From assembly GCF_009834535.1 (NCBI RefSeq), contig NC_045696.1, positions 56,544,001 to 56,608,000 of the forward strand: a stretch of DNA of 64,000 bases, written 5' to 3'. The DNA comes from Camelus ferus (lineage: Eukaryota). This document shows positions 1 through 64,000 of the stretch, in pieces. Position 1 is the first letter of the stretch; every line of letters begins with the position of its first letter. The translations under genes and the position numbers were made by a program. The notes below the pieces were generated by a model. The model did not search any database and had not been told where the DNA came from. It was given only the letters and a program-made list of their open reading frames with translations.

Positions 1-1019
1 GAATTTACTACATCCAACATTTTAGCAAAGAATGTCTGGCCTTGAATGTCTGGCCTCTGCTCAAAACACATCCCAATCCCATTTTCCCCTCTCTTCCCAT
101 CCCCCAGGAAAGGAAATTGAGAAACCCCAAACAAACTCACACCTGAAGTGGATATCCTTGTGCTGGGGTTTTCTTTGATCATTAGCCAGCCCTTGGTGCC
201 ATGCAGAAAATTACTCTTCTGTTGAACGTGATACTGACACCAATTAATGCATAAAGCGAAAGGCTTTACCCTTAAAATAAATAGCTAAACCAGGAAGTCT
301 GTTTCTCTGTATGTGGCTGTTGGCAAGGCCAAGGCCACACAGGATAAGAAAGGAAAGAAAATAGAAAATGCCAAGGAGAGAAAGAAGACTAGAGGAGGGG
401 GTGGGGGGGAACAAAGCACAATGAACAGATTCCTGAAAGATCCTTAGGGCTCTAAGGAGAAGCCAGGTGAATTTCCTGCTTCTGATGTAGACCTCAGCCT
501 GCCCCAATTAACTTAGCATTGTAGTTATAGCATATGTTGAAGACCCAAGCATGAGAATGCCCTTGGAAAAGTGAAGCTGAGTGTTCTGAGCATTTGTGAA
601 TTCTGCCTCCATTCCAAAGCAGGTTTTGTGAGCTGGGCTGGGCCACCCAGAAGCCACCTCTGGGTCCTCCCGACAGGGACCCTGACAGTGAAGGGAACTC
701 CTGTATGTCTGAGTCTGGGCTCAGTGTGGGCATCTGGAATTCTGCTTCAAAAGCTTTAGTTGCTCTAATAGTAATTCCACACGTGTCAATTTCACACAAA
801 AGTTTGAGTGATCCAGGCATCCTGGTGAGTCACCAGTACTCTTTTTAAGTGCGTCATCCATTTTATTTTTCTCTGTTGCAAATGATATGCCATAAACTTG
901 GGTCCTTCTCCATCACTGAAAATATGCTTAGTTAGCCTAACCCTGACAGAAACTAGTAGGATATACCAGTCATGGAATTTGAGAAGAAAAAATAATTCTT
1001 ATTTTTGGAGTAAGATAGG

Positions 1020-1045
1020 GAATGAATGAATGAATGAATGAATGA
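1020..1045. repeat. (GAAT)n microsatellite
   Basis: About 6 tandem GAAT units. Confidence 0.95.
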
Positions 1046-4000
1046 CATACACTTATTAAGTAAATGTTTATTAACAAGCAAACTTTACAACCACAAAAAT
1101 AAGCACTCATCTGTATCCCTAGGCTAGAAAGAAACTGAGACAGTATAACAGAAGTTAAAGTACCAAACTAGATTAAACACAACAATCAAACTAACATATG
1201 ATTAATAACATACATGATTCTCTTCATTAGTTTTTGTGAGGCGAGTGTATTTGAGCTTTAGGTAGACAGTCATACTCTTCAAGTAGTGAGACCTAAGTCA
1301 ATTAAGTAGTAAAATGTATGTGTGTGTATGTGTATATAGTCTACCCTGGAGCACAGTCAATGTGAAGTCAGTTCTGACACTGTACAAGTGGCCTTGTTAG
1401 GAAAGCCACAGACAACATTGGGCTAGCCCCCCATTCAGGACCAACAGTCAGCACAATTTAGCATACTGGGATTGTCTAGTGGGATTCGGGAGCTTGAGTG
1501 CAGTTCAGGTACCAAGCATTTAAGCAGGACTGAAACACATGCATTGGCCTCTGCTTCCTTACTGTGTTCATCCTCTCAAGACACTTGATTTAAACACTGA
1601 AGTCAAGGCCAAAGAGCAGTGCCCTCAGCTGTAACAAGAGCCCTGAACTGATTTAGAGAGAAGGCATGGGGACCAGGGCAAGAACTTCACCAATTCCTGT
1701 TGAAGAAACCCAGGATCCTGGTCATGGGCCAGGCAACATGGTAAGAAGGCAAGAAGGGTTCCGGAAAACATTAGGGTTCGTGCAATATTTTCAGACAACT
1801 ATTTCTGTAAGCTGTTTCAATACTGCATCATTATTTTTAAAAGAAAATGTGAACATTTATACAAAGGTTAGAACAAAGTTTTCGTTTTTCAGTAGGTTCA
1901 ATAAAAGTTCAAACTGCACACTGTGGAATTTTGGTTTTCTTTTTTTTTTTTTTAAAGATTCCTTGCCCAACCCCAAGAGGACCCAGCATCCTTCTTTATT
2001 ATTATTATTTTTTGCCCGGTGTTGTGGAGTAGCTGCTTTCTAAAGTGGAAAATCAAGTGATTTCTTTCTGTAGAATAAATAGCAATTGGGATTCCTGGGC
2101 AGGAAGAGTGTTTGGGTGCTACATGATGTACTGTTTATATTTCACTCCATACACGCAGGAGCAAGTAAGGGGCACAAAATGCCTCCTGCTTTTACTCATT
2201 CTCTTCTCCCGCTCCTGAGTCAGCTTCTCTTTCAAACTGCTCTTTCTTGGGCCATCAATTAAGACAAGAGTTAATCAAATATCCTGACTCCATAAGTAGG
2301 ATACTCTGACAATCCAACCTAAAATGTCTGCCTCCTTTTATATGGATAGGATTTCAGAACTGGGTTTGAGAGCTCACCTACTCTAACCCTCATATTTTGC
2401 AGATGAGGGGTCCAGTGACTTGCCCAAGTTCACTCCACCATGGACAGCATGAGGCTCATTACCTGGGTGCACTGCCTGTCCTGGGTTTGCTCCAGCCCAT
2501 CTCTTGCCAATAAACGGAGGCTTGTTGGAAGCCAGCTCACCTCAGGGACCTCTGTAAACTCAGCCATAGCTTCAGCCAGCACAACTGGTATTTTCTCAAC
2601 TCTGAACCTCTCAAGACAGCTGAATCCTAACAGTATTATAAATTCATTCACCTGCTTCTTCTATGTGTGGCTCATGCCAGTCCCCTGAGACAGTTTAAGG
2701 CTAACTAAGAAAACGGAGGCGAGGAAGAGGGGACGAGTGAGGAGAGGCAACCAAAGTCAGAGCTGCAGAACTGTGCAGATTGTGCTGAAAAGGCTCATTG
2801 CCAAGCAGACACTGTCTAGACTTTAACTGGCCTCTCCAGAGAGGGGTGTGGGGAGGAGGGGGAGCAAGGCCGGAAAGCCTGCTTGCTTTTTGTTCAGCTA
2901 ATGCAAACACATGACACAACCTCTGACAGGCTCCAGGCTGGGAGTTCACTCTGTCTAAGATGTTTCTTCCTTGGGGCTGGAATTCAGCTGTGGGCTGAAG
3001 GAAGTTGTGCTAATCCAGCAATCAGGGGGAAGCTAGGAATGTGTTTCTCAAGTCCTGGGGAATCAGAGTTCCCAAACTAGACTGAGTTGGGCAAGAGCCA
3101 AAAGTGGCACATTTTTGGTTGCAAAAGAACAGATTTTTAAAATTTCCATTTGTATCATTTTAGGTAATCCATGAGGAAAATCCATAATAATACAGAACTG
3201 CCTTTTGATGGAGGCCTGTTATGAAAGCTTTCTAAGACTCTGAATGATATCAATTTACAAAATGTACAGAGGAGAAATGGCCACTATAGTCCAATAAGTC
3301 ATCTTCCATTTCTGAAAGAAAATGGTGGGTCTGGGGAGCTCTGCACATTAGTTAGGAAAAAGATGGCCCCCCTCTGGGAGGGCAGACAAGCCCCAGGACA
3401 GGGCACAGAGACTGGTAAGCAGAGTGTAGGATGAAGTCAGCCTAATTTGCCCCCTTGGCCAGCCACTCTTGTACAGTGGACAATCTGAACAACCATACCC
3501 AGACTCTCAGCTGGAGTCTTAGAGCTCTCTTGCAATTTGGTCCTATTTGATGTGGAACAGTTTGAATACATGTCAAGGACAAAGACTGCTTTAAAGCATC
3601 TCCTGAGTTACTGACCATCATGCAGCAGGTGCTCTGATGGAACAACTACACTTCAGTGTGAGTCAAAGATGCACCTGGACCTGAACCTGTTTGAGGCCAT
3701 GCCCGTGTCGACACAGCCAGAATGATCCAGGCACTTGCAGCTGATAGACCATGAAGTTAAATAACAGAGCCTGTGCAGTTGTTTTTAAGTCCATGTTACC
3801 TAGAGAAAGGGTTTTTGCTTTGTTTTCAAAGTCACTTTCAGAAATAAGACTCAGTGGACCTTAAGCAGTCTTGAACACAAGGCATTTTGAGTTGAGAGTT
3901 GAAGTCTTGGGTTTGCATCCTGGCTTTACTATTTACTAGGTGACCTTTTTGGGGGTAACTAACTGGATCCTCTGAGCCATTTTTTTTTTTTAACTGATAA

Positions 4001-5429
4001 ATAAAGATTAGAGGAACTGCAGTGTCAGGTTGTGAGAATTGGATAAGACAAGGCCCTTTTCCTCTCCTCCCCTCTGTTGTCGGGCTACCACCACTCATAT
4101 CTGGGGCTCAGCTTGGGGGCACTCTCTCTCAGAGGCCTTCCCACAACCCCAGTGCTGGGTTAGGTTGTCAGCCGTGTCCCAGCACTTACCATGCCAGATC
4201 ATTCTGAGCCCTTACCCTACCTGCCTCTCCCACTGGACCCCTGGGGACAAGATCTGTGTCCTAGTCACCAGCACTAACTCAGTGCCTGGCAGAGAACAAG
4301 TTTGCGATACTTTTTACTTTCCCTCCTTGAGTTTACTTTGAGAAATGTTGCTTTGTCCCAGATGGGTGAAGCAAAATAATGCATCAAGACTTTGTGCAGC
4401 TTTCTCACTGCATGAAATTTGAACTTGAGCTCCTAATGCAGCCCAAACACTCCAGGATGACGTCTCTGTAAAGGTGGAGGAGGGAGATGAGAAAGAAAAG
4501 GGGAGACAAGAAGATAGAGGGGAAAGATGAAGAGAGCAACACGAGGAGCAATGAAGAGACCCAGCTCTGGGGCCTGGGAATGGGTGGCCACATGAGGCTG
4601 CAGTCAGGGCTGGCTGCCAGACACAGCAGTGCCCAGCAGAGGACTCAAGTTTGTGTGCAAAACACCTGAAGCGTTGCCTTGGTTCCCAAGCAGATAAATC
4701 AGCCTGCTGCAGGAATACTTCCTACCCTGTCTTTGAGAAAAAGTATTTATTTTTCAGACAGTGAAAGCAAAGGGTTCTATTCCTTTGCCCGACCTGGTTA
4801 TTTTCTAAACTCCAAATTTAGAATCCGTGGCCCGGGAACAGGCCGTGCTATGGGGGCTATAGCAAGAACATATGAAAATGACTATCCCACAAAAAATCCA
4901 AGATATCTGGTGGCTACTTCCATGTGTAAAAAGGGCGGGGGGGGGGGCACGACGACACAGGAGAACAACTGAATCTGGAGAAGTTCCAGAGGAGTTTTAC
5001 CACCTCTCTTTTTTGCCTTTTCTCACTCTTCTTCCCTTTCCAGTTCTCTGCCTGGCTCACTCAGTCCTTAGGGAGAAACTCTGCTGGCTTACACAGTCCA
5101 CTGCTGCGCTCGGGAGGTCTCAATGAGTCCTTAATTCTTTTCCTGGAGGAATGATAGAGTTGTGGCTTCACAGAGGAAATGCTGGAGGGCAAGACTGGCT
5201 CAGTAGAGGCAAGGGTTCTGATATGAATTCTGGGCATCAAAGTATCCAATGAAATAAATATTCTACTTGTCTTTTAAAAGGTGATCTTTAATCCCTGGAG
5301 AGAGTGAAAGAGGCAAGGGGAGTTCTGCCAGCCATAAGCAATGCAAGTGTGCGTACGCACACATGCACGCACACACACACACCATAGCTTTTGGAGCTCT
5401 TCCAATAAATAGAGATGCCGCAAGAATGT

Positions 5430-5683
5430 AATAACAGCTAACATTTACTGCACTCCATGTGTCAAATCACTCTTTTAACTGCTTTACATGGAATAGCTTA
5501 TTTGATTCTCATGGCTAACCTATAGGGTAAACATTCCATACTAAGCCTATTTTATAGGTGAGGAAACAGACCAGAGAGGTTAAGTAACTTCCCCAAGATC
5601 ACAGGGCTAATAAGGGCCATGCTAGTATTTAAAATCAGGTAATCTAGCTTCAAGGCCTGGGCGCTAAACCATTATGCTATACT
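5430..5683 (-). mobile_element. MIR SINE, near full length
   Basis: aataacagctaacatttac...tttataggtgaggaaacaga...gaggttaagtaacttccccaagatcacag matches the MIR core. Confidence 0.85.
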
Positions 5684-5949
5684 TCCTCTCAAAGATAAAT
5701 TCGTCAACAGATAACCACCTGAGCCAGCACACAGGATGTACAAATACAGACAATGCCTAGAGAATGTTAATGTGTAAACTGAGAATTCTCTTGTTGAGAT
5801 CATTACAGAGTCAAAAACATTCTTTGCCAGTGCCCAGTAGGCACCGGTAAGAGGCACTTCATTTCTTCAGGTGTTTGGTGTTGACTGTGCCATGAGCAGA
5901 AGAAACATTTTCCATTATCTAATTGGACTGTCAGGCAAGAGAGATGGCC

Positions 5950-6075
5950 ATTATTCCCATTTTACAAATGAGGAGAGTGAGCTCAGGGAGGTTAAGTAAC
6001 TTGCTCAAGGGTTCACAGCTAGACAAGGCGAGAATTCAAACCTGGTTCACTACCTCTAAGCCCTTGCCCTTAACT
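5950..6075 (-). mobile_element. MIR SINE core
   Basis: cccattttacaaatgaggag...gaggttaagtaacttgctcaagg. Confidence 0.8.
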
Positions 6076-8439
6076 GAGGCTGCAAGCCAGAGACATTAAT
6101 TGGCTTTAAAAAGGTTAACATCAACCAGAAAGGGGCAGAGTGGGACTTCTAAGTCAAGGACTCTTTCATTATTTTATAATGTTCTTCTTAATAATAAGAA
6201 GGTTCTGTAACAGGGTCCATGTAAAAGATAAGACTTGAAACACCCAGATGTGAGAACAAGAGAGACTGGAGAAAGGGATTCAGGGGAAGGCTTGAGTGAC
6301 ACGAAAGTGGGGAGTAAGAGACAAACGCCAGCATTCTTGGAACTGGAACAATTTCAGATGAGGTTCCACGCAAACAGCTGCCACCTACTGGACAGACTGG
6401 TCAAGTGGTCAAGGTGAACAGGCTGAAAATGACCCCAGCAGCTCAAGTGGAGCCTCTCAAATTCTGAGAAGACATCTGTCCCACAGTGCATCGCAGGGAC
6501 TTCTGCACTAGTGGCAAGGAAGTGGGTGGGCAAGGAAGAGGGTGGTAATTTTTGTGAATGCTGTAGATCTGGCCCCCTAATGGCCAGGTCCATTTGAGCT
6601 GGACAGATGCTACAGTGGTAGCAGCTCCTTCAGAATAGGGACCTGTACGGTATTGCCTTTTGGTTCCATACTGTTCTTAATAGCAGCGTAAGTGCAGAGT
6701 GACTGGCATAGCACCTGGCACTGCTGTAAGAGATCAATAAGATATATTCACTTACTATCATTGAAGGACAGAATGACAGACTGTGGGGAAAAAGACAAAT
6801 TTTGCCTCAGACACAAGATTTTAAATCTTGAAAACAACAAAAAGTAAAAAGGGACATATTCCCTACCTCAAGCCAATTCAACCTAATATCCCATGCCACA
6901 TATATGTATAAACCTGGGTCTGCAACATGTCATGCTTTTGCCATGTGTTACATGACTTGTTTTGGCAACAGCTTAGTTGGTCACAAAGTGTCTGGATTAT
7001 ATAGGAAACATTTTAAAGGTCATAAATTCAGACAATCCTGGGAATACCTTATTGGTGATGGCTTCCAAATGAGCACATAAAAACTCAATGAAGAGATTAC
7101 ATGGAAATCCTCCAACCACAGCAGAAAATGCAGATTTACAGGAGACATTTTGTATTCCAGCTACCCAAAGAGCTTTCCATTAGCAGGTTATTGCCAGATG
7201 GCTGCTGATGCAGACGCGATTATCTATGACAGCAGCAGCTCTTAGAGCCTCAGCAAGAGTAACTCTTCACGCCATCAAAAGAGCCAAGAAAATTCTCATA
7301 CTTTTATGATGGCCAGCATTAGAGAGTTTGGCTTACTTTTTAAGGTGTTTGAATTCATCTGAAGAACTTAGAGAACTTGGACGCTTGAGCCAGTTACCAA
7401 GTGTTTTCTTGATATTTTCATCCATTTCCTACTCTAGTTCTATCACCTGTTTCCCCACATTGTCTTTGTTTCACATAGTCCCGAACTCTGCCATCTAATT
7501 GTCTTAATTTTGGCTAAAGATATACCAAACGTTTGATCAAATTGGATTGACTTTTCCAGCAGAAAAGGCAAATGTTTTTTACCTCACACACACTAACTGG
7601 TTGCCAGTGGCTACCTAGAACCTTGCTGAGAAGGATTTTCTAACCTCCTCCAGGATGAGAAGGAAGAAATTCTATGATTGATTAGCAATGCTATCATGGG
7701 TAAGGGAGAGGGTAGTTGTGACGTGCATGCCATGTTTGTTCCTGCAGGCAATTTATTTCAGTGTTGGGAGGTACTAATTTTCATTGCCTGCAGTATCTAG
7801 TAGGCACACAACATACATCTGTTAATTGATTTTGATAATTTCTCTGAAAGGAGGGAAGAAGGGCTAGTTTATCTTTAGGTAGTGGAATTATGGGTAATTT
7901 TATTTTTTGCTCTCATTTTTTCTACATTCTCTAAGCTTTTTAATTCCACATTCTATCAGAAAATAACACTTTTTATTTAGATAAAATAGCATCTATTAGG
8001 ATAGATCCTCTTGAAAAAGGTGAGGTGTCACAAGAATCCTCATGATGGATTTTAAGACATTTTGTCATACTTCTTTATAAATTTTTACAGTTATGGGGAT
8101 AGGGCATTAGAGTGGTGGTGGAAGGTTCTGCTTTTTAAATTGAATCATAATCATTTGCCAGAGCTTTAAATTTTTTGTAAGCATATTTTTAGTGGCATAT
8201 ATTGCTGCTAACTTTAACTCTTTCATTGTTAGATATATAGGTTTTGTTTTTAGCTTTCATAAATAACATGACAGACATCTTATGTAGAGTTCCCTTAAAA
8301 ATAATAATGACGAGGGCAAAGTGGTCAAATAGAATTATTCGAGTTTCTTTCCTTGATTTAGTTTCTCAATGTGGATTACATTGAGTCCTGTAATATCCAT
8401 CTGTGAAACAGTAAAGTCATCTTCCCCAAAGCTGATCCA

Positions 8440-8830
8440 AAGTTTGCTAAAATGAATTCATGTCAATAAAGACTGAATTAAATTATGTTTGTTATGTTTT
8501 TGTAGCTAACAAGGGAAACAATTTTCTACTGCAAGCACTGTTAACTACAAGTTAAAATGCTTAAAATAATATCCAAATTTCAAGTCTCATACAGTGAGGG
8601 TTCATTTATCTTTTCATTAATTATTAACAGTTCACTATTGTTAAAGCATGAATTAAAAGCTTGCCAAATGTTAGGGCCAGACATCAAGAGATTGGACTAG
8701 TTAAATGATAGTGATCTTCAAGTGATGAAATGTAACTTTGGTTATATCTGTTCCTCACTTTTTCAATTGTAACTGTTTCCACACACACCCTGAGTTCATA
8801 GCCTTCTTACTGCACCAACTTCCTCTGTCT
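8440..8830 (+). repeat. Copy A of a diverged ~390-bp direct duplication
   Basis: Collinear with 11535-11880; shared blocks include ttctactgcaagcac, ttaaaatgctt, agggccag and ccctgagtt(c/t)atagccttctt(a/t)ctgcaccaact. Confidence 0.88.
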
Positions 8831-11067
8831 TGACTGGGTGGTGGCTACACGGGTATATCCAAATGTAAAGGCTCACCAGGCTATACATTAAAGATTTGTG
8901 TTTTGTACTAATGTAAAAGAACTTTAAAAATCAAGGGAAGTCCTATGTTAATGTAAAAAAAAAAGCAATAATAATACATGTTCATTATATAGCTATAATA
9001 TTATACATTATAGCTGCCACAGTTTAAATCTAACGGCCCACTGTTAGATTGTAAGCAACCTGAGGGCAGAGACCATGTCTTGCACTTCATCCATGACTCT
9101 GCCCTGTGTGTAGGGCATGCTCAGCCTGAAGCAGGGAATACTGTCTGATGGGCACCATGAAGGGAAGGCCCATGCTGTTATTAACTCATTCCTGGAGAAA
9201 ACACCCCATGCCAAAGTCACAGGCGACAGAAAACAGAGCACCTTAGAGAAGGCATGCATTTGACCTGCAGGACATCAGTCACCTAGTTTATGAAATGAAC
9301 GCATCTAAGTGTAAGTCATTTTTCAATTCTATGATATCTGGTATCCTTAAGCTAATACTATTTGTGGCTACTAGAAATTTCTTACTATGTCCAATTATTT
9401 GAAGAGGAGTAGGAAAAAGATACCGTGACATTTTCAATCCTCTATGTGTGACCACTGGCATTTACAGCTCATTCTTTACTTTCTCTGTTCTCCTGGAAAC
9501 ATGATTCTTCCTGTCTCACTGACTTTGAAGACTTTACTTTCTTCTTTGGTACATTACATCCATAGCAGCCCATGCCCCCATCTCACAGCTCCTTCCAAAC
9601 TTATTCCTCTGAGCCTGGGGACGGACTCCTGCTTTCCATTACCAGATTCAGAGACTTCTATGGGAATTGTGACATGCCCCCTTCTAAAGACATTTTCAAT
9701 ATCCAGGACCTCAATTTGCAGGGTGCTTGTCCATCTGTTTTGGCTATTCAGCAGAGTCTCTGCTATGTTTTAACACCCCAATTTCTAATAATGGTCTCCA
9801 GAATCACAGCAAGGAGTTTATTTGCCAAAGGATAAACAAACAGGTTATTTTAGTGGTTAATGTATAAGATGGATATTAAAATTTCAGTTATGTTGTAGCT
9901 TCAAGAAGCAGTCAGAGGATGTGGGGAAAACCAAGGGGAAATGTGGGGGAAAATCGCACTCTAGGCCTGCCTGAATTCACTATTAGAATAATTCTAAAGA
10001 ATACAGAGGAGATCCCACATCGGCCAATAATACCCTAGTGGTTGATTAACTGTACGTTGATAATAGGGTATAAATGAGGTTAAGAAATCTGGCTTCAGAA
10101 GGACAATGCCTTAATAATCTTCTTGCCCATTTGTATAATCGTTATAGTTTTTGCTACTATTATCTTAAATGAGGCACTCACAGTTTGTGGGTTAAGTATT
10201 CCCTTACTGGAATGAGTGCTCTGATTTGTGAATCAGTCTCCTGTACGTGTAACTTATCATGATGAATTTATAGACTTGGAATGTTGGAAATCAGAGTGCC
10301 AGCAGAGACAACTGCCAAGGGAGAGTGGGTGTGCTTGGGCACTTGCCAAGGCTGTCTTTTGGAAGCAGGCAGTTGGGCTACAGGGTCCCCTCCAGCCTGC
10401 AGTGTTAGTGTAGACTCAGACTCACCTACTGAGACTCAAAGGCACATGCACTAAAGCCTGGGTTCTCAACCTCTCCCAGCCTCCATTATCCACACCTCTC
10501 AGTGAACAGCAGTAATTCTCAATGGGAGGGGGATGGGTGAGGGAGACCGAGCAGGCCCACAAAGCCTCCTTCCAATACAATCTGAGAAGAGGTGGCTTGC
10601 TCTGCTGTTGCCACCCGCCACCCGCCCCATTTCTCATCCATACCAGATGTTAATATATGCTCATTAAGAGACATGTGCCAACTCCCCCTTTCAAGCAGAG
10701 ACTCTAAAGTGAACATGGGTGTGAGCTCAGGTGGATGGGGCAGAGTTTTGAAGGAGCTGCCTGAAGTATTAAGACCAAAAGAAAGAAAGATAGGAAGCAA
10801 TCAAAAAAGCAACTCTGAGGTGCCAAGTAAGTAAGAGACCATGGAGAACTTTCAAAATATAACACTTTCCTTAATATGATTTAATAGTTTCTCGAATCTA
10901 ACCAACAGAATCTAACCAAACAAACTGGCATTAATAATGACAACAACCACCTTTTCTCAAGCTTGGGACACCTCTGATTCTGAAGGTCTAGTATTCCAAA
11001 GGCTTGCCTTCTTCAGAGATCAACATAATTTGTTGTGCAATCACATTCTTTTAAAATATGCTGAATT

Positions 11068-11422
11068 AGAGGGAGGGAGGAATGAATAGATGGAGCACAA
11101 GNNNNNNNNNNNNNNNNNNNNNNNNNNNNNNNNNNNNNNNNNNNNNNNNNNNNNNNNNNNNNNNNNNNNNNNNNNNNNNNNNNNNNNNNNNNNNNNNNNN
11201 NNNNNNNNNNNNNNNNNNNNNNNNNNNNNNNNNNNNNNNNNNNNNNNNNNNNNNNNATTGATTATACCAAATATGCCACACTGATGAGGGATATTGAGGG
11301 TAGGGGAGTATATATGTGTGGGTGGGGAGGGCTATGTGTGAACACTCTGTATTTTCTGCTCAATTCTGTTGTGAACCTGAAACTGCTCTAAAAGAATAAA
11401 ATCTATTAAAAAATAGTAATAA
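11068..11422 (+). mobile_element. 5'-truncated L1MB-like LINE 3' end with 16-bp TSD, containing an assembly gap
   Basis: L1M 3' UTR text (ctcaattctgttgtgaacctgaaactgctctaaaagaataaa). TSD taaaata(t/c)gctgaatt at 11052-11067 and 11423-11438; TTTT/AAAA endonuclease-type site. Confidence 0.85.
11102..11256. other. Assembly gap (155 N)
   Basis: Run of N. Confidence 1.
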
Positions 11423-11534
11423 TAAAATACGCTGAATTGAATCCTTGTGCTTCTATGAAACCAAAAAAGTACCAAGAAAACTGTTTTTTAAATTTCATTT
11501 TGAAAGCTCAACCATATTTGTATAATTTTAGTTC

Positions 11535-11880
11535 TAACGTCTACTAAAGTGAAGTCCAATTAATAAAGACAGTATCATTGTTTGCCTTTGTTTGCTATAT
11601 GTTGTTATAGGTAACAAGGAAAAAAATTTCTACTGCAAGCACCATTAACTACACAATAAAATGCTTTAAAGTAATACTCAAATTTTAGGGCTAATTTACC
11701 CTTTCACTAATAATTAAAATTTTATTATTATTAAAACATGGATTAAAAGTTTACAAAATGTTACCAGGGCCAGGCACCCAGAAATTGGATTGACTAAATG
11801 ATAATCTGGAGTCATAAAATGAAAACTTCCCTTCACATACCCTGAGTTTATAGCCTTCTTTCTGCACCAACTCCCTCGGT
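11535..11880 (+). repeat. Copy B of a diverged ~390-bp direct duplication
   Basis: Collinear with 8440-8830; lacks two insertions present in copy A. Confidence 0.88.
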
Positions 11881-12339
11881 TTTCATGCCTCAGCACTTCT
11901 TGATTTTGCCTCTTTCCCCATGGGTTTTGCCTGGGAATTCTGTCAGTGCTCTCTGCTCTTCCACCTCAAGCAGGAAATTGCTGATGGAGGAACTTCCTAT
12001 GAGGGCTAAGCTTTTCCCTGCAATGCACTGGGGGCAGGGAGTGCACTGCAAACAGCTTGGGAGAACAGATCCCAGACCTCAGGCCACATAGCCTTGTGGC
12101 GAGAGTGAACCAACAGCCACCTCACCCCTCACATTTGTGGTCTAGTTCACAGAGCGATTTCACACACCAGCTAGCTGGCAATTCTTAAGCCTGCAGTAAA
12201 ACCACCCAGGGATTCACCTCATTCATCAGTGGACTGCAGCTTCCTTTTGAGGCCCACAGCAGGGATGGAAGGGTATTTCTTAGCCAGGACAAAATCAGCC
12301 AGTGAAGAGGGATCCTCCCTCAAATACAAGCCCTGGAGT

Positions 12340-12740
12340 TGGAGATGAGCTCCACCAGCGGAGGGAGCTGGGTTCAGATCCTTCTTCAGAAATAACTAGA
12401 TGTGTGACCTTGGGCACTAGGCAGGTTACCTAATCTTCCTAGACCTGTTTCTTCCTCTATAAAATGTGGCTAATAAAACTGACCCTACAAGGTTTGGGAA
12501 GCTTTAAAAGAAATGATGCATGCAGCCCAACCAATGTCTGCTATGTAAGTACACAGCCACTATGAAGTCCTAGTATGAGGCAGTGGTGAAGAGCCTGGTT
12601 AAGAGCCAGACCTGTGTTCAAATCCCACTCCTACCATTTAACAACATAGGATAGACTATGTGACCTTTCTGACTCAGTTTTCGCATCATTCAAATGGAGT
12701 TTTATTACAATACAAAGTAGATACTCAAAAAATATTAGCT
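12340..12740 (+). mobile_element. Two adjacent MIR SINEs
   Basis: gggttcagatcc...tgtgtgaccttgggca...tataaaatg and cctgtgttcaaatcccactcc...ctcagttttcgcatc. Confidence 0.75.
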
Positions 12741-13857
12741 ATTTTTTATTTCATTGCGAGTAAAAACAGATTTTGTTTCCAGTTCAACCAACAATGTAGT
12801 AGTGAATTAAATGAAAGTTCAGTATAAAGTGTATTTTTTTTTAATCGTGAAGGCCTTGCAGGCTTTTATGACTTTTCTGGGCAGCGTCAAGCTGTGATGC
12901 TAAGGGTGGGGCTAAACTGTAATATGAAGAAAAAAATTCAAAGAGGGAGAATAACCACCCACTAGGGAGCTATTTCTTTTGTAATGTACATTCCATTTCT
13001 TCTCCCTCATGCTTTTTAATTCCTTCCACATTTCCTGCCATAATTATCAAATGTTTGGTTTCTGACCTCACTTTTCTGGAGACTAGAGCTCAGGGAATTT
13101 AGAATTGTTTATTTTCTGTCCATAAACCTTTGAGTTAATGGAGGGGCTTGTGTGTAAAGGGTTTGTTGGTTTGTTTGTAGTGTCTCAGGAAGGTCACTGG
13201 AGTTGAAAAGAAAACATTACCAAAAAAGCGCTGAAATACTTTGACTGGAAACGCAGAGCCCTCAAAAGAGCAGAGCAATGGATCGCTCATACTTGCGCAA
13301 CACTAGTTTAAGAAAAAACTGAGATGTTTTAAAGGCCGTTATATGGCTCTGATAATAACACAAAATCCGAGGGCACTTTACAAAGAAAGGGAAAAAATCA
13401 GGGAATCATAATCTCACTTTATAAAAGAGAAAAATATATTCCTCCCCGAAAGAAGAATCTCTTGAGACTGCCCTCCCCCTCGACCGACTCGGAAGGAAAA
13501 AGTCTCCAACTATTCTCAATTTCCTCTTAAGTGAAGGAAAGAACTCAGGAGCCTTTTTGAACTCAGCTCCTGCTCTTGTCGCCGCCTGCGTCCCAATCGG
13601 CCCAGCTCGTCCCCCACCCCCCTCCCTCCATATTAGTCGCGGTGAGGCTCCCGCTTACGGCCCAAACTACTTTTCCCGATTTTAAGGTTTAAGTTTCGTA
13701 AGTAGCATTTCTGCACGGAGCGCCCCCCTCACCCAGCGATGGAAACTCCCAGTCCCACCCGGGGAGAGCATCCCCAGGACGCACGTACCACCCGCGCGAC
13801 GCACAGACCCCAGTGGCCCCGGAGCCTGAGTTCGGACCTCCTCAGAGGCTCACCTAC

Positions 13858-13914
13858 CTCGGCGTGGACCCAGGCGACCGCCACCAGCGCGAGCGCGAGC
13901 CAGCGTGTCCACAT
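13858..13914 (-). CDS. FSTL1: Follistatin-like 1, exon 2 (signal peptide, [19 protein letters not shown])
   Basis: Minus strand reads ctcttccgcag|ATG TGG ACA CGC TGG CTC GCG CTC GCG CTG GTG GCG GTC GCC TGG GTC CAC GCC GAG|gtaggtgag. This is a 57-nt phase-0 exon with canonical AG/GT, and the peptide matches the mammalian FSTL1 N-terminus (human [21 protein letters not shown]). Confidence 0.96.
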
Positions 13915-14073
13915 CTGCGGAAGAGAGAAGAGCAAGATTGAAGGCACCGGGCCCCGCGCCGACCCCGGAAACTTCTTCAGGTCCCGGAGGCTCGCCCCCT
14001 CCGCCCGGCCACCCTCGGCCGCCCAGAGGGGTCGGGCCAGTGCACTCGGCTCCGCGCCGCACTCCGCTCTCAC
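13915..14073 (-). other. FSTL1: FSTL1 intron 1 (159 nt)
   Basis: GT at 14073-14072; pyrimidine tract and AG at 13916-13915. Confidence 0.88.
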
Positions 14074-14170
14074 CATGGTCCGGTCCCGGTCTCCGGAGGG
14101 CGTGGGGCAACGCGGCTGCAGCGAGCTCTAAGGGAAGGTGGGAGCTTCGCGGATCGCCAGCCTCAGAGGA
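14074..14170 (-). other. FSTL1: FSTL1 exon 1 (5' UTR ending in ATG); 5' boundary approximate
   Basis: Minus strand ...gctcccaccttcccttagagctcgctgcagccg...ggaccggaccATG|gtgaga resembles the recalled human FSTL1 5' UTR and ends in a GTGAG donor at 14073-14069. Confidence 0.85.
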
Positions 14171-14184
14171 AATCCGACCTGGGC

Positions 14185-14200
14185 TCGCCGCCCCTTAAGA
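14185..14200 (-). promoter_or_regulatory. FSTL1: GC box and TATA-like element upstream of exon 1
   Basis: Minus strand TCTTAAGGGGCGGCGA lies ~25-30 nt upstream of the inferred TSS; motif match only. Confidence 0.45.
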
Positions 14201-14440
14201 CCCCTCCTTCCCCGATTGCCTGCCCCCCAGCTCCTCCCCATTCTCCTCCCCCTTCTGCAGCACCGTCCCCGCGGCTCGGAGCTCCGCTCCCTCCTCCCAG
14301 ACTCTCGCTACCCGCGAGCGTCCTGGCGCCGCCAGAACCCCTTTTTCTGCCTGGCCCCTAGCTGAGCACCCCTCCGGCCCCCAGGACGTGGATGCCGAGC
14401 CAGAGAGGGGGCTGTCCTGGGGGACACTGCAACAAAGGCG

Positions 14441-14442
<2 letters not shown>

Positions 14443-14508
<66 letters not shown>
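14443..14508. repeat. (GT)33 microsatellite in the FSTL1 promoter
   Basis: 66 nt of uninterrupted GT. Confidence 0.99.
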
Positions 14509-14509
<1 letters not shown>

Positions 14510-15059
14510 TGTTGGTGGGGGTTGGGGGAGACCGAAATCCCACCCCCGGGAGGGGCCGCTGGCTTGCGGCAGCTCCGGCGGGCTGCGGGCGTGGGCTGCG
14601 GCGGTGGCCAGGTGGGACGGTCCTGCGGGGGCACCCCCGGTCCAGACTGGAGCAGGACACTAGGGGAAGAGGCCCTGCGGCCTGGGGAGCCGGAGCCGCC
14701 CCCTACAGCTGATAGAGAGAAGGCCGGAGGTAGAGGGACCCGTACAGTATGAGGTCCAGGGCGTCACTGTCGCCAGGGCGCGAGGAAGGGGGCGCAGGGC
14801 CCGGAACACCGGTCAGCATGAGGAAAGCTGTTGGGTTCAACTGTGGATTTTCGGGGGACAGGGGGGCAGGAAAGGTGGAGGCCGTCCTCCTCTGCTGAGA
14901 AGAGCCTGATTCCAGCGTTTGCCGGCAGCCTCATCCCGTCCTTCCCTTCAGTCCAGGAGCGACCGGTATCCCCCTGCCCTCCTCCGCTGACCCTTCGCCT
15001 GTGTCCCTACCCCACTTCCTGGTACCCATGTACCAGGTACTCTCCCTGTTCACACGTCA

Positions 15060-15720
15060 CATCTCCACCAACTTCTTTCCAGAGCACTTTAAATGTGTGC
15101 TGCCTCTTTCACGGTGTTGACTCCCCAGACTGCTCCCAACTGTGGCTTTTTCCCTACTGTGCATCCCGTGTCCCTGGTGTCAAGAACAAATCCACTGGAC
15201 ACCTCAGATTTAACATGCCCAAGGCTGAGCCCAGCTTCCCACCAGGTCCTGTGCCTGCTCCTCTGTGTCATTCAGAGTGGAAATGGATCTCCACTGGAAA
15301 CCTCCAACAAGAAGGTATCTCCACTTCTGAGACCCCAGTTGTTACCATATCCTGGCGGTTTTCTCTTTGAGATCTGTTGTTCAGCCTTTCACCCTCATTC
15401 ACATTTCCACTTCCCTAAGCCAGACCTTCATCTTCCCTCAGGAATTCTAGAAACCATCTATGGTTGCCCTTCAGCTCCAGGCTCTCCTCCCCCAGTCTCC
15501 CCTGCAGCCCATTGCCAGATTCTCACCACCTGATTTAAACACTGTCCTCCTCATGTTCTTCCCCTGCTCTGAAACTTTCAGCACTCTCTTCCCACATCAA
15601 ATTCAAACGCTTTTCTTGTAAGTTATCCATCTAACCTTACTTAAACTACTCATACAACCTCTCCTCAGATCAGGCCATCTTCTCATTGTCCTCTGAACTT
15701 GTCATATTCACTCATTTACC
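15060..15720 (+). mobile_element. L2 LINE 3' remnant
   Basis: Pyrimidine-rich L2-like text (cacctcagatttaacatgcccaaggctgagc). Confidence 0.7.
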
Positions 15721-16399
15721 ATGGTTTCTTGAGTGCCTACTGTTGCAGTCTTAGGGGGCTTCCAATAACACCCTCATTGCCGTGCAAGTTCAGAATCCAT
15801 TGAGATAGCTGCAGGAGTCAGACTGGTGGAGAGCAAAACATCAGCTTTGTCCCTGGTAAAAGCTAGAATGGTGGCCGTGGCTCTAGATCTGCAGGGACAA
15901 GGACCTGCTTGTACTTCACCCCAGAATTGAACATGCCCCCTCAGTCACAAGCAGAGTTGGAAAATCTGCTTGTATAAAACTGACTGAAGTTTTACAGTTT
16001 CTGGAAAAGCAGAAGACACATGCTTCCTGGGGCAGGCCAGATCCCCAAACTTGAGGGGTTAGAGGGACACATCCCTAGATCCTCCCTCAAGCTTACCAGT
16101 CAGACAATGCACTCCTACTTCCTTGTTATGGACATAAGAGAATTAGGGAATAGACATCCCCCCACCAGCTATCGCATCCCAGTCTCTGTGCTAGGACTGA
16201 AGGGCCCTATGTTGTACAGGTTTTGTTTCTGTCCTCTAATAACTCACAATACTTTTCATCCCTGACACATACACTGTACCTTCTCAGAATTAGTCATGGT
16301 CTCCTTTCCTCCTTCCTCCTTTTGTCTGTTCAAATTCTGTCCTTTTTTCCAGGACCCAAGTAAAATTTCATTGCTTTTTCTAGCACCTTTTCTGGCAAT

Positions 16400-16830
16400 A
16401 ACTTGGCATAGTGGAAAGCACATGAGGTTCGAGGTCAAACAAACCTGGCTTTCAGTCTTGTTGCCACCATTTACTAGCTGTGCGACTTTGTCAAATTACT
16501 TAAGCTCTCTGAACCTAGGTTTCTGCATCTGACAAATGACAGCAATAATGCTTTGCAGGGGGTTGCAAAATTTAAATATAGTGTCTTATAGAAAGTGCCA
16601 GGCATGTAGCAGACCTGCATAAATGATAGCCATTATTATTTCATTGATCTTTGCATCTGAATTGCAGTTGGTATTATGCGCCAGGTACTAACTACAGGAG
16701 CCATGTCTTATTTTACTTAATTATCACAACAAACTGAAAGGTATTTTTTAAAATTGCTTCCACTTTCCAAGGAAGGAAACTGAAGCTCAGAAAAATTTGG
16801 GTACTTTTCCAAGGTTAATAGTTGATGATG
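16400..16830. mobile_element. Two MIRs tail to tail (+ 16400-16640, - 16640-16830)
   Basis: MIR core motifs in both orientations. Confidence 0.75.
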
Positions 16831-16879
16831 TAGACTTACAACTTGGCATTTTATTGCATAATGTTATACAATGTCTAAA

Positions 16880-17870
16880 CACTTGTTCATGTAGTTGTTG
16901 GTTTTGATTCTTTAGTTAGATTTTAAGTTGTAAACTTAGACAAAAACTTTAACAAAATTTTCTAATCTGTTTAAAACTCTTCCAACTAATAGTTTGTGGA
17001 AAGTTTAAAAATGTAACAACTTTCAATTAATTTGAAGAACAAATTATTTCTAGAACAGATGGAAATTTACCAGCTAAATTTCGACAAAAACTTTTGCATG
17101 ATTTGTTTACAGGACTGAAAAATGAGTGTCATAATTTTGTGAGTGGGCCATTGATGCACATCTTCCATCTGGATCTATGTATATTTGGAGTGTATTAGTC
17201 TCCTAGGGCTGTACTCAGAATACTTCAAACTGGGTGGCTTATCCAACAGCAATTCATTTTCTCATAGTTCTAGATGCTGGAAGTGCAAGATCAAGATACT
17301 GGCAGGATTGGTTTCTGGTGAGGTCTCTCTTCTTTGCTTGCAGATGGCCACCTCCTCACTGTGTCCTCATCTTCTTTCTGTATGATTGCATCCTTGGTGT
17401 CTTCCTCTTCTTATAGGGGCAGTCCTATTGGATGAGGACTCTACCCTTCTGAACTTTTTAAATCTTATTACCTCCTTAAAGGCCCTATTTACAAATCCAG
17501 CCACACTGGGGGTTAGGGTTTCAACATATGAGTTTTGGGGACACAATCCTACCTATAAAAATGAGTTATCTTTTTCACCTTTCACAATCATGAAACCAAA
17601 TACCAAAGTAAACTGGACTTAGGATCAGATCTTTAACATTCCCTGTCACAAAATGTTAAGCAAATATCTTCTGAATGAAATAAAAGCATCACTCTCCCTA
17701 AATTTATTATTTTTCCAGTGAGAGCACAAAAGGTTTTGACAATTAATAAGTAAAATGTTGATTATTTTATCTTTAACTCATCTCATTTTATATTTTGTGT
17801 ATGTTATAATGTATATATTAGTCCACTGTTATTGGTGGAGGTATGTTATCATAAAGTTTGAAGACCACTG
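16880..17870 (+). mobile_element. hAT-Charlie DNA transposon fossil (transposase C-terminus and right TIR), split by an MLT1 LTR
   Basis: Frameshifted translation EEQII..DGNLPAKFRQK..GLKNE..AIDAHLPSGSMY|ELSFS..TKYQSKLDLGSDL resembles the hAT dimerization domain; ends gtttgaagaccactg (17856-17870). Confidence 0.75.
17191..17560 (-). mobile_element. MaLR LTR (MLT1A/B-like)
   Basis: tgtattagtctcctagggctg...tcaagatactggcagg...tcaacatatgagttttggggacac; approximate 5-bp TSD tggag/atgag. Confidence 0.85.
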
Positions 17871-18439
17871 CTACAGAAAACTAAATCTCACACTTAGGCC
17901 AAAAGAACACTTCTAGAATTGAGTACAATATTTATTATTGTTAATTACATTAATCAAATTCATTGTGACATTTTATTTAATCATTGAGAGTACCTGTGAC
18001 AAGATGCTTTAATCAGCAACTTGGAGAAATATTTATTACATATTTATGTGTTTATTTACATACACAGAGCAACACATAATTTATATATATGCCTACTCTG
18101 CTCTGCCTAAAGGTGCTACATCCACACAATATCCTCCAAGTTAGTTTCTGAAAAGTCTGTAAATTAGTAGTATAAATGATCATATTATATTCACAAAAGT
18201 ATGATTTATGACAATCAATCTGCTTATCATGAGTTTGGCAGTACTATTCATTTGAATAAATAAAGGAAGTTATATCACGAAATCCTCTGATATTCAGTAC
18301 ACATCTATTCCTTTTGCAGCCAGCATACTTTCACCTCACTTCAAGTAACTGTATGGTGTTTCCCTCTAGAGTACCATTCCTCTTCCACTCTTCATCATTG
18401 TGTCCCACTCCACTCTAGAGGTAAAGCAGTGATCTCTAG

Positions 18440-18820
18440 GGCAAGCAAATCACTGCCTTTCATTCCCCTGGCCACAGTTCAGCCACAGGCATCAGACAGA
18501 AGTCAGACCAATAGGACCAATGAAATCCAATTTTAAGATTTTTGTTCTACCCATCAGGGTAACATATGTTCTCTTCTACCGGCCAGAGTACAAGATAATG
18601 TGGGTTTGAAGCTGCAAGGGGCCACTTCCTGAGACCTAAAACACTGCCAGCCTTAAAGAGACAGAGCCAAGAGATGGATCCCAATGATATCATCAGAGCC
18701 TCAAACTGAGCTGTACTTGATTAGCTCCAGACTTTTTAGCTTTGTTGTCTGCTTGGTTTTGTTCAAGCCTCTTAGGTTGAGTTTTTTGATCACAATTGAA
18801 AAAAGTCCCAACTGATCATC
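18440..18820 (+). mobile_element. Old MaLR LTR (MLT1I/J/K-like)
   Basis: gagacagagccaagagatgg...ggttgagttttttgatcacaattgaaaaaagtcccaactgat. Confidence 0.55.
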
Positions 18821-19029
18821 AGGCCATAAATATAATTACAGAGTGTTTAAAACAATAAAATAGTTACCATAAACAAATGCAACAGTCCTTTAAGCCTAAT
18901 CTTTGTAAGAGTTGTGAAACATCAAAGCTGAGAAAAGGAAATGATTTTCTTGAACACTTGCAGAAGAGCAGATGTTCTGTCCGCTGCACTATGCTGCCTT
19001 TTCCATATCCCAGCCTGCTGCAGACATGG

Positions 19030-20070
19030 GGAATTATTTAAGACATGTTTAATACAAGTGATTAAACTCAACCTATACTAGCCTAAGCCAAGAAGGAATT
19101 TATTGGCTGGTGAGGATATATGGGGTTGAAGGAAGGGCTGCAGGAAGTAAGGTCTCAGGGACTTGAATGGGACTTACAGTAGGCTAAAAAATGCTCCTCC
19201 AACTCCTGCCAAGATATATTTACTTTCTAATCTCTGGAATCTGCAAATGTTACCTTTTATGCAAAAGAGTGAATATTACTTATATGGCAAAGATATATTA
19301 AGTTGAAGATTTTGAGAGGAGGAGCTTATCCTAGATTTTCCAGGTGGGCCTAAATGCAATCACATGCATTCTTATAAGAGAGAAGCAGAGGGATATTCGA
19401 CAGAGACAAAGGAGGAGAAGAGAGACACAGAGAAGGGGATGTGAGGATGGAGGCAGAGATTGGAGTGGTGTGGCCAAGGTCAAGGAACACCAAGGAGTGA
19501 TTCCAGCTGGAAGAGGCAAGGAACAGATTCTCCTCTAGAGCCTACAGAGGGAGCACTTCCTAGCCAACACCTAGCTATCAGTCTTCTGGTTTCCTGAATT
19601 GGGAGAGAATAAATTTCTGTTGTTATAAGCCACCAAGGTTGTGGTAATTTTTTTACAGTAGCCCCAGGTAATGAATACAGTACTCAATGCTGTAAGGACT
19701 TGCTCTCTCTCTCTCTCTCTGTCTTCAGACTCTCAGCTTTTTCTGCAGCTTTAGTTTCTCCGTATAGCTGAGAAGATGGCTAGTGCAAGTCCCCAAGTTG
19801 CATCCTCCCAGCTTTGGTACCATGGCAAGAAAAGAGTGTTTATTTTCCCAAGGTCCATATATCCAACCCAGGGAGGGATTCTGATTGGTCCTGTTTGTCT
19901 CATCCCCCCTCCCCCCACCATGTGCATGGACAAAGCATATTGCCAAGGGGGTGGACCCGTGCTTGGCTGTGTTTGGGTCATGATACCATCCCTATAGCAG
20001 GCAGCACACTCTGACTGATAGCTTCCCAAAACACATGGTATGGGGAGGAGGTTTTTCCCAAGAAGGGACA
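19030..20070 (-). mobile_element. Old MaLR LTR (MLT1K/L-like) hosting a younger MLT1D
   Basis: caagtgattaaactcaacc...gaaggaatttattggct continues after 19684 with gattctgattggtcc. Confidence 0.55.
19175..19679 (+). mobile_element. MaLR LTR (MLT1D-like) with 5-bp TSD
   Basis: ggtgggcctaaatgcaatcac...ggaagaggcaaggaacagattctcctctagagcc...aataaatttctgttgttataagccac; TSD ggact (19170-19174) / gtact (19680-19684). Confidence 0.88.
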
Positions 20071-21313
20071 CTGAGCAGACTCAAACAACAAATACCCACT
20101 GCATGGCAGTCTGCCGGACTCCTGGGCTCCTTCCCAGCTTGGGACACCATGAGGACATGTAGGGTTGTGGGCCGAGAAACAACAGACTTGTCCCAGGGCC
20201 ATGGGACACTGGATATTCCCTCCTGTAATCCAGATGTAGGAGTAAACAACTGCCTTTGGAATTTATGTGGAGATTGGAAAAGCTGCATCTTTGATCAAAG
20301 TGATAGGCCCACTCTCCTATAGTTTCTAGTCCGAGTGGGACTGGCCTAGGCTGGATGAGAGGGTGGCCTCAGGGGTGCCATGAAGTTAATTGGTTATGGG
20401 TAGGTTGGGGCTCTCCTGAGAGGATCCCTGAGAGTAGGGTTTTCTCACGGCCAGAGCCCAAGGCTGAAGAGAGCCCTTCCTCATTCTCTGGTGGCTTCAT
20501 TTCCTTCTCTTTTCCCTCTTTAGTCTCCCTCTCTCAATACCCCTCCCACCTTCTTCCTTCTCTCTTCTTCTCTCCTAACTCCCACCCTTGGGAGAAGAAG
20601 CAGGATGCTAACGCACTAGCCATGGGCTTTGAAGAAAGCAGTTTATGATTTTTTTTTTCCCCACTGAAAAGCAATGCCTTCCCCTGCCTAATTTTGGTAG
20701 AACACTCTATTATCAGCGTAATCACTGATATTTATCATAAAACTTCATGGACTGAGATTCTTCCAGGGCCCCAGCTACTCCCCAGGAATAAATCAGGCAC
20801 TTTTGAGCAATGACAGGGCTTTTTTCAGACCCTTAGGTATTATTTTCAGTGTACCAGCAAAACCTAAAAATGAAAGTGAATAAATGCAGCTGGTTAAAGT
20901 AACTGACCTGCACATGAAGGTCATGTAGTAGAAGAATTTGGCTCATGTAGAATATGTGAATGTGGCAGAAAATGCTCATTTTTACTGGCTTTTCACAGTG
21001 AAGAGAAATGTTATTATTAACATGCTGAACATCACTCAGAGTGAGCCTCCCAGAGCTGCTGCCTGGAAGCCCCCTCCAGCTGGGTCTGCCCCCGTGATGT
21101 TTCCTCTTTGCCTTCATTAAAGTTTTAGCCACTTATGGCTTCTTTCAAAGAAAGATGGCTCTTTCAAGTTATTGTCTTAAATAGCTGTAATGGATGTTTG
21201 GGGGAGGAGGATGTAATATCTCTGTAAGGAAGAGACTTACAGTTTTTGTTTTAAATGTGAGGAAATGATGCTACTTTAATACGACTGGAAATCGATGGAC
21301 CAGATTGACCATA

Positions 21314-21833
21314 TGTTGGGGATCCCCAAGACCACTCCCAGTTCCATGATTCACTGGGAGGACTAACAGGACTGGGCACATAGTTGTGTTCACAGCTATG
21401 ATGTAGTATCATGGAAGGATACAAAGCAAAATCAGCAAAGGGAAAAGGCACACGGGGTAAAGACCAGAGGAAACCAGGTACGGGCTTCCGAGAGTCTGTT
21501 GCCATTGGAGTCATGTACCGAGTTCTTCCAGCCACAAACTGGGACAACATGTGTGAAAAGTTGTCTCCCAGGGAAGCTCATTAAGACTCAGCGACCAGGG
21601 TTTTTATTGGGAGCTGGTCATATAGGCACACTGTGCCTAGTATGTACCAGAATTCCAGACTCTTAGAGGAAAGCAAGTGCTTAGCATAACCATACTGTTT
21701 GCACAATGAACCACTCTCATTTCTGGGAATTGTGGGGCCCTCCTGAAATCCAAGTTTCCTGATGCCAGCCAGAAGCCAGCCTTGCGATTGGGACTTTCTA
21801 AGGATAGCAGTCTCAGACCCTTTAATCTGCACA
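21314..21833 (-). mobile_element. ERVL-class solo LTR (MER21B-like)
   Basis: tgttggggatccccaagaccac...aaagcaaaatcagcaaagggaaaaggcac...gggtttttattggg...ctgcaca; TG..CA ends and AATAAA on the minus strand. Confidence 0.85.
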
Positions 21834-23449
21834 ATTTGCCAGTGGCTATATCATTTCCTGCATTAAGGAAAACTTGAGGATATAAAACAGAACTTGTTAA
21901 ATATAAACTGGGAGATACACCATGCAGCCTCAAATGTCTCTCATGCCCCTACTTTTCTTTCAAATTGAATTTATATGTCATGTGTTTATCCTGCTATCCT
22001 GGCCATAAACGATGAAACACCAGATTTCTCCTTGAGTCAAAAGCTAAGAGGTACAAAGCCACAGAGTCTGATGAATAGGGGAGCACCATCCTGGGGTGTG
22101 ACAAACTGATCCCATCCACGGTCTTCGGAAGAATAAATGCTAGATAGAGAAAGAGAAAGTGGGTGACTAGAGCTCATACTGAGTGAGAGCAATGTTGAGT
22201 TGTTGTTCTAGGTCTTTGAAAAGCCTGGTGTGCTCCTCAGTCTTGGAAGTCTACGGTCACGATGGAGAGGATGTCTCCTGGCTCACATTCTCATGTATCC
22301 TTGCAATGAATTCCTTCACTAATAGGGGTATGTCTTTTCCAAGCAGCCTGAAAGAGTCTAGCAGACACAGGGGTAAACATTCCCTTTACAAAGGGATTTG
22401 GCAACTAAAATGAGAAGAGTTGTACTGGAGAACACCCAAGAAAACTTGAAAGAATACAATTTAGGTCAATAACAGGAAGTAGTACCTTACACTGCAAAAA
22501 GGAAGTTTCAGAACACATTCCACTCCTTCAAAAACAGAAAACATAAGTAAGCTTAAGATAAGCTTTAAAATTTATCTGTGTGGTTGAGTCATAAGGATTT
22601 ATTGGGAAAAACTCAGTATGTTGGGACTATTTCCTCTCCTATGAGATGGGTGTCAGGAAAGAGACGGTGATCTCCTATGGCATAGCTCTGATGTCCTGGG
22701 CAGAACCAACCCAGAATGGCCTGAAGCTCTTGATAAGGCTGCCAGAAGGGGCTGTGAAGCTGAGACTAGCCCCTGAGGATTTGAGCCCCAGAAGCCCTGA
22801 ACCAGACCAAGAATGAGCTGAAGCATTCTGGGAGGCTCAGTGGGAGATATCCTTCAACCTCTGCATCCAAGTCAGGCTTAGAGGCAGGAATACAGTGTAT
22901 GTATCCACTTGTCTGTGGATTAAATATTTCTTGAGTCAGCATTTTGGGACTCTGCAAGGATGAGGGTGATTAGAAGTATACTCCATGGACATGCCTAGCC
23001 CAGGATGTTCTTGTGAAAGGCCCCTCAAAGCACGCAGCTAGTGTGGGGAACACAGTGTCTGACATCTGGCCAAGCACTTCAGAGACTCCCATTGACATGC
23101 TGTGGGCTGAGGCAGGACTGTGATTAGAAAGGATGGTTTCATTCCAACACCATCCCCTTCTCAAGGAAAGGCTAACCTCTCTTTATCTAGCATGTGACCT
23201 ACCAGTTGAACTTGGAGTATTTGGGGCTGTTCAGAGATAGTGCTAAATGGCACAAGAATATTTACTCTGTGATGATTGTTTCCCAGTGAGCTTCCTGCAG
23301 TAAAAATGATAAGGGTTATCCGAGAGTATTCAGTTTTAGTACTGGGGTCATTTCCATCCTTTGTTATTAAAAATAGGCTCAAGTTTTCTGTCTCTGTAGG
23401 GGTAGGGGAAAATTAATTGCATCCTTAAGTATTCAGGGCACAGTTAAGT

Positions 23450-23680
23450 TTTTGAATACAGGGTAGTGTCAAGATTACAGATTCCAGCGTAAGGAGACCT
23501 GCAACTTACCAGTTGCTTGGGCCAGTTACCTAAGCTCTTTGCTCTTTAGTTTCTTCTGTTAAAAATGTGTGTAATTGTAATACCACACAGGGTTTTTGTG
23601 AGGATGGAATTGGATAATATATGTAAAACATTTAGCATAGTGCCCAGCACAAAGTGAGTGCTCAATTACTAGCCATTTAT
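23450..23680 (+). mobile_element. MIR SINE
   Basis: gggccagttacctaagctc...ggtttttgtgaggatgg...gtgcccagcacaaagtgagtgctcaat. Confidence 0.75.
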
Positions 23681-24432
23681 TTAACTATTTTATTTTTTCA
23701 TAGGTAGTGAATCCTGCATATGATTACTTTATTCCAGAACCTTCCATTATCAGAATTCCGTCACTGGAAGTGGTCAAGAGCAGAATGTTTTATAGACACT
23801 TAACAGGAGTAGATTTGGGCCATTTGTAAAATGTAGTAGAACTTCGGCATTTGTGGACTTCACTTTTGTGGTTTTAGCTATTCACAGATAATCTCAAGGG
23901 TCCATGACATAGTATAAGTTTTATATGTAATATATATGTCACTTTAAACTGGAAAGGTTAAGAAGTAGTCAGGATGCAGTAGAATCATTTTGAGTACCCA
24001 TCCATCATGCTCTTCTCTGAGAATTGCCCCCCACAAAGAGATGAACCCCCAGAGCTGGCTTTGTGCCCTGTGATTCCTCACCACAGCTAATGGGACACCT
24101 GACCCAGGGAGAGCCAGTTTGGTGTTTGGATCAACCCAGTTTTCTCTCCTGGATTGTTCCTGTTTTCTGGAGCTACATGAAGAAGAAATTAGGGATCACA
24201 TCTTATGATATATACAATTTATTTTCAAATGGTTCAGGAAAAAGTATATTATGTATATATACATTATACAGAAAAAGAACGCAAACATCACAGTTATAAC
24301 AATTAATAAATCTAACTAAAGGGTAAACAAATGTTCACTGTACTATTTCAGTTTTTCTTTAGTTTAAAAGTTTAAAAGTTGGAAAAGATTTTAATGGAAA
24401 ATAAAAAGCCCTTTTAAAAAGATTAAATCAAA

Positions 24433-24507
24433 TTGTGCTGTATACCAGAAATTGACACATTGTAACTGACTGCACTTCAAAAAAATTTTTTTTAATTAAA
24501 AAAAATT
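24433..24507 (+). mobile_element. Extremely 5'-truncated lineage-specific L1 tail with 16-bp TSD
   Basis: tgctgtataccagaaattgacacattgtaactgactgcacttcaaaaaa; TSD aaaagattaaa(t/g)caaa at 24417-24432 and 24508-24523. Confidence 0.8.
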
Positions 24508-25857
24508 AAAAGATTAAAGCAAAACAGAACTCCTTGAGTTAGAACAGGCTCCAGGGCCTTTAGCCGTCTCTTCCAGGCTTTGAGAAGAGAAACTGCACGT
24601 AAATCTTGGGTGGAGGGGCCAAGCACACACAGAAGAGAAAGCTGTACTTCAGGGAGAGACAAGAGCAGCAGAACTGCAGAAACACACAGAGAGGAGAGAG
24701 CCTGAGATCCCTGGGAAATGGGAAGCACAGGCTGCAGTCCTGGTCCCTTGCTTCTGGTTCTAGAGGCCTGGTTCTGGTGCAAGGTCTACCTCTTTCTGTT
24801 TCTGAGGTCCATGAGGTATCCTGGTATCCTTCCAATAAATTCTTATTTTATGTTATTTAATTTTTTGCTCAAGATAACTAAAGTGGTTGTGGTCCTTGTG
24901 AACAAATGGGCTCTGATAAAGCCCCCGGCCGGTCTGTGGTAACAGGTGCCGTGAGGTGTGTATGAGCCTCTTCCTCTGACCTTCAATTGGGATGAGTGAC
25001 TCAGCTGGAGAGAGTGTGCCTCACAGACTGCTAGTATCTGCATCTCAATGGGGTCGACATGGAATAGAAGTATTCACTGGAAGCATAACTTGCAATTGTA
25101 CTTAACAGCTTTTGTAAGGATAAATCACATGTGTAGTGGGAACATACTTTTCAGACCACAAACTCAGGTGTGGACTAGCGGGTGGGGGTTTAACATTTGT
25201 CCCTTTTTGATGCTGAACTTAAGTCCTATCTGCAGCCTTCCTTCTACCTGGTAGCAGAGTCTGAGTTTGCCCCCTGGGTTCAGTATTTTTCCTCTTTTCC
25301 CCTGGGGAAGCGTGTTGGTGAGGATGGGCTATAACCCTGGGTCATCACCACTGACACACTCCTGGCATCTGCAAAGAGACCCCTCACCCTCTGGTCCTCC
25401 TGGCCCACCTGCTCTTGGGGTCCAGACCTGCTGCCTTGGTGCATGGGGACTCTCTGAGTCAGCTTTTGGCCTCTAAGCCCACACCTTCTCTAGGGCCAGA
25501 CCCTGCAACTGCTCCCCTGCCCACAAAAGTAGAATCTTATCACTCCCTGGGTTCAGATTTCCCCAACAGATTCTGAGCATTCTGTTCACATTTATCCCTG
25601 ACTTAGCTTGTGGTAGGACACAGGGCTTTTCTAAAGTTACTGGTTGACTTCCTCTCTCTTGCCTCTTGTGCAACCCTGGAATGGGGGACTGGATCATAGG
25701 TCCTCCTGGAAGTCTTCTCAATCTACTGTTTATGGTGCATTTTCTTTTAAAATGTGTTTTATTCCTATTAGAGTACCTACACAGAAATAACTTATTTTGT
25801 TTTCTTTAATTACAAAATAACCAGAACTAACAAAGAGAGGCTTCTTTATTTTTCTTT

Positions 25858-26000
25858 TAGAACATGGGACTCACAATTTAATAATATATAATTTGGTATG
25901 ATTTTATGCCCTGAATTTTGGGGGGTATTAGCTTTTGATAGCTAAAAGCCAAGCTTTTGGATCTCAAAACATTTTTTCTTGCAAAGCCTATTTTGAAATC
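25858..26000 (+). repeat. Copy A of a ~145-bp local duplication
   Basis: Collinear with 26757-26904 plus 27311-27328. Confidence 0.88.
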
Positions 26001-26756
26001 CTAGAACTAAGAACTGACTTCTTTATTATTTGCATTTTGTTGTACCAAATCTACCCTAAGACAATGACAACTTCAGGTCTAGATCAAATGCAGATTGGTC
26101 AAGGAATAGTAGGAAGTGTGGGGGCGGGCAGGAGAAGATGGCGGGTCATATTATCCACCCTAAATGCCAATGCAGTATTCATGAACTGGGAGATTTAAAT
26201 AGACCCCAGCATTCCCCTGGCCAATGTCAAGGTTTTCCTCTGTGAAAAGGTAAAAGATTTACCCTCACCAAGATTCTGCTATATAATGACATGTCATCTA
26301 CTTGCAACTTGGGTTGGGCTTCACCAATCTAAACACAGCTGGGGATAGGAAGTAACAAACAGTCTCTGAGTCACCAAGACAGGTTTCATAGAAGCCATAT
26401 ACCAAAGAGTTCATTCATAGGCAAGCCCCTGAAACCCTCCAATAAAGCTTATTTGTTTTGTTACATATTCAAACACACTCAAGTTATCAAGTATCTAGGC
26501 TAGACGGGTTGGTAAGTGACAGGAGGATCTGGTTGTATACCGCAAACAGTAATAAAAATTGCTGATAGCATGATAGCAACAGAGGAGTCAGAAGTACAAC
26601 AAAAATCAGGTATAAACATTTAAAACATCAGTGCTGTCTAGGGACATCAGTGTAAAGATAACATGTCTTAAATTTCTCTTTTGTTTCTGTAACCAGAACT
26701 GTAATTGATCAGTGTCTTAGAGCTCAGTGGAAATTCAGAGGAATCTAATCCAAGTA

Positions 26757-27328
26757 TGAAATATGGGATTCATAATTTAATAATATGACATAATACTAAT
26801 AGTATGACATGATTTTTATGCCCTGAGTCTTTTTGGGCATTAGCTTTTGATAACTAAAACTGAAGCTTTTAGATCTCAAAACTCTTTTCTTCTTTGGCAA
26901 AGACTATTATGGTCTGAATTATGTCTCCCCCCAAACTCATATGTTGAAGCCCCAACCTCTAGTATCTTAGATGTAACTGTCTTTGGAGAAAGGGCCTTTA
27001 GAGAGATGATTAGGTTAAAATGAGGCTTATTAGGGTAGGCCCTAATCCAATCTGACTGATGTCCTTATAAGAAGAGGTTAGGACACACAGGAAGAGCCAG
27101 TGATGTGCACACACACAGAAAAGGCCACGTAAGGACATGGAGAGAAGGCAGCCACCTGAAAGCAAGGGAGAGAGGCTTCAAAAGAAACCAAACTTGCCAA
27201 CACCTTGATCTTGGATTTCCAGCTTCCAGAACTGCGAGAAAATAACATCCTGTGGCTTAAGCCATCCAGGCTATGGTACCCTGTTATGGCAGCCCTAGCA
27301 AAGTATAATGAGGATTATTTTGAAACAC
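26757..27328 (+). repeat. Copy B of the ~145-bp local duplication, interrupted by MLT1B
   Basis: atgggattcataatttaataatat...tttttatgccctga...attagcttttgata...aagcttttagatctcaaaac...gcaaagac[LTR]aggattattttgaaa. Confidence 0.85.
26905..27310 (+). mobile_element. MaLR LTR MLT1B-like, full length
   Basis: tattatggtctgaattatgtctccccccaaactcatatgttgaagccc...gttatggcagccctagcaaa; degenerate TSD aagac/aggat. Confidence 0.9.
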
Positions 27329-27499
27329 AAGAAGGCCAAGATCCAAATTCTTTGTTGTCAGCATTCTACTGAAAAAAGTCTGCTTGAGGCTTCATAATTT
27401 AGTCACAGAGCAGTCCAAGGGGTTTTACAAGGTCTCTCAGAAGACACACAATTGAACCTAGTGCTCCCCGTACCCCCTCAAAGAGGCAGCAGCTTTGGG

Positions 27500-27720
27500 G
27501 TAATAGAAAGAACATCAGGCTTCAAGTCCAAATCTAGGCTCTGCCACTTAGAAGATGGGCTGAAGTTTATAATCTCCTTCACTTCTCTGAGCCTCAGTTT
27601 GCTCATTTATAACATGCAGATGAGGTGTGCAAATTAGATGAGATTACATTCAGGTTACAGGTGCAAAACATCTAGCACAGGCCTGGCACATAACAGGCAG
27701 GTAACAAATATAGTTCTATT
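27500..27720 (+). mobile_element. MIR SINE
   Basis: ctctgagcctcagttttgctcatttataac...gcctggcacataacagg. Confidence 0.75.
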
Positions 27721-28599
27721 ATTACTTCTACTTACCACATGATGACCTTAAACCATTGATAAAAGATTAATCTGTGTATGCTATTTTCCACCGAAGAAGG
27801 GGGGGTATGTTATTTTTAAAATAGATTTTTTAGCCTTATGTAATAAGATTCAAATGTCTTGTTGGTTAAAGGGATGAGCATTAGGTATTCAGAATGCTGG
27901 ATTATCCGGAACTATTCTCCAAAGACTGTCAATAGTTGAGATTTCAGTGTGAATACTTTGTGTCTTCTGAACTGTTTTAAATTCCTATTCTCCTTTTTTA
28001 GTATTCCCTCCAAGGACCCCAGTTCTTTAATATATGCCCCATGGCTTCTCAGAACCCCCTCATAACTTTATTTTATACTATATTTCATTCTTTTCTGTAT
28101 TTCCTAAAATGTCTAGAAGGACTGTGTATTAATTTTAAACCAAGACAAAACCATTATAAGATCTACCAAGAGGTCAGGTAAGAGAAGTATACAATAAATT
28201 TGATTATTTGGTCATTGCTGAGCTTAACAGAAGGCATTTAAGTGAGTGATAGTGACAGATGACAGAGTGCATGAGTGGAGGTGTGACTGAAAAGTGAAGA
28301 AGTGAAGATATATGTGGATGAGAGTACGAAAAGGGAGTTGGACTTGGGGAACCCTTTTTTTCAGATGGAAAAAGACTTGGATATATTTTTGGTAAAGAGG
28401 AAGTAGCTCTTGGAGAGAGTGAGATTATAAAAACATATGACAGGAGAGCAAGGCCTGGGGCAAGGGAATTCCTGAGGGAATTTAGAAAGTGCTGGTATAC
28501 CAGATGGTGCAGATAAGTTTCGCCAAGTTCTAAGGTGACTGACTAGTAATGGGACCAAAGGAGAGATGATGAGCAGGGTTCTCTTGAAGGAAAACCATC

Positions 28600-29190
28600 T
28601 AGACCTTTATAATAAGGCAGATGTCATCAAGCCACATTTCTCCTTGACTAGCTGGCTCCCTGTGACACTCTGACAACAGGCGATACTATTGACAATAGGG
28701 GAGACTAGAAGGCTGGAGGAGATTCTTGGAAATTCGCTTTCTCTTCCCATCAGTGTCACCCCAGGAAAGGTTCTTCACCCTGTTGTGACAATGGGTTTTT
28801 GTTTCCATTTTTTCCCACACTTTTGAATCAACCTCAGCGTCCCTTTGGAGATACAAGCCCCAGACACTGGCTCCACTTCTTCAGAGATGAGTTCTGACTT
28901 AGTGGGTCCCTTCTCTGAGCTCCAGAGGCACCAGCACTGACAGGCAGCCTGCACATCTGGGCCCCAGCTCAGCAGGGCCACTCCTCCAAGAGTCTAGATT
29001 CTGACAACCCTGACCTCTTCTCTTTTCCCTTGTCCTAGGGATGGTGGCTGCTTTCTGAATTCTCTGTTACCTCAGTGCTCCTCCCCTGCCTTTCAGTCTC
29101 CAGTACCTGCTTAATCAGTTTTTAAAAAATTCTTTCAGTAAAATATAACTGAGTGGTTTTTGTGTTCTTGATTAAATCCTTACTATAGAG
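28600..29190 (+). mobile_element. Old ERVL LTR (LTR33-like)
   Basis: Degenerate; 3' end aactgagtggtttttgtgttcttgattaaatccttactata. Confidence 0.5.
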
Positions 29191-29194
29191 TCAT

Positions 29195-29416
29195 CATATT
29201 AGTTTGCTAGGGTTGCTGTTGTTAACCACCAAGAACTGGGTGGTTTCAACAACAGACATTTTTTTGTCACACAGATCTGGAAGCTGGAAGTCTGAAGTCA
29301 AGATGTTGGCGGCGTTGGTTCCTTCTGAGGGCCGTAAGGGAAGAATCTGTTCCATGCCTCTATCCTCGGCTTTAAATGGCCATCTTCTCCCTGTCTCTTC
29401 ACACAATCTTCCCTCT
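29195..29416 (-). mobile_element. MaLR LTR (MLT1B/C-like) running into a gap
   Basis: catattagtttgctagggttgctg...ggaagctggaagtctgaagtcaagatgttggc. Confidence 0.8.
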
Positions 29417-29590
29417 NNNNNNNNNNNNNNNNNNNNNNNNNNNNNNNNNNNNNNNNNNNNNNNNNNNNNNNNNNNNNNNNNNNNNNNNNNNNNNNNNNNN
29501 NNNNNNNNNNNNNNNNNNNNNNNNNNNNNNNNNNNNNNNNNNNNNNNNNNNNNNNNNNNNNNNNNNNNNNNNNNNNNNNNNNNNNNNNNN
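29417..29590. other. Assembly gap (174 N)
   Basis: Run of N. Confidence 1.
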
Positions 29591-30419
29591 TGGACAGAAT
29601 TCAACCCATAACAGTTGCCTTCAGTGTAATGAACAGCAATTAGAGAAAACTATGTTGTAAGTTTTCGTTAGCCCACTTTTAGCTCCATGTCCCTGGAAAA
29701 GTAGCTTAATCTCAAAGCCTCAATTTTTATCTTCTACAAACCGGATATAGTAATTCCTACTTCAGAGGTAAAATTAGATAATATAAAGAAATCCCAATTC
29801 TTCTCTCTTCCTTATATTTTCTAGGAGAAGATAAACATATTGCTCCCCTTCCCCCCTGCTCACTCCATTATCCTTATCCTGTTTAGACGGAAAGATGAAG
29901 TTTGGTTGCTTGCAACCAACTTGGAGCCTTGACTGATGGGCCGTACTGACCACTGAAAATTCATACCTCCACCAACAGCTCTCTGCAGTCTTTCAATCTA
30001 ACTTGTCTGTCACCAGTGCCGCCTCCCAGCCTTCCTTTGCTCTGTAACTCATTTCTCTTCTCCCTTTGGTGTGATCTGGGTGTGTCTCTATTAAAGACCC
30101 CAGTTTCCCAAACAAGTTTTAGCCAAGTTTCTGGCAGCTAACCACACCCCTGCCTCTAGTGCGAAAGTGCTTTTCCACACACTACTTTGTTTAGAAATCC
30201 TTGTTCCTGGAAACTAACAAGCTGTGAGTTGCTTAAAATGTAATGCTTACCTATGAGCAGCACAGCTAAATATAGTCATGCAAAATGCAGTAGTTTGAAA
30301 CAGAAGAGCATTGTTTAAACAAGATTTTGAATAGTTTCTTCCATGGAGGGATAGAGTGAGAGGACTTAGTGAAGACTGACTATATAGTATTTTGAAAACA
30401 AAGGGAATTTTTAGAGTGG

Positions 30420-30920
30420 TATGATGGTAAATTTTATCTATCAACTTGACTGGGCCATGGGTACCCAAATATTTGGTCAAGCATTATTCTGGGTGTTTCT
30501 GTGAGGATGTTTTTGGGTGAGATTAGGAATTGAGTCTGTAGACTGATTAAAGAAGACTGCCCTCCCTAATGTAGGTGGGCCTCATCCAATTAGTTGAAGG
30601 CTTGAATAGACCAAAGAGGCTGACCTTCCCTTGCATAAGAGAATTCCTGCTGCCTGACAGCCTTCAAACAGGGGCATCAGCTTTCTCCTGCATTCAGACA
30701 TGAACTAACACATCTTCTTCCTGGGTTTTGAGCTGCTGGTCTTCAGACTGGAGCTGCACCATTGGCTGTCCAGGTCTCCAGCTTTTGGACTTGCCCTGCA
30801 GATCTTGGGACTTGTCAGCTCCCATAATCATGTGAACCAATTCCTTACAATAAATCTCTTTCTATATATATGTACACATCCTATTTGGTTCTGTTTTTCT
30901 GGAGAACATGGACTAATTTA
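30420..30920 (+). mobile_element. ERVL LTR MLT2-like, full length
   Basis: tatgatggtaaattttatctatcaacttgactgggcc...cctcatccaattagttgaagg...aataaatctc...ggagaacatggactaattta. Confidence 0.9.
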
Positions 30921-30939
30921 GGCTGGAAAGAATTTTTGC

Positions 30940-31084
30940 AGTGTTTCTTAAACTTTAATATGTGCAGGAATCACCTGGGAATCCTATTAAAACGCAGATT
31001 CTCAGCCTCGTACTTGAGATTCCGCATTTTTAAAGAGCTTCTAGGTCACATCAAGGCTGCTAGTCTACAGAACACACTCTGAGT
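30940..31084. mobile_element. MER5-like hAT MITE
   Basis: cagtgtttcttaaacttt...gaatcacctggga...ttaaaacgcagattc...gcatttttaaa. Confidence 0.7.
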
Positions 31085-31099
31085 GGGAATGGTCTAATT

Positions 31100-31303
31100 C
31101 AGTGTTTCTCAACCTTGGCACTGCTGCAATGCTGGGCTGAGATAATTAGTTGCTTTAGGAGACTATGCTTTGCATTGTAGGATGTTTGGTTTGCCTGATA
31201 GATGCCGTTGGCATACTCTCTCACCCCTCTGCCCCCACCAGTTGTGACAACTAAAAATGTCTCCAGATATTGTCAAATATCTCCTGAGGGGCGAAATTAC
31301 CAC
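31100..31303 (+). mobile_element. MER20 hAT MITE
   Basis: cagtgtttctcaaccttggcact...gcattgtaggatgttt...agttgtgacaactaaaaatgtctccagatattgtcaaat. Confidence 0.85.
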
Positions 31304-32608
31304 TACTACCACCACCACCCACCGTGTGGGTCTAAATCAACTTTCTCATTTTATTGGAAACTGAAGTTCTGTTACAATGTCCACATCTTCTAGGCTCTCA
31401 GAACCTCCAGATAATTGAAAACTGACAGATTGGAAAATGATGACTGCCCCAAACAGAAGAAAGCTGGGACTACTGAGGGCCAGGGATGAAAGTAAGGGTA
31501 GGTATCTCAGTCACAGCATCCAGAGAAACTGGGGGAATTCACACACCTGGCTAAGGTCATACCAAGAAAACAAGGGAAAGTCTCTAGGAACCCATGCACC
31601 ACCATAACTTTCATCTGTATAACTTTCCCTGGTATTTCAGGTCGTATCTTAAAGATACTTCTTCAGGAATCCTTCTTTAACCTCCAAGCCTGAGTTAGAT
31701 TCTCCCTTTTAAAGTACCATTTAATAGTCTGCCACACGTAATCCTTCTAGGCCTATGTTGTGGTAGTTAAACAATACTCCATGTCCTCAGGCTAAATGTG
31801 ACTGATGTAAAAACAGTGCCACAGCCCATGAGTAGAGTCTATTTATTATTATATAGCCTCTGGATGGGCAAAAACATGGCATTTGTGGCAGAGTGAGAAA
31901 TTATACATTGAATCTTGATGTTAAGGGGAAAGAATAAACAAAACAAAACAGAAATTACAACTGATGCAGGTAATTAAACTACAGTTTCAGGGTAACATGC
32001 CCAAAGGCCTGAGTTCCTATATCCTGACAGGGGCCCACCTCCCAACTGCCATCCTAGATTGGCCATTGTCACCAACAGAAAACGTGTGTCAGGAAAGACT
32101 GGAGGAGATTCAAGAACTTGTGCTTATTAAGCATCTCTAGTTGGTGTCTCTTATCCTTTTGCTGACAGTTGAGCCTACAACAGTAGAGTGAAATTTGCAT
32201 ACAATCTATATTTGGATGTCAGCTCTCACCAATTCTAAAACCCAGTCTTCTGTTGGATTTATGATCACTTCTCACTCAATCATTACAATTGCCTATTTGG
32301 CTGCTTAGACATTTCCAACAAACCAGAATTTTTAAGGTGGCAGAGAGTCTATCTTCTTTGCCCCATGTTTTCATCATGAGTATAGTGCCTATCATGTAGC
32401 AAGTGTATTCATGTTTGTTGAATGAGAATAAAGACGAGTTTTGGCATGTGGAGTTTGAGGAGACTTTGGGACCTCCAGGTAAAGATACCTGCTAAGGTAA
32501 TCTTTGTGGCTGTGTAAGGTAGGAAGCTCAGGAGGTTGTTCAGGGCTGTAGTTAGGGAAGGTGGTTGATGCCATGGACCGGAATGAGGTCATGAAGTCAA
32601 AGTTTCTA

Positions 32609-32832
32609 GAGAGGGGCATTGTCAACTTTTGTGGCTGGTTAATTCTTTGCTGCTGGTTAATTCTTTGTTGCAGGGGCTGCCCTGGTGCATTGTAGGGGAT
32701 TTAGCAGCTTCTCTAAACTCTACTCACTTGATGCCAGTAGCACCTCCCAAGTTGTGACAACCTTTAAAAATGTCCCCAGACTTTGTCAGACGTTGCCTAG
32801 AGAGCAAAATTATTCCCAGTTGAGAACCACTG
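32609..32832 (+). mobile_element. MER20 hAT MITE
   Basis: gcattgtaggggatttagcagc...gatgccagtagcacc...gttgtgacaacc...gttgagaaccactg. Confidence 0.88.
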
Positions 32833-33879
32833 GTTTAGAGTAACAAGAAACATTGGAAGGGCAGCATGTAATGTGTGCACATCAGCAAAGGCTTGCCTCT
32901 GTGAAGTGTAGTGAGGGGTTCTTCCTCATGGCCTCATGACCTCATCTACCCTCCATCCTCTTCCTGCAACCCAGACACTCAGTTTGGTTTTAGAAGTAGC
33001 AATGTGGCCTTGACAGAAGTAATTATGTCTATGCTGCTTAATTAAAAAAAAAAAAAAAGTGGGAGAGAGTCATACTCTCAGTTCTGTAAAGCTGAGTCTC
33101 TTTCCCTTGCCAAATTCCATGTGAGAAAAGTGTCTCCTTCCTGAGTGGGAGCCCCTCCCTGAGGTGATTCACAGCTCCTCTAAACTTCTGGGGCCCTGGA
33201 TAGGAAATGAAACCCTTGAGAGAAGATAGATGGCCTGGGGTGGGGTGATTCTGAGGAAGTAGTTGGAGCAGGTGCCAAGTAAGATATTTCTTCTGAGGTT
33301 CCACACATCAACCCTTTCCTTTTACACTTGGAAAATATATGCTGAGCTAACCACACAACAGTAACCTCAGTCAGGCAGTGAGTGCTGTTTCTCTAGATGG
33401 ATTTAATCATTAGAATGCTGCACATAAGCTGAAGTCTCAAAATGAATTCACTCTGCTTTCCAAACTATAGGAACGTGAGAAATAAAGCCACAGGGGGAAC
33501 TCGGAGTGGGTGAGTGTACGCCATGCCATTACAATGCTGGGAGGATGCCTGGAGGGCTTCCCTTCAGGGTCTAGGCTGGCAGCAGGAAGGGCTGGTTTTC
33601 CTCTCTATCCTCCCTTCCTATATTTCCCAGGACATTTGCCATGTTTAAAAAAAAAAATCTCATTTAGATTTTGGTAGACAAAAAAAAAAAAAATCAAACT
33701 AGTCTAAGAAATCATCGACTCTTCTCTGTTTAGGGTAGTAAGCATCTCATTTTCACTATGCTCATGATGAAATTATGCTTCATTATAACATGAAAGGGAT
33801 CACAATTTGGAAGCAGGAAACATGCAAGGGGCCAGCGGTTTCTGTCAGAAGAGCAGCATCATGAAGGCAGGTAAATGGA

Positions 33880-34260
33880 CACTTGACCCTCTCAACATTC
33901 AACATTTGTGGGGTCTCTACCATGTTCAATGCTCTGTGCTAGGCACAGGAGCTGTAGGTGAAAGAGACACAGTTTGGAACCATAGGTTGGTGGAGGGAGA
34001 CAAGAAAATCAATGACTAAGCCAGGGTGATAAGCTTAATGACAAGTAAGGGGTGCTGTGGGTACATACACATAAGGGTGCTCCACATGACACTTCGGGAA
34101 AGGGTCCCAGAGGAGGTATCATGTGACAGGTGGGATTATCCAGGTGAAGGATATGGGCATACACGTGTCTAGTTGTCACACTGTGATTCCAAGGCCAGTC
34201 GGAACATTCCTCCAGAGCCAGAAGGAAGTGTGCTGAGTTAATACATGTATAGGATGTGGC
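33880..34260 (-). mobile_element. L2 LINE 3' end
   Basis: caacattcaacattt...ctgtgctaggcacagg...gagacacagt.... Confidence 0.65.
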
Positions 34261-35067
34261 AGTATGACCCATTTCTGTTAAAAAAAGAAAGTGTCTTCCT
34301 GCCAAAAGAGGGGAAGGAATCCATAAGTAATTGATGCTGATTAGAGGTCAGCAACAACCTAGCTAGAGAATCTGTCAGCCGTCAGGAATGAAGCGGATAG
34401 TGCCTGCTTACAGTGTCACAGTGAACCCCCACTCCGTGCCACTTGTCAAACTCTCTTCTCCAGCTGGCCAAGCCCATGACTTCACTGGGCCTTAAGAGAT
34501 CCCAGCTCTGCCCTCTGAGCCTCACCCTGCAGCTACCTTCCCTGTGGCACTTCTGCTCCCTCACACCCACTGCCGTTAGCTTCCCACTCCTAAGATCCCT
34601 TCCACCCACCACGCGGGACTCTTAATAGAATTCCATCAGATTTCAGAGCCAGAGGGAGCTTCCAAAGCATATTATCCAACTTTTTCATTTAACAGCTGAG
34701 GAAACAACATTTACGGCTGAGAGCTTTTGGAGGAAGAAGCCATTACTGTGATGTGGGCTGAGTAACAGAGAAAGCCTGACTGCCGCAAGAGAGGCCACGA
34801 AGGAGAGAGATGCTCAGAAAGGAGCAGAGATGAGAGACTGTAAAAGCGGGTTTCAGGTAGCCTGGTTCCATCTGTTCTTGAGGTCCAGCTGCACTTCTGC
34901 CTTCAGGCTCCATGAGACTCCTCTGGACCCTAATTACAAATTCTCTTTTCTGCTTGAGGTTGCTAAAGTCAGTTCTGTTACTTCACACACATAATGAATC
35001 AGAATTTAGTCATGTAAAGTCATTTGTAGGAGCAAGGGTGACTCTCAAGCTGAAGCTGTAAGCACTG

Positions 35068-35563
35068 GTTTGTTAGATTCTTGTGGCTGCTGCAAAAAGT
35101 TACCACAAACTTGGTTTAAAAATCAGAAATTAATTTTCCTACAGTTCAGGAGGTCAAAAGTCCAAAATCAGTAACACTGGACTAAAATCAAGGTGTCAGT
35201 AGGGCCAGGCTCACTCCTGGGCTGTACTCCTTCCAGACACTCTAGGAGAGAATCTGTGTCCTACATCTTCCAGCTTCTAGTGGCTGTCAGTTCCTTGACT
35301 TGTGGCCACATCAGTCACTTCAATCTCTGCCTCTGGGGTCGTGTTGCCTTCCCATTTTTTGTCTGTGCATCAAATCTCCCTACTTTTATAGAGACACCCT
35401 GATTGCATTTAGGCCCAGCCAGAAAATCCGAGACACTCTTCACCTAAAGATATTTAATGTAATCACATCTGCAAAGACCCCTTTTGCCATATAAGGTAAC
35501 ATTTACAGATTTCAGGGATTAGGATGTGGATGTTTTTCAGGGGACCATTATATAGCTTACCAT
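35068..35563 (-). mobile_element. MaLR LTR (MLT1D/E-like)
   Basis: aaaaagttaccacaaacttgg...aatcacatctgcaaagacccc...ataaggtaacatttacag. Confidence 0.85.
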
Positions 35564-36623
35564 ATTTGGGATATTTAAAAAAGAAAATGCCGATTAAAAA
35601 TGATGTTAGCTGGCAATGGAATGACAAAGAGTGTTTTTCAGCACCGGGTGGAAAAGGCATCCAACCACAAAGAACACAGGATGTGACCCAAGGTTGCATA
35701 TCCCCTTGGAGGAGATGATGCCTTGTGTTATTTTGGTCTAGATTTTCACAAGCCACTATGCTCACTCAGCTAGCATCCCTTGTTCTGATTTCAAGGATCT
35801 TTCTGATAATTTGGCTGCTTATGTAGATTAACCTACAGTGACAGAATATGCTGATCTGTACACCGAAATATCTAGTTTATTGGATCATTATATTTCTCAA
35901 TGTAAATGTAAAAGTCAGAGTTCTGGTTTTTTGCTCATTAGTTTCCATGAGTTTGGGTAACACATATCATCAGGCTCTGAGATGAGAGCTGCCCATTTTA
36001 CAAGCTCGGAAATATAATATGTCAGCATACTAATGGTTAATCCATTTCTGAAGGACAGTCAAACTGAGTTGTAATCTCTTGGTCCTAATTCCAAATTCCT
36101 AAGGAAGGAGTATAATTAGCCAATTATAGCCAATCAAGTCAATTTCCTGTCGTGGAACAATCAGCTGTGGCTAGGGAATGAGGTCCCTTTGAACGCAGTG
36201 CTTTTATTTTATACTCATTTGGGAGGAATAGTGCAGTTTCCTCAGAAGTCGCAGAATACGGCAAACAAAGGGCACAACAGTCCACTACAGTCTGTGCTAT
36301 ACTTTAACTCTCAGAAGGCATTCTATTTCCAAATGTGCCCCATACCAGCTATTAAATCTTCTTCATGACTGTGTAGGGGAAAACTACATTCATTCATTCA
36401 TACATTCATTCATGGGAAAACTACATTTTCTCCTTCCTCCAATGTATTCTTCTCACTTCTACCATATTAATCTCTATAAAATATCTTAGACTTATAATCT
36501 GATGACTATTACACATATGCTGTCTCTGTGTTTTAGCCTTATCTATGTTACCTCCTGTATTTTTATTACTTAATATTTTAAAAAAATCAACTCACTCTGT
36601 AACACATTAATTTAAAAAAATAA

Positions 36624-38373
<1,750 letters not shown>

Positions 38374-38679
38374 AAAAAAAATAAATTCTCTCTACCATAC
38401 TCTACCAAACTCTCACTTTCCTTAAGTAGAAAATAATCATACAAATAAATATAGCAGGATGTTAGAATTGGTTTCTAACCACAGTTTTTGACTGAGGTTC
38501 CAATGCCATATACAATATATAATGCATTAGAAAGTTAGTGTAAGATGGACTCCTCAAATGCAAAGGTTTTTTTGGTGGGGAGTGCCACCTCATATGCAAG
38601 TTTACCCAGGAAATTGTGGATAATTGGTTCCATAATTTTTGTACCCTTCAGCCAAATAAATGATATTTCAAATGAATCA

Positions 38680-39533
38680 GAGTGTGGAGGGAGAGGAGGA
38701 TTTGTGAAGGATCTCTTAGGAGGGATCTGGTGCTATATCAGAGACTCAGGGAAGGGAGTACTTCCTTCTCTTCAGACCCAGAGTGACGAGCTTCCCTGGG
38801 ACCACACAGAGTGCTACGGAGTGCGTTCCCTGCAGTTAGGGGATATAGAGCAATTGCAACCAAATCCCACCTAAGAAAAGGCAGAAGTGGTTATGTTAGG
38901 AGTGGGCTGCATTCTTAGTGTTTTGGGGACAAGGAAAGTGTGACTGTTTCCCATGGACCAGATGTGGCCAACTTGGGAGAAAGAGAAGTTGGGTTACCTA
39001 GGGTCCTTGCAATTAAGTGACCTGGAGGAACTCCGGCAAGAAGAAGTTGGAGTGAAATGCTGGCGTTTTAGGGGCTGTGAAAGGACTAGAAATACTTGAG
39101 TTAAGTGCCCTGCCAGAGGGAGTGATAGAAATCTTTGTGGAAGTGCACAGGCGAGAACTCAGGTGTGACCTACTTAGCCAACAGAGCGCTTAGCCACTAG
39201 CCAGAAAATACTGTCATATCTCCTTTACCTCTCCTCTCCCTGACCTCCTCTTTTCTAATTTGGGAAGAAGTAAAACAGCAGCTAACAAGTGAAGGGGGAA
39301 GTGAGTGGAGGGAGCAGACGCCAACCACACTCCCTTCCTGGAAGGCAGGCAGCTGTCAAGTAAAAGCCTTGCCCAGGGGAGGGAGAGGAGGTTGGTTGGC
39401 TAATATCCAGGACTTGACATTCAAATTACCAAATTAAGACTGAGTTAGAACATAAAAGACTGTAAGGCTGTCTTTTTCCTAAGAGTTAGTGAAAAAAAGA
39501 CATTGGGCCTGCTGAAATATTATCCAGTGTTAG

Positions 39534-39564
<31 letters not shown>

Positions 39565-39660
39565 CCCACTGGATCAAGTTTAAAGGAGACCTGGGAAACA
39601 AAATATCAAGCTGGACTTTGTGTCACAGTCATACTTGTTCAACACGCTACTGACATACAC
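38680..39660. mobile_element. Possible ancient LTR (Gypsy-like mammalian LTR families)
   Basis: Overall LTR-like composition only; family not recognised. Confidence 0.3.
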
Positions 39661-39785
39661 ACTGTGAAAACAAAAATTACACTTAAAAAAAATGAAGTTA
39701 AAAAACAATCACAATCAAATAGTAAATATAATTTAAATGCATTCAGAAAAGAGCTGCTTAATTTAAATATGTGAAAATACTCTGT

Positions 39786-40083
39786 GGTCCAGGTTCAAGA
39801 CTGGCCACTTGGTGACATGTTGCCACTAAGCTTAGATGCTTCCTGGGTTCAGAGTGCGTGGTGTGATATGGTTGGGATGCCTTGACATCCCACCCCCAGT
39901 CTGGAGGCAATCTCAGTGTGGGAACGATAGCCTACCAAGACCACTGTGGGAGAGACAATAAGATCAGTCATTCTTGCTAAATGTCATGGTGAAATGTTTA
40001 GTACTCAAAGGTCTGGAAAATTCATGGCAAAGTCTGTTAATCTAGGTGGTCTGTGTAACTGTGTTTCTACCTGCTGTGCCCAG
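39786..40083 (+). mobile_element. Ancient MamSINE1-like element
   Basis: ccaggttcaagactggccacttggtgacatgttgccactaagcttag...gatatggttgggatgcc...catggcaaagtctgttaatctaggtggtct matches my recollection of the MamSINE1 consensus. Confidence 0.65.
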
Positions 40084-40677
40084 TGTATTTTTTCCCCCCT
40101 AATAACATTAAATTCTTAAGTATAAAGCGAAAAAAAAAAAAGTTCAGTGGTATGCCTCTTGAAATCATCTTGCATACCAAACTCTTCCAGACTCCTCAGG
40201 CCCCATCATACCTAGCTGACTCTGTCTCTCACTGGACCCAGCCTGGCCCATCTGTGCAAAGTCCATTTTTACTGTTTTCCTTTGGTTTCCAGAATTCCTC
40301 TATTTCTCCTTTCAGTTCTGTTGGTTTTTGCAGTGCTGTTGTTTGGTGGAAACATATTTAAGATTGATGAATTGGCTATTATTCTGTAATGTGTCTGTCT
40401 CTGGCAAGTTTCTTTGCTCTGATGTCTACTTTATTTGTTCCTAATATTCCTGATTTCCTTTGATTAATGTTTGCATGGTATATCTTTCTCCATACCTTTA
40501 CTTTCAACTGGCCTATATCATCATATTTGCAATGAGTCTCTTATAGACAGCATATAAATTGGGTCATGTTTTTAAATCTAACCTGCCAATCTCTGTCTTC
40601 TGATTGGTGTATTTAGACCATTTGCATTTAATGTAATTATTAATATGTTAGGGCCTTAATCTTCCATTTAATTTTTT

Positions 40678-41887
40678 GTTAATGAAAATAAGCTTTATTA
40701 CATCAAATAATAAATACACACAAAGATGAATACAGTTTTAGTCTTTTTTTCCGGACATTTTGATCAACTTACAGTAAAGACAAAACCAAAATCTGCAGTC
40801 TTAGTATGAAAATTGTTATTGGGTTGAGTGCTCTTTTTTCTGTATTTATAGCTTGTGAGTTTTTTAAACTGACTTCAAAACAGTAATAGTCATGCAAATG
40901 CTTAAGCAAAATAAAAGTTATATTATGTAGAATCTGTATTGTATAGCTGTCAGTAAAATAAAAATTTAAAAACATGAAGTGGGCTGTTAGTATTCATTAA
41001 AAACAAAATCCTTAGAGTTGTGTTGGCTTATGAGAAAGAATAAGGAACAATTTGGGTTACATAAATGTATTCAACAGAGAAGATTAAAGTGGGACACTGG
41101 TATCTTGGAGGCAAACTATAGTTTGCTACAAGAGTAGATACTTTTATGTGCACCTTTTTAATCAATGCTTTAAAATAAAAACCCTGAATAGTTCCTAACT
41201 ACTTAAAATGCAAATTCTAACCAACTGTAAAATCTTTTCTATAGGTTCAGAGCCTAGTAAGCCATGAGAGGGAAAGGGGAGGAAAATCCAAACCATTACC
41301 ATTTTGAAAACATGTTTCATCTGAACAGAAGAGACAATTGTAACTTCTTGTTAAAAAAAAAAAAAAAAAAAAAAAAAGGAAAAACCTTTCAAAACTAACA
41401 TGGTAGCTAGGGTCTGGCACTGTGTTCTGTGTCAGCCAAGCACTCCCTAACCAGTCCTTTAGTGTGGATGATACCTCAGTGTAGGTGGTCTGATCACTTT
41501 TCCCAACTGTAGTGATGGTCAGCAGCTCTGCATATTTGCTGAGGTACTGGGCTGTTCTCAGCTCCCTGGGTGTAGTCTAGGGATGGTGGCCTGCAGTCAC
41601 TCAACAGGTGGTGGTCCTATAAGGACATTGCCATGAAGGTAAAAGGTGAGTGGACGCTTCCAGCCTTGTTGAGCGAGACCATGGGCCTGTGAAGTCAAGT
41701 TTAGTTTGGAGAATATGCCTCCCCTACCCCACCAGTGGTGGATGGCGCTTGGTTGCAGCCAGGAGCAGGCCTGTGAGTGTGGCAGTGGCAAGCCTGGGCC
41801 CACAGGCGGGTGGCAGTGGCGGCTTAGCAACCCTGGCATTTGTGTGCTGGCCTGTGCACTTGTGAGCTCCTGAGCATTTTTTATTAT
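40678..41887 (-). pseudogene. CDK2AP1: Processed pseudogene of CDK2-associated protein 1 (DOC-1)
   Basis: Decayed CDS 41716-41407 (..AGSVHSP..LLSD..PPSLDYTQG..SKYAELL..GIIHTKGLVRECLADTE..ARP*), with ATG changed to ATA, a premature TAG at 41619-41617 and a ~30-nt deletion. The 3' UTR ends aataaagcttattttcattaac. TSD ttccattt(a/t)atttttt at 40662-40677 and 41888-41903. Confidence 0.95.
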
Positions 41888-42190
41888 TTCCATTTTATTT
41901 TTTATTTTCTGTTTTCTGTTTTGTTTGTTTTTTGCCTTCCTATGGGTTACCTTAACATTTTTAATAATTCCATTTTGATTTACCTGTAGTGTTTTGAATG
42001 TATGTCTTTGAATAGCTTTTTTAGTAGTTGCTCTAAGTATTACATGATACTACTTAAGTTATCCGTCTTTTGGTGTCGTCATTTTATCAGTTTGAGTAAT
42101 GTTGGAGAGGCCTTACCCCACTTTATGTATCTTTACCCTCCCCCATTTATAATATAATTGTCTTAAATATCTACATTTAGAACCGCATCA

Positions 42191-42945
42191 GGGACTGCCT
42201 TTGAAGAGGCAGAGTAGGAGCAGCTGGAGTTCACCTCCTCTCACAGACACACCAATACCATGACTCACTGCAGAACAACTAGTGATAAAAAAGACTCGAA
42301 ACTACCAGAAAGTATCTGTAGCTAAAAACTTGAAGAAGAAACCACAACGAGACCGGTAGGAGGGACAGACTCTTGTTATAATCAGGTCCCAAACATGCCT
42401 GGTGGGCAACCCACAAACTGGAGAATAATTATATTGTAGAGATTCTCCCACGGGAGTCAAAGTTCTGAGTCCCATATCAGGCTCCCCAGCCCGGGAGTCT
42501 GGCCCTGGGAAGAGGAGAACCCAGAATGTTGGTTTTGAAAGCCAATGGGGCTTGATTACTGGAGTTCCAGGGGACTGAGGGAATCAGAGACTGCATGCTT
42601 AAGGGTCACACAGAAGATCTCACACACACTGAAACCAAGGACAAAAGCAGTAATTTCGTAAGAGCCTGGACCGGACCTACCTGCTGGGCTTGGGAGTCTC
42701 CTGGGGAGGCGTGGAGTGGCTGTGGCTCAGCCTGGGGGCGTGGACACAGTGGTGGACATTCAGGGGTGTTCATCTGAATGAATTCTCCTTCTAGGAGGCT
42801 GACATTTTGGACATTAGCACTGAGACTTGGCCCCACCCAACAGCCTTTAGGCTCCAGAGCTGGAATGCCACAGGCCAAACAACTAACTAGGTGGGGAAGT
42901 ATCACCACCCATCAGCAGTCACTGCCTGAGGCTGACCCCTACAGG
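42191..42945 (+). mobile_element. Isolated 5' UTR of a younger laurasiatherian-type L1
   Basis: cccacaaactggagaataatt...catatcaggctccccagccc...ggttttgaaagccaatggggctt...aagcagtaattt resembles cetartiodactyl L1 5' UTRs; no ORF1 follows. Confidence 0.7.
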
Positions 42946-44789
42946 TGCTGCAGTTTGGGTAATTTTCATTGTTCTATCTTCTGCTTCACTATTTCTTTTC
43001 TTTGTCCCTTCTATTCTGCTGTTGAGCCCATCTACTGATATTTTTATTTTGGTTTTTGTATTTTTAGTTCTCAGGATTCTATTTGATTCTTCTTTATGTC
43101 ATCTATTTCTTTGCAGAGTCTTTCTGGTTTTCATTTGTTACAAACATGTTTCTAATTGCTTGTTGAGGCTTTTTTTTTTTTTTAATCATGGCTGCTTTAA
43201 AATCATTGTCAGATAATTCTAATATCTCTGTTATTTCAGTGTTGGCGTCTGCTGATTGTCTTTTTTCATTCAATTTGAGATATTCCTAGCTCTTGTTACG
43301 ATGAGTGGTTTCTGATTGATATCTGGACATTTTCATATTAGGTTATGAGACTCTAGGTCTTATTTAAACTTTTCATTTCAGCTGGCTTTTTTTGGACACT
43401 GCTCTGGCAGGAGAAGGAGACATTCACCTTGCTACTGCCAAGTGGAGGTAGAAGTCCAGGCTCCTCACTCAGCTTCCATTGATACCCAAGGTGAAGAGCC
43501 TCTCATTACTGTGGGAGAGGGTTGGGAATTCTGATTCTCTAAGTGGTCTGCACTGGAACTGTGGTAGAGGTGGCCTGATTTCCACAGGGTGCTGGTGGAA
43601 GTTCTAACTCTTCACTAGGCTTCCTCTGATGTCATCCCAGCAAGAAGGCTGAAGGACGGCTCATCACTGCTGATGGGGATAGAACTCCAGGCTCCCCGTG
43701 CGGTCTCCACTGACACTCTTGCACCACCCCAGCAGAGGGTGTGGGGTGCCTCATTACAGCCTCCCACGAGTGGATGTCTAAGATCCTCACTAGGACTTTG
43801 CTGGTGTGGGAGAGGTCGAAGCATGGTTTCTCCTTTGGTGCTTCACTGGAGTAGAGCGGGTTTTGTCTAAAAGTTTTCTGTCTTTTTACAATGCTCATTT
43901 TCTGGTCCTTTGGCTAGAGAGATCAGGTTTTTGTTGAGGGTTTCTTTTGTCTGCCTCTGTTGGTGTTTCTGAGTTGCATGTTCTTCACCTCCACATTTGG
44001 GATGTGTGAGGCAAAGAGAAAACCCAGGGAATTCATCACCATTCGATTCCTTGGATCCTAAAATCCTGTCTTTTCTCCACCTTTCAGAGGCTTCTTATGT
44101 TTGTTTTATATTTTATGCCCAGAGTTTTCACTTGTGCTTAGTGGGAGCAATAGGTAAGAGCACATTTCCTCACCTTTCTGGAAGCAGAAGTCACTACGTC
44201 TCTTTCAAGTCTTAATAAACACTTGGTGATTTGATTCAGGAATATCATTTTCTCCATTCCCACTCCCACCCTTTACACAAATACAAAAGAGTAAAAGCAC
44301 CAAGTTAGTAAAGTATTTTAAATTAATAATATAAATATAATTAATTAATCAAGATGTGAGGTTATCTAAATAAAAAGTTAATAAAGATATAATTTGATAC
44401 ATTTGTCTATCTACCCATGTAGATACTTTTATGCACATAGTACATGAAAGTTAACGGATTCAAAAATACATACATTCAGACTGATGTGAATTGGAGAGCG
44501 GTGGGCATCTTCCAGAGGCCATGAGTTTCAGGCCGTGGGGATAGAAGCTGATAGTTACCTTGGACACAGACTTCTGGGCAGAGTTAAGAGAAATATGTTC
44601 CCTATTCACACAAGCAATGGATCAGGGCCCTTGGGCTAGTGGCTTCCTAATATACATATTCTCATCTCATCTCATGTATACAGCTAGAGCAGGACAGTCA
44701 GACAGATAACCAGATAGACACACACACACTGTGACACACTGAACTAGGCTAATAGAAAAGTGACTGAAATGGCTTGAATAGAGAAGAAG

Positions 44790-44990
44790 AGTATGTGAAT
44801 AATTAATTAGAAGGCATGTTGATCATCCACTATGTATCAGATACTCTAAACATTATCTCATTTAATTTTTAAAGGTTGGTATTAGTACTCTGTTTTAACC
44901 AATAAGTAAATAACTAAGGCCTGAGGAGGTTAAATAACTTGCCTTATATCTAATAACTGCAGATCCCAAATTCAAACCCCAATTGGTCAG
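44790..44990 (-). mobile_element. MIR SINE
   Basis: cattatctcatttaattt...gcctgaggaggttaaataacttgcc...aattcaaacccc. Confidence 0.7.
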
Positions 44991-47900
44991 ATATGGACAT
45001 CTTTCATTTGCTCCCTATCTCTCATAGAAGAGGAGGGTGGTGCCCGGGGGGAAATAGCGTCAGGAGATTAGGTAAGAGAGACCTCGGTAAACTCCAGGAG
45101 GTGGCCACAGAGAATTGATAAATTGTGGTTGGACTTCATTGCCTTCCTCAGTCCCTTCTGTTCTCATAGTTGTGATGTGCATCGTCCCAGGTTTGCAGCC
45201 TTCTATTCCCAGGATGAACTTTCATTTCAAGGGAAAAGCCTGAGCTGGGTTCTGCTCTCCTCTCAGCTCTGAAGGGAGTTGGCCAGGTCTCCTCTTTCTG
45301 AGTGTATATGACTAAGAGAGATGGGAGGGGGCCCACGGCACAGAAACCCATTGCCAAGAACATCTCTGGGTGGAGAGACCTCTGGAACATTTTTTCCATT
45401 CTGCATCAGACAGAGTAAAATTGATTAGCATTTAATTGGTTTCAGCTGTTCTTAACATGTTGCACAGAAAACTTCGATGTACTTTGCTAAATTCAATATT
45501 CCTTATGGTTAACAGATTGAAAGCCAGAAACACCCTTGAAGAAACACCAGAAATCAGAGCTTTGGATCACACTGAGTTCTCTGCTATCATTCACCCATTT
45601 GGAATGCTAAATACTTTGGTATAAAATAAGAAACTAATCTATGTCTGGTAAGAGCTTCCTAGAAATTAAGATATCCAGATTGCAGCTCCAGCTCTCCTTG
45701 TGAGGCCAGGTGATTTTGGTGAACCTCTTCACCTCTCCGGACTGTATGCAGGCTCCTAATCTAGAAAGTGAGGAGACAACTCGGTGATCTCAAGAGCTGC
45801 TTCCATCTCTCAGAGGCTGTAATTGATTTTCATTATTCTGATCTTTGGTACAATTCTGGAAAAACAATGATACAATACTCTCTAATTAAAAAGTATACAG
45901 AACAGCTATGGCAGTCTTGGAACCCAATGAAGGGAGAAGTTTCAAAGGACATAAAGTAGTTAAGGCTTAATCAATAGGCATTTTAGTCTCCAGAGGCCAG
46001 AGGACAAATGAGGAGCTGGGAAAATCTCTGACCGCTTCACTGTGTGTTCTTGGGCAAGAACACTCCAGTCCTCACCCTTCATGTCTCCATCTATGAAACA
46101 CAAATAAGGACAACTACCTGCTAAAGCAAAAATCTTTAAGAGGTTCGGTCAAAGTGTAGGATGTAAATAGTACCAGACGCTGAGTGCCACTGAGTGGGTG
46201 CAGCCACAGTGACTGCTCTTCCTCAATCCTTCTCCTGTTCTTTCCTGCATTCCCTTAAACTGCTCATTCTCCAACTCTCTCTTTGCCTTATTTCTTCTCT
46301 GTCACTGCTTCTCTCTGAATTACCCTCACTCGGTCTTCCTTTTGTGAATGCTCATGGATGACTGACGTGGCAGCTAGAACAGCGAAAAGCCCAGAGAAGT
46401 TCCAACCTATAACCCAGCTGCTTAGGAGGACCTAGGAGGGAGACTTCTGAGCCCTGCTTAACACCCATGTGGCTTCACAGGCCTTCAGGGGTTGTTGCTC
46501 CCTTACCACAAACACTCAGGTTAGCATTCTGCTGATTCACTTGCAGACCTAACTCCAAGGCCTAGGGAACTCCAGAGCCATCTGGAGTTGGCTAGGTAAA
46601 TGGGGAAGCCATTTACCCCCAGGGCTGTGGGACTTACTTAAACCTGAGCAGGAAGAGATGTGAAATACCTTCACTGACTGCTTCTTTCATCCTCTAAAGT
46701 TAAGAACTCCCCTACGCCTCCATGAATGCATTAATGCTTGAAATAGCTCAGACTGCCAGACCCATAGCTGGACTGCTGGATGCATGGTCCAGGACCCTTT
46801 GGGGTCAGGCTTTCATAATGGGAGCAAGGCCAAAGCTGGCTGTAAAATGCTAGAGCCTTGCCATGAATGGTAACATGGAAGAGCTTTTGGCTTTGGCTGA
46901 GATGGCTCTCCAGGATTTAGTGCCCCATAGTGTAGATTTGTGTTAGCAATACACAGAGCTATGATATTGAAAGCAAGACTAGATATTGGAAGGTGGAGGC
47001 TGCTTGTAAAATTTATTGAATCAATGTGGAACCTCTTTCCCAGGACCAAATCACGCACTGGGAATCTGAAGTGCAGGAAAGAGTTCAGTCTTGGTGATTG
47101 CCTCACCAAGGATGGGGGATGCCAGCCTCACTTGATTGGAAAGTGGATGAATAGTGTTCTCTGCCTCTGGAAATGTCATGTGTCCACTTAGGAAGGGAGT
47201 GAAGGATTGCAGACAGCAAAGTCTTCCCAGTCCCGTCCGGTATCTCTTTACCACAGTCTGGGCAGGACTAGCCTGCACATGTTCTCTTCAAGTAGTGGGA
47301 CATTCTCTCTCTGAACACCCTGGGGGAGCAGAACAAAACTGAGCCTGTTGAGTGAGCCCACCAGGGCAGCAAGTCCAGAGTGCTACACACTGCTGTGTGC
47401 TAGCTACTCCTCAGAACCTGGCTCTCTCAAGATTTCATTTATAAGACTTTACTGAATCTTTCCCTCATAATGTGGGAATTACAAAGTATTTCAGGCAACA
47501 TTTCTCCTAAGAGTTTACCTGTGGTTGGAAATATGAGGAGTCCATGGAATAGAAATGAGAAGAAGACGACGAAAGTGCTTTGTAAACTCTAGAGTGCTGG
47601 GGCTGTTTACTCTTGTTGGTATATAAGGCCCCATGGAAGCTTCCTCAGTGGTTCCTATTTCCTATGAACTGAATCTGGGAATGAGACCCTGTCATCTGGT
47701 GACTTACATGCTCATATTCCTCAGGGAGAACCCAATCCCATCCTTCTAGCCTGGCCAGCTTGGCAATAAGCCTAGACTCATCTTATTAGTTCCTGATTCT
47801 GCTCTTCCTCCCCATAGTCACAGCACATTGACCCTAGGCATTTTTGTTAATTTCCCAACTCTAATCTACCTTGAGTCACAACAGGATGATGGAAGATCAC

Positions 47901-49539
47901 GTCATTTCCTTCGTTTTGATCATAAAGAGAGAACATGAAGGAGCTTTTATTCTTGCAGTCACTCTGTGCTCCCCACATGTTCCTCTGGCTCAGGTGTAGG
48001 GGTGGAGGGTGTGGTTAAAATTGTGCCCTGTGTTCCCCTGAGCTCTCAGCACATGCTCTGTTTCTCCCCTGGGTTCCTCTTTCAGCTCTTCTGAAGGCTT
48101 CTCTTTCTTTCTCTGGCATCGTTACAGTCTGAACTCACGTAAACTATTAATGAGCCAGGCAGTGCTATCTGATTTTTATAAATTGAATGATAGAGGTTTA
48201 TGAGAAAACAAGCCTTCTTGGTTTCTATAATCACCTTGATGATTGCCATGAACACTGAGTTCTACACTGCTGCTTTTGAATTGGCCTTTATTAAAACTTG
48301 AGTATAATTCTTCCAGGGTCAGGACTGCTAAGAACATTAGGAATTAACTTGGAAATTCTATGCTTTCATTATGCCCATTTTCCCTAGTTATTTGTTTTCA
48401 GCCAGAAAATCTGACATATCTTAAGATATGTTGCTTTTGCCATAAGCCATGAACTTAATTTTTAGCTGCTGTGACTTGGGATCTCAAGATGCTCAGAATA
48501 TTATTTATACACAGAAAAGAAAGATTCTATTTTAATCAATCAAGCTTACTTTACAGTAATCAGGTCAGCTGGGATAAATCTGCATTTTCTTCCTCTTTTT
48601 TAATGGTGATAAAATTATGAGAACTATTGTACCCCATGATTATGTATTTAGATATTGTGTTATCAAAAAGCACTAATAAAAGAGAAATAATCAAATGAAA
48701 CAGGTAAATAGGAGAAAATTCTACCCCCTCTCCACTCTCCCCTACCTTTTTGGCTATTTGAACATAAACAGTTTTACTAATGTCCATGGAGCTTAAATTC
48801 TGCTTCTTGTTAGGATGACTATTGCTAACTCCTCCCCAAGTGAAGCTAGGTGAAGACTTTGTGTTCTGAAGTCACTGTGTTCTTAGGCTTTCATCCAAAG
48901 CGACTTCACTCTCTGCCTGCTGGGATTTAAGAGAGACTGCTAACGTAAGGGCGGCAGATTGGTGAGCCAAAGACACCTTTTTTTCTGACTCACGTTAAAT
49001 AGGACTGAACTATGTGTTAAGATGCCCATCGAGCATCTCCAAAATTTCAATTAAGTTCTGCAGAATTCTATTTGGTTCAATCATGGAGTTAATTAAAATG
49101 TACATTACAGATCTGATACACTTAACAATGAACTGGCATTGAGAAGGCACAAGAACAGCTACTAAAACTCTAAAAATAACAATTCTTGGAGAACAGTTCC
49201 CAGACTCATATTAAACACATCAAAATTAATTTCAGCTGCTTCAGAAAGTTGGCATTCAAGTCAGTCCAGGATTTTTTTAATTGGTTTGATTTTTTTTTAA
49301 TTGGCAAAAACAAATCTAAGGTTTCATGATGGAAATGAAGAGTTTACTAATCATGATGCTGCCCATTAAGAATGATGGACCATCTTCCTACGAAAATCAA
49401 GCTGTCTAGTAATTGACAGCAGAGCATCAACACTCTTGAGAGAGCCTGAGCTTGAAGAAAATTGGCACTTAAAAGTTGTCAAGCTATTTACTCCAGCCTT
49501 CAGGAAGGAAAAAAGATAATCCAAGTGGTGCAAAAAAAT

Positions 49540-49900
49540 TTTTTGTAGAAGGTTTGTTGCAACATTATTTATCATTGTGAGAAATTGGAAACAGCCAAAT
49601 AGCCAAAAAGAGAATCCTCCTTTAAACTAATTATGATACATTCACACAGTGAAATACTATATAATCATAAAATAATGTTATGTTGTAGTAGTATTAAATT
49701 TCATAAGAAAATTTTATGATATATTAAGCTAATTATTATATGTATTGAGAGAAAAAAAAGCAGATTAAAAAATAAGATTCCAAAAGTTAATCATGGAATC
49801 ATGGCCCTCTCTAGGGAAATGCCAGAAAAACCTGATTTTTTTTTTCCTTTGGCCTTTTCTATATTTTCTTTGTAATAAAAGAGAAATAAACACCATAAAA
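49540..49900 (+). mobile_element. Old L1ME-like 3' remnant
   Basis: aaattggaaacagccaaat...aaactaattatgatacattcacacagtgaaatactat. Confidence 0.7.
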
Positions 49901-50616
49901 AGATATTTCATTTGCAAAATCTGCTGAGATATGGTACATATGTTAATCTCATCTTTAAACTAGAACTCCCAAATTACTTGTCTTTTTAGAGGCACATCTA
50001 CTTCTTATATTTCTCATCAATTAAAAATAATACTTGTCACTTCTTATCATATTTGGAAGTTTTCTGCTCTTTATTTATGCAATGCTTTGGGGAAATTAAA
50101 TTCGTGCCAAAGTCAACAGAAATGGTCATAATTTTGTTTCTGTGAAGTCTCTTTAAAAGATGTTAGGTGGTGTTAATAGGCCATTAAATTGGTCAAGAGG
50201 CCACCAGGCCTGAAATAAAACAGTTCTTTATTACTGCAGAAACCTCCATGGACAAACTCTACCCTCAAAGCAACATGCAAACCCCAGAAACTAAAAAGAA
50301 GGCGTACATGCTCAGCCAGAGTGTACCTGCGTGCTGAGCACAGATCAAGCTGCTTGTTTGAAGATGGAGAACTGAGGCTTTGACCAGTAAGACTGCACTG
50401 GGGAAAGATCAGGCCTTAGGTCAATACACTCCTGTGTGGGAGGATCACTGTCCTGGCAGTTTCACAGCACAAATGATAATGACTCATGTTAAGATGGGAA
50501 ACTCCATCAAACCCTATTATCCAAGACGGTCAAGAAACTAAAGTGCTATTGGATTAGCTGCTCCTGATTTGAGACATGTATTTAAAAACTACATAATCTC
50601 AGTCACGTCTCCTTCT

Positions 50617-50629
50617 GCCTCTGTCTCTG

Positions 50630-50684
<55 letters not shown>
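50617..50684. repeat. Compound (CT)n(CA)n microsatellite
   Basis: ctctgtctctgtctctctct...ctcacacacacacacacacacaca. Confidence 0.95.
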
Positions 50685-51204
50685 AACAGTGGAAAGATAT
50701 TTTAGGATAGTGGCTTACAGTAATGGTTGGCATTCTCAGTGTTCCTTCCTGTTACATGTTTCTTCTCATCGTTTGGATCTCTTCCTTTCCTCCCTGGCAC
50801 TCATATTTCTTACCGCCAACCTACCTCCTGCACTAACCCAGCTGCATAAAGGGATAATGGGGCAGCCTTTCTTATGCTTCTAGTCTTAGGTTGCCCGGGT
50901 TGTATGCTCTAGAGAAGGAGACAGCAGAAAAGCCAGGCAACAGACGTGTGGCTAGTGGGCTTACGAAGGTGAGATGTAGGAGAATGCAGTTGGTTGGTGC
51001 CTGAAGCGTGGGGATAAGGAGAACCAGGTCAAAGGATGGGGAGAGTGAAGGGAGGGAGAGTAGAGGGAGACCAGAGGGAAAGGGTTAATGGCGTGGGCAC
51101 CATCAGGGCACCAAGCATAGAAGAGGCAGGGAGCAGAGCGAGGTAGGAGTGGTCTGGGAGTGGAGAATGGCTGAGGAAGCTGCGGGCAGGAAGCCTGACT
51201 GGCA

Positions 51205-52790
51205 AAGCAAAGGTTCTTTCAGTGGAGGTCTATGGATTATAAATAGTTTTAGTTTTGTGTGTCTGAAAATATCTTTATTTTCTTCATCACTCAAATTGTG
51301 GTTTGGCTGGATATAACAGTCTAAATTGAAAGTTTTGTTCATTCAGCATTTTTGAAGACTGCTTTTTCTATTGTTTTGTAGCATTTAATGTTGCTGCTGA
51401 GAAGTCTGATAATCTGTGGGTTTTTTTTTTTAATAATCTATGTTTTCTTTCTGGCACATTTATGATTTCCTTTAATTCTTTATGTTCTAAGTTTCATGAC
51501 AACATTCCTAGGTGGGGATTTATTTTTATTTATCCTTTTGTTACTAAGAGTGAACTTTTAATCTGAGGATTTATGTCTTTTTTTTTTGCTCTGGAGAATT
51601 CTCAGCCATTACTTTTTAAAAATTTTTTAACATGTTTATATATCCTCTAAGAAGTGGCTTTGGATCCCACAAATGGGATCAAAGCAACACAAAACACATC
51701 TCTAAATATTTCTTTTGTCCTCTCAGCTATTACTTTTATGTGAAGTAAATTATGTTGCTTCTCTGTCATTCTGTTCATTCTTTTTTTCTGGGACTCATAC
51801 TATATTCATGTAACCACTCTTTTATACATTTAAATTCTTTGTCTCTGTTAAATTTGGGGTGAATTCCTCAATTTGAGCTTTCAGTGACCAGTACTTTATT
51901 GAGTCTAGAGCTCATTCTATTAAATAATTATAAAATTTCAAGGGCTATTTGAAGAGTAGTTCTATTTGGTTATTTTGCATAGCTATCTTTTTTGCTTCAT
52001 TTATGCCTGTTTTTGTTCCATAATGGCTGGTTCTTTTTATAACTGTCATTCTCTTATTTATCTCTTTGAGCTTCTTTGTTTTAACCAATTTGTTACACTA
52101 TTCATCACAACTAATTTCTTTCTGGATGAATTTATGTTCTGATTTCACATTTTATTGACTATTTTTTTAAGGGTTAGTTTTCTCAGATCTTGGAACTTTG
52201 ATTTGCAAGCTTATTTTGAGTTGAAATGCTTTTGTTGTTATTTGTTTTCAGTCTGCTTCTTTCCTCTCTTCCTTCCCTGTGTCTACTTCTTTAAATCACT
52301 GGTTTTATGATTGTCTCTTTACATGACCCCCTGGAATTCCATTTCAGAACCAGATGCTCTAAAGGCAGTTCAGGGCTCTTGGCCACAGTGATGTCAGAGA
52401 TACCTCAGGTCACCAGGCCAGTATGTGGCTTGGTTCTTTTCCTGCTTTCAAGACTGGATCTGTGTCCTCTTATCTCCCTAGCTACACAGACGCTCCTAAC
52501 TCTTAGCTTAGGCAGATTCTGACTAAGGCAATGATCCTAATCCAGGTCCCTTGTCTCAAGTGGAGTAGACTTCCAGTTACACAGCCATCTCCACCTAATT
52601 TTGGATGTGGAGACCGGCAGGTTCATGGCTTTACCAACTCACTCTTCGGCATTTGTTGTTTTTTCTCATCCATGGAGAGATCAATCTTTTTTTTCTCTCC
52701 CTTTGAACTCTGAAATATAATTTTTATTTTCTTTTTTATAGTTTACCTTTGCCATGTTATTTGGGGGAAGACCAACAAGGTCAAAGCGTG
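51205..52790 (-). mobile_element. Old L1M remnant (ORF1/5' region, antisense)
   Basis: tctgaaaatatctttatttt...gttgctgctgagaagtctgat...ggagaattctcagccatt...T-rich antisense text. Confidence 0.75.
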
Positions 52791-52809
52791 AACTTCCTGT
52801 CCCTGACCC

Positions 52810-52928
52810 AGATTTTTAAAAACAGCTGCTGGACTTCTGATGAGTAGAGAAGTGTGCCCACGCCATTAGCCCTTTCCCTTTGGTCTCTCTCTACGTATCA
52901 GAAGTCCAGCAGCTGTTTTTAAAAATCT
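52810..52928. repeat. 119-nt fold-back with perfect 32-bp inverted arms
   Basis: 52810-52841 agatttttaaaaacagctgctggacttctgat is the exact reverse complement of 52897-52928. Confidence 0.98.
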
Positions 52929-53689
52929 CCCTTGCCATGCTTTCACTTTTCTGTGACAAAGTGACCATTAATTAGTTCATAGGCATGGCTTGTAATGTTT
53001 AAGGAATGAATGGGAATTTAGCAAAGTTAGAATGACTTGCTGATTCTAAAAATAATAGGGCAAGATTTTCTGTCAAGGATTAAACTATTCTTACTAGATC
53101 AAGAGCTCAGTACCTGAACTGATTTGTAAATTCTGTGGTCCCTCAGGATCTAAAATCCAGAAAAAGTTAAGTATATTCCCTTAAGATCTTAAGAAAGATA
53201 TTTAATCATAGGATTTTAGAGATCAAAGGAACACCAAAGATTATATATTGTAGACCTCTCACTTCTGGACCTGGAAAAGGAGACTTAGAGAAAGCTTTTG
53301 TTCAAGGTTACATGGTATTCTGGTAGCAAAGCTAGAGCTTGAATAGTTGGGTTCTCCTAGGTTTATATTTCTCCAACAATGTTGTCCGTAGCACATATCA
53401 GAAGTGATACAACTAGCATATTTGATAAATGAGTTTTACCGCGATGCTTAATTATTGACAAAGTGGAGGCATTTCACAGAACAAATCACATCCAGGTTTC
53501 TTCAGGTCTCAGTTTCAATCGACTGTGTTTCTGAAATGCAAATATGTTTATACTAGCATTTCTTGCTCCACATAGAAAGCAAACTTAGCTGGGATGCTCC
53601 TTATTCTCTCTTACACATGGTCCTATTAGTACCCAATTTAGAAAAATATAAAAGAATAAAAAATAAGAATAGAAATGATAATAGAAGTA

Positions 53690-54340
53690 TTATATATCTT
53701 AAGGCTCGCAGTTATAAGCGTCAGAACCTGACTCTGGTTGATTAAGCAGAAAAGTAATTTACAAGAGTTTGTGTAGCTCACTAAAGTGTCGGGAAGGCTA
53801 GAATCAGGCCTGAGGATAAGCTTTCAGAAACAATGCCCCAAATTTTAGGATGAGTCGGCTGAGAAAACCACTACAGTTGCAAATACCAAGCCCTGGATGC
53901 CATAGCGGACTAGATGCTTACAGGAACTTGGCTCTACTGAAACTACAGTTGCCACCAGCACCAAAGCTGTCTGTGTCCAGAACACACCCGCTGTGAATGA
54001 CACCTGCTGGAATTGTGCGGTGTGTTGGTACTGATCCAGTCACGGGAGCTCAGTTACAACCCTCCTGATCCTGACAGCCAATCACCCAGCTCACCAGTCT
54101 TTAGCAGCAAAATGGATTCTGTGCAAAGCTTCTTTCTTCAAGCAGGCATCTGCTGTGCTTTGGAAATGTATACCTGATGTATTCTGGCTCTTACCTGCTA
54201 GCTGTAAGTGAGGGGCTGGGGATGCAAGTTTTCTGTTTTCTATCTTGGAGATCCAGGGCTCTGAATGTGGAAACTTCCCCAAATATAGCAACAGTGTTCA
54301 GGTACCAAGCAACTAGAAAGGTTGCCAATGTTTTCTACAT
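53690..54340 (-). mobile_element. Ancient LTR (LTR78 / MLT1M-like)
   Basis: gcagttataagcgtcagaacctgactctggttgattaagcagaaaag start; degenerate. Confidence 0.5.
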
Positions 54341-54406
54341 TTAATAAATTAAAATTGGCAAACAAAGAAGCTGAAGTGCCCACGGAGATGCATGGGGACC
54401 ATCCAT

Positions 54407-54881
54407 TGTGCTAGTTATTCTCCATTTACCCCTCTAAATCCACTTTCCATCCTTCTCTACCCTGCACTGTGCCGCTGGAGGCTGACTTATATGGACTGTG
54501 TCAACCAGCTTCCTTGCCCTCTGTCTCCAGTTGGGTTTGGCTAGTGAGAGGAGTTGGCAGAAGATGGGACAGTAGCAGAAGGGCAAGGTTTGGGCATTTC
54601 GTACGCCAGTTCTCTTCTGGCTGGGTTGTGACCAGAAGGCCCCTGTTTCACTCCTGAAGGTCCCTGTTGGGTGACTCTCTCCTACAACTGGAGTTCTGGC
54701 CACCACTCCTTTCTCCTGCCCCTCCAGGCCCAGTGGCTCCCATCACTGCTGGCTGGGGCACTTACCCATCCCTTGTGACTTCCCTTACCCCTTTCCACAT
54801 CTTGTAAATACCTTCTTCAAACTCTCCCCAATTATCCTATTTGCATGTTCTATCAGTTCCCTGCCAGGATCCCAAATAACA
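54407..54881 (+). mobile_element. ERVL LTR33A-like solo LTR
   Basis: tgtgctagttattctccatttacccctctaaatccactttccatccttctctaccctgcactgtgcc...ccttgccctctg...gttgggtttgg. Confidence 0.85.
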
Positions 54882-55959
54882 AATGCATCCATCCCCACTG
54901 CGACACAGGCCTCACCTTATTTTCTCATCTCACCAATAAAATTACTGAGTGTTTGTTTCCTTTTGTTTTTTTTCTCAAACCCAAATCACTGATTAATTGA
55001 ATTAGATAAAGACAATATTTTAAAACACGACAGTAGGAGAAACATATCATTAAGATTTTCAAAATTTATTTTCTATAGCTATAGCCAAGTTTTTTTTCAC
55101 TCCTGGCCATGCATCATAAAAACACTAGAAATCATGAATTTGGGGCTCCATTTCAGACCAGGAGGAGGGAGACCAGGTCATATATATCTTTTTAAAAAGT
55201 GCATCAGCTTATTCTGAGGCAAACTGCAGATAGATGTTAGGACAGAAGGATTCACTGAAACAACACAAAGTGATAAATACTGCTCCCACCTTTACACATA
55301 TTCCAGTGGACATATTTCCTCCTTCAAGAGTATCACAACCCTGAGAAAGCTAAAATTAGTACCCTGAGTGGATTTTTTTTAATAGAGAGAAAAACTGTAC
55401 ATGTCTGAATTCTCATAAAACTCTACAAAGGGCTTCCTTGCTTAAATAGCTGTTTTCCCCGGTTGTTTCTGGTTGATGGCTAACTTGCTCCCACATTCTA
55501 ACAGATGTCTTAGCCATTTCTGTCACCTGTAACATAAAATCCTCTGCACATAAAACCTTTAGTAATAAGATACAGTAATGAAGCCACCAAAATTTCCACT
55601 ATACTCTGCTTAAAAAAACAGAACATCCCAAGAAAACAAGGTCACATGAAGGTAACAAAAGAATCAACTGGCAGTGTAAGTTCAGGCACTCCCCTGCGTC
55701 CACTCTTAGAACCACGTATGTGATCTTCAGAATGATGGATGCACGAACTGCACTATCCTCAGTCTTTAAAAAATTTTTATCATGTTCAATATTTACTAGA
55801 TGTCTTTTATATGCTCAACTTTCCTCCAAGTTTTGTGGGGAATGGAGAATCTATGGAGTTTACCCTTAAAGAGCTTACAATATAATGGAAACAACAGTGA
55901 AAATTATTGAAATCATACTGAATGCTAAATGGTATGGCATTTGATGGAGAGAAGTTCAG

Positions 55960-56430
55960 AGAAATCTAGTATGTTCCCGTATGATACCTATTTCAGTGTT
56001 TCTAATTGGTCATCAAGCTTAGACCAGTCAATCTTGGTGGATGACCTAGGTGGCAACTGTGACCACATCTCTCTTCCCCAGGCTTCTCCTAATATGACTT
56101 AAAATTATTTTTAGCATCTACATCATACAACTGCTTCTACAATGGTTCCACAATAATGATTCTAACACCAGGTTTCTTACCCTGTATGTCTGCAATTCAT
56201 GTTTTGAACTTAAAAATAAAAATTTATAGTCATCCCTATTCCATTATTCTGGTTGTTTGAGGCCCATTGTTCCAGTTTATTAAAATAATTTAGATCCTAT
56301 TTCAATCAGTTAATATTTTAGTTTTCCTTCCCAACCCTGCACCTGAAACTTCAACTTGGATATATCTTAATTATCAGAAATATCAGTGCACTGTGCAGTT
56401 TGTGAAAACTTGTTGTTTATATCTCACTTT
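55960..56430 (-). mobile_element. L3/CR1 remnant
   Basis: Degenerate CR1-like antisense text. Confidence 0.45.
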
Positions 56431-56579
56431 ATCATCAACGTCTCAGTGCAGTGCTCACTCCCTTTCTTACAGGGGCCACTGAAGCTCAGAGCAGCAAGGT
56501 GACTTACTAGCAACTGCAGAGCTATGACAAGGATACATGTCTTGCTGCCTTTTCTATCTTTAGAATATATTTTTAAAAG

Positions 56580-57310
56580 GAGTCGTTTTTCATTTATTGT
56601 TTAATTTTACAGGCAGCACATTAAGTAACATTAACATTGCACAAAACCAAACATCTTAGACTAAGTCAACATCCCCCTTGGCCCTTCTTCCTCTAACCCC
56701 ATGTCCCTCGCCAGAGGTATTCACCCATTTTGGCTTGGGATGTTTTCTTCAAGACTTTTCCCCATGTACTTCTTTACTCCTGGAAATAGTTTATTTGGGG
56801 GGTATCATTTTGTACTTGTTTCTCTGACATTTGCCCTTTTCACTTTATAATATATTTTAGAGCCCTTTCTATGCCAGCATTTGCATATACTACTCATCTT
56901 TTTATCTGATGCACAATGTTCCATTGTAGGGACAAGTGTACCTTATTTAACTTTCCCGCTGCGACAGACATTATTTTTCAGTTTTGTTACTAAAAAAATT
57001 ACTTTAATAAGTATCTTGTACATGACTCTTTGGGTACATGTGTGGGAATCTCTCTAGGCTAGACGCCTGGAAGTGGAACTGAAAAGGTGTATGCTTCTAA
57101 ATTCTTGACAACAAATGCCAAAATTTGCAAAAAGGCCTACCAGTGTATATATCCCTGCCAATGTGTACAAGGGGAGCATTTCCCCACACTTCCAAAAATA
57201 CTGATTAGTACTAATTGTTTTAGGTTTTACTTATCTGAATTGCTCCAATTACTAATGAGTTTGAACATCTTTTTTATTATTTGCTTATTCTTATTCTTTT
57301 CATAATATTC
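56580..57310 (-). mobile_element. Old L1M 3' region
   Basis: gtatcttgtacatgactctttgggtacatgtgtggga...gaagtggaact...ttgctccaattactaatgagtttgaacatc. Confidence 0.75.
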
Positions 57311-57499
57311 TCTCTATTCTGTCTTACAGTGTCTTCATATGCACCTCAAAAAAAAGTGTTGAATATGACAAGAACATGAACAGAGCTACATGTTACAGCC
57401 TTAGAGCCCTTCCTCTGCAATGGGTACGGATCCACTAACAGTTGCGAATGCAACTGTCTGGTCAGCAGTGGATCCCTCTAACCAGAGTACCAACTGGGC

Positions 57500-58900
57500 A
57501 ACATCCCTCTATCTTATTCAAATGAATATTATGAGCATCTTTGCAAAATATCGTGCTGAAAAAAAAAAGATTAATTGTGCCTGGTATTCTTACATTCTAT
57601 CTATCTTTTAGCCCTACCAGAAAATAATATGAGATTAGCTCAGTCTGTCTTACTGGTTAGCTCACAAATGTTTATGTAACATGCATTCTAGAATACTGCA
57701 GAAAGCAATGCTAAGCTCACTCATGCTATAGATTCCATAATCCATTTTTTTTTTCTCCTTTTAGAAGATCTGTATTTTTGCCTCGCTTAGGTTTCTGGCA
57801 CCTGTCCTATTTTCTATTTCCCCGAGACGAGAGGCACTAGGTCTGAGACCTACAGTCTTTTGTTCAGACTGCAAAGCCTGTGTACCAGATCTCTCTGACT
57901 CTCTCCTCATTTAGACTGGGCTTCAATTTATTCTCTGTGATATCTGCTATACCTTTCTCAGTTTGAAGATCATGTTCCTTATTGGATAAGAAAGGAGCAA
58001 TTGAGTAGCTCTGCCTTTTCTCTGTTATCATTTAACAGAATCTTCTCTAAGTCAGCATATCCATCTCTTCATCTTGCTTCTAACTGCATGTGTGTTTTTA
58101 AAGCCCTTTCTGTGGTCCTCACCATTTAGCACTCCTCAGCTAACTCTGGATTTTTGCCTTCTGTCACTTCCTTACAGAATTTTTGTAACTTTCTTATTCA
58201 TCTTGGTTTGTGACCTTTCTCTCATTTTTTTGTATGTATCATTTCAACATATAGACTCACCAGAGAACTCCATGTTGGGTCACATTGGCTTCTGCAGGCA
58301 ATTATTATAGTTCAAAGCTATTTTTTTCTGAGTTTCATAATAAAAAAGTGTATACCTTTTTATTGCCTCTGGCCTTTTGGTATATTTATATTTCTGTGAA
58401 CTTGCTGAAGTTTGCTTTCTTAAAACCTCAATTGCATATCTATTATGACAAAAGGTTTTTTTTTCTATTACACATTCTAGAATGACATGATTGATTCCTT
58501 TCTTCTCCAGGAAGACAAGGACTGTGTTTTATTTCACATGTTTGCTGAAAGATTTCTATCATATAAACATCACCAACGAATCCCTCCTTGCTGGTCAGAG
58601 TGAGTCTAGTATAGCAGTTCCCTTTATCCCTCCTTGTATGTTTTGAAAGATGAAATGATCAGGGAGGCAAGTCAAGAATGTATTAAATTCTAAGACTGTT
58701 GTAGAGATTTTGAACAGATGGCTAAGTAGTTGAAGTAACACATCAATGTTACATCTTGCCTCTGTGACATTTTTACCATTTGATTTAGGAAAGCATCCTA
58801 CAGCTCTCCCATTTAGCCTGGCATTCTTAGCATTCTCCCACAGATAACAGTACTCTCTCCCTCTTATTTAATCCTCTCCGTATGCCATATGCTGTACTAG
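57500..58900 (-). mobile_element. Long L3/CR1 LINE remnant
   Basis: gagtagctctgccttttctctgttatc...gctgaagtttgctttcttaaaacct are typical antisense CR1 ORF2 motifs. Confidence 0.6.
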
Positions 58901-59029
58901 TGGATTCCATGTTTTGCAGTTTTGACACACGGTGGTACTATATATCCATTTTTATCAGATGTTTACATTGAAAAACATATACCATTTCATTGCTTAAGCC
59001 AGTTTCATTTCCCCAAGTCTGAGGAAGAC

Positions 59030-59472
59030 TTAGTAAGTTATATTTATCTGTGTACCACCCATTCCCCTTCAGGAATAAAAGAATTATTACTCAAGCTACT
59101 AGGAATGACACTGAAGCTGGTCTTCACTGGTCATTCAGTGGTCATCAGTCTCTTCGGGGGACTGTCTCAGCTGAAGAGAGCTGCCTTATCTCCCAAGGAC
59201 ATGCCCGTTCCAGGGTGGCCTGCATCCAATGATGTGGGGATAAAAGGCCGGGCCCTCTTGCTTCAGTTCAGCACAGCTCTGCAGGGTCATCCTCAGCATG
59301 GTTGGCCGGGACATTCCTTTGAGACAGCACTGAGACTCCACTTCTCCCTCTGCTCAGTTCTGCTTCTTCCCTTCCAGTTCACAGGTATTGATCCTGGGAG
59401 CATGCCCCAGTAAACTTCGTGAAAGCTAATCTCCATCTCATGGTCTGTTTCCTGAGAAATGCAACCTGGGCA
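59030..59472 (+). mobile_element. ERVL LTR16-like solo LTR
   Basis: 3' end gtaaacttcgtgaaagctaatctccatctcatggtctgtttcctgagaaatgcaacc. Confidence 0.7.
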
Positions 59473-60419
59473 AATTGCTTGTCTTAAAGTTTCAGTTATA
59501 CTGTATTATTTTATGCACTGATACATGGACAATTGAGCTTAAATATTATCCCCAGTCTGGTTCTCTGTTATTTTCTTAGAATCACTGGGCTTCTCTTTCT
59601 CCCACTGTGAATCTCCTTTCGCTGCCATTCATATTAACTTCCATTTACGTGATTTGGAAGTTTCTTCCGAGCCTTTTTCAAACTTCCTTTCAAACTTCAT
59701 ATGGAGCCCTTTGGTTAGTAAGCTTTGTCTCTGAAACATTTTCCTAATCTTTCTAACGTGCATTCCTTGCTTTGCCAGGAATCTGTCATCTTGGTATTAT
59801 AAATCAGAGTTAAGAAGAAAAATATTGACACCATCTTCCGAGATAATTTTTCATTTCCAGTAATCTTAATCCTCCAAAGGCACAATTTTCAAGTGGAAGA
59901 GCTAAGATAGTGCTGGTGCCTGGAGTCCCTCTGCCTGTAACCCTTCCTAACCAGCAGCTCAAGGTCCACTGTCTGAGGGTCTCTTGCTGAGGGGATTCAA
60001 TGTGAGGGCCTGCCTCTCGAGGGAAGGCCCAGTAGGCTCTGTCCTCAGAGGTGTTCTTGGGGGCCAATGAGCCCTGTGTGTCAGTTTGGGTCCTCTGGGA
60101 AGCATGATGGGATAGAGTCAAGAGTTCAAGAGTCAGGATAAGAGAGTGGAAGCAGGCTAGGGCAGGGAGAGATTTCAGACTGTGAAGTAGATCTGATACC
60201 TGTGACATGAATGTAAGGAAGAAGCATAACTGGGCAGGGAGTTGCAGAGCACAGCTGAGCTGCAGATCTAAATACATCTAAGACAATGACCACCTTGTAT
60301 ATACACAACAAAGATATGGCTAGCAATTCAGGCAAAAAGAGAAACAGCACCCACACTCCAAGTCCTACAACCTCCTCCTCAGAAAGCATGCTTTCTCCGT
60401 CTTAAATCCTTCCTCATAA

Positions 60420-60720
60420 ATAAAATAATTTTCTTCATAGTAGTGGCTAACACTTAAGTAGTGATTACTATCCAGGGACTATTCTGATCATCTTATAATT
60501 ATACATGAACCCATTTGCTTTACAACAATAAACTCTATGAGGTAGGTAGTGTTTTCCCCCTAGTAATGGGGGATAGGTACCGTTTTGCAGATAGTGAAAC
60601 AGAGAAAGAGAAGTACAGTGACTTTTCCAAGGTCATATAGCCAGCAAGTGGTGAAGCCAGGGTGTAGATCAAAACAGTCTGGTCCAAGCCCACCTAGGAA
60701 CCCCTAGACTACACTGCCCA
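60420..60720 (-). mobile_element. MIR SINE
   Basis: ctatgaggtaggtagtgtt...gttttgcagatagtgaaacagag...ccaaggtcatatagccagcaagtggtgaagccaggg. Confidence 0.8.
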
Positions 60721-61298
60721 GTAAAAGAGTCATCAAGCCTCCCTCTGGTGCCCCAAGAAAGCTTATAGGAAGACTCAAGAATAGGTGGTTACTTCATACA
60801 ATTTAAGACAAAGAAGGGTCCTGTGCTGGGTGGGATCTCCAATTTGTTTCTCCCAGTGGGAACGAATATTGCTATATGCTAGGCCTCTTCACAAGGGCTA
60901 GGGATTTGCAGCTTCTGAGAATGCTCTTTTAAATCTGAAGTTTGGTTTTCCTCTAAGTTGTTACTTTCCCCTCTCCCTTTCTAAGCAGCCTTGGCCTATT
61001 AGTAAAGCAATTAACACCTGGAAAAGATTTCCCTTCCCCAGTGACATTCTACAATAATTTATTTCTTCCCACCTGTTTGCCAGAACTCTTCCCACCTGTT
61101 TGCCAGTGAGTCTCTCGGTTAAGGGACCTGTGAGAAGCCTCTCACATTCACTTTGGTCTTTTGTAAATTGTTGTTCCTTACCCTTAAGAAACAAGCAAAG
61201 CAGTGAATGCTTAGTAATACATGAATGTGGAAAGAACACTAACTCATTTTAGAAAGACTTTTCTACTGGAAGGTTTTTCCAGTTAACCTTTTGTGAGC

Positions 61299-61650
61299 TG
61301 CTGTTGAGATGAGTTAAGGCCGTGGGACCCAAGGCCACGATCAGAGCATGTTTGTAGTATGCAGTAAATAATTGCTCCACGCATGCGTCAATTATATAAG
61401 ATTTAGAACAAAGAAAATAGAAGTACGCATGTGCTAGAGATATTCTGTAAGCCTAATGAACAAAGAAACTCAGACCGCGCATGTGCTGACAGAAAACAGA
61501 TAAAAGTAGGACAAGTGCATCATAGAGGCACCTCCCTGTGGCAATAAAGTGTTGTTAACCCCATGGTGTCTCCGGCTGAAGTCTGTCCAGCAGTATGGCA
61601 ACTCCTCGTGCATTTTTTCGTTTGGGCCGCTCACCTCCTAGAACCCCACA
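61299..61650 (+). mobile_element. CpG-rich solo LTR, family not recognised
   Basis: TG...CA ends, 5-bp TSD tgagc/tcagc, internal enhancer-like direct repeat, AATAAA at 61543-61548. Confidence 0.75.
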
Positions 61651-62486
61651 TCAGCCTCCCTCAGCTGACACCTTTCATCTCCCATTACCCAGAAACATAA
61701 ATGAACAAGAGTGTCCAATTCTCTGAGCAAGCTGGTCAATTCATATTTTAATGTAAAACGAAATTAATACTTATGATCGTTAATTTTTCTTTAGAGAATC
61801 TATTCACTTTATTAATGTTTCTCCCTATGTCTCTCACATACCTTGTAAGTCTCTCCAGTCCAATTTTGCCTTGTTTGAGAATAGTTTAAGAATTCTTCCC
61901 TGAGTATAAGAAAATGTTAATGGACTTGGTCCATGGGATAAATATCACAAAGGAGCTACTCACTGGGTGAGGAAATCCACATCATTTTTCTCACCTTCTA
62001 AAGCAGGGCAGTTAGAAATCTATGAGGTGCTGGTTTGTGTTCCAGCACTGACTGGGCAATATTGATTGGCCATATTACTGTATAATATATGTTATCAGAT
62101 GCTAGGTTTAACTAAGAACCCAATGTCCTGTCCTTTCACCAAGTTTGTGGATATAATATTTATAAGATTCTTCGAAGCCTGTGGAGCATTTCCTAGGTTC
62201 CAGGGAAGCTTGGATCATGTGTCTCAAATCATGGTCCATGACCACTTACGTTAGATCACCTTAGGAACAGTGTTAAAAAAGGCACAACTGCTGAATGAGA
62301 ATATTCAGAGTTGGGCCCAGGCATGTGCATTTTATAATTCTTAAGCACACCGGAGTTTGAGAACTATAGGCTAGCCACAGTAAATAGTGTAAGTTTAGAA
62401 TCAACTGAGGGTAGACATTTTTGTGGTTATTCACAATCTGGTTCTAAAATTTATGTGGAAAAGCAAAGGAATTAAAATAGTAAAAA

Positions 62487-62803
62487 TGTCACCAGCAAAG
62501 CCCTTTAACAATTCCTGGGAAATCAAAACCAAATCTCAGTAATAAGATAAAATAAGTCTAACCTTTTTTTTCCTTTGTGCTTACCGTAGTTTTACTTGCC
62601 CATAAGGTGCTGCATTCAGAGGCCTCACACCTAGCATTTCAGACCAGCGTTCCCAGTGTGAAATGGCTGCGCTGACACCTCAACTTGGTGGGCCATGTAA
62701 GGAAAGGCCATAATTCAAGATGGCGGTGGCAGGCTGCCTATTGGCTCCAGGGACATGGGCAGGAGGACACTTGCTGGGGTCTGACTCAAAAGGGTCCGTG
62801 ACA
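62487..62803 (+). mobile_element. Putative 5' LTR of an ERV
   Basis: Terminal inverted hexamers TGTCAC...GTGACA; inserted after an L1 ORF2 fragment; followed by a PBS-like sequence. Confidence 0.6.
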
Positions 62804-62808
62804 AATTT

Positions 62809-62826
62809 CGGCACCCCTGGTGGTAC
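62809..62826 (+). other. Primer-binding site, tRNA-Arg(CCT)-like
   Basis: CGGCACCCCTGGTGGTAC versus expected TGGCACCCCAGGTGGGAC (15/18), 5 nt after the LTR-terminal CA. Confidence 0.65.
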
Positions 62827-64000
62827 GGCTGTGGCCTTTTTGCCTGCACCTATCCACTAGGCTCCAGGCTCACCATGGCTCCAACGGGAGAATGGTGGAG
62901 GCTTTGGGAGGTTTGTGTGAGGATGAGCACCTCTGATCTTTGAGTTCACTCTAGCAGGGCAGAACAGTGGCAGCCTTTGGCCAAATTCAGAGCACCTCTG
63001 CCCAGCAACCTGATACCCAGGAATGGTGAGCTCTGTGTAGCCCCTCGTCATCTGTGCCCCCTTGAGGGGATCATTCTGTGGCATCACTGGGGATCAGAGA
63101 CTGAAATGCACGCGTATCTGCACATTGCTACACCGGGGCTTTTTGCCCTTCTTGTTGGAGGTCAACAGTAGCATTCTCCATAGCCACTTTCATTTGGTAA
63201 AGAAAAGTAGCCAGCCTGTGAGCCAAGAGGCCAGGCCAGGAAAAGACCCAGGTAATAAGGACCACGTGACAAAACGGAATGACGACTGCTCCATTCGAGT
63301 TCAGGGAAAGGCACCAGGAATGCCCAAGTGAGAAAGGTTCCCAAGGTAGGTATGTGACTGGTGACTTGACCCTTCCAGTCAACACTAGTTTCTCTGAAAT
63401 GGGCTGAGGAGCCCTGTAAGTCTCTTGCAAGACCAGGAAACACCCACAGCCTGACCTCTGCCCCACTTTTGCTTGTGAAGCAAATCTTGGGTGATTCTTT
63501 ATTGGCTGAGGTTCCCTGGGCTCCCTTCCCTAGAGATCTGGTGAGTACCCCGTGGGAATCCCTCTTACTTTTAGCTCTCACCCAGCAAGAAGTCCTAAAA
63601 CTCCTAAAACTCCTCCTTTTCATCCAAAAGGAGTAAAGAGAAGACCCCCACCTCAGACAGCTGTGCCATTTCCTAATGGACCAAGTAGGGCAAGAACTAA
63701 CTTGGCTAAGCTGCTCTGGCTTGGAGGCTGTCCCATCTAACCTCCTGTGGGACATTCTGACTGAGAAGGGACTTAACTATCTCAAGCACAGGCCATTACG
63801 AATTTAAGGGAGACCCCCCAGTTATATCAGAGTCCACACCATTCGGACACCTCCTATTTTGGTCTTTTGAGGACTCCATTATCAGTTTGGTACTGGTTCC
63901 AAATTTCCTGAACCAGAAATCTTATTTGGGTCAAATCTTGGGTCATGTGTATGCCAACAAATCACTCCAAATGCCCCCTTTGGTAGTTGGAAACAAATCC
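62827..64000 (+). mobile_element. ERV internal leader region (continues beyond the window)
   Basis: Follows the PBS; donor-like TG|GTGAGT at 63539-63546; no intact gag recognised. Confidence 0.5.

Follow-up and report, generated by a model that had tools for sequence, protein, structure and literature searches.

A 119-bp fold-back in Camelus ferus as a probable mosaic scar of microhomology-mediated template switching

Hairpins that arise by self-templated synthesis have been described in detail at induced chromosome breaks in yeast. After resection, a break end pairs with itself at a 10-bp inverted microhomology to give a hairpin whose loop measures 41 nt; synthesis then lengthens the hairpin end by 10 to over 150 bp before it is joined to the other end, with 0-5 bp of microhomology at the join (PMC11724301). 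Yeast breaks also receive templated pieces that come from distant, fragile loci. Complex insertions often consist of two such pieces, inverted and drawn from one locus, whose junction has a median microhomology of 6 bp (PMC11724301). Snap-back synthesis has been described for SD-MMEJ and for polymerase theta (PMC5728401, PMC4912351).

Template-switch hairpin events are common in mammalian lineages (PMC8794818, PMC10710096). In primates, more than 6,000 pri-miRNA-like hairpins arose from replication template switches, and at least 18 of them became miRNA genes, with promoter availability as the limiting factor (PMC10710096). Short units with inverted ends have also been recorded as transposon candidates. 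A camelid transposon survey with a structure-based finder listed a few dozen MITE candidates, some of which had 10-bp duplications (PMC8605555).

The fold-back of Camelus ferus described here was found in a window of 64 kb, that is, the whole stretch of DNA that was analysed. It is a new instance of a known mutation class, and we consider that it is probably a mosaic scar of microhomology-mediated template switching. It resembles the products of SD-MMEJ, of polymerase theta and of the yeast Pol delta-NHEJ hybrid in its inverted flank copy, in a short inverted microhomology that may have served as primer and in its loop of tens of nucleotides (PMC11724301, PMC5728401, PMC4912351). It also resembles fold-back break repair in its pieces from other loci, its inverted double pieces and its final join with little microhomology. 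Unlike the yeast and polymerase theta insertions, the camel fold-back is a germline evolutionary product that is known as an end state alone. Its self-copy (32-41 nt) and its upstream copy (41 nt) would both rank among the longer of the products typical of polymerase theta.

The fold-back shares with the Löytynoja-Goldman template switches a perfect inverted repeat that can be made in one step from neighbouring sequence and a stem-loop of pri-miRNA size (PMC8794818, PMC10710096). The classic Löytynoja-Goldman model uses one local template at most tens to hundreds of bases away, whereas the camel fold-back has a second template 1.75 kb away and a 12-nt patch. Löytynoja-Goldman calls are defined by ancestral reconstruction, whereas the camel case is read from one extant sequence.

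Structure and genomic setting of the fold-back

The outer arms of the fold-back are exact reverse complements (32/32). The initial annotation had claimed perfect 32-bp arms, which was borne out by sequence reading, a repeat finder and a script re-check. The script also confirmed its claim that a further 7 bp pair after two mismatches, giving a 41-bp stem and a 37-nt loop; GTAGAGA pairs with TCTCTAC in this inner stem (Table 1). The full arms are thus 41 nt each and 95% complementary, with a spacing of 37 nt, and the overall length is 119 bp. The arm-versus-arm self-match had a BLAST E value of 1.6e-13. A search of the whole 64-kb window for inverted repeats of 24 bp or more within 400 bp gave the fold-back alone.

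Table 1. Features of the fold-back and of the upstream sequence related to its loop (positions in the window)
Feature	Position	Length, strand or pairing	Remark
Left arm	52810-52841	32 bp	Holds self-complementary TTTTTAAAAA (52813-52822) and CAGCTG
Junction patch GAGTAGAGAAGT	52842-52853	12 nt	Includes inner stem GTAGAGA (52844-52850)
Loop and right inner stem TCTCTAC (52888-52894)	52854-52894	-	41-nt inverted copy of 51060-51100
Dinucleotide GT	52895-52896	Opposite GA 52842-52843	The only interruption of the stem
Right arm	52897-52928	32 bp	TTTTTAAAAA at 52916-52925
Putative upstream source of the loop	51060-51100	+	Part of the 240-bp stretch with the strongest purine skew in the window
CATCAG	51101-51106	+	Directly after the upstream source; its complement CTGATG is 52837-52842

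Folding predictions showed high stability on both strands. The RNA fold of the plus strand reached -68 kcal/mol (z -12.9) and that of the minus strand -70.2 kcal/mol (z -10.9), and the DNA fold reached -42.4 kcal/mol (z -12.9). None of 200 shuffles was as good in any of the three cases. G52842 pairs with T/U52896 in the RNA and DNA folds, leaving 52843/52895 as the sole unpaired position. A cruciform or a pre-miRNA-like hairpin had been proposed for this locus. The in silico folding potential agrees with that proposal (z about -13), but no Rfam family matches: Rfam 15 gave no hit for the whole window at the gathering score, and the matches of 52700-53050 at E up to 10 were at chance level (best E 0.2-7).

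The window has a G+C content of 42% and a CpG observed/expected ratio of 0.19, and it contains no Alu, in line with a mammal other than a primate. The fold-back is intergenic and lies about 39 kb from the putative first exon of FSTL1. A signal-peptide-like start, MWTRWLALALVAVAWVHAE, was found at 13729-14076 on the minus strand, in a CpG-rich and GC-rich region at about 13.7-14.8 kb that also holds a (CA)n run at about 14.4-14.55 kb. We take this start to resemble exon 1 of follistatin-like 1 (FSTL1). Later FSTL1 exon motifs were not found in the window. No ORF longer than 32 codons crosses the fold-back. Exact-match searches with four ORFs near the fold-back and one homologue search gave no match, and intergenic mammalian ORFs are seemingly not on record.

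Two other features of the window were annotated. An Arf-family coding sequence is present at 36672-37213 (+) in two overlapping frames (Pfam PF00025, E 1e-30 and 2.5e-11), and it is an intronless, frameshifted ARF1/ARF3-like processed pseudogene. The sequences 25902-25976 and 26814-26888 are 75-nt direct copies with 83% identity, 912 bp apart; no other direct repeat family in the window reaches 60 nt.

The loop, its upstream match and the junctions

Read in reverse complement, the loop together with the right inner stem (52854-52894) matches 51060-51100, which lies 1.75 kb upstream. The match is gapless with 38 of 41 positions identical (E about 4e-11), and the three differences between the copy and the upstream sequence are all transitions. 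Its edges are sharp. When the 2.8 kb that precede position 52300 were compared with the 2.7 kb that follow it, no other significant similarity emerged, and the window holds no further copy of the upstream stretch.

The composition of the two sites showed which of them the shared sequence resembles. The loop copy has a GC fraction of 0.56 and a purine fraction of 0.24 on the plus strand and is foreign to its local flanks, which have 37% G+C and no purine skew. The upstream stretch has a purine fraction of 0.76 and a GC fraction of 0.59 on the plus strand, and the 100 bp on either side of it have purine fractions of 0.74 and 0.71 and GC fractions of 0.53 and 0.60. The arms resemble the local flanks of the fold-back, with a GC fraction of 0.37 in the 41-nt left arm (52810-52850) and 0.34 in the right arm. 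On these compositional grounds, the upstream site appears to be the source and the loop the copy, because the 41-mer matches the upstream composition and differs from the flanks of the fold-back; the arms would be locally derived.

The upstream stretch lies within a tract of 241 nt (50960-51200) that is 73% purine on the plus strand. This matches the maximum for 240-nt segments across the window (0.733), and only 0.2% of such segments reach a purine fraction of at least 0.72. Purine-rich tracts can form a triplex or an R-loop, which might account for the tract acting as a template. Within the tract, the 8-mer GGGCACCA is repeated directly 11 nt apart (51095 and 51106).

The loop contains a distant inverted copy, and at least two templated pieces are therefore required, not one simple local switch. 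New sequence that is reverse-complementary to nearby DNA, as expected of a template switch, was found for the arms (32/32) and for the loop (38/41). A template switch was one of the two origins offered in the initial annotation. The present results support this option and extend it, with the loop as an inverted copy from 1.75 kb upstream and with 6 nt of candidate junction microhomology.

This microhomology is given by the hexamer CATCAG and its complement CTGATG, which spans the five innermost bases of the perfect left arm plus G52842. At G52842 the left arm agrees with the upstream source and not with the right arm. The coincidence of the 6-mer has a chance of about 2e-3, allowing for both sides and a few positions, and CATCAG/CTGATG is a candidate switch-point microhomology as judged from these letters. 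The complement of CATCAG and the upstream-derived copy are now 11 nt apart in the fold-back. CATCAG as the switch point therefore requires a second small insertion. The 7-bp pairing of GTAGAGA with TCTCTAC could have primed the fold-back.

The 12-nt patch between the left arm and the loop (52842-52853) has several partial matches. Its first 8 nt are identical to the upstream source at 51058-51065 in direct orientation, 7 nt complement the right inner stem, and its last 6 nt are identical to AGAAGT of the right arm. AGT (52851-52853) and GT (52895-52896) are without a clean template, and no single path cleanly explains the patch and this GT; the origin of the patch is only partly explained. No other significant source for the patch or the arms was found within 3 kb on either side. 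The outer joins have no microhomology; a direct 3-mer, CCC, is present on each side, which has a chance of 1/64.

The right arm crosses the junction between the upstream-derived sequence (TCTCTAC) and the arm, and the left arm repeats this junction reversed. One arm was therefore copied from the other during or after the placement of the upstream piece.

Two further similarities were rejected. The sequence GCTGCTGAGAAGTCTGAT at 51392-51409 resembles GCTGCTGGACTTCTGAT of the arm, with 7 + 5 matching bases around a differing centre; as a source of the arm it was at chance level in local-alignment shuffle tests. A diverged tandem duplication of about 180 bp was hinted at by two short co-linear direct repeats (D1, D3), and 64 of 300 shuffles scored equally. 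No further significant co-linear homology was found between the fold-back and upstream neighbourhoods.

The direct repeat and the transposon-like parse

The same locus had also been parsed as a 93-bp MITE-like unit within a duplicated 10-mer. The arithmetic of this parse is right: TTTTTAAAAA (52813-52822) is followed by a 19-mer (52823-52841), a 55-nt core, the 19-mer again (52897-52915) and TTTTTAAAAA (52916-52925). It is also right that deleting the insert and one copy restores a palindrome, with AGATTTTTAAAAATCT, a 16-bp palindrome, as the notional empty site. What does not hold up is the treatment of the duplication as a feature separate from the inverted repeat. TTTTTAAAAA reads the same on both strands and the inverted repeat extends 3 bp past it (AGA/TCT); the apparent target-site duplication is therefore no independent evidence. 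The locus looks like a direct repeat because the arms carry a self-complementary 10-mer at their outer ends. Duplication lengths of 0, 2, 4, 6, 8 or 10 bp all fit, and each of them yields the same empty site.

The probabilities of the two readings of the 10-mer were compared. A genuine 10-bp duplication would need a perfect 16-bp palindromic target, with a probability of about 1.5e-5 without target preference, whereas the copy model needs just a 10-bp palindrome near the end of the native arm, at roughly 1%. This figure also counts against the template-switch model, in which a 10-bp palindrome within 3 nt of the outer end of the arm is a roughly 1% coincidence if it has no role. The TTTTTAAAAA motif is present four more times in the window.

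It is unlikely that the fold-back is a small non-autonomous DNA transposon (MITE) with terminal inverted repeats of 19 bp (or 26 to 41 bp). In this reading a palindromic AT-rich site would have received the element, with a duplication of 2-10 bp, and the upstream 41-mer would have to be a fragment of another copy or filler caught in gap repair. The anatomy fits this account: a short core lies between terminal inverted repeats, and identical 10-mers flank the unit at an AT-rich palindromic target. Many cut-and-paste families favour palindromic AT-rich targets. In these respects the fold-back is like known MITEs (MADE1, the miR-548 family), which are short units with terminal inverted repeats, an AT-rich palindromic site and a hairpin-forming transcript. 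The terminal inverted repeats are 32 bp when perfect and 41 bp at 95%, but such repeats are common to any fold-back. The candidates of the camelid survey had duplications of 2, 3, 8 or 10 bp (PMC8605555), and a structure-based MITE finder would call the fold-back locus a transposon.

The core argues against a transposon. In a MITE the core belongs to the element, but 41 of the 55 core bases here are an inverted copy of DNA 1.75 kb upstream. The core is 93% identical to this compositionally native DNA, and the match has sharp edges that do not reach the supposed terminal repeats. The transposon reading is disfavoured because the core of a mobile family is not expected to be of local origin. Unlike MITEs, the fold-back thus has a core from adjacent unique DNA and a duplication that is inseparable from the inverted repeat, which runs 3 bp farther, and no family members were seen in the window. 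Its ends are not known to fit any superfamily. The ends of piggyBac after TTAA begin with CCY, whereas those of the fold-back read AAACAG. In hAT elements, CAG ends go with 8-bp duplications and not with 10, and Mutator-like elements with 9-11-bp duplications have long ends. We know of no superfamily that pairs a 10-bp duplication with termini like those of the fold-back. According to PMC8605555, DNA transposons in mammals are believed to have shown no activity for about 40 Myr except in a few lineages.

A second copy of the 19-mer with up to 3 mismatches was absent from the 64-kb window, which is too small to be decisive. Among metagenome contigs it had 15 matches, each single and 19-21 nt long; they fell in microbial sequence rich in GC and CpG, none had an inverted pair, and these matches are chance. 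The 19-mer string was not found, as DNA or as RNA, in the literature searched. The proposal of an unclassified tiny transposon thus finds no support in the duplication, which is not independent, in the core, which is local, or in the window, where the 19-mer has no second copy.

Two other origins of the insert were rejected. L1-endonuclease cleavage and retroposition at a T5A5 site does not apply, as the insert has no A-tail beside the T run. A hairpin-opening (P-nucleotide) origin was rejected with 37-55 nt present between the arms.

Proposed origin, age and possible use of the hairpin

We propose that the fold-back arose by template switching during the repair of a chromosome break, by fold-back or 'snap-back' synthesis and then end joining, or at a stalled replication fork. 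In the presumed ancestral state, one of the two 32-bp arms would have been native flanking DNA, and a single event may have added the rest. A free 3' end would have copied 41-43 nt, inverted, from the purine-rich tract 1.75 kb upstream. The switch between the tract and the arm may have used the 5-6-nt identity CTGAT(G)/CATCAG. The strand would then have folded back and copied its own flank to give the second arm, and its end would finally have been ligated to the other side, with hardly any microhomology or none. Additional short switches, at least one, may account for the patch 52842-52853; alternatively, a small switch may have extended the stem later. The seeming 10-bp target-site duplication would be explained if the copied flank happened to carry the self-complementary TTTTTAAAAA.

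Two orders of these steps fit about equally. In path A, the left arm and GTAGAGA would be native. The nascent strand would have copied the upstream sequence; once its CTCTAC end had paired with GTAGAG, the resulting hairpin, with its loop of 37 nt, would have been extended through the arm. In path B, an intermediate with 32-bp arms joined through CATCAG would have come first, followed by a small stem-extending switch.

The notional empty site can also be read as the place where a finished piece was captured. An inverted fragment might have been formed elsewhere by template switching (in a flap or in extrachromosomal single-stranded DNA) and captured whole at a break in the palindrome AGATTTTTAAAAATCT, in which case neither arm would be native. 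We regard this as rather improbable. The empty site would be a clean 16-bp palindrome, capture would give the palindrome a role as a fragile site, and inverted double fragments are captured at breaks in yeast (PMC11724301). Fragment capture nevertheless requires a third source for the 19-mer, and none was found within the window. The arms share the composition of the local flanks, and a 10-nt staggered fill-in is not expected of ordinary end joining.

The initial annotation had regarded a template-switch product as recent and had pointed to the perfect arms. The divergence within the locus does not support this, as the loop differs from its source at 3 of 41 positions and the stem at 2 of 41. 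The sum is 5/82, or about 6% (Poisson range roughly 2-14%). The divergences of stem and loop are compatible with a single age, which at usual mammalian neutral rates is probably millions to tens of millions of years. The perfect arms are unremarkable in this light, as a run of 32 bp free of mismatches would be expected with a probability of about 0.09 at 7% divergence.

These differences also bear on the authenticity of the sequence. Perfect short fold-backs are a known class of artefact of amplification and of some library preparations. An assembly or chimeric-read artefact is nonetheless extremely unlikely here. It would copy its templates exactly, whereas the loop has three transitions relative to its source and the stem has a dinucleotide mismatch. 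The fold-back also sits in continuous unique sequence, far from the N runs. The window contains two such runs, 11102-11256 (155 bases) and 29417-29590 (174 bases).

The geometry of the predicted stem-loop suits a microRNA precursor, with a 41-bp stem, a 37-nt loop and -68 kcal/mol. If transcribed, the product can fold into a long hairpin, any use of which is hypothetical. We consider it very unlikely that the hairpin, whatever its origin, is now a functional miRNA-like small-RNA gene with its pairing kept by selection. An RNA stem of 41 bp with one mismatch and an apical loop of more than 10 nt is near the preferred pri-miRNA geometry, and template-switch hairpins of primates have become miRNAs (PMC10710096). 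The promoter is, however, the limiting factor, and thousands of such hairpins are inert (PMC10710096). The site is intergenic and distant from the nearest recognisable exon (about 39 kb), no Rfam family matched even at E up to 10, and the identity of the stem is statistically no better than that of the loop to its source. The more far-reaching possibilities are likewise quite improbable. One is a camelid-specific hairpin from a two-template switch that is transcribed and processed to small RNAs upstream of follistatin-like 1, that is, a de novo miRNA whose source template is still recognisable. The other is an unclassified tiny transposon with recent mobility in a large mammal, of which the fold-back would be the first copy sighted.

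The fold-back by itself opens no new question. It is of value as a clean natural example in which the native arm, the purine-rich source and the junction microhomology would all be readable in one 2-kb stretch. It also calls for caution in transposon annotation, as an inverted repeat whose ends carry a self-complementary motif looks as if it were flanked by a target-site duplication. The camel locus suggests that fold-back and distant-template insertions, as seen at induced yeast breaks and in cancer cells, also shape mammalian germlines, where template-switch scars may provide raw material for new hairpin RNAs.
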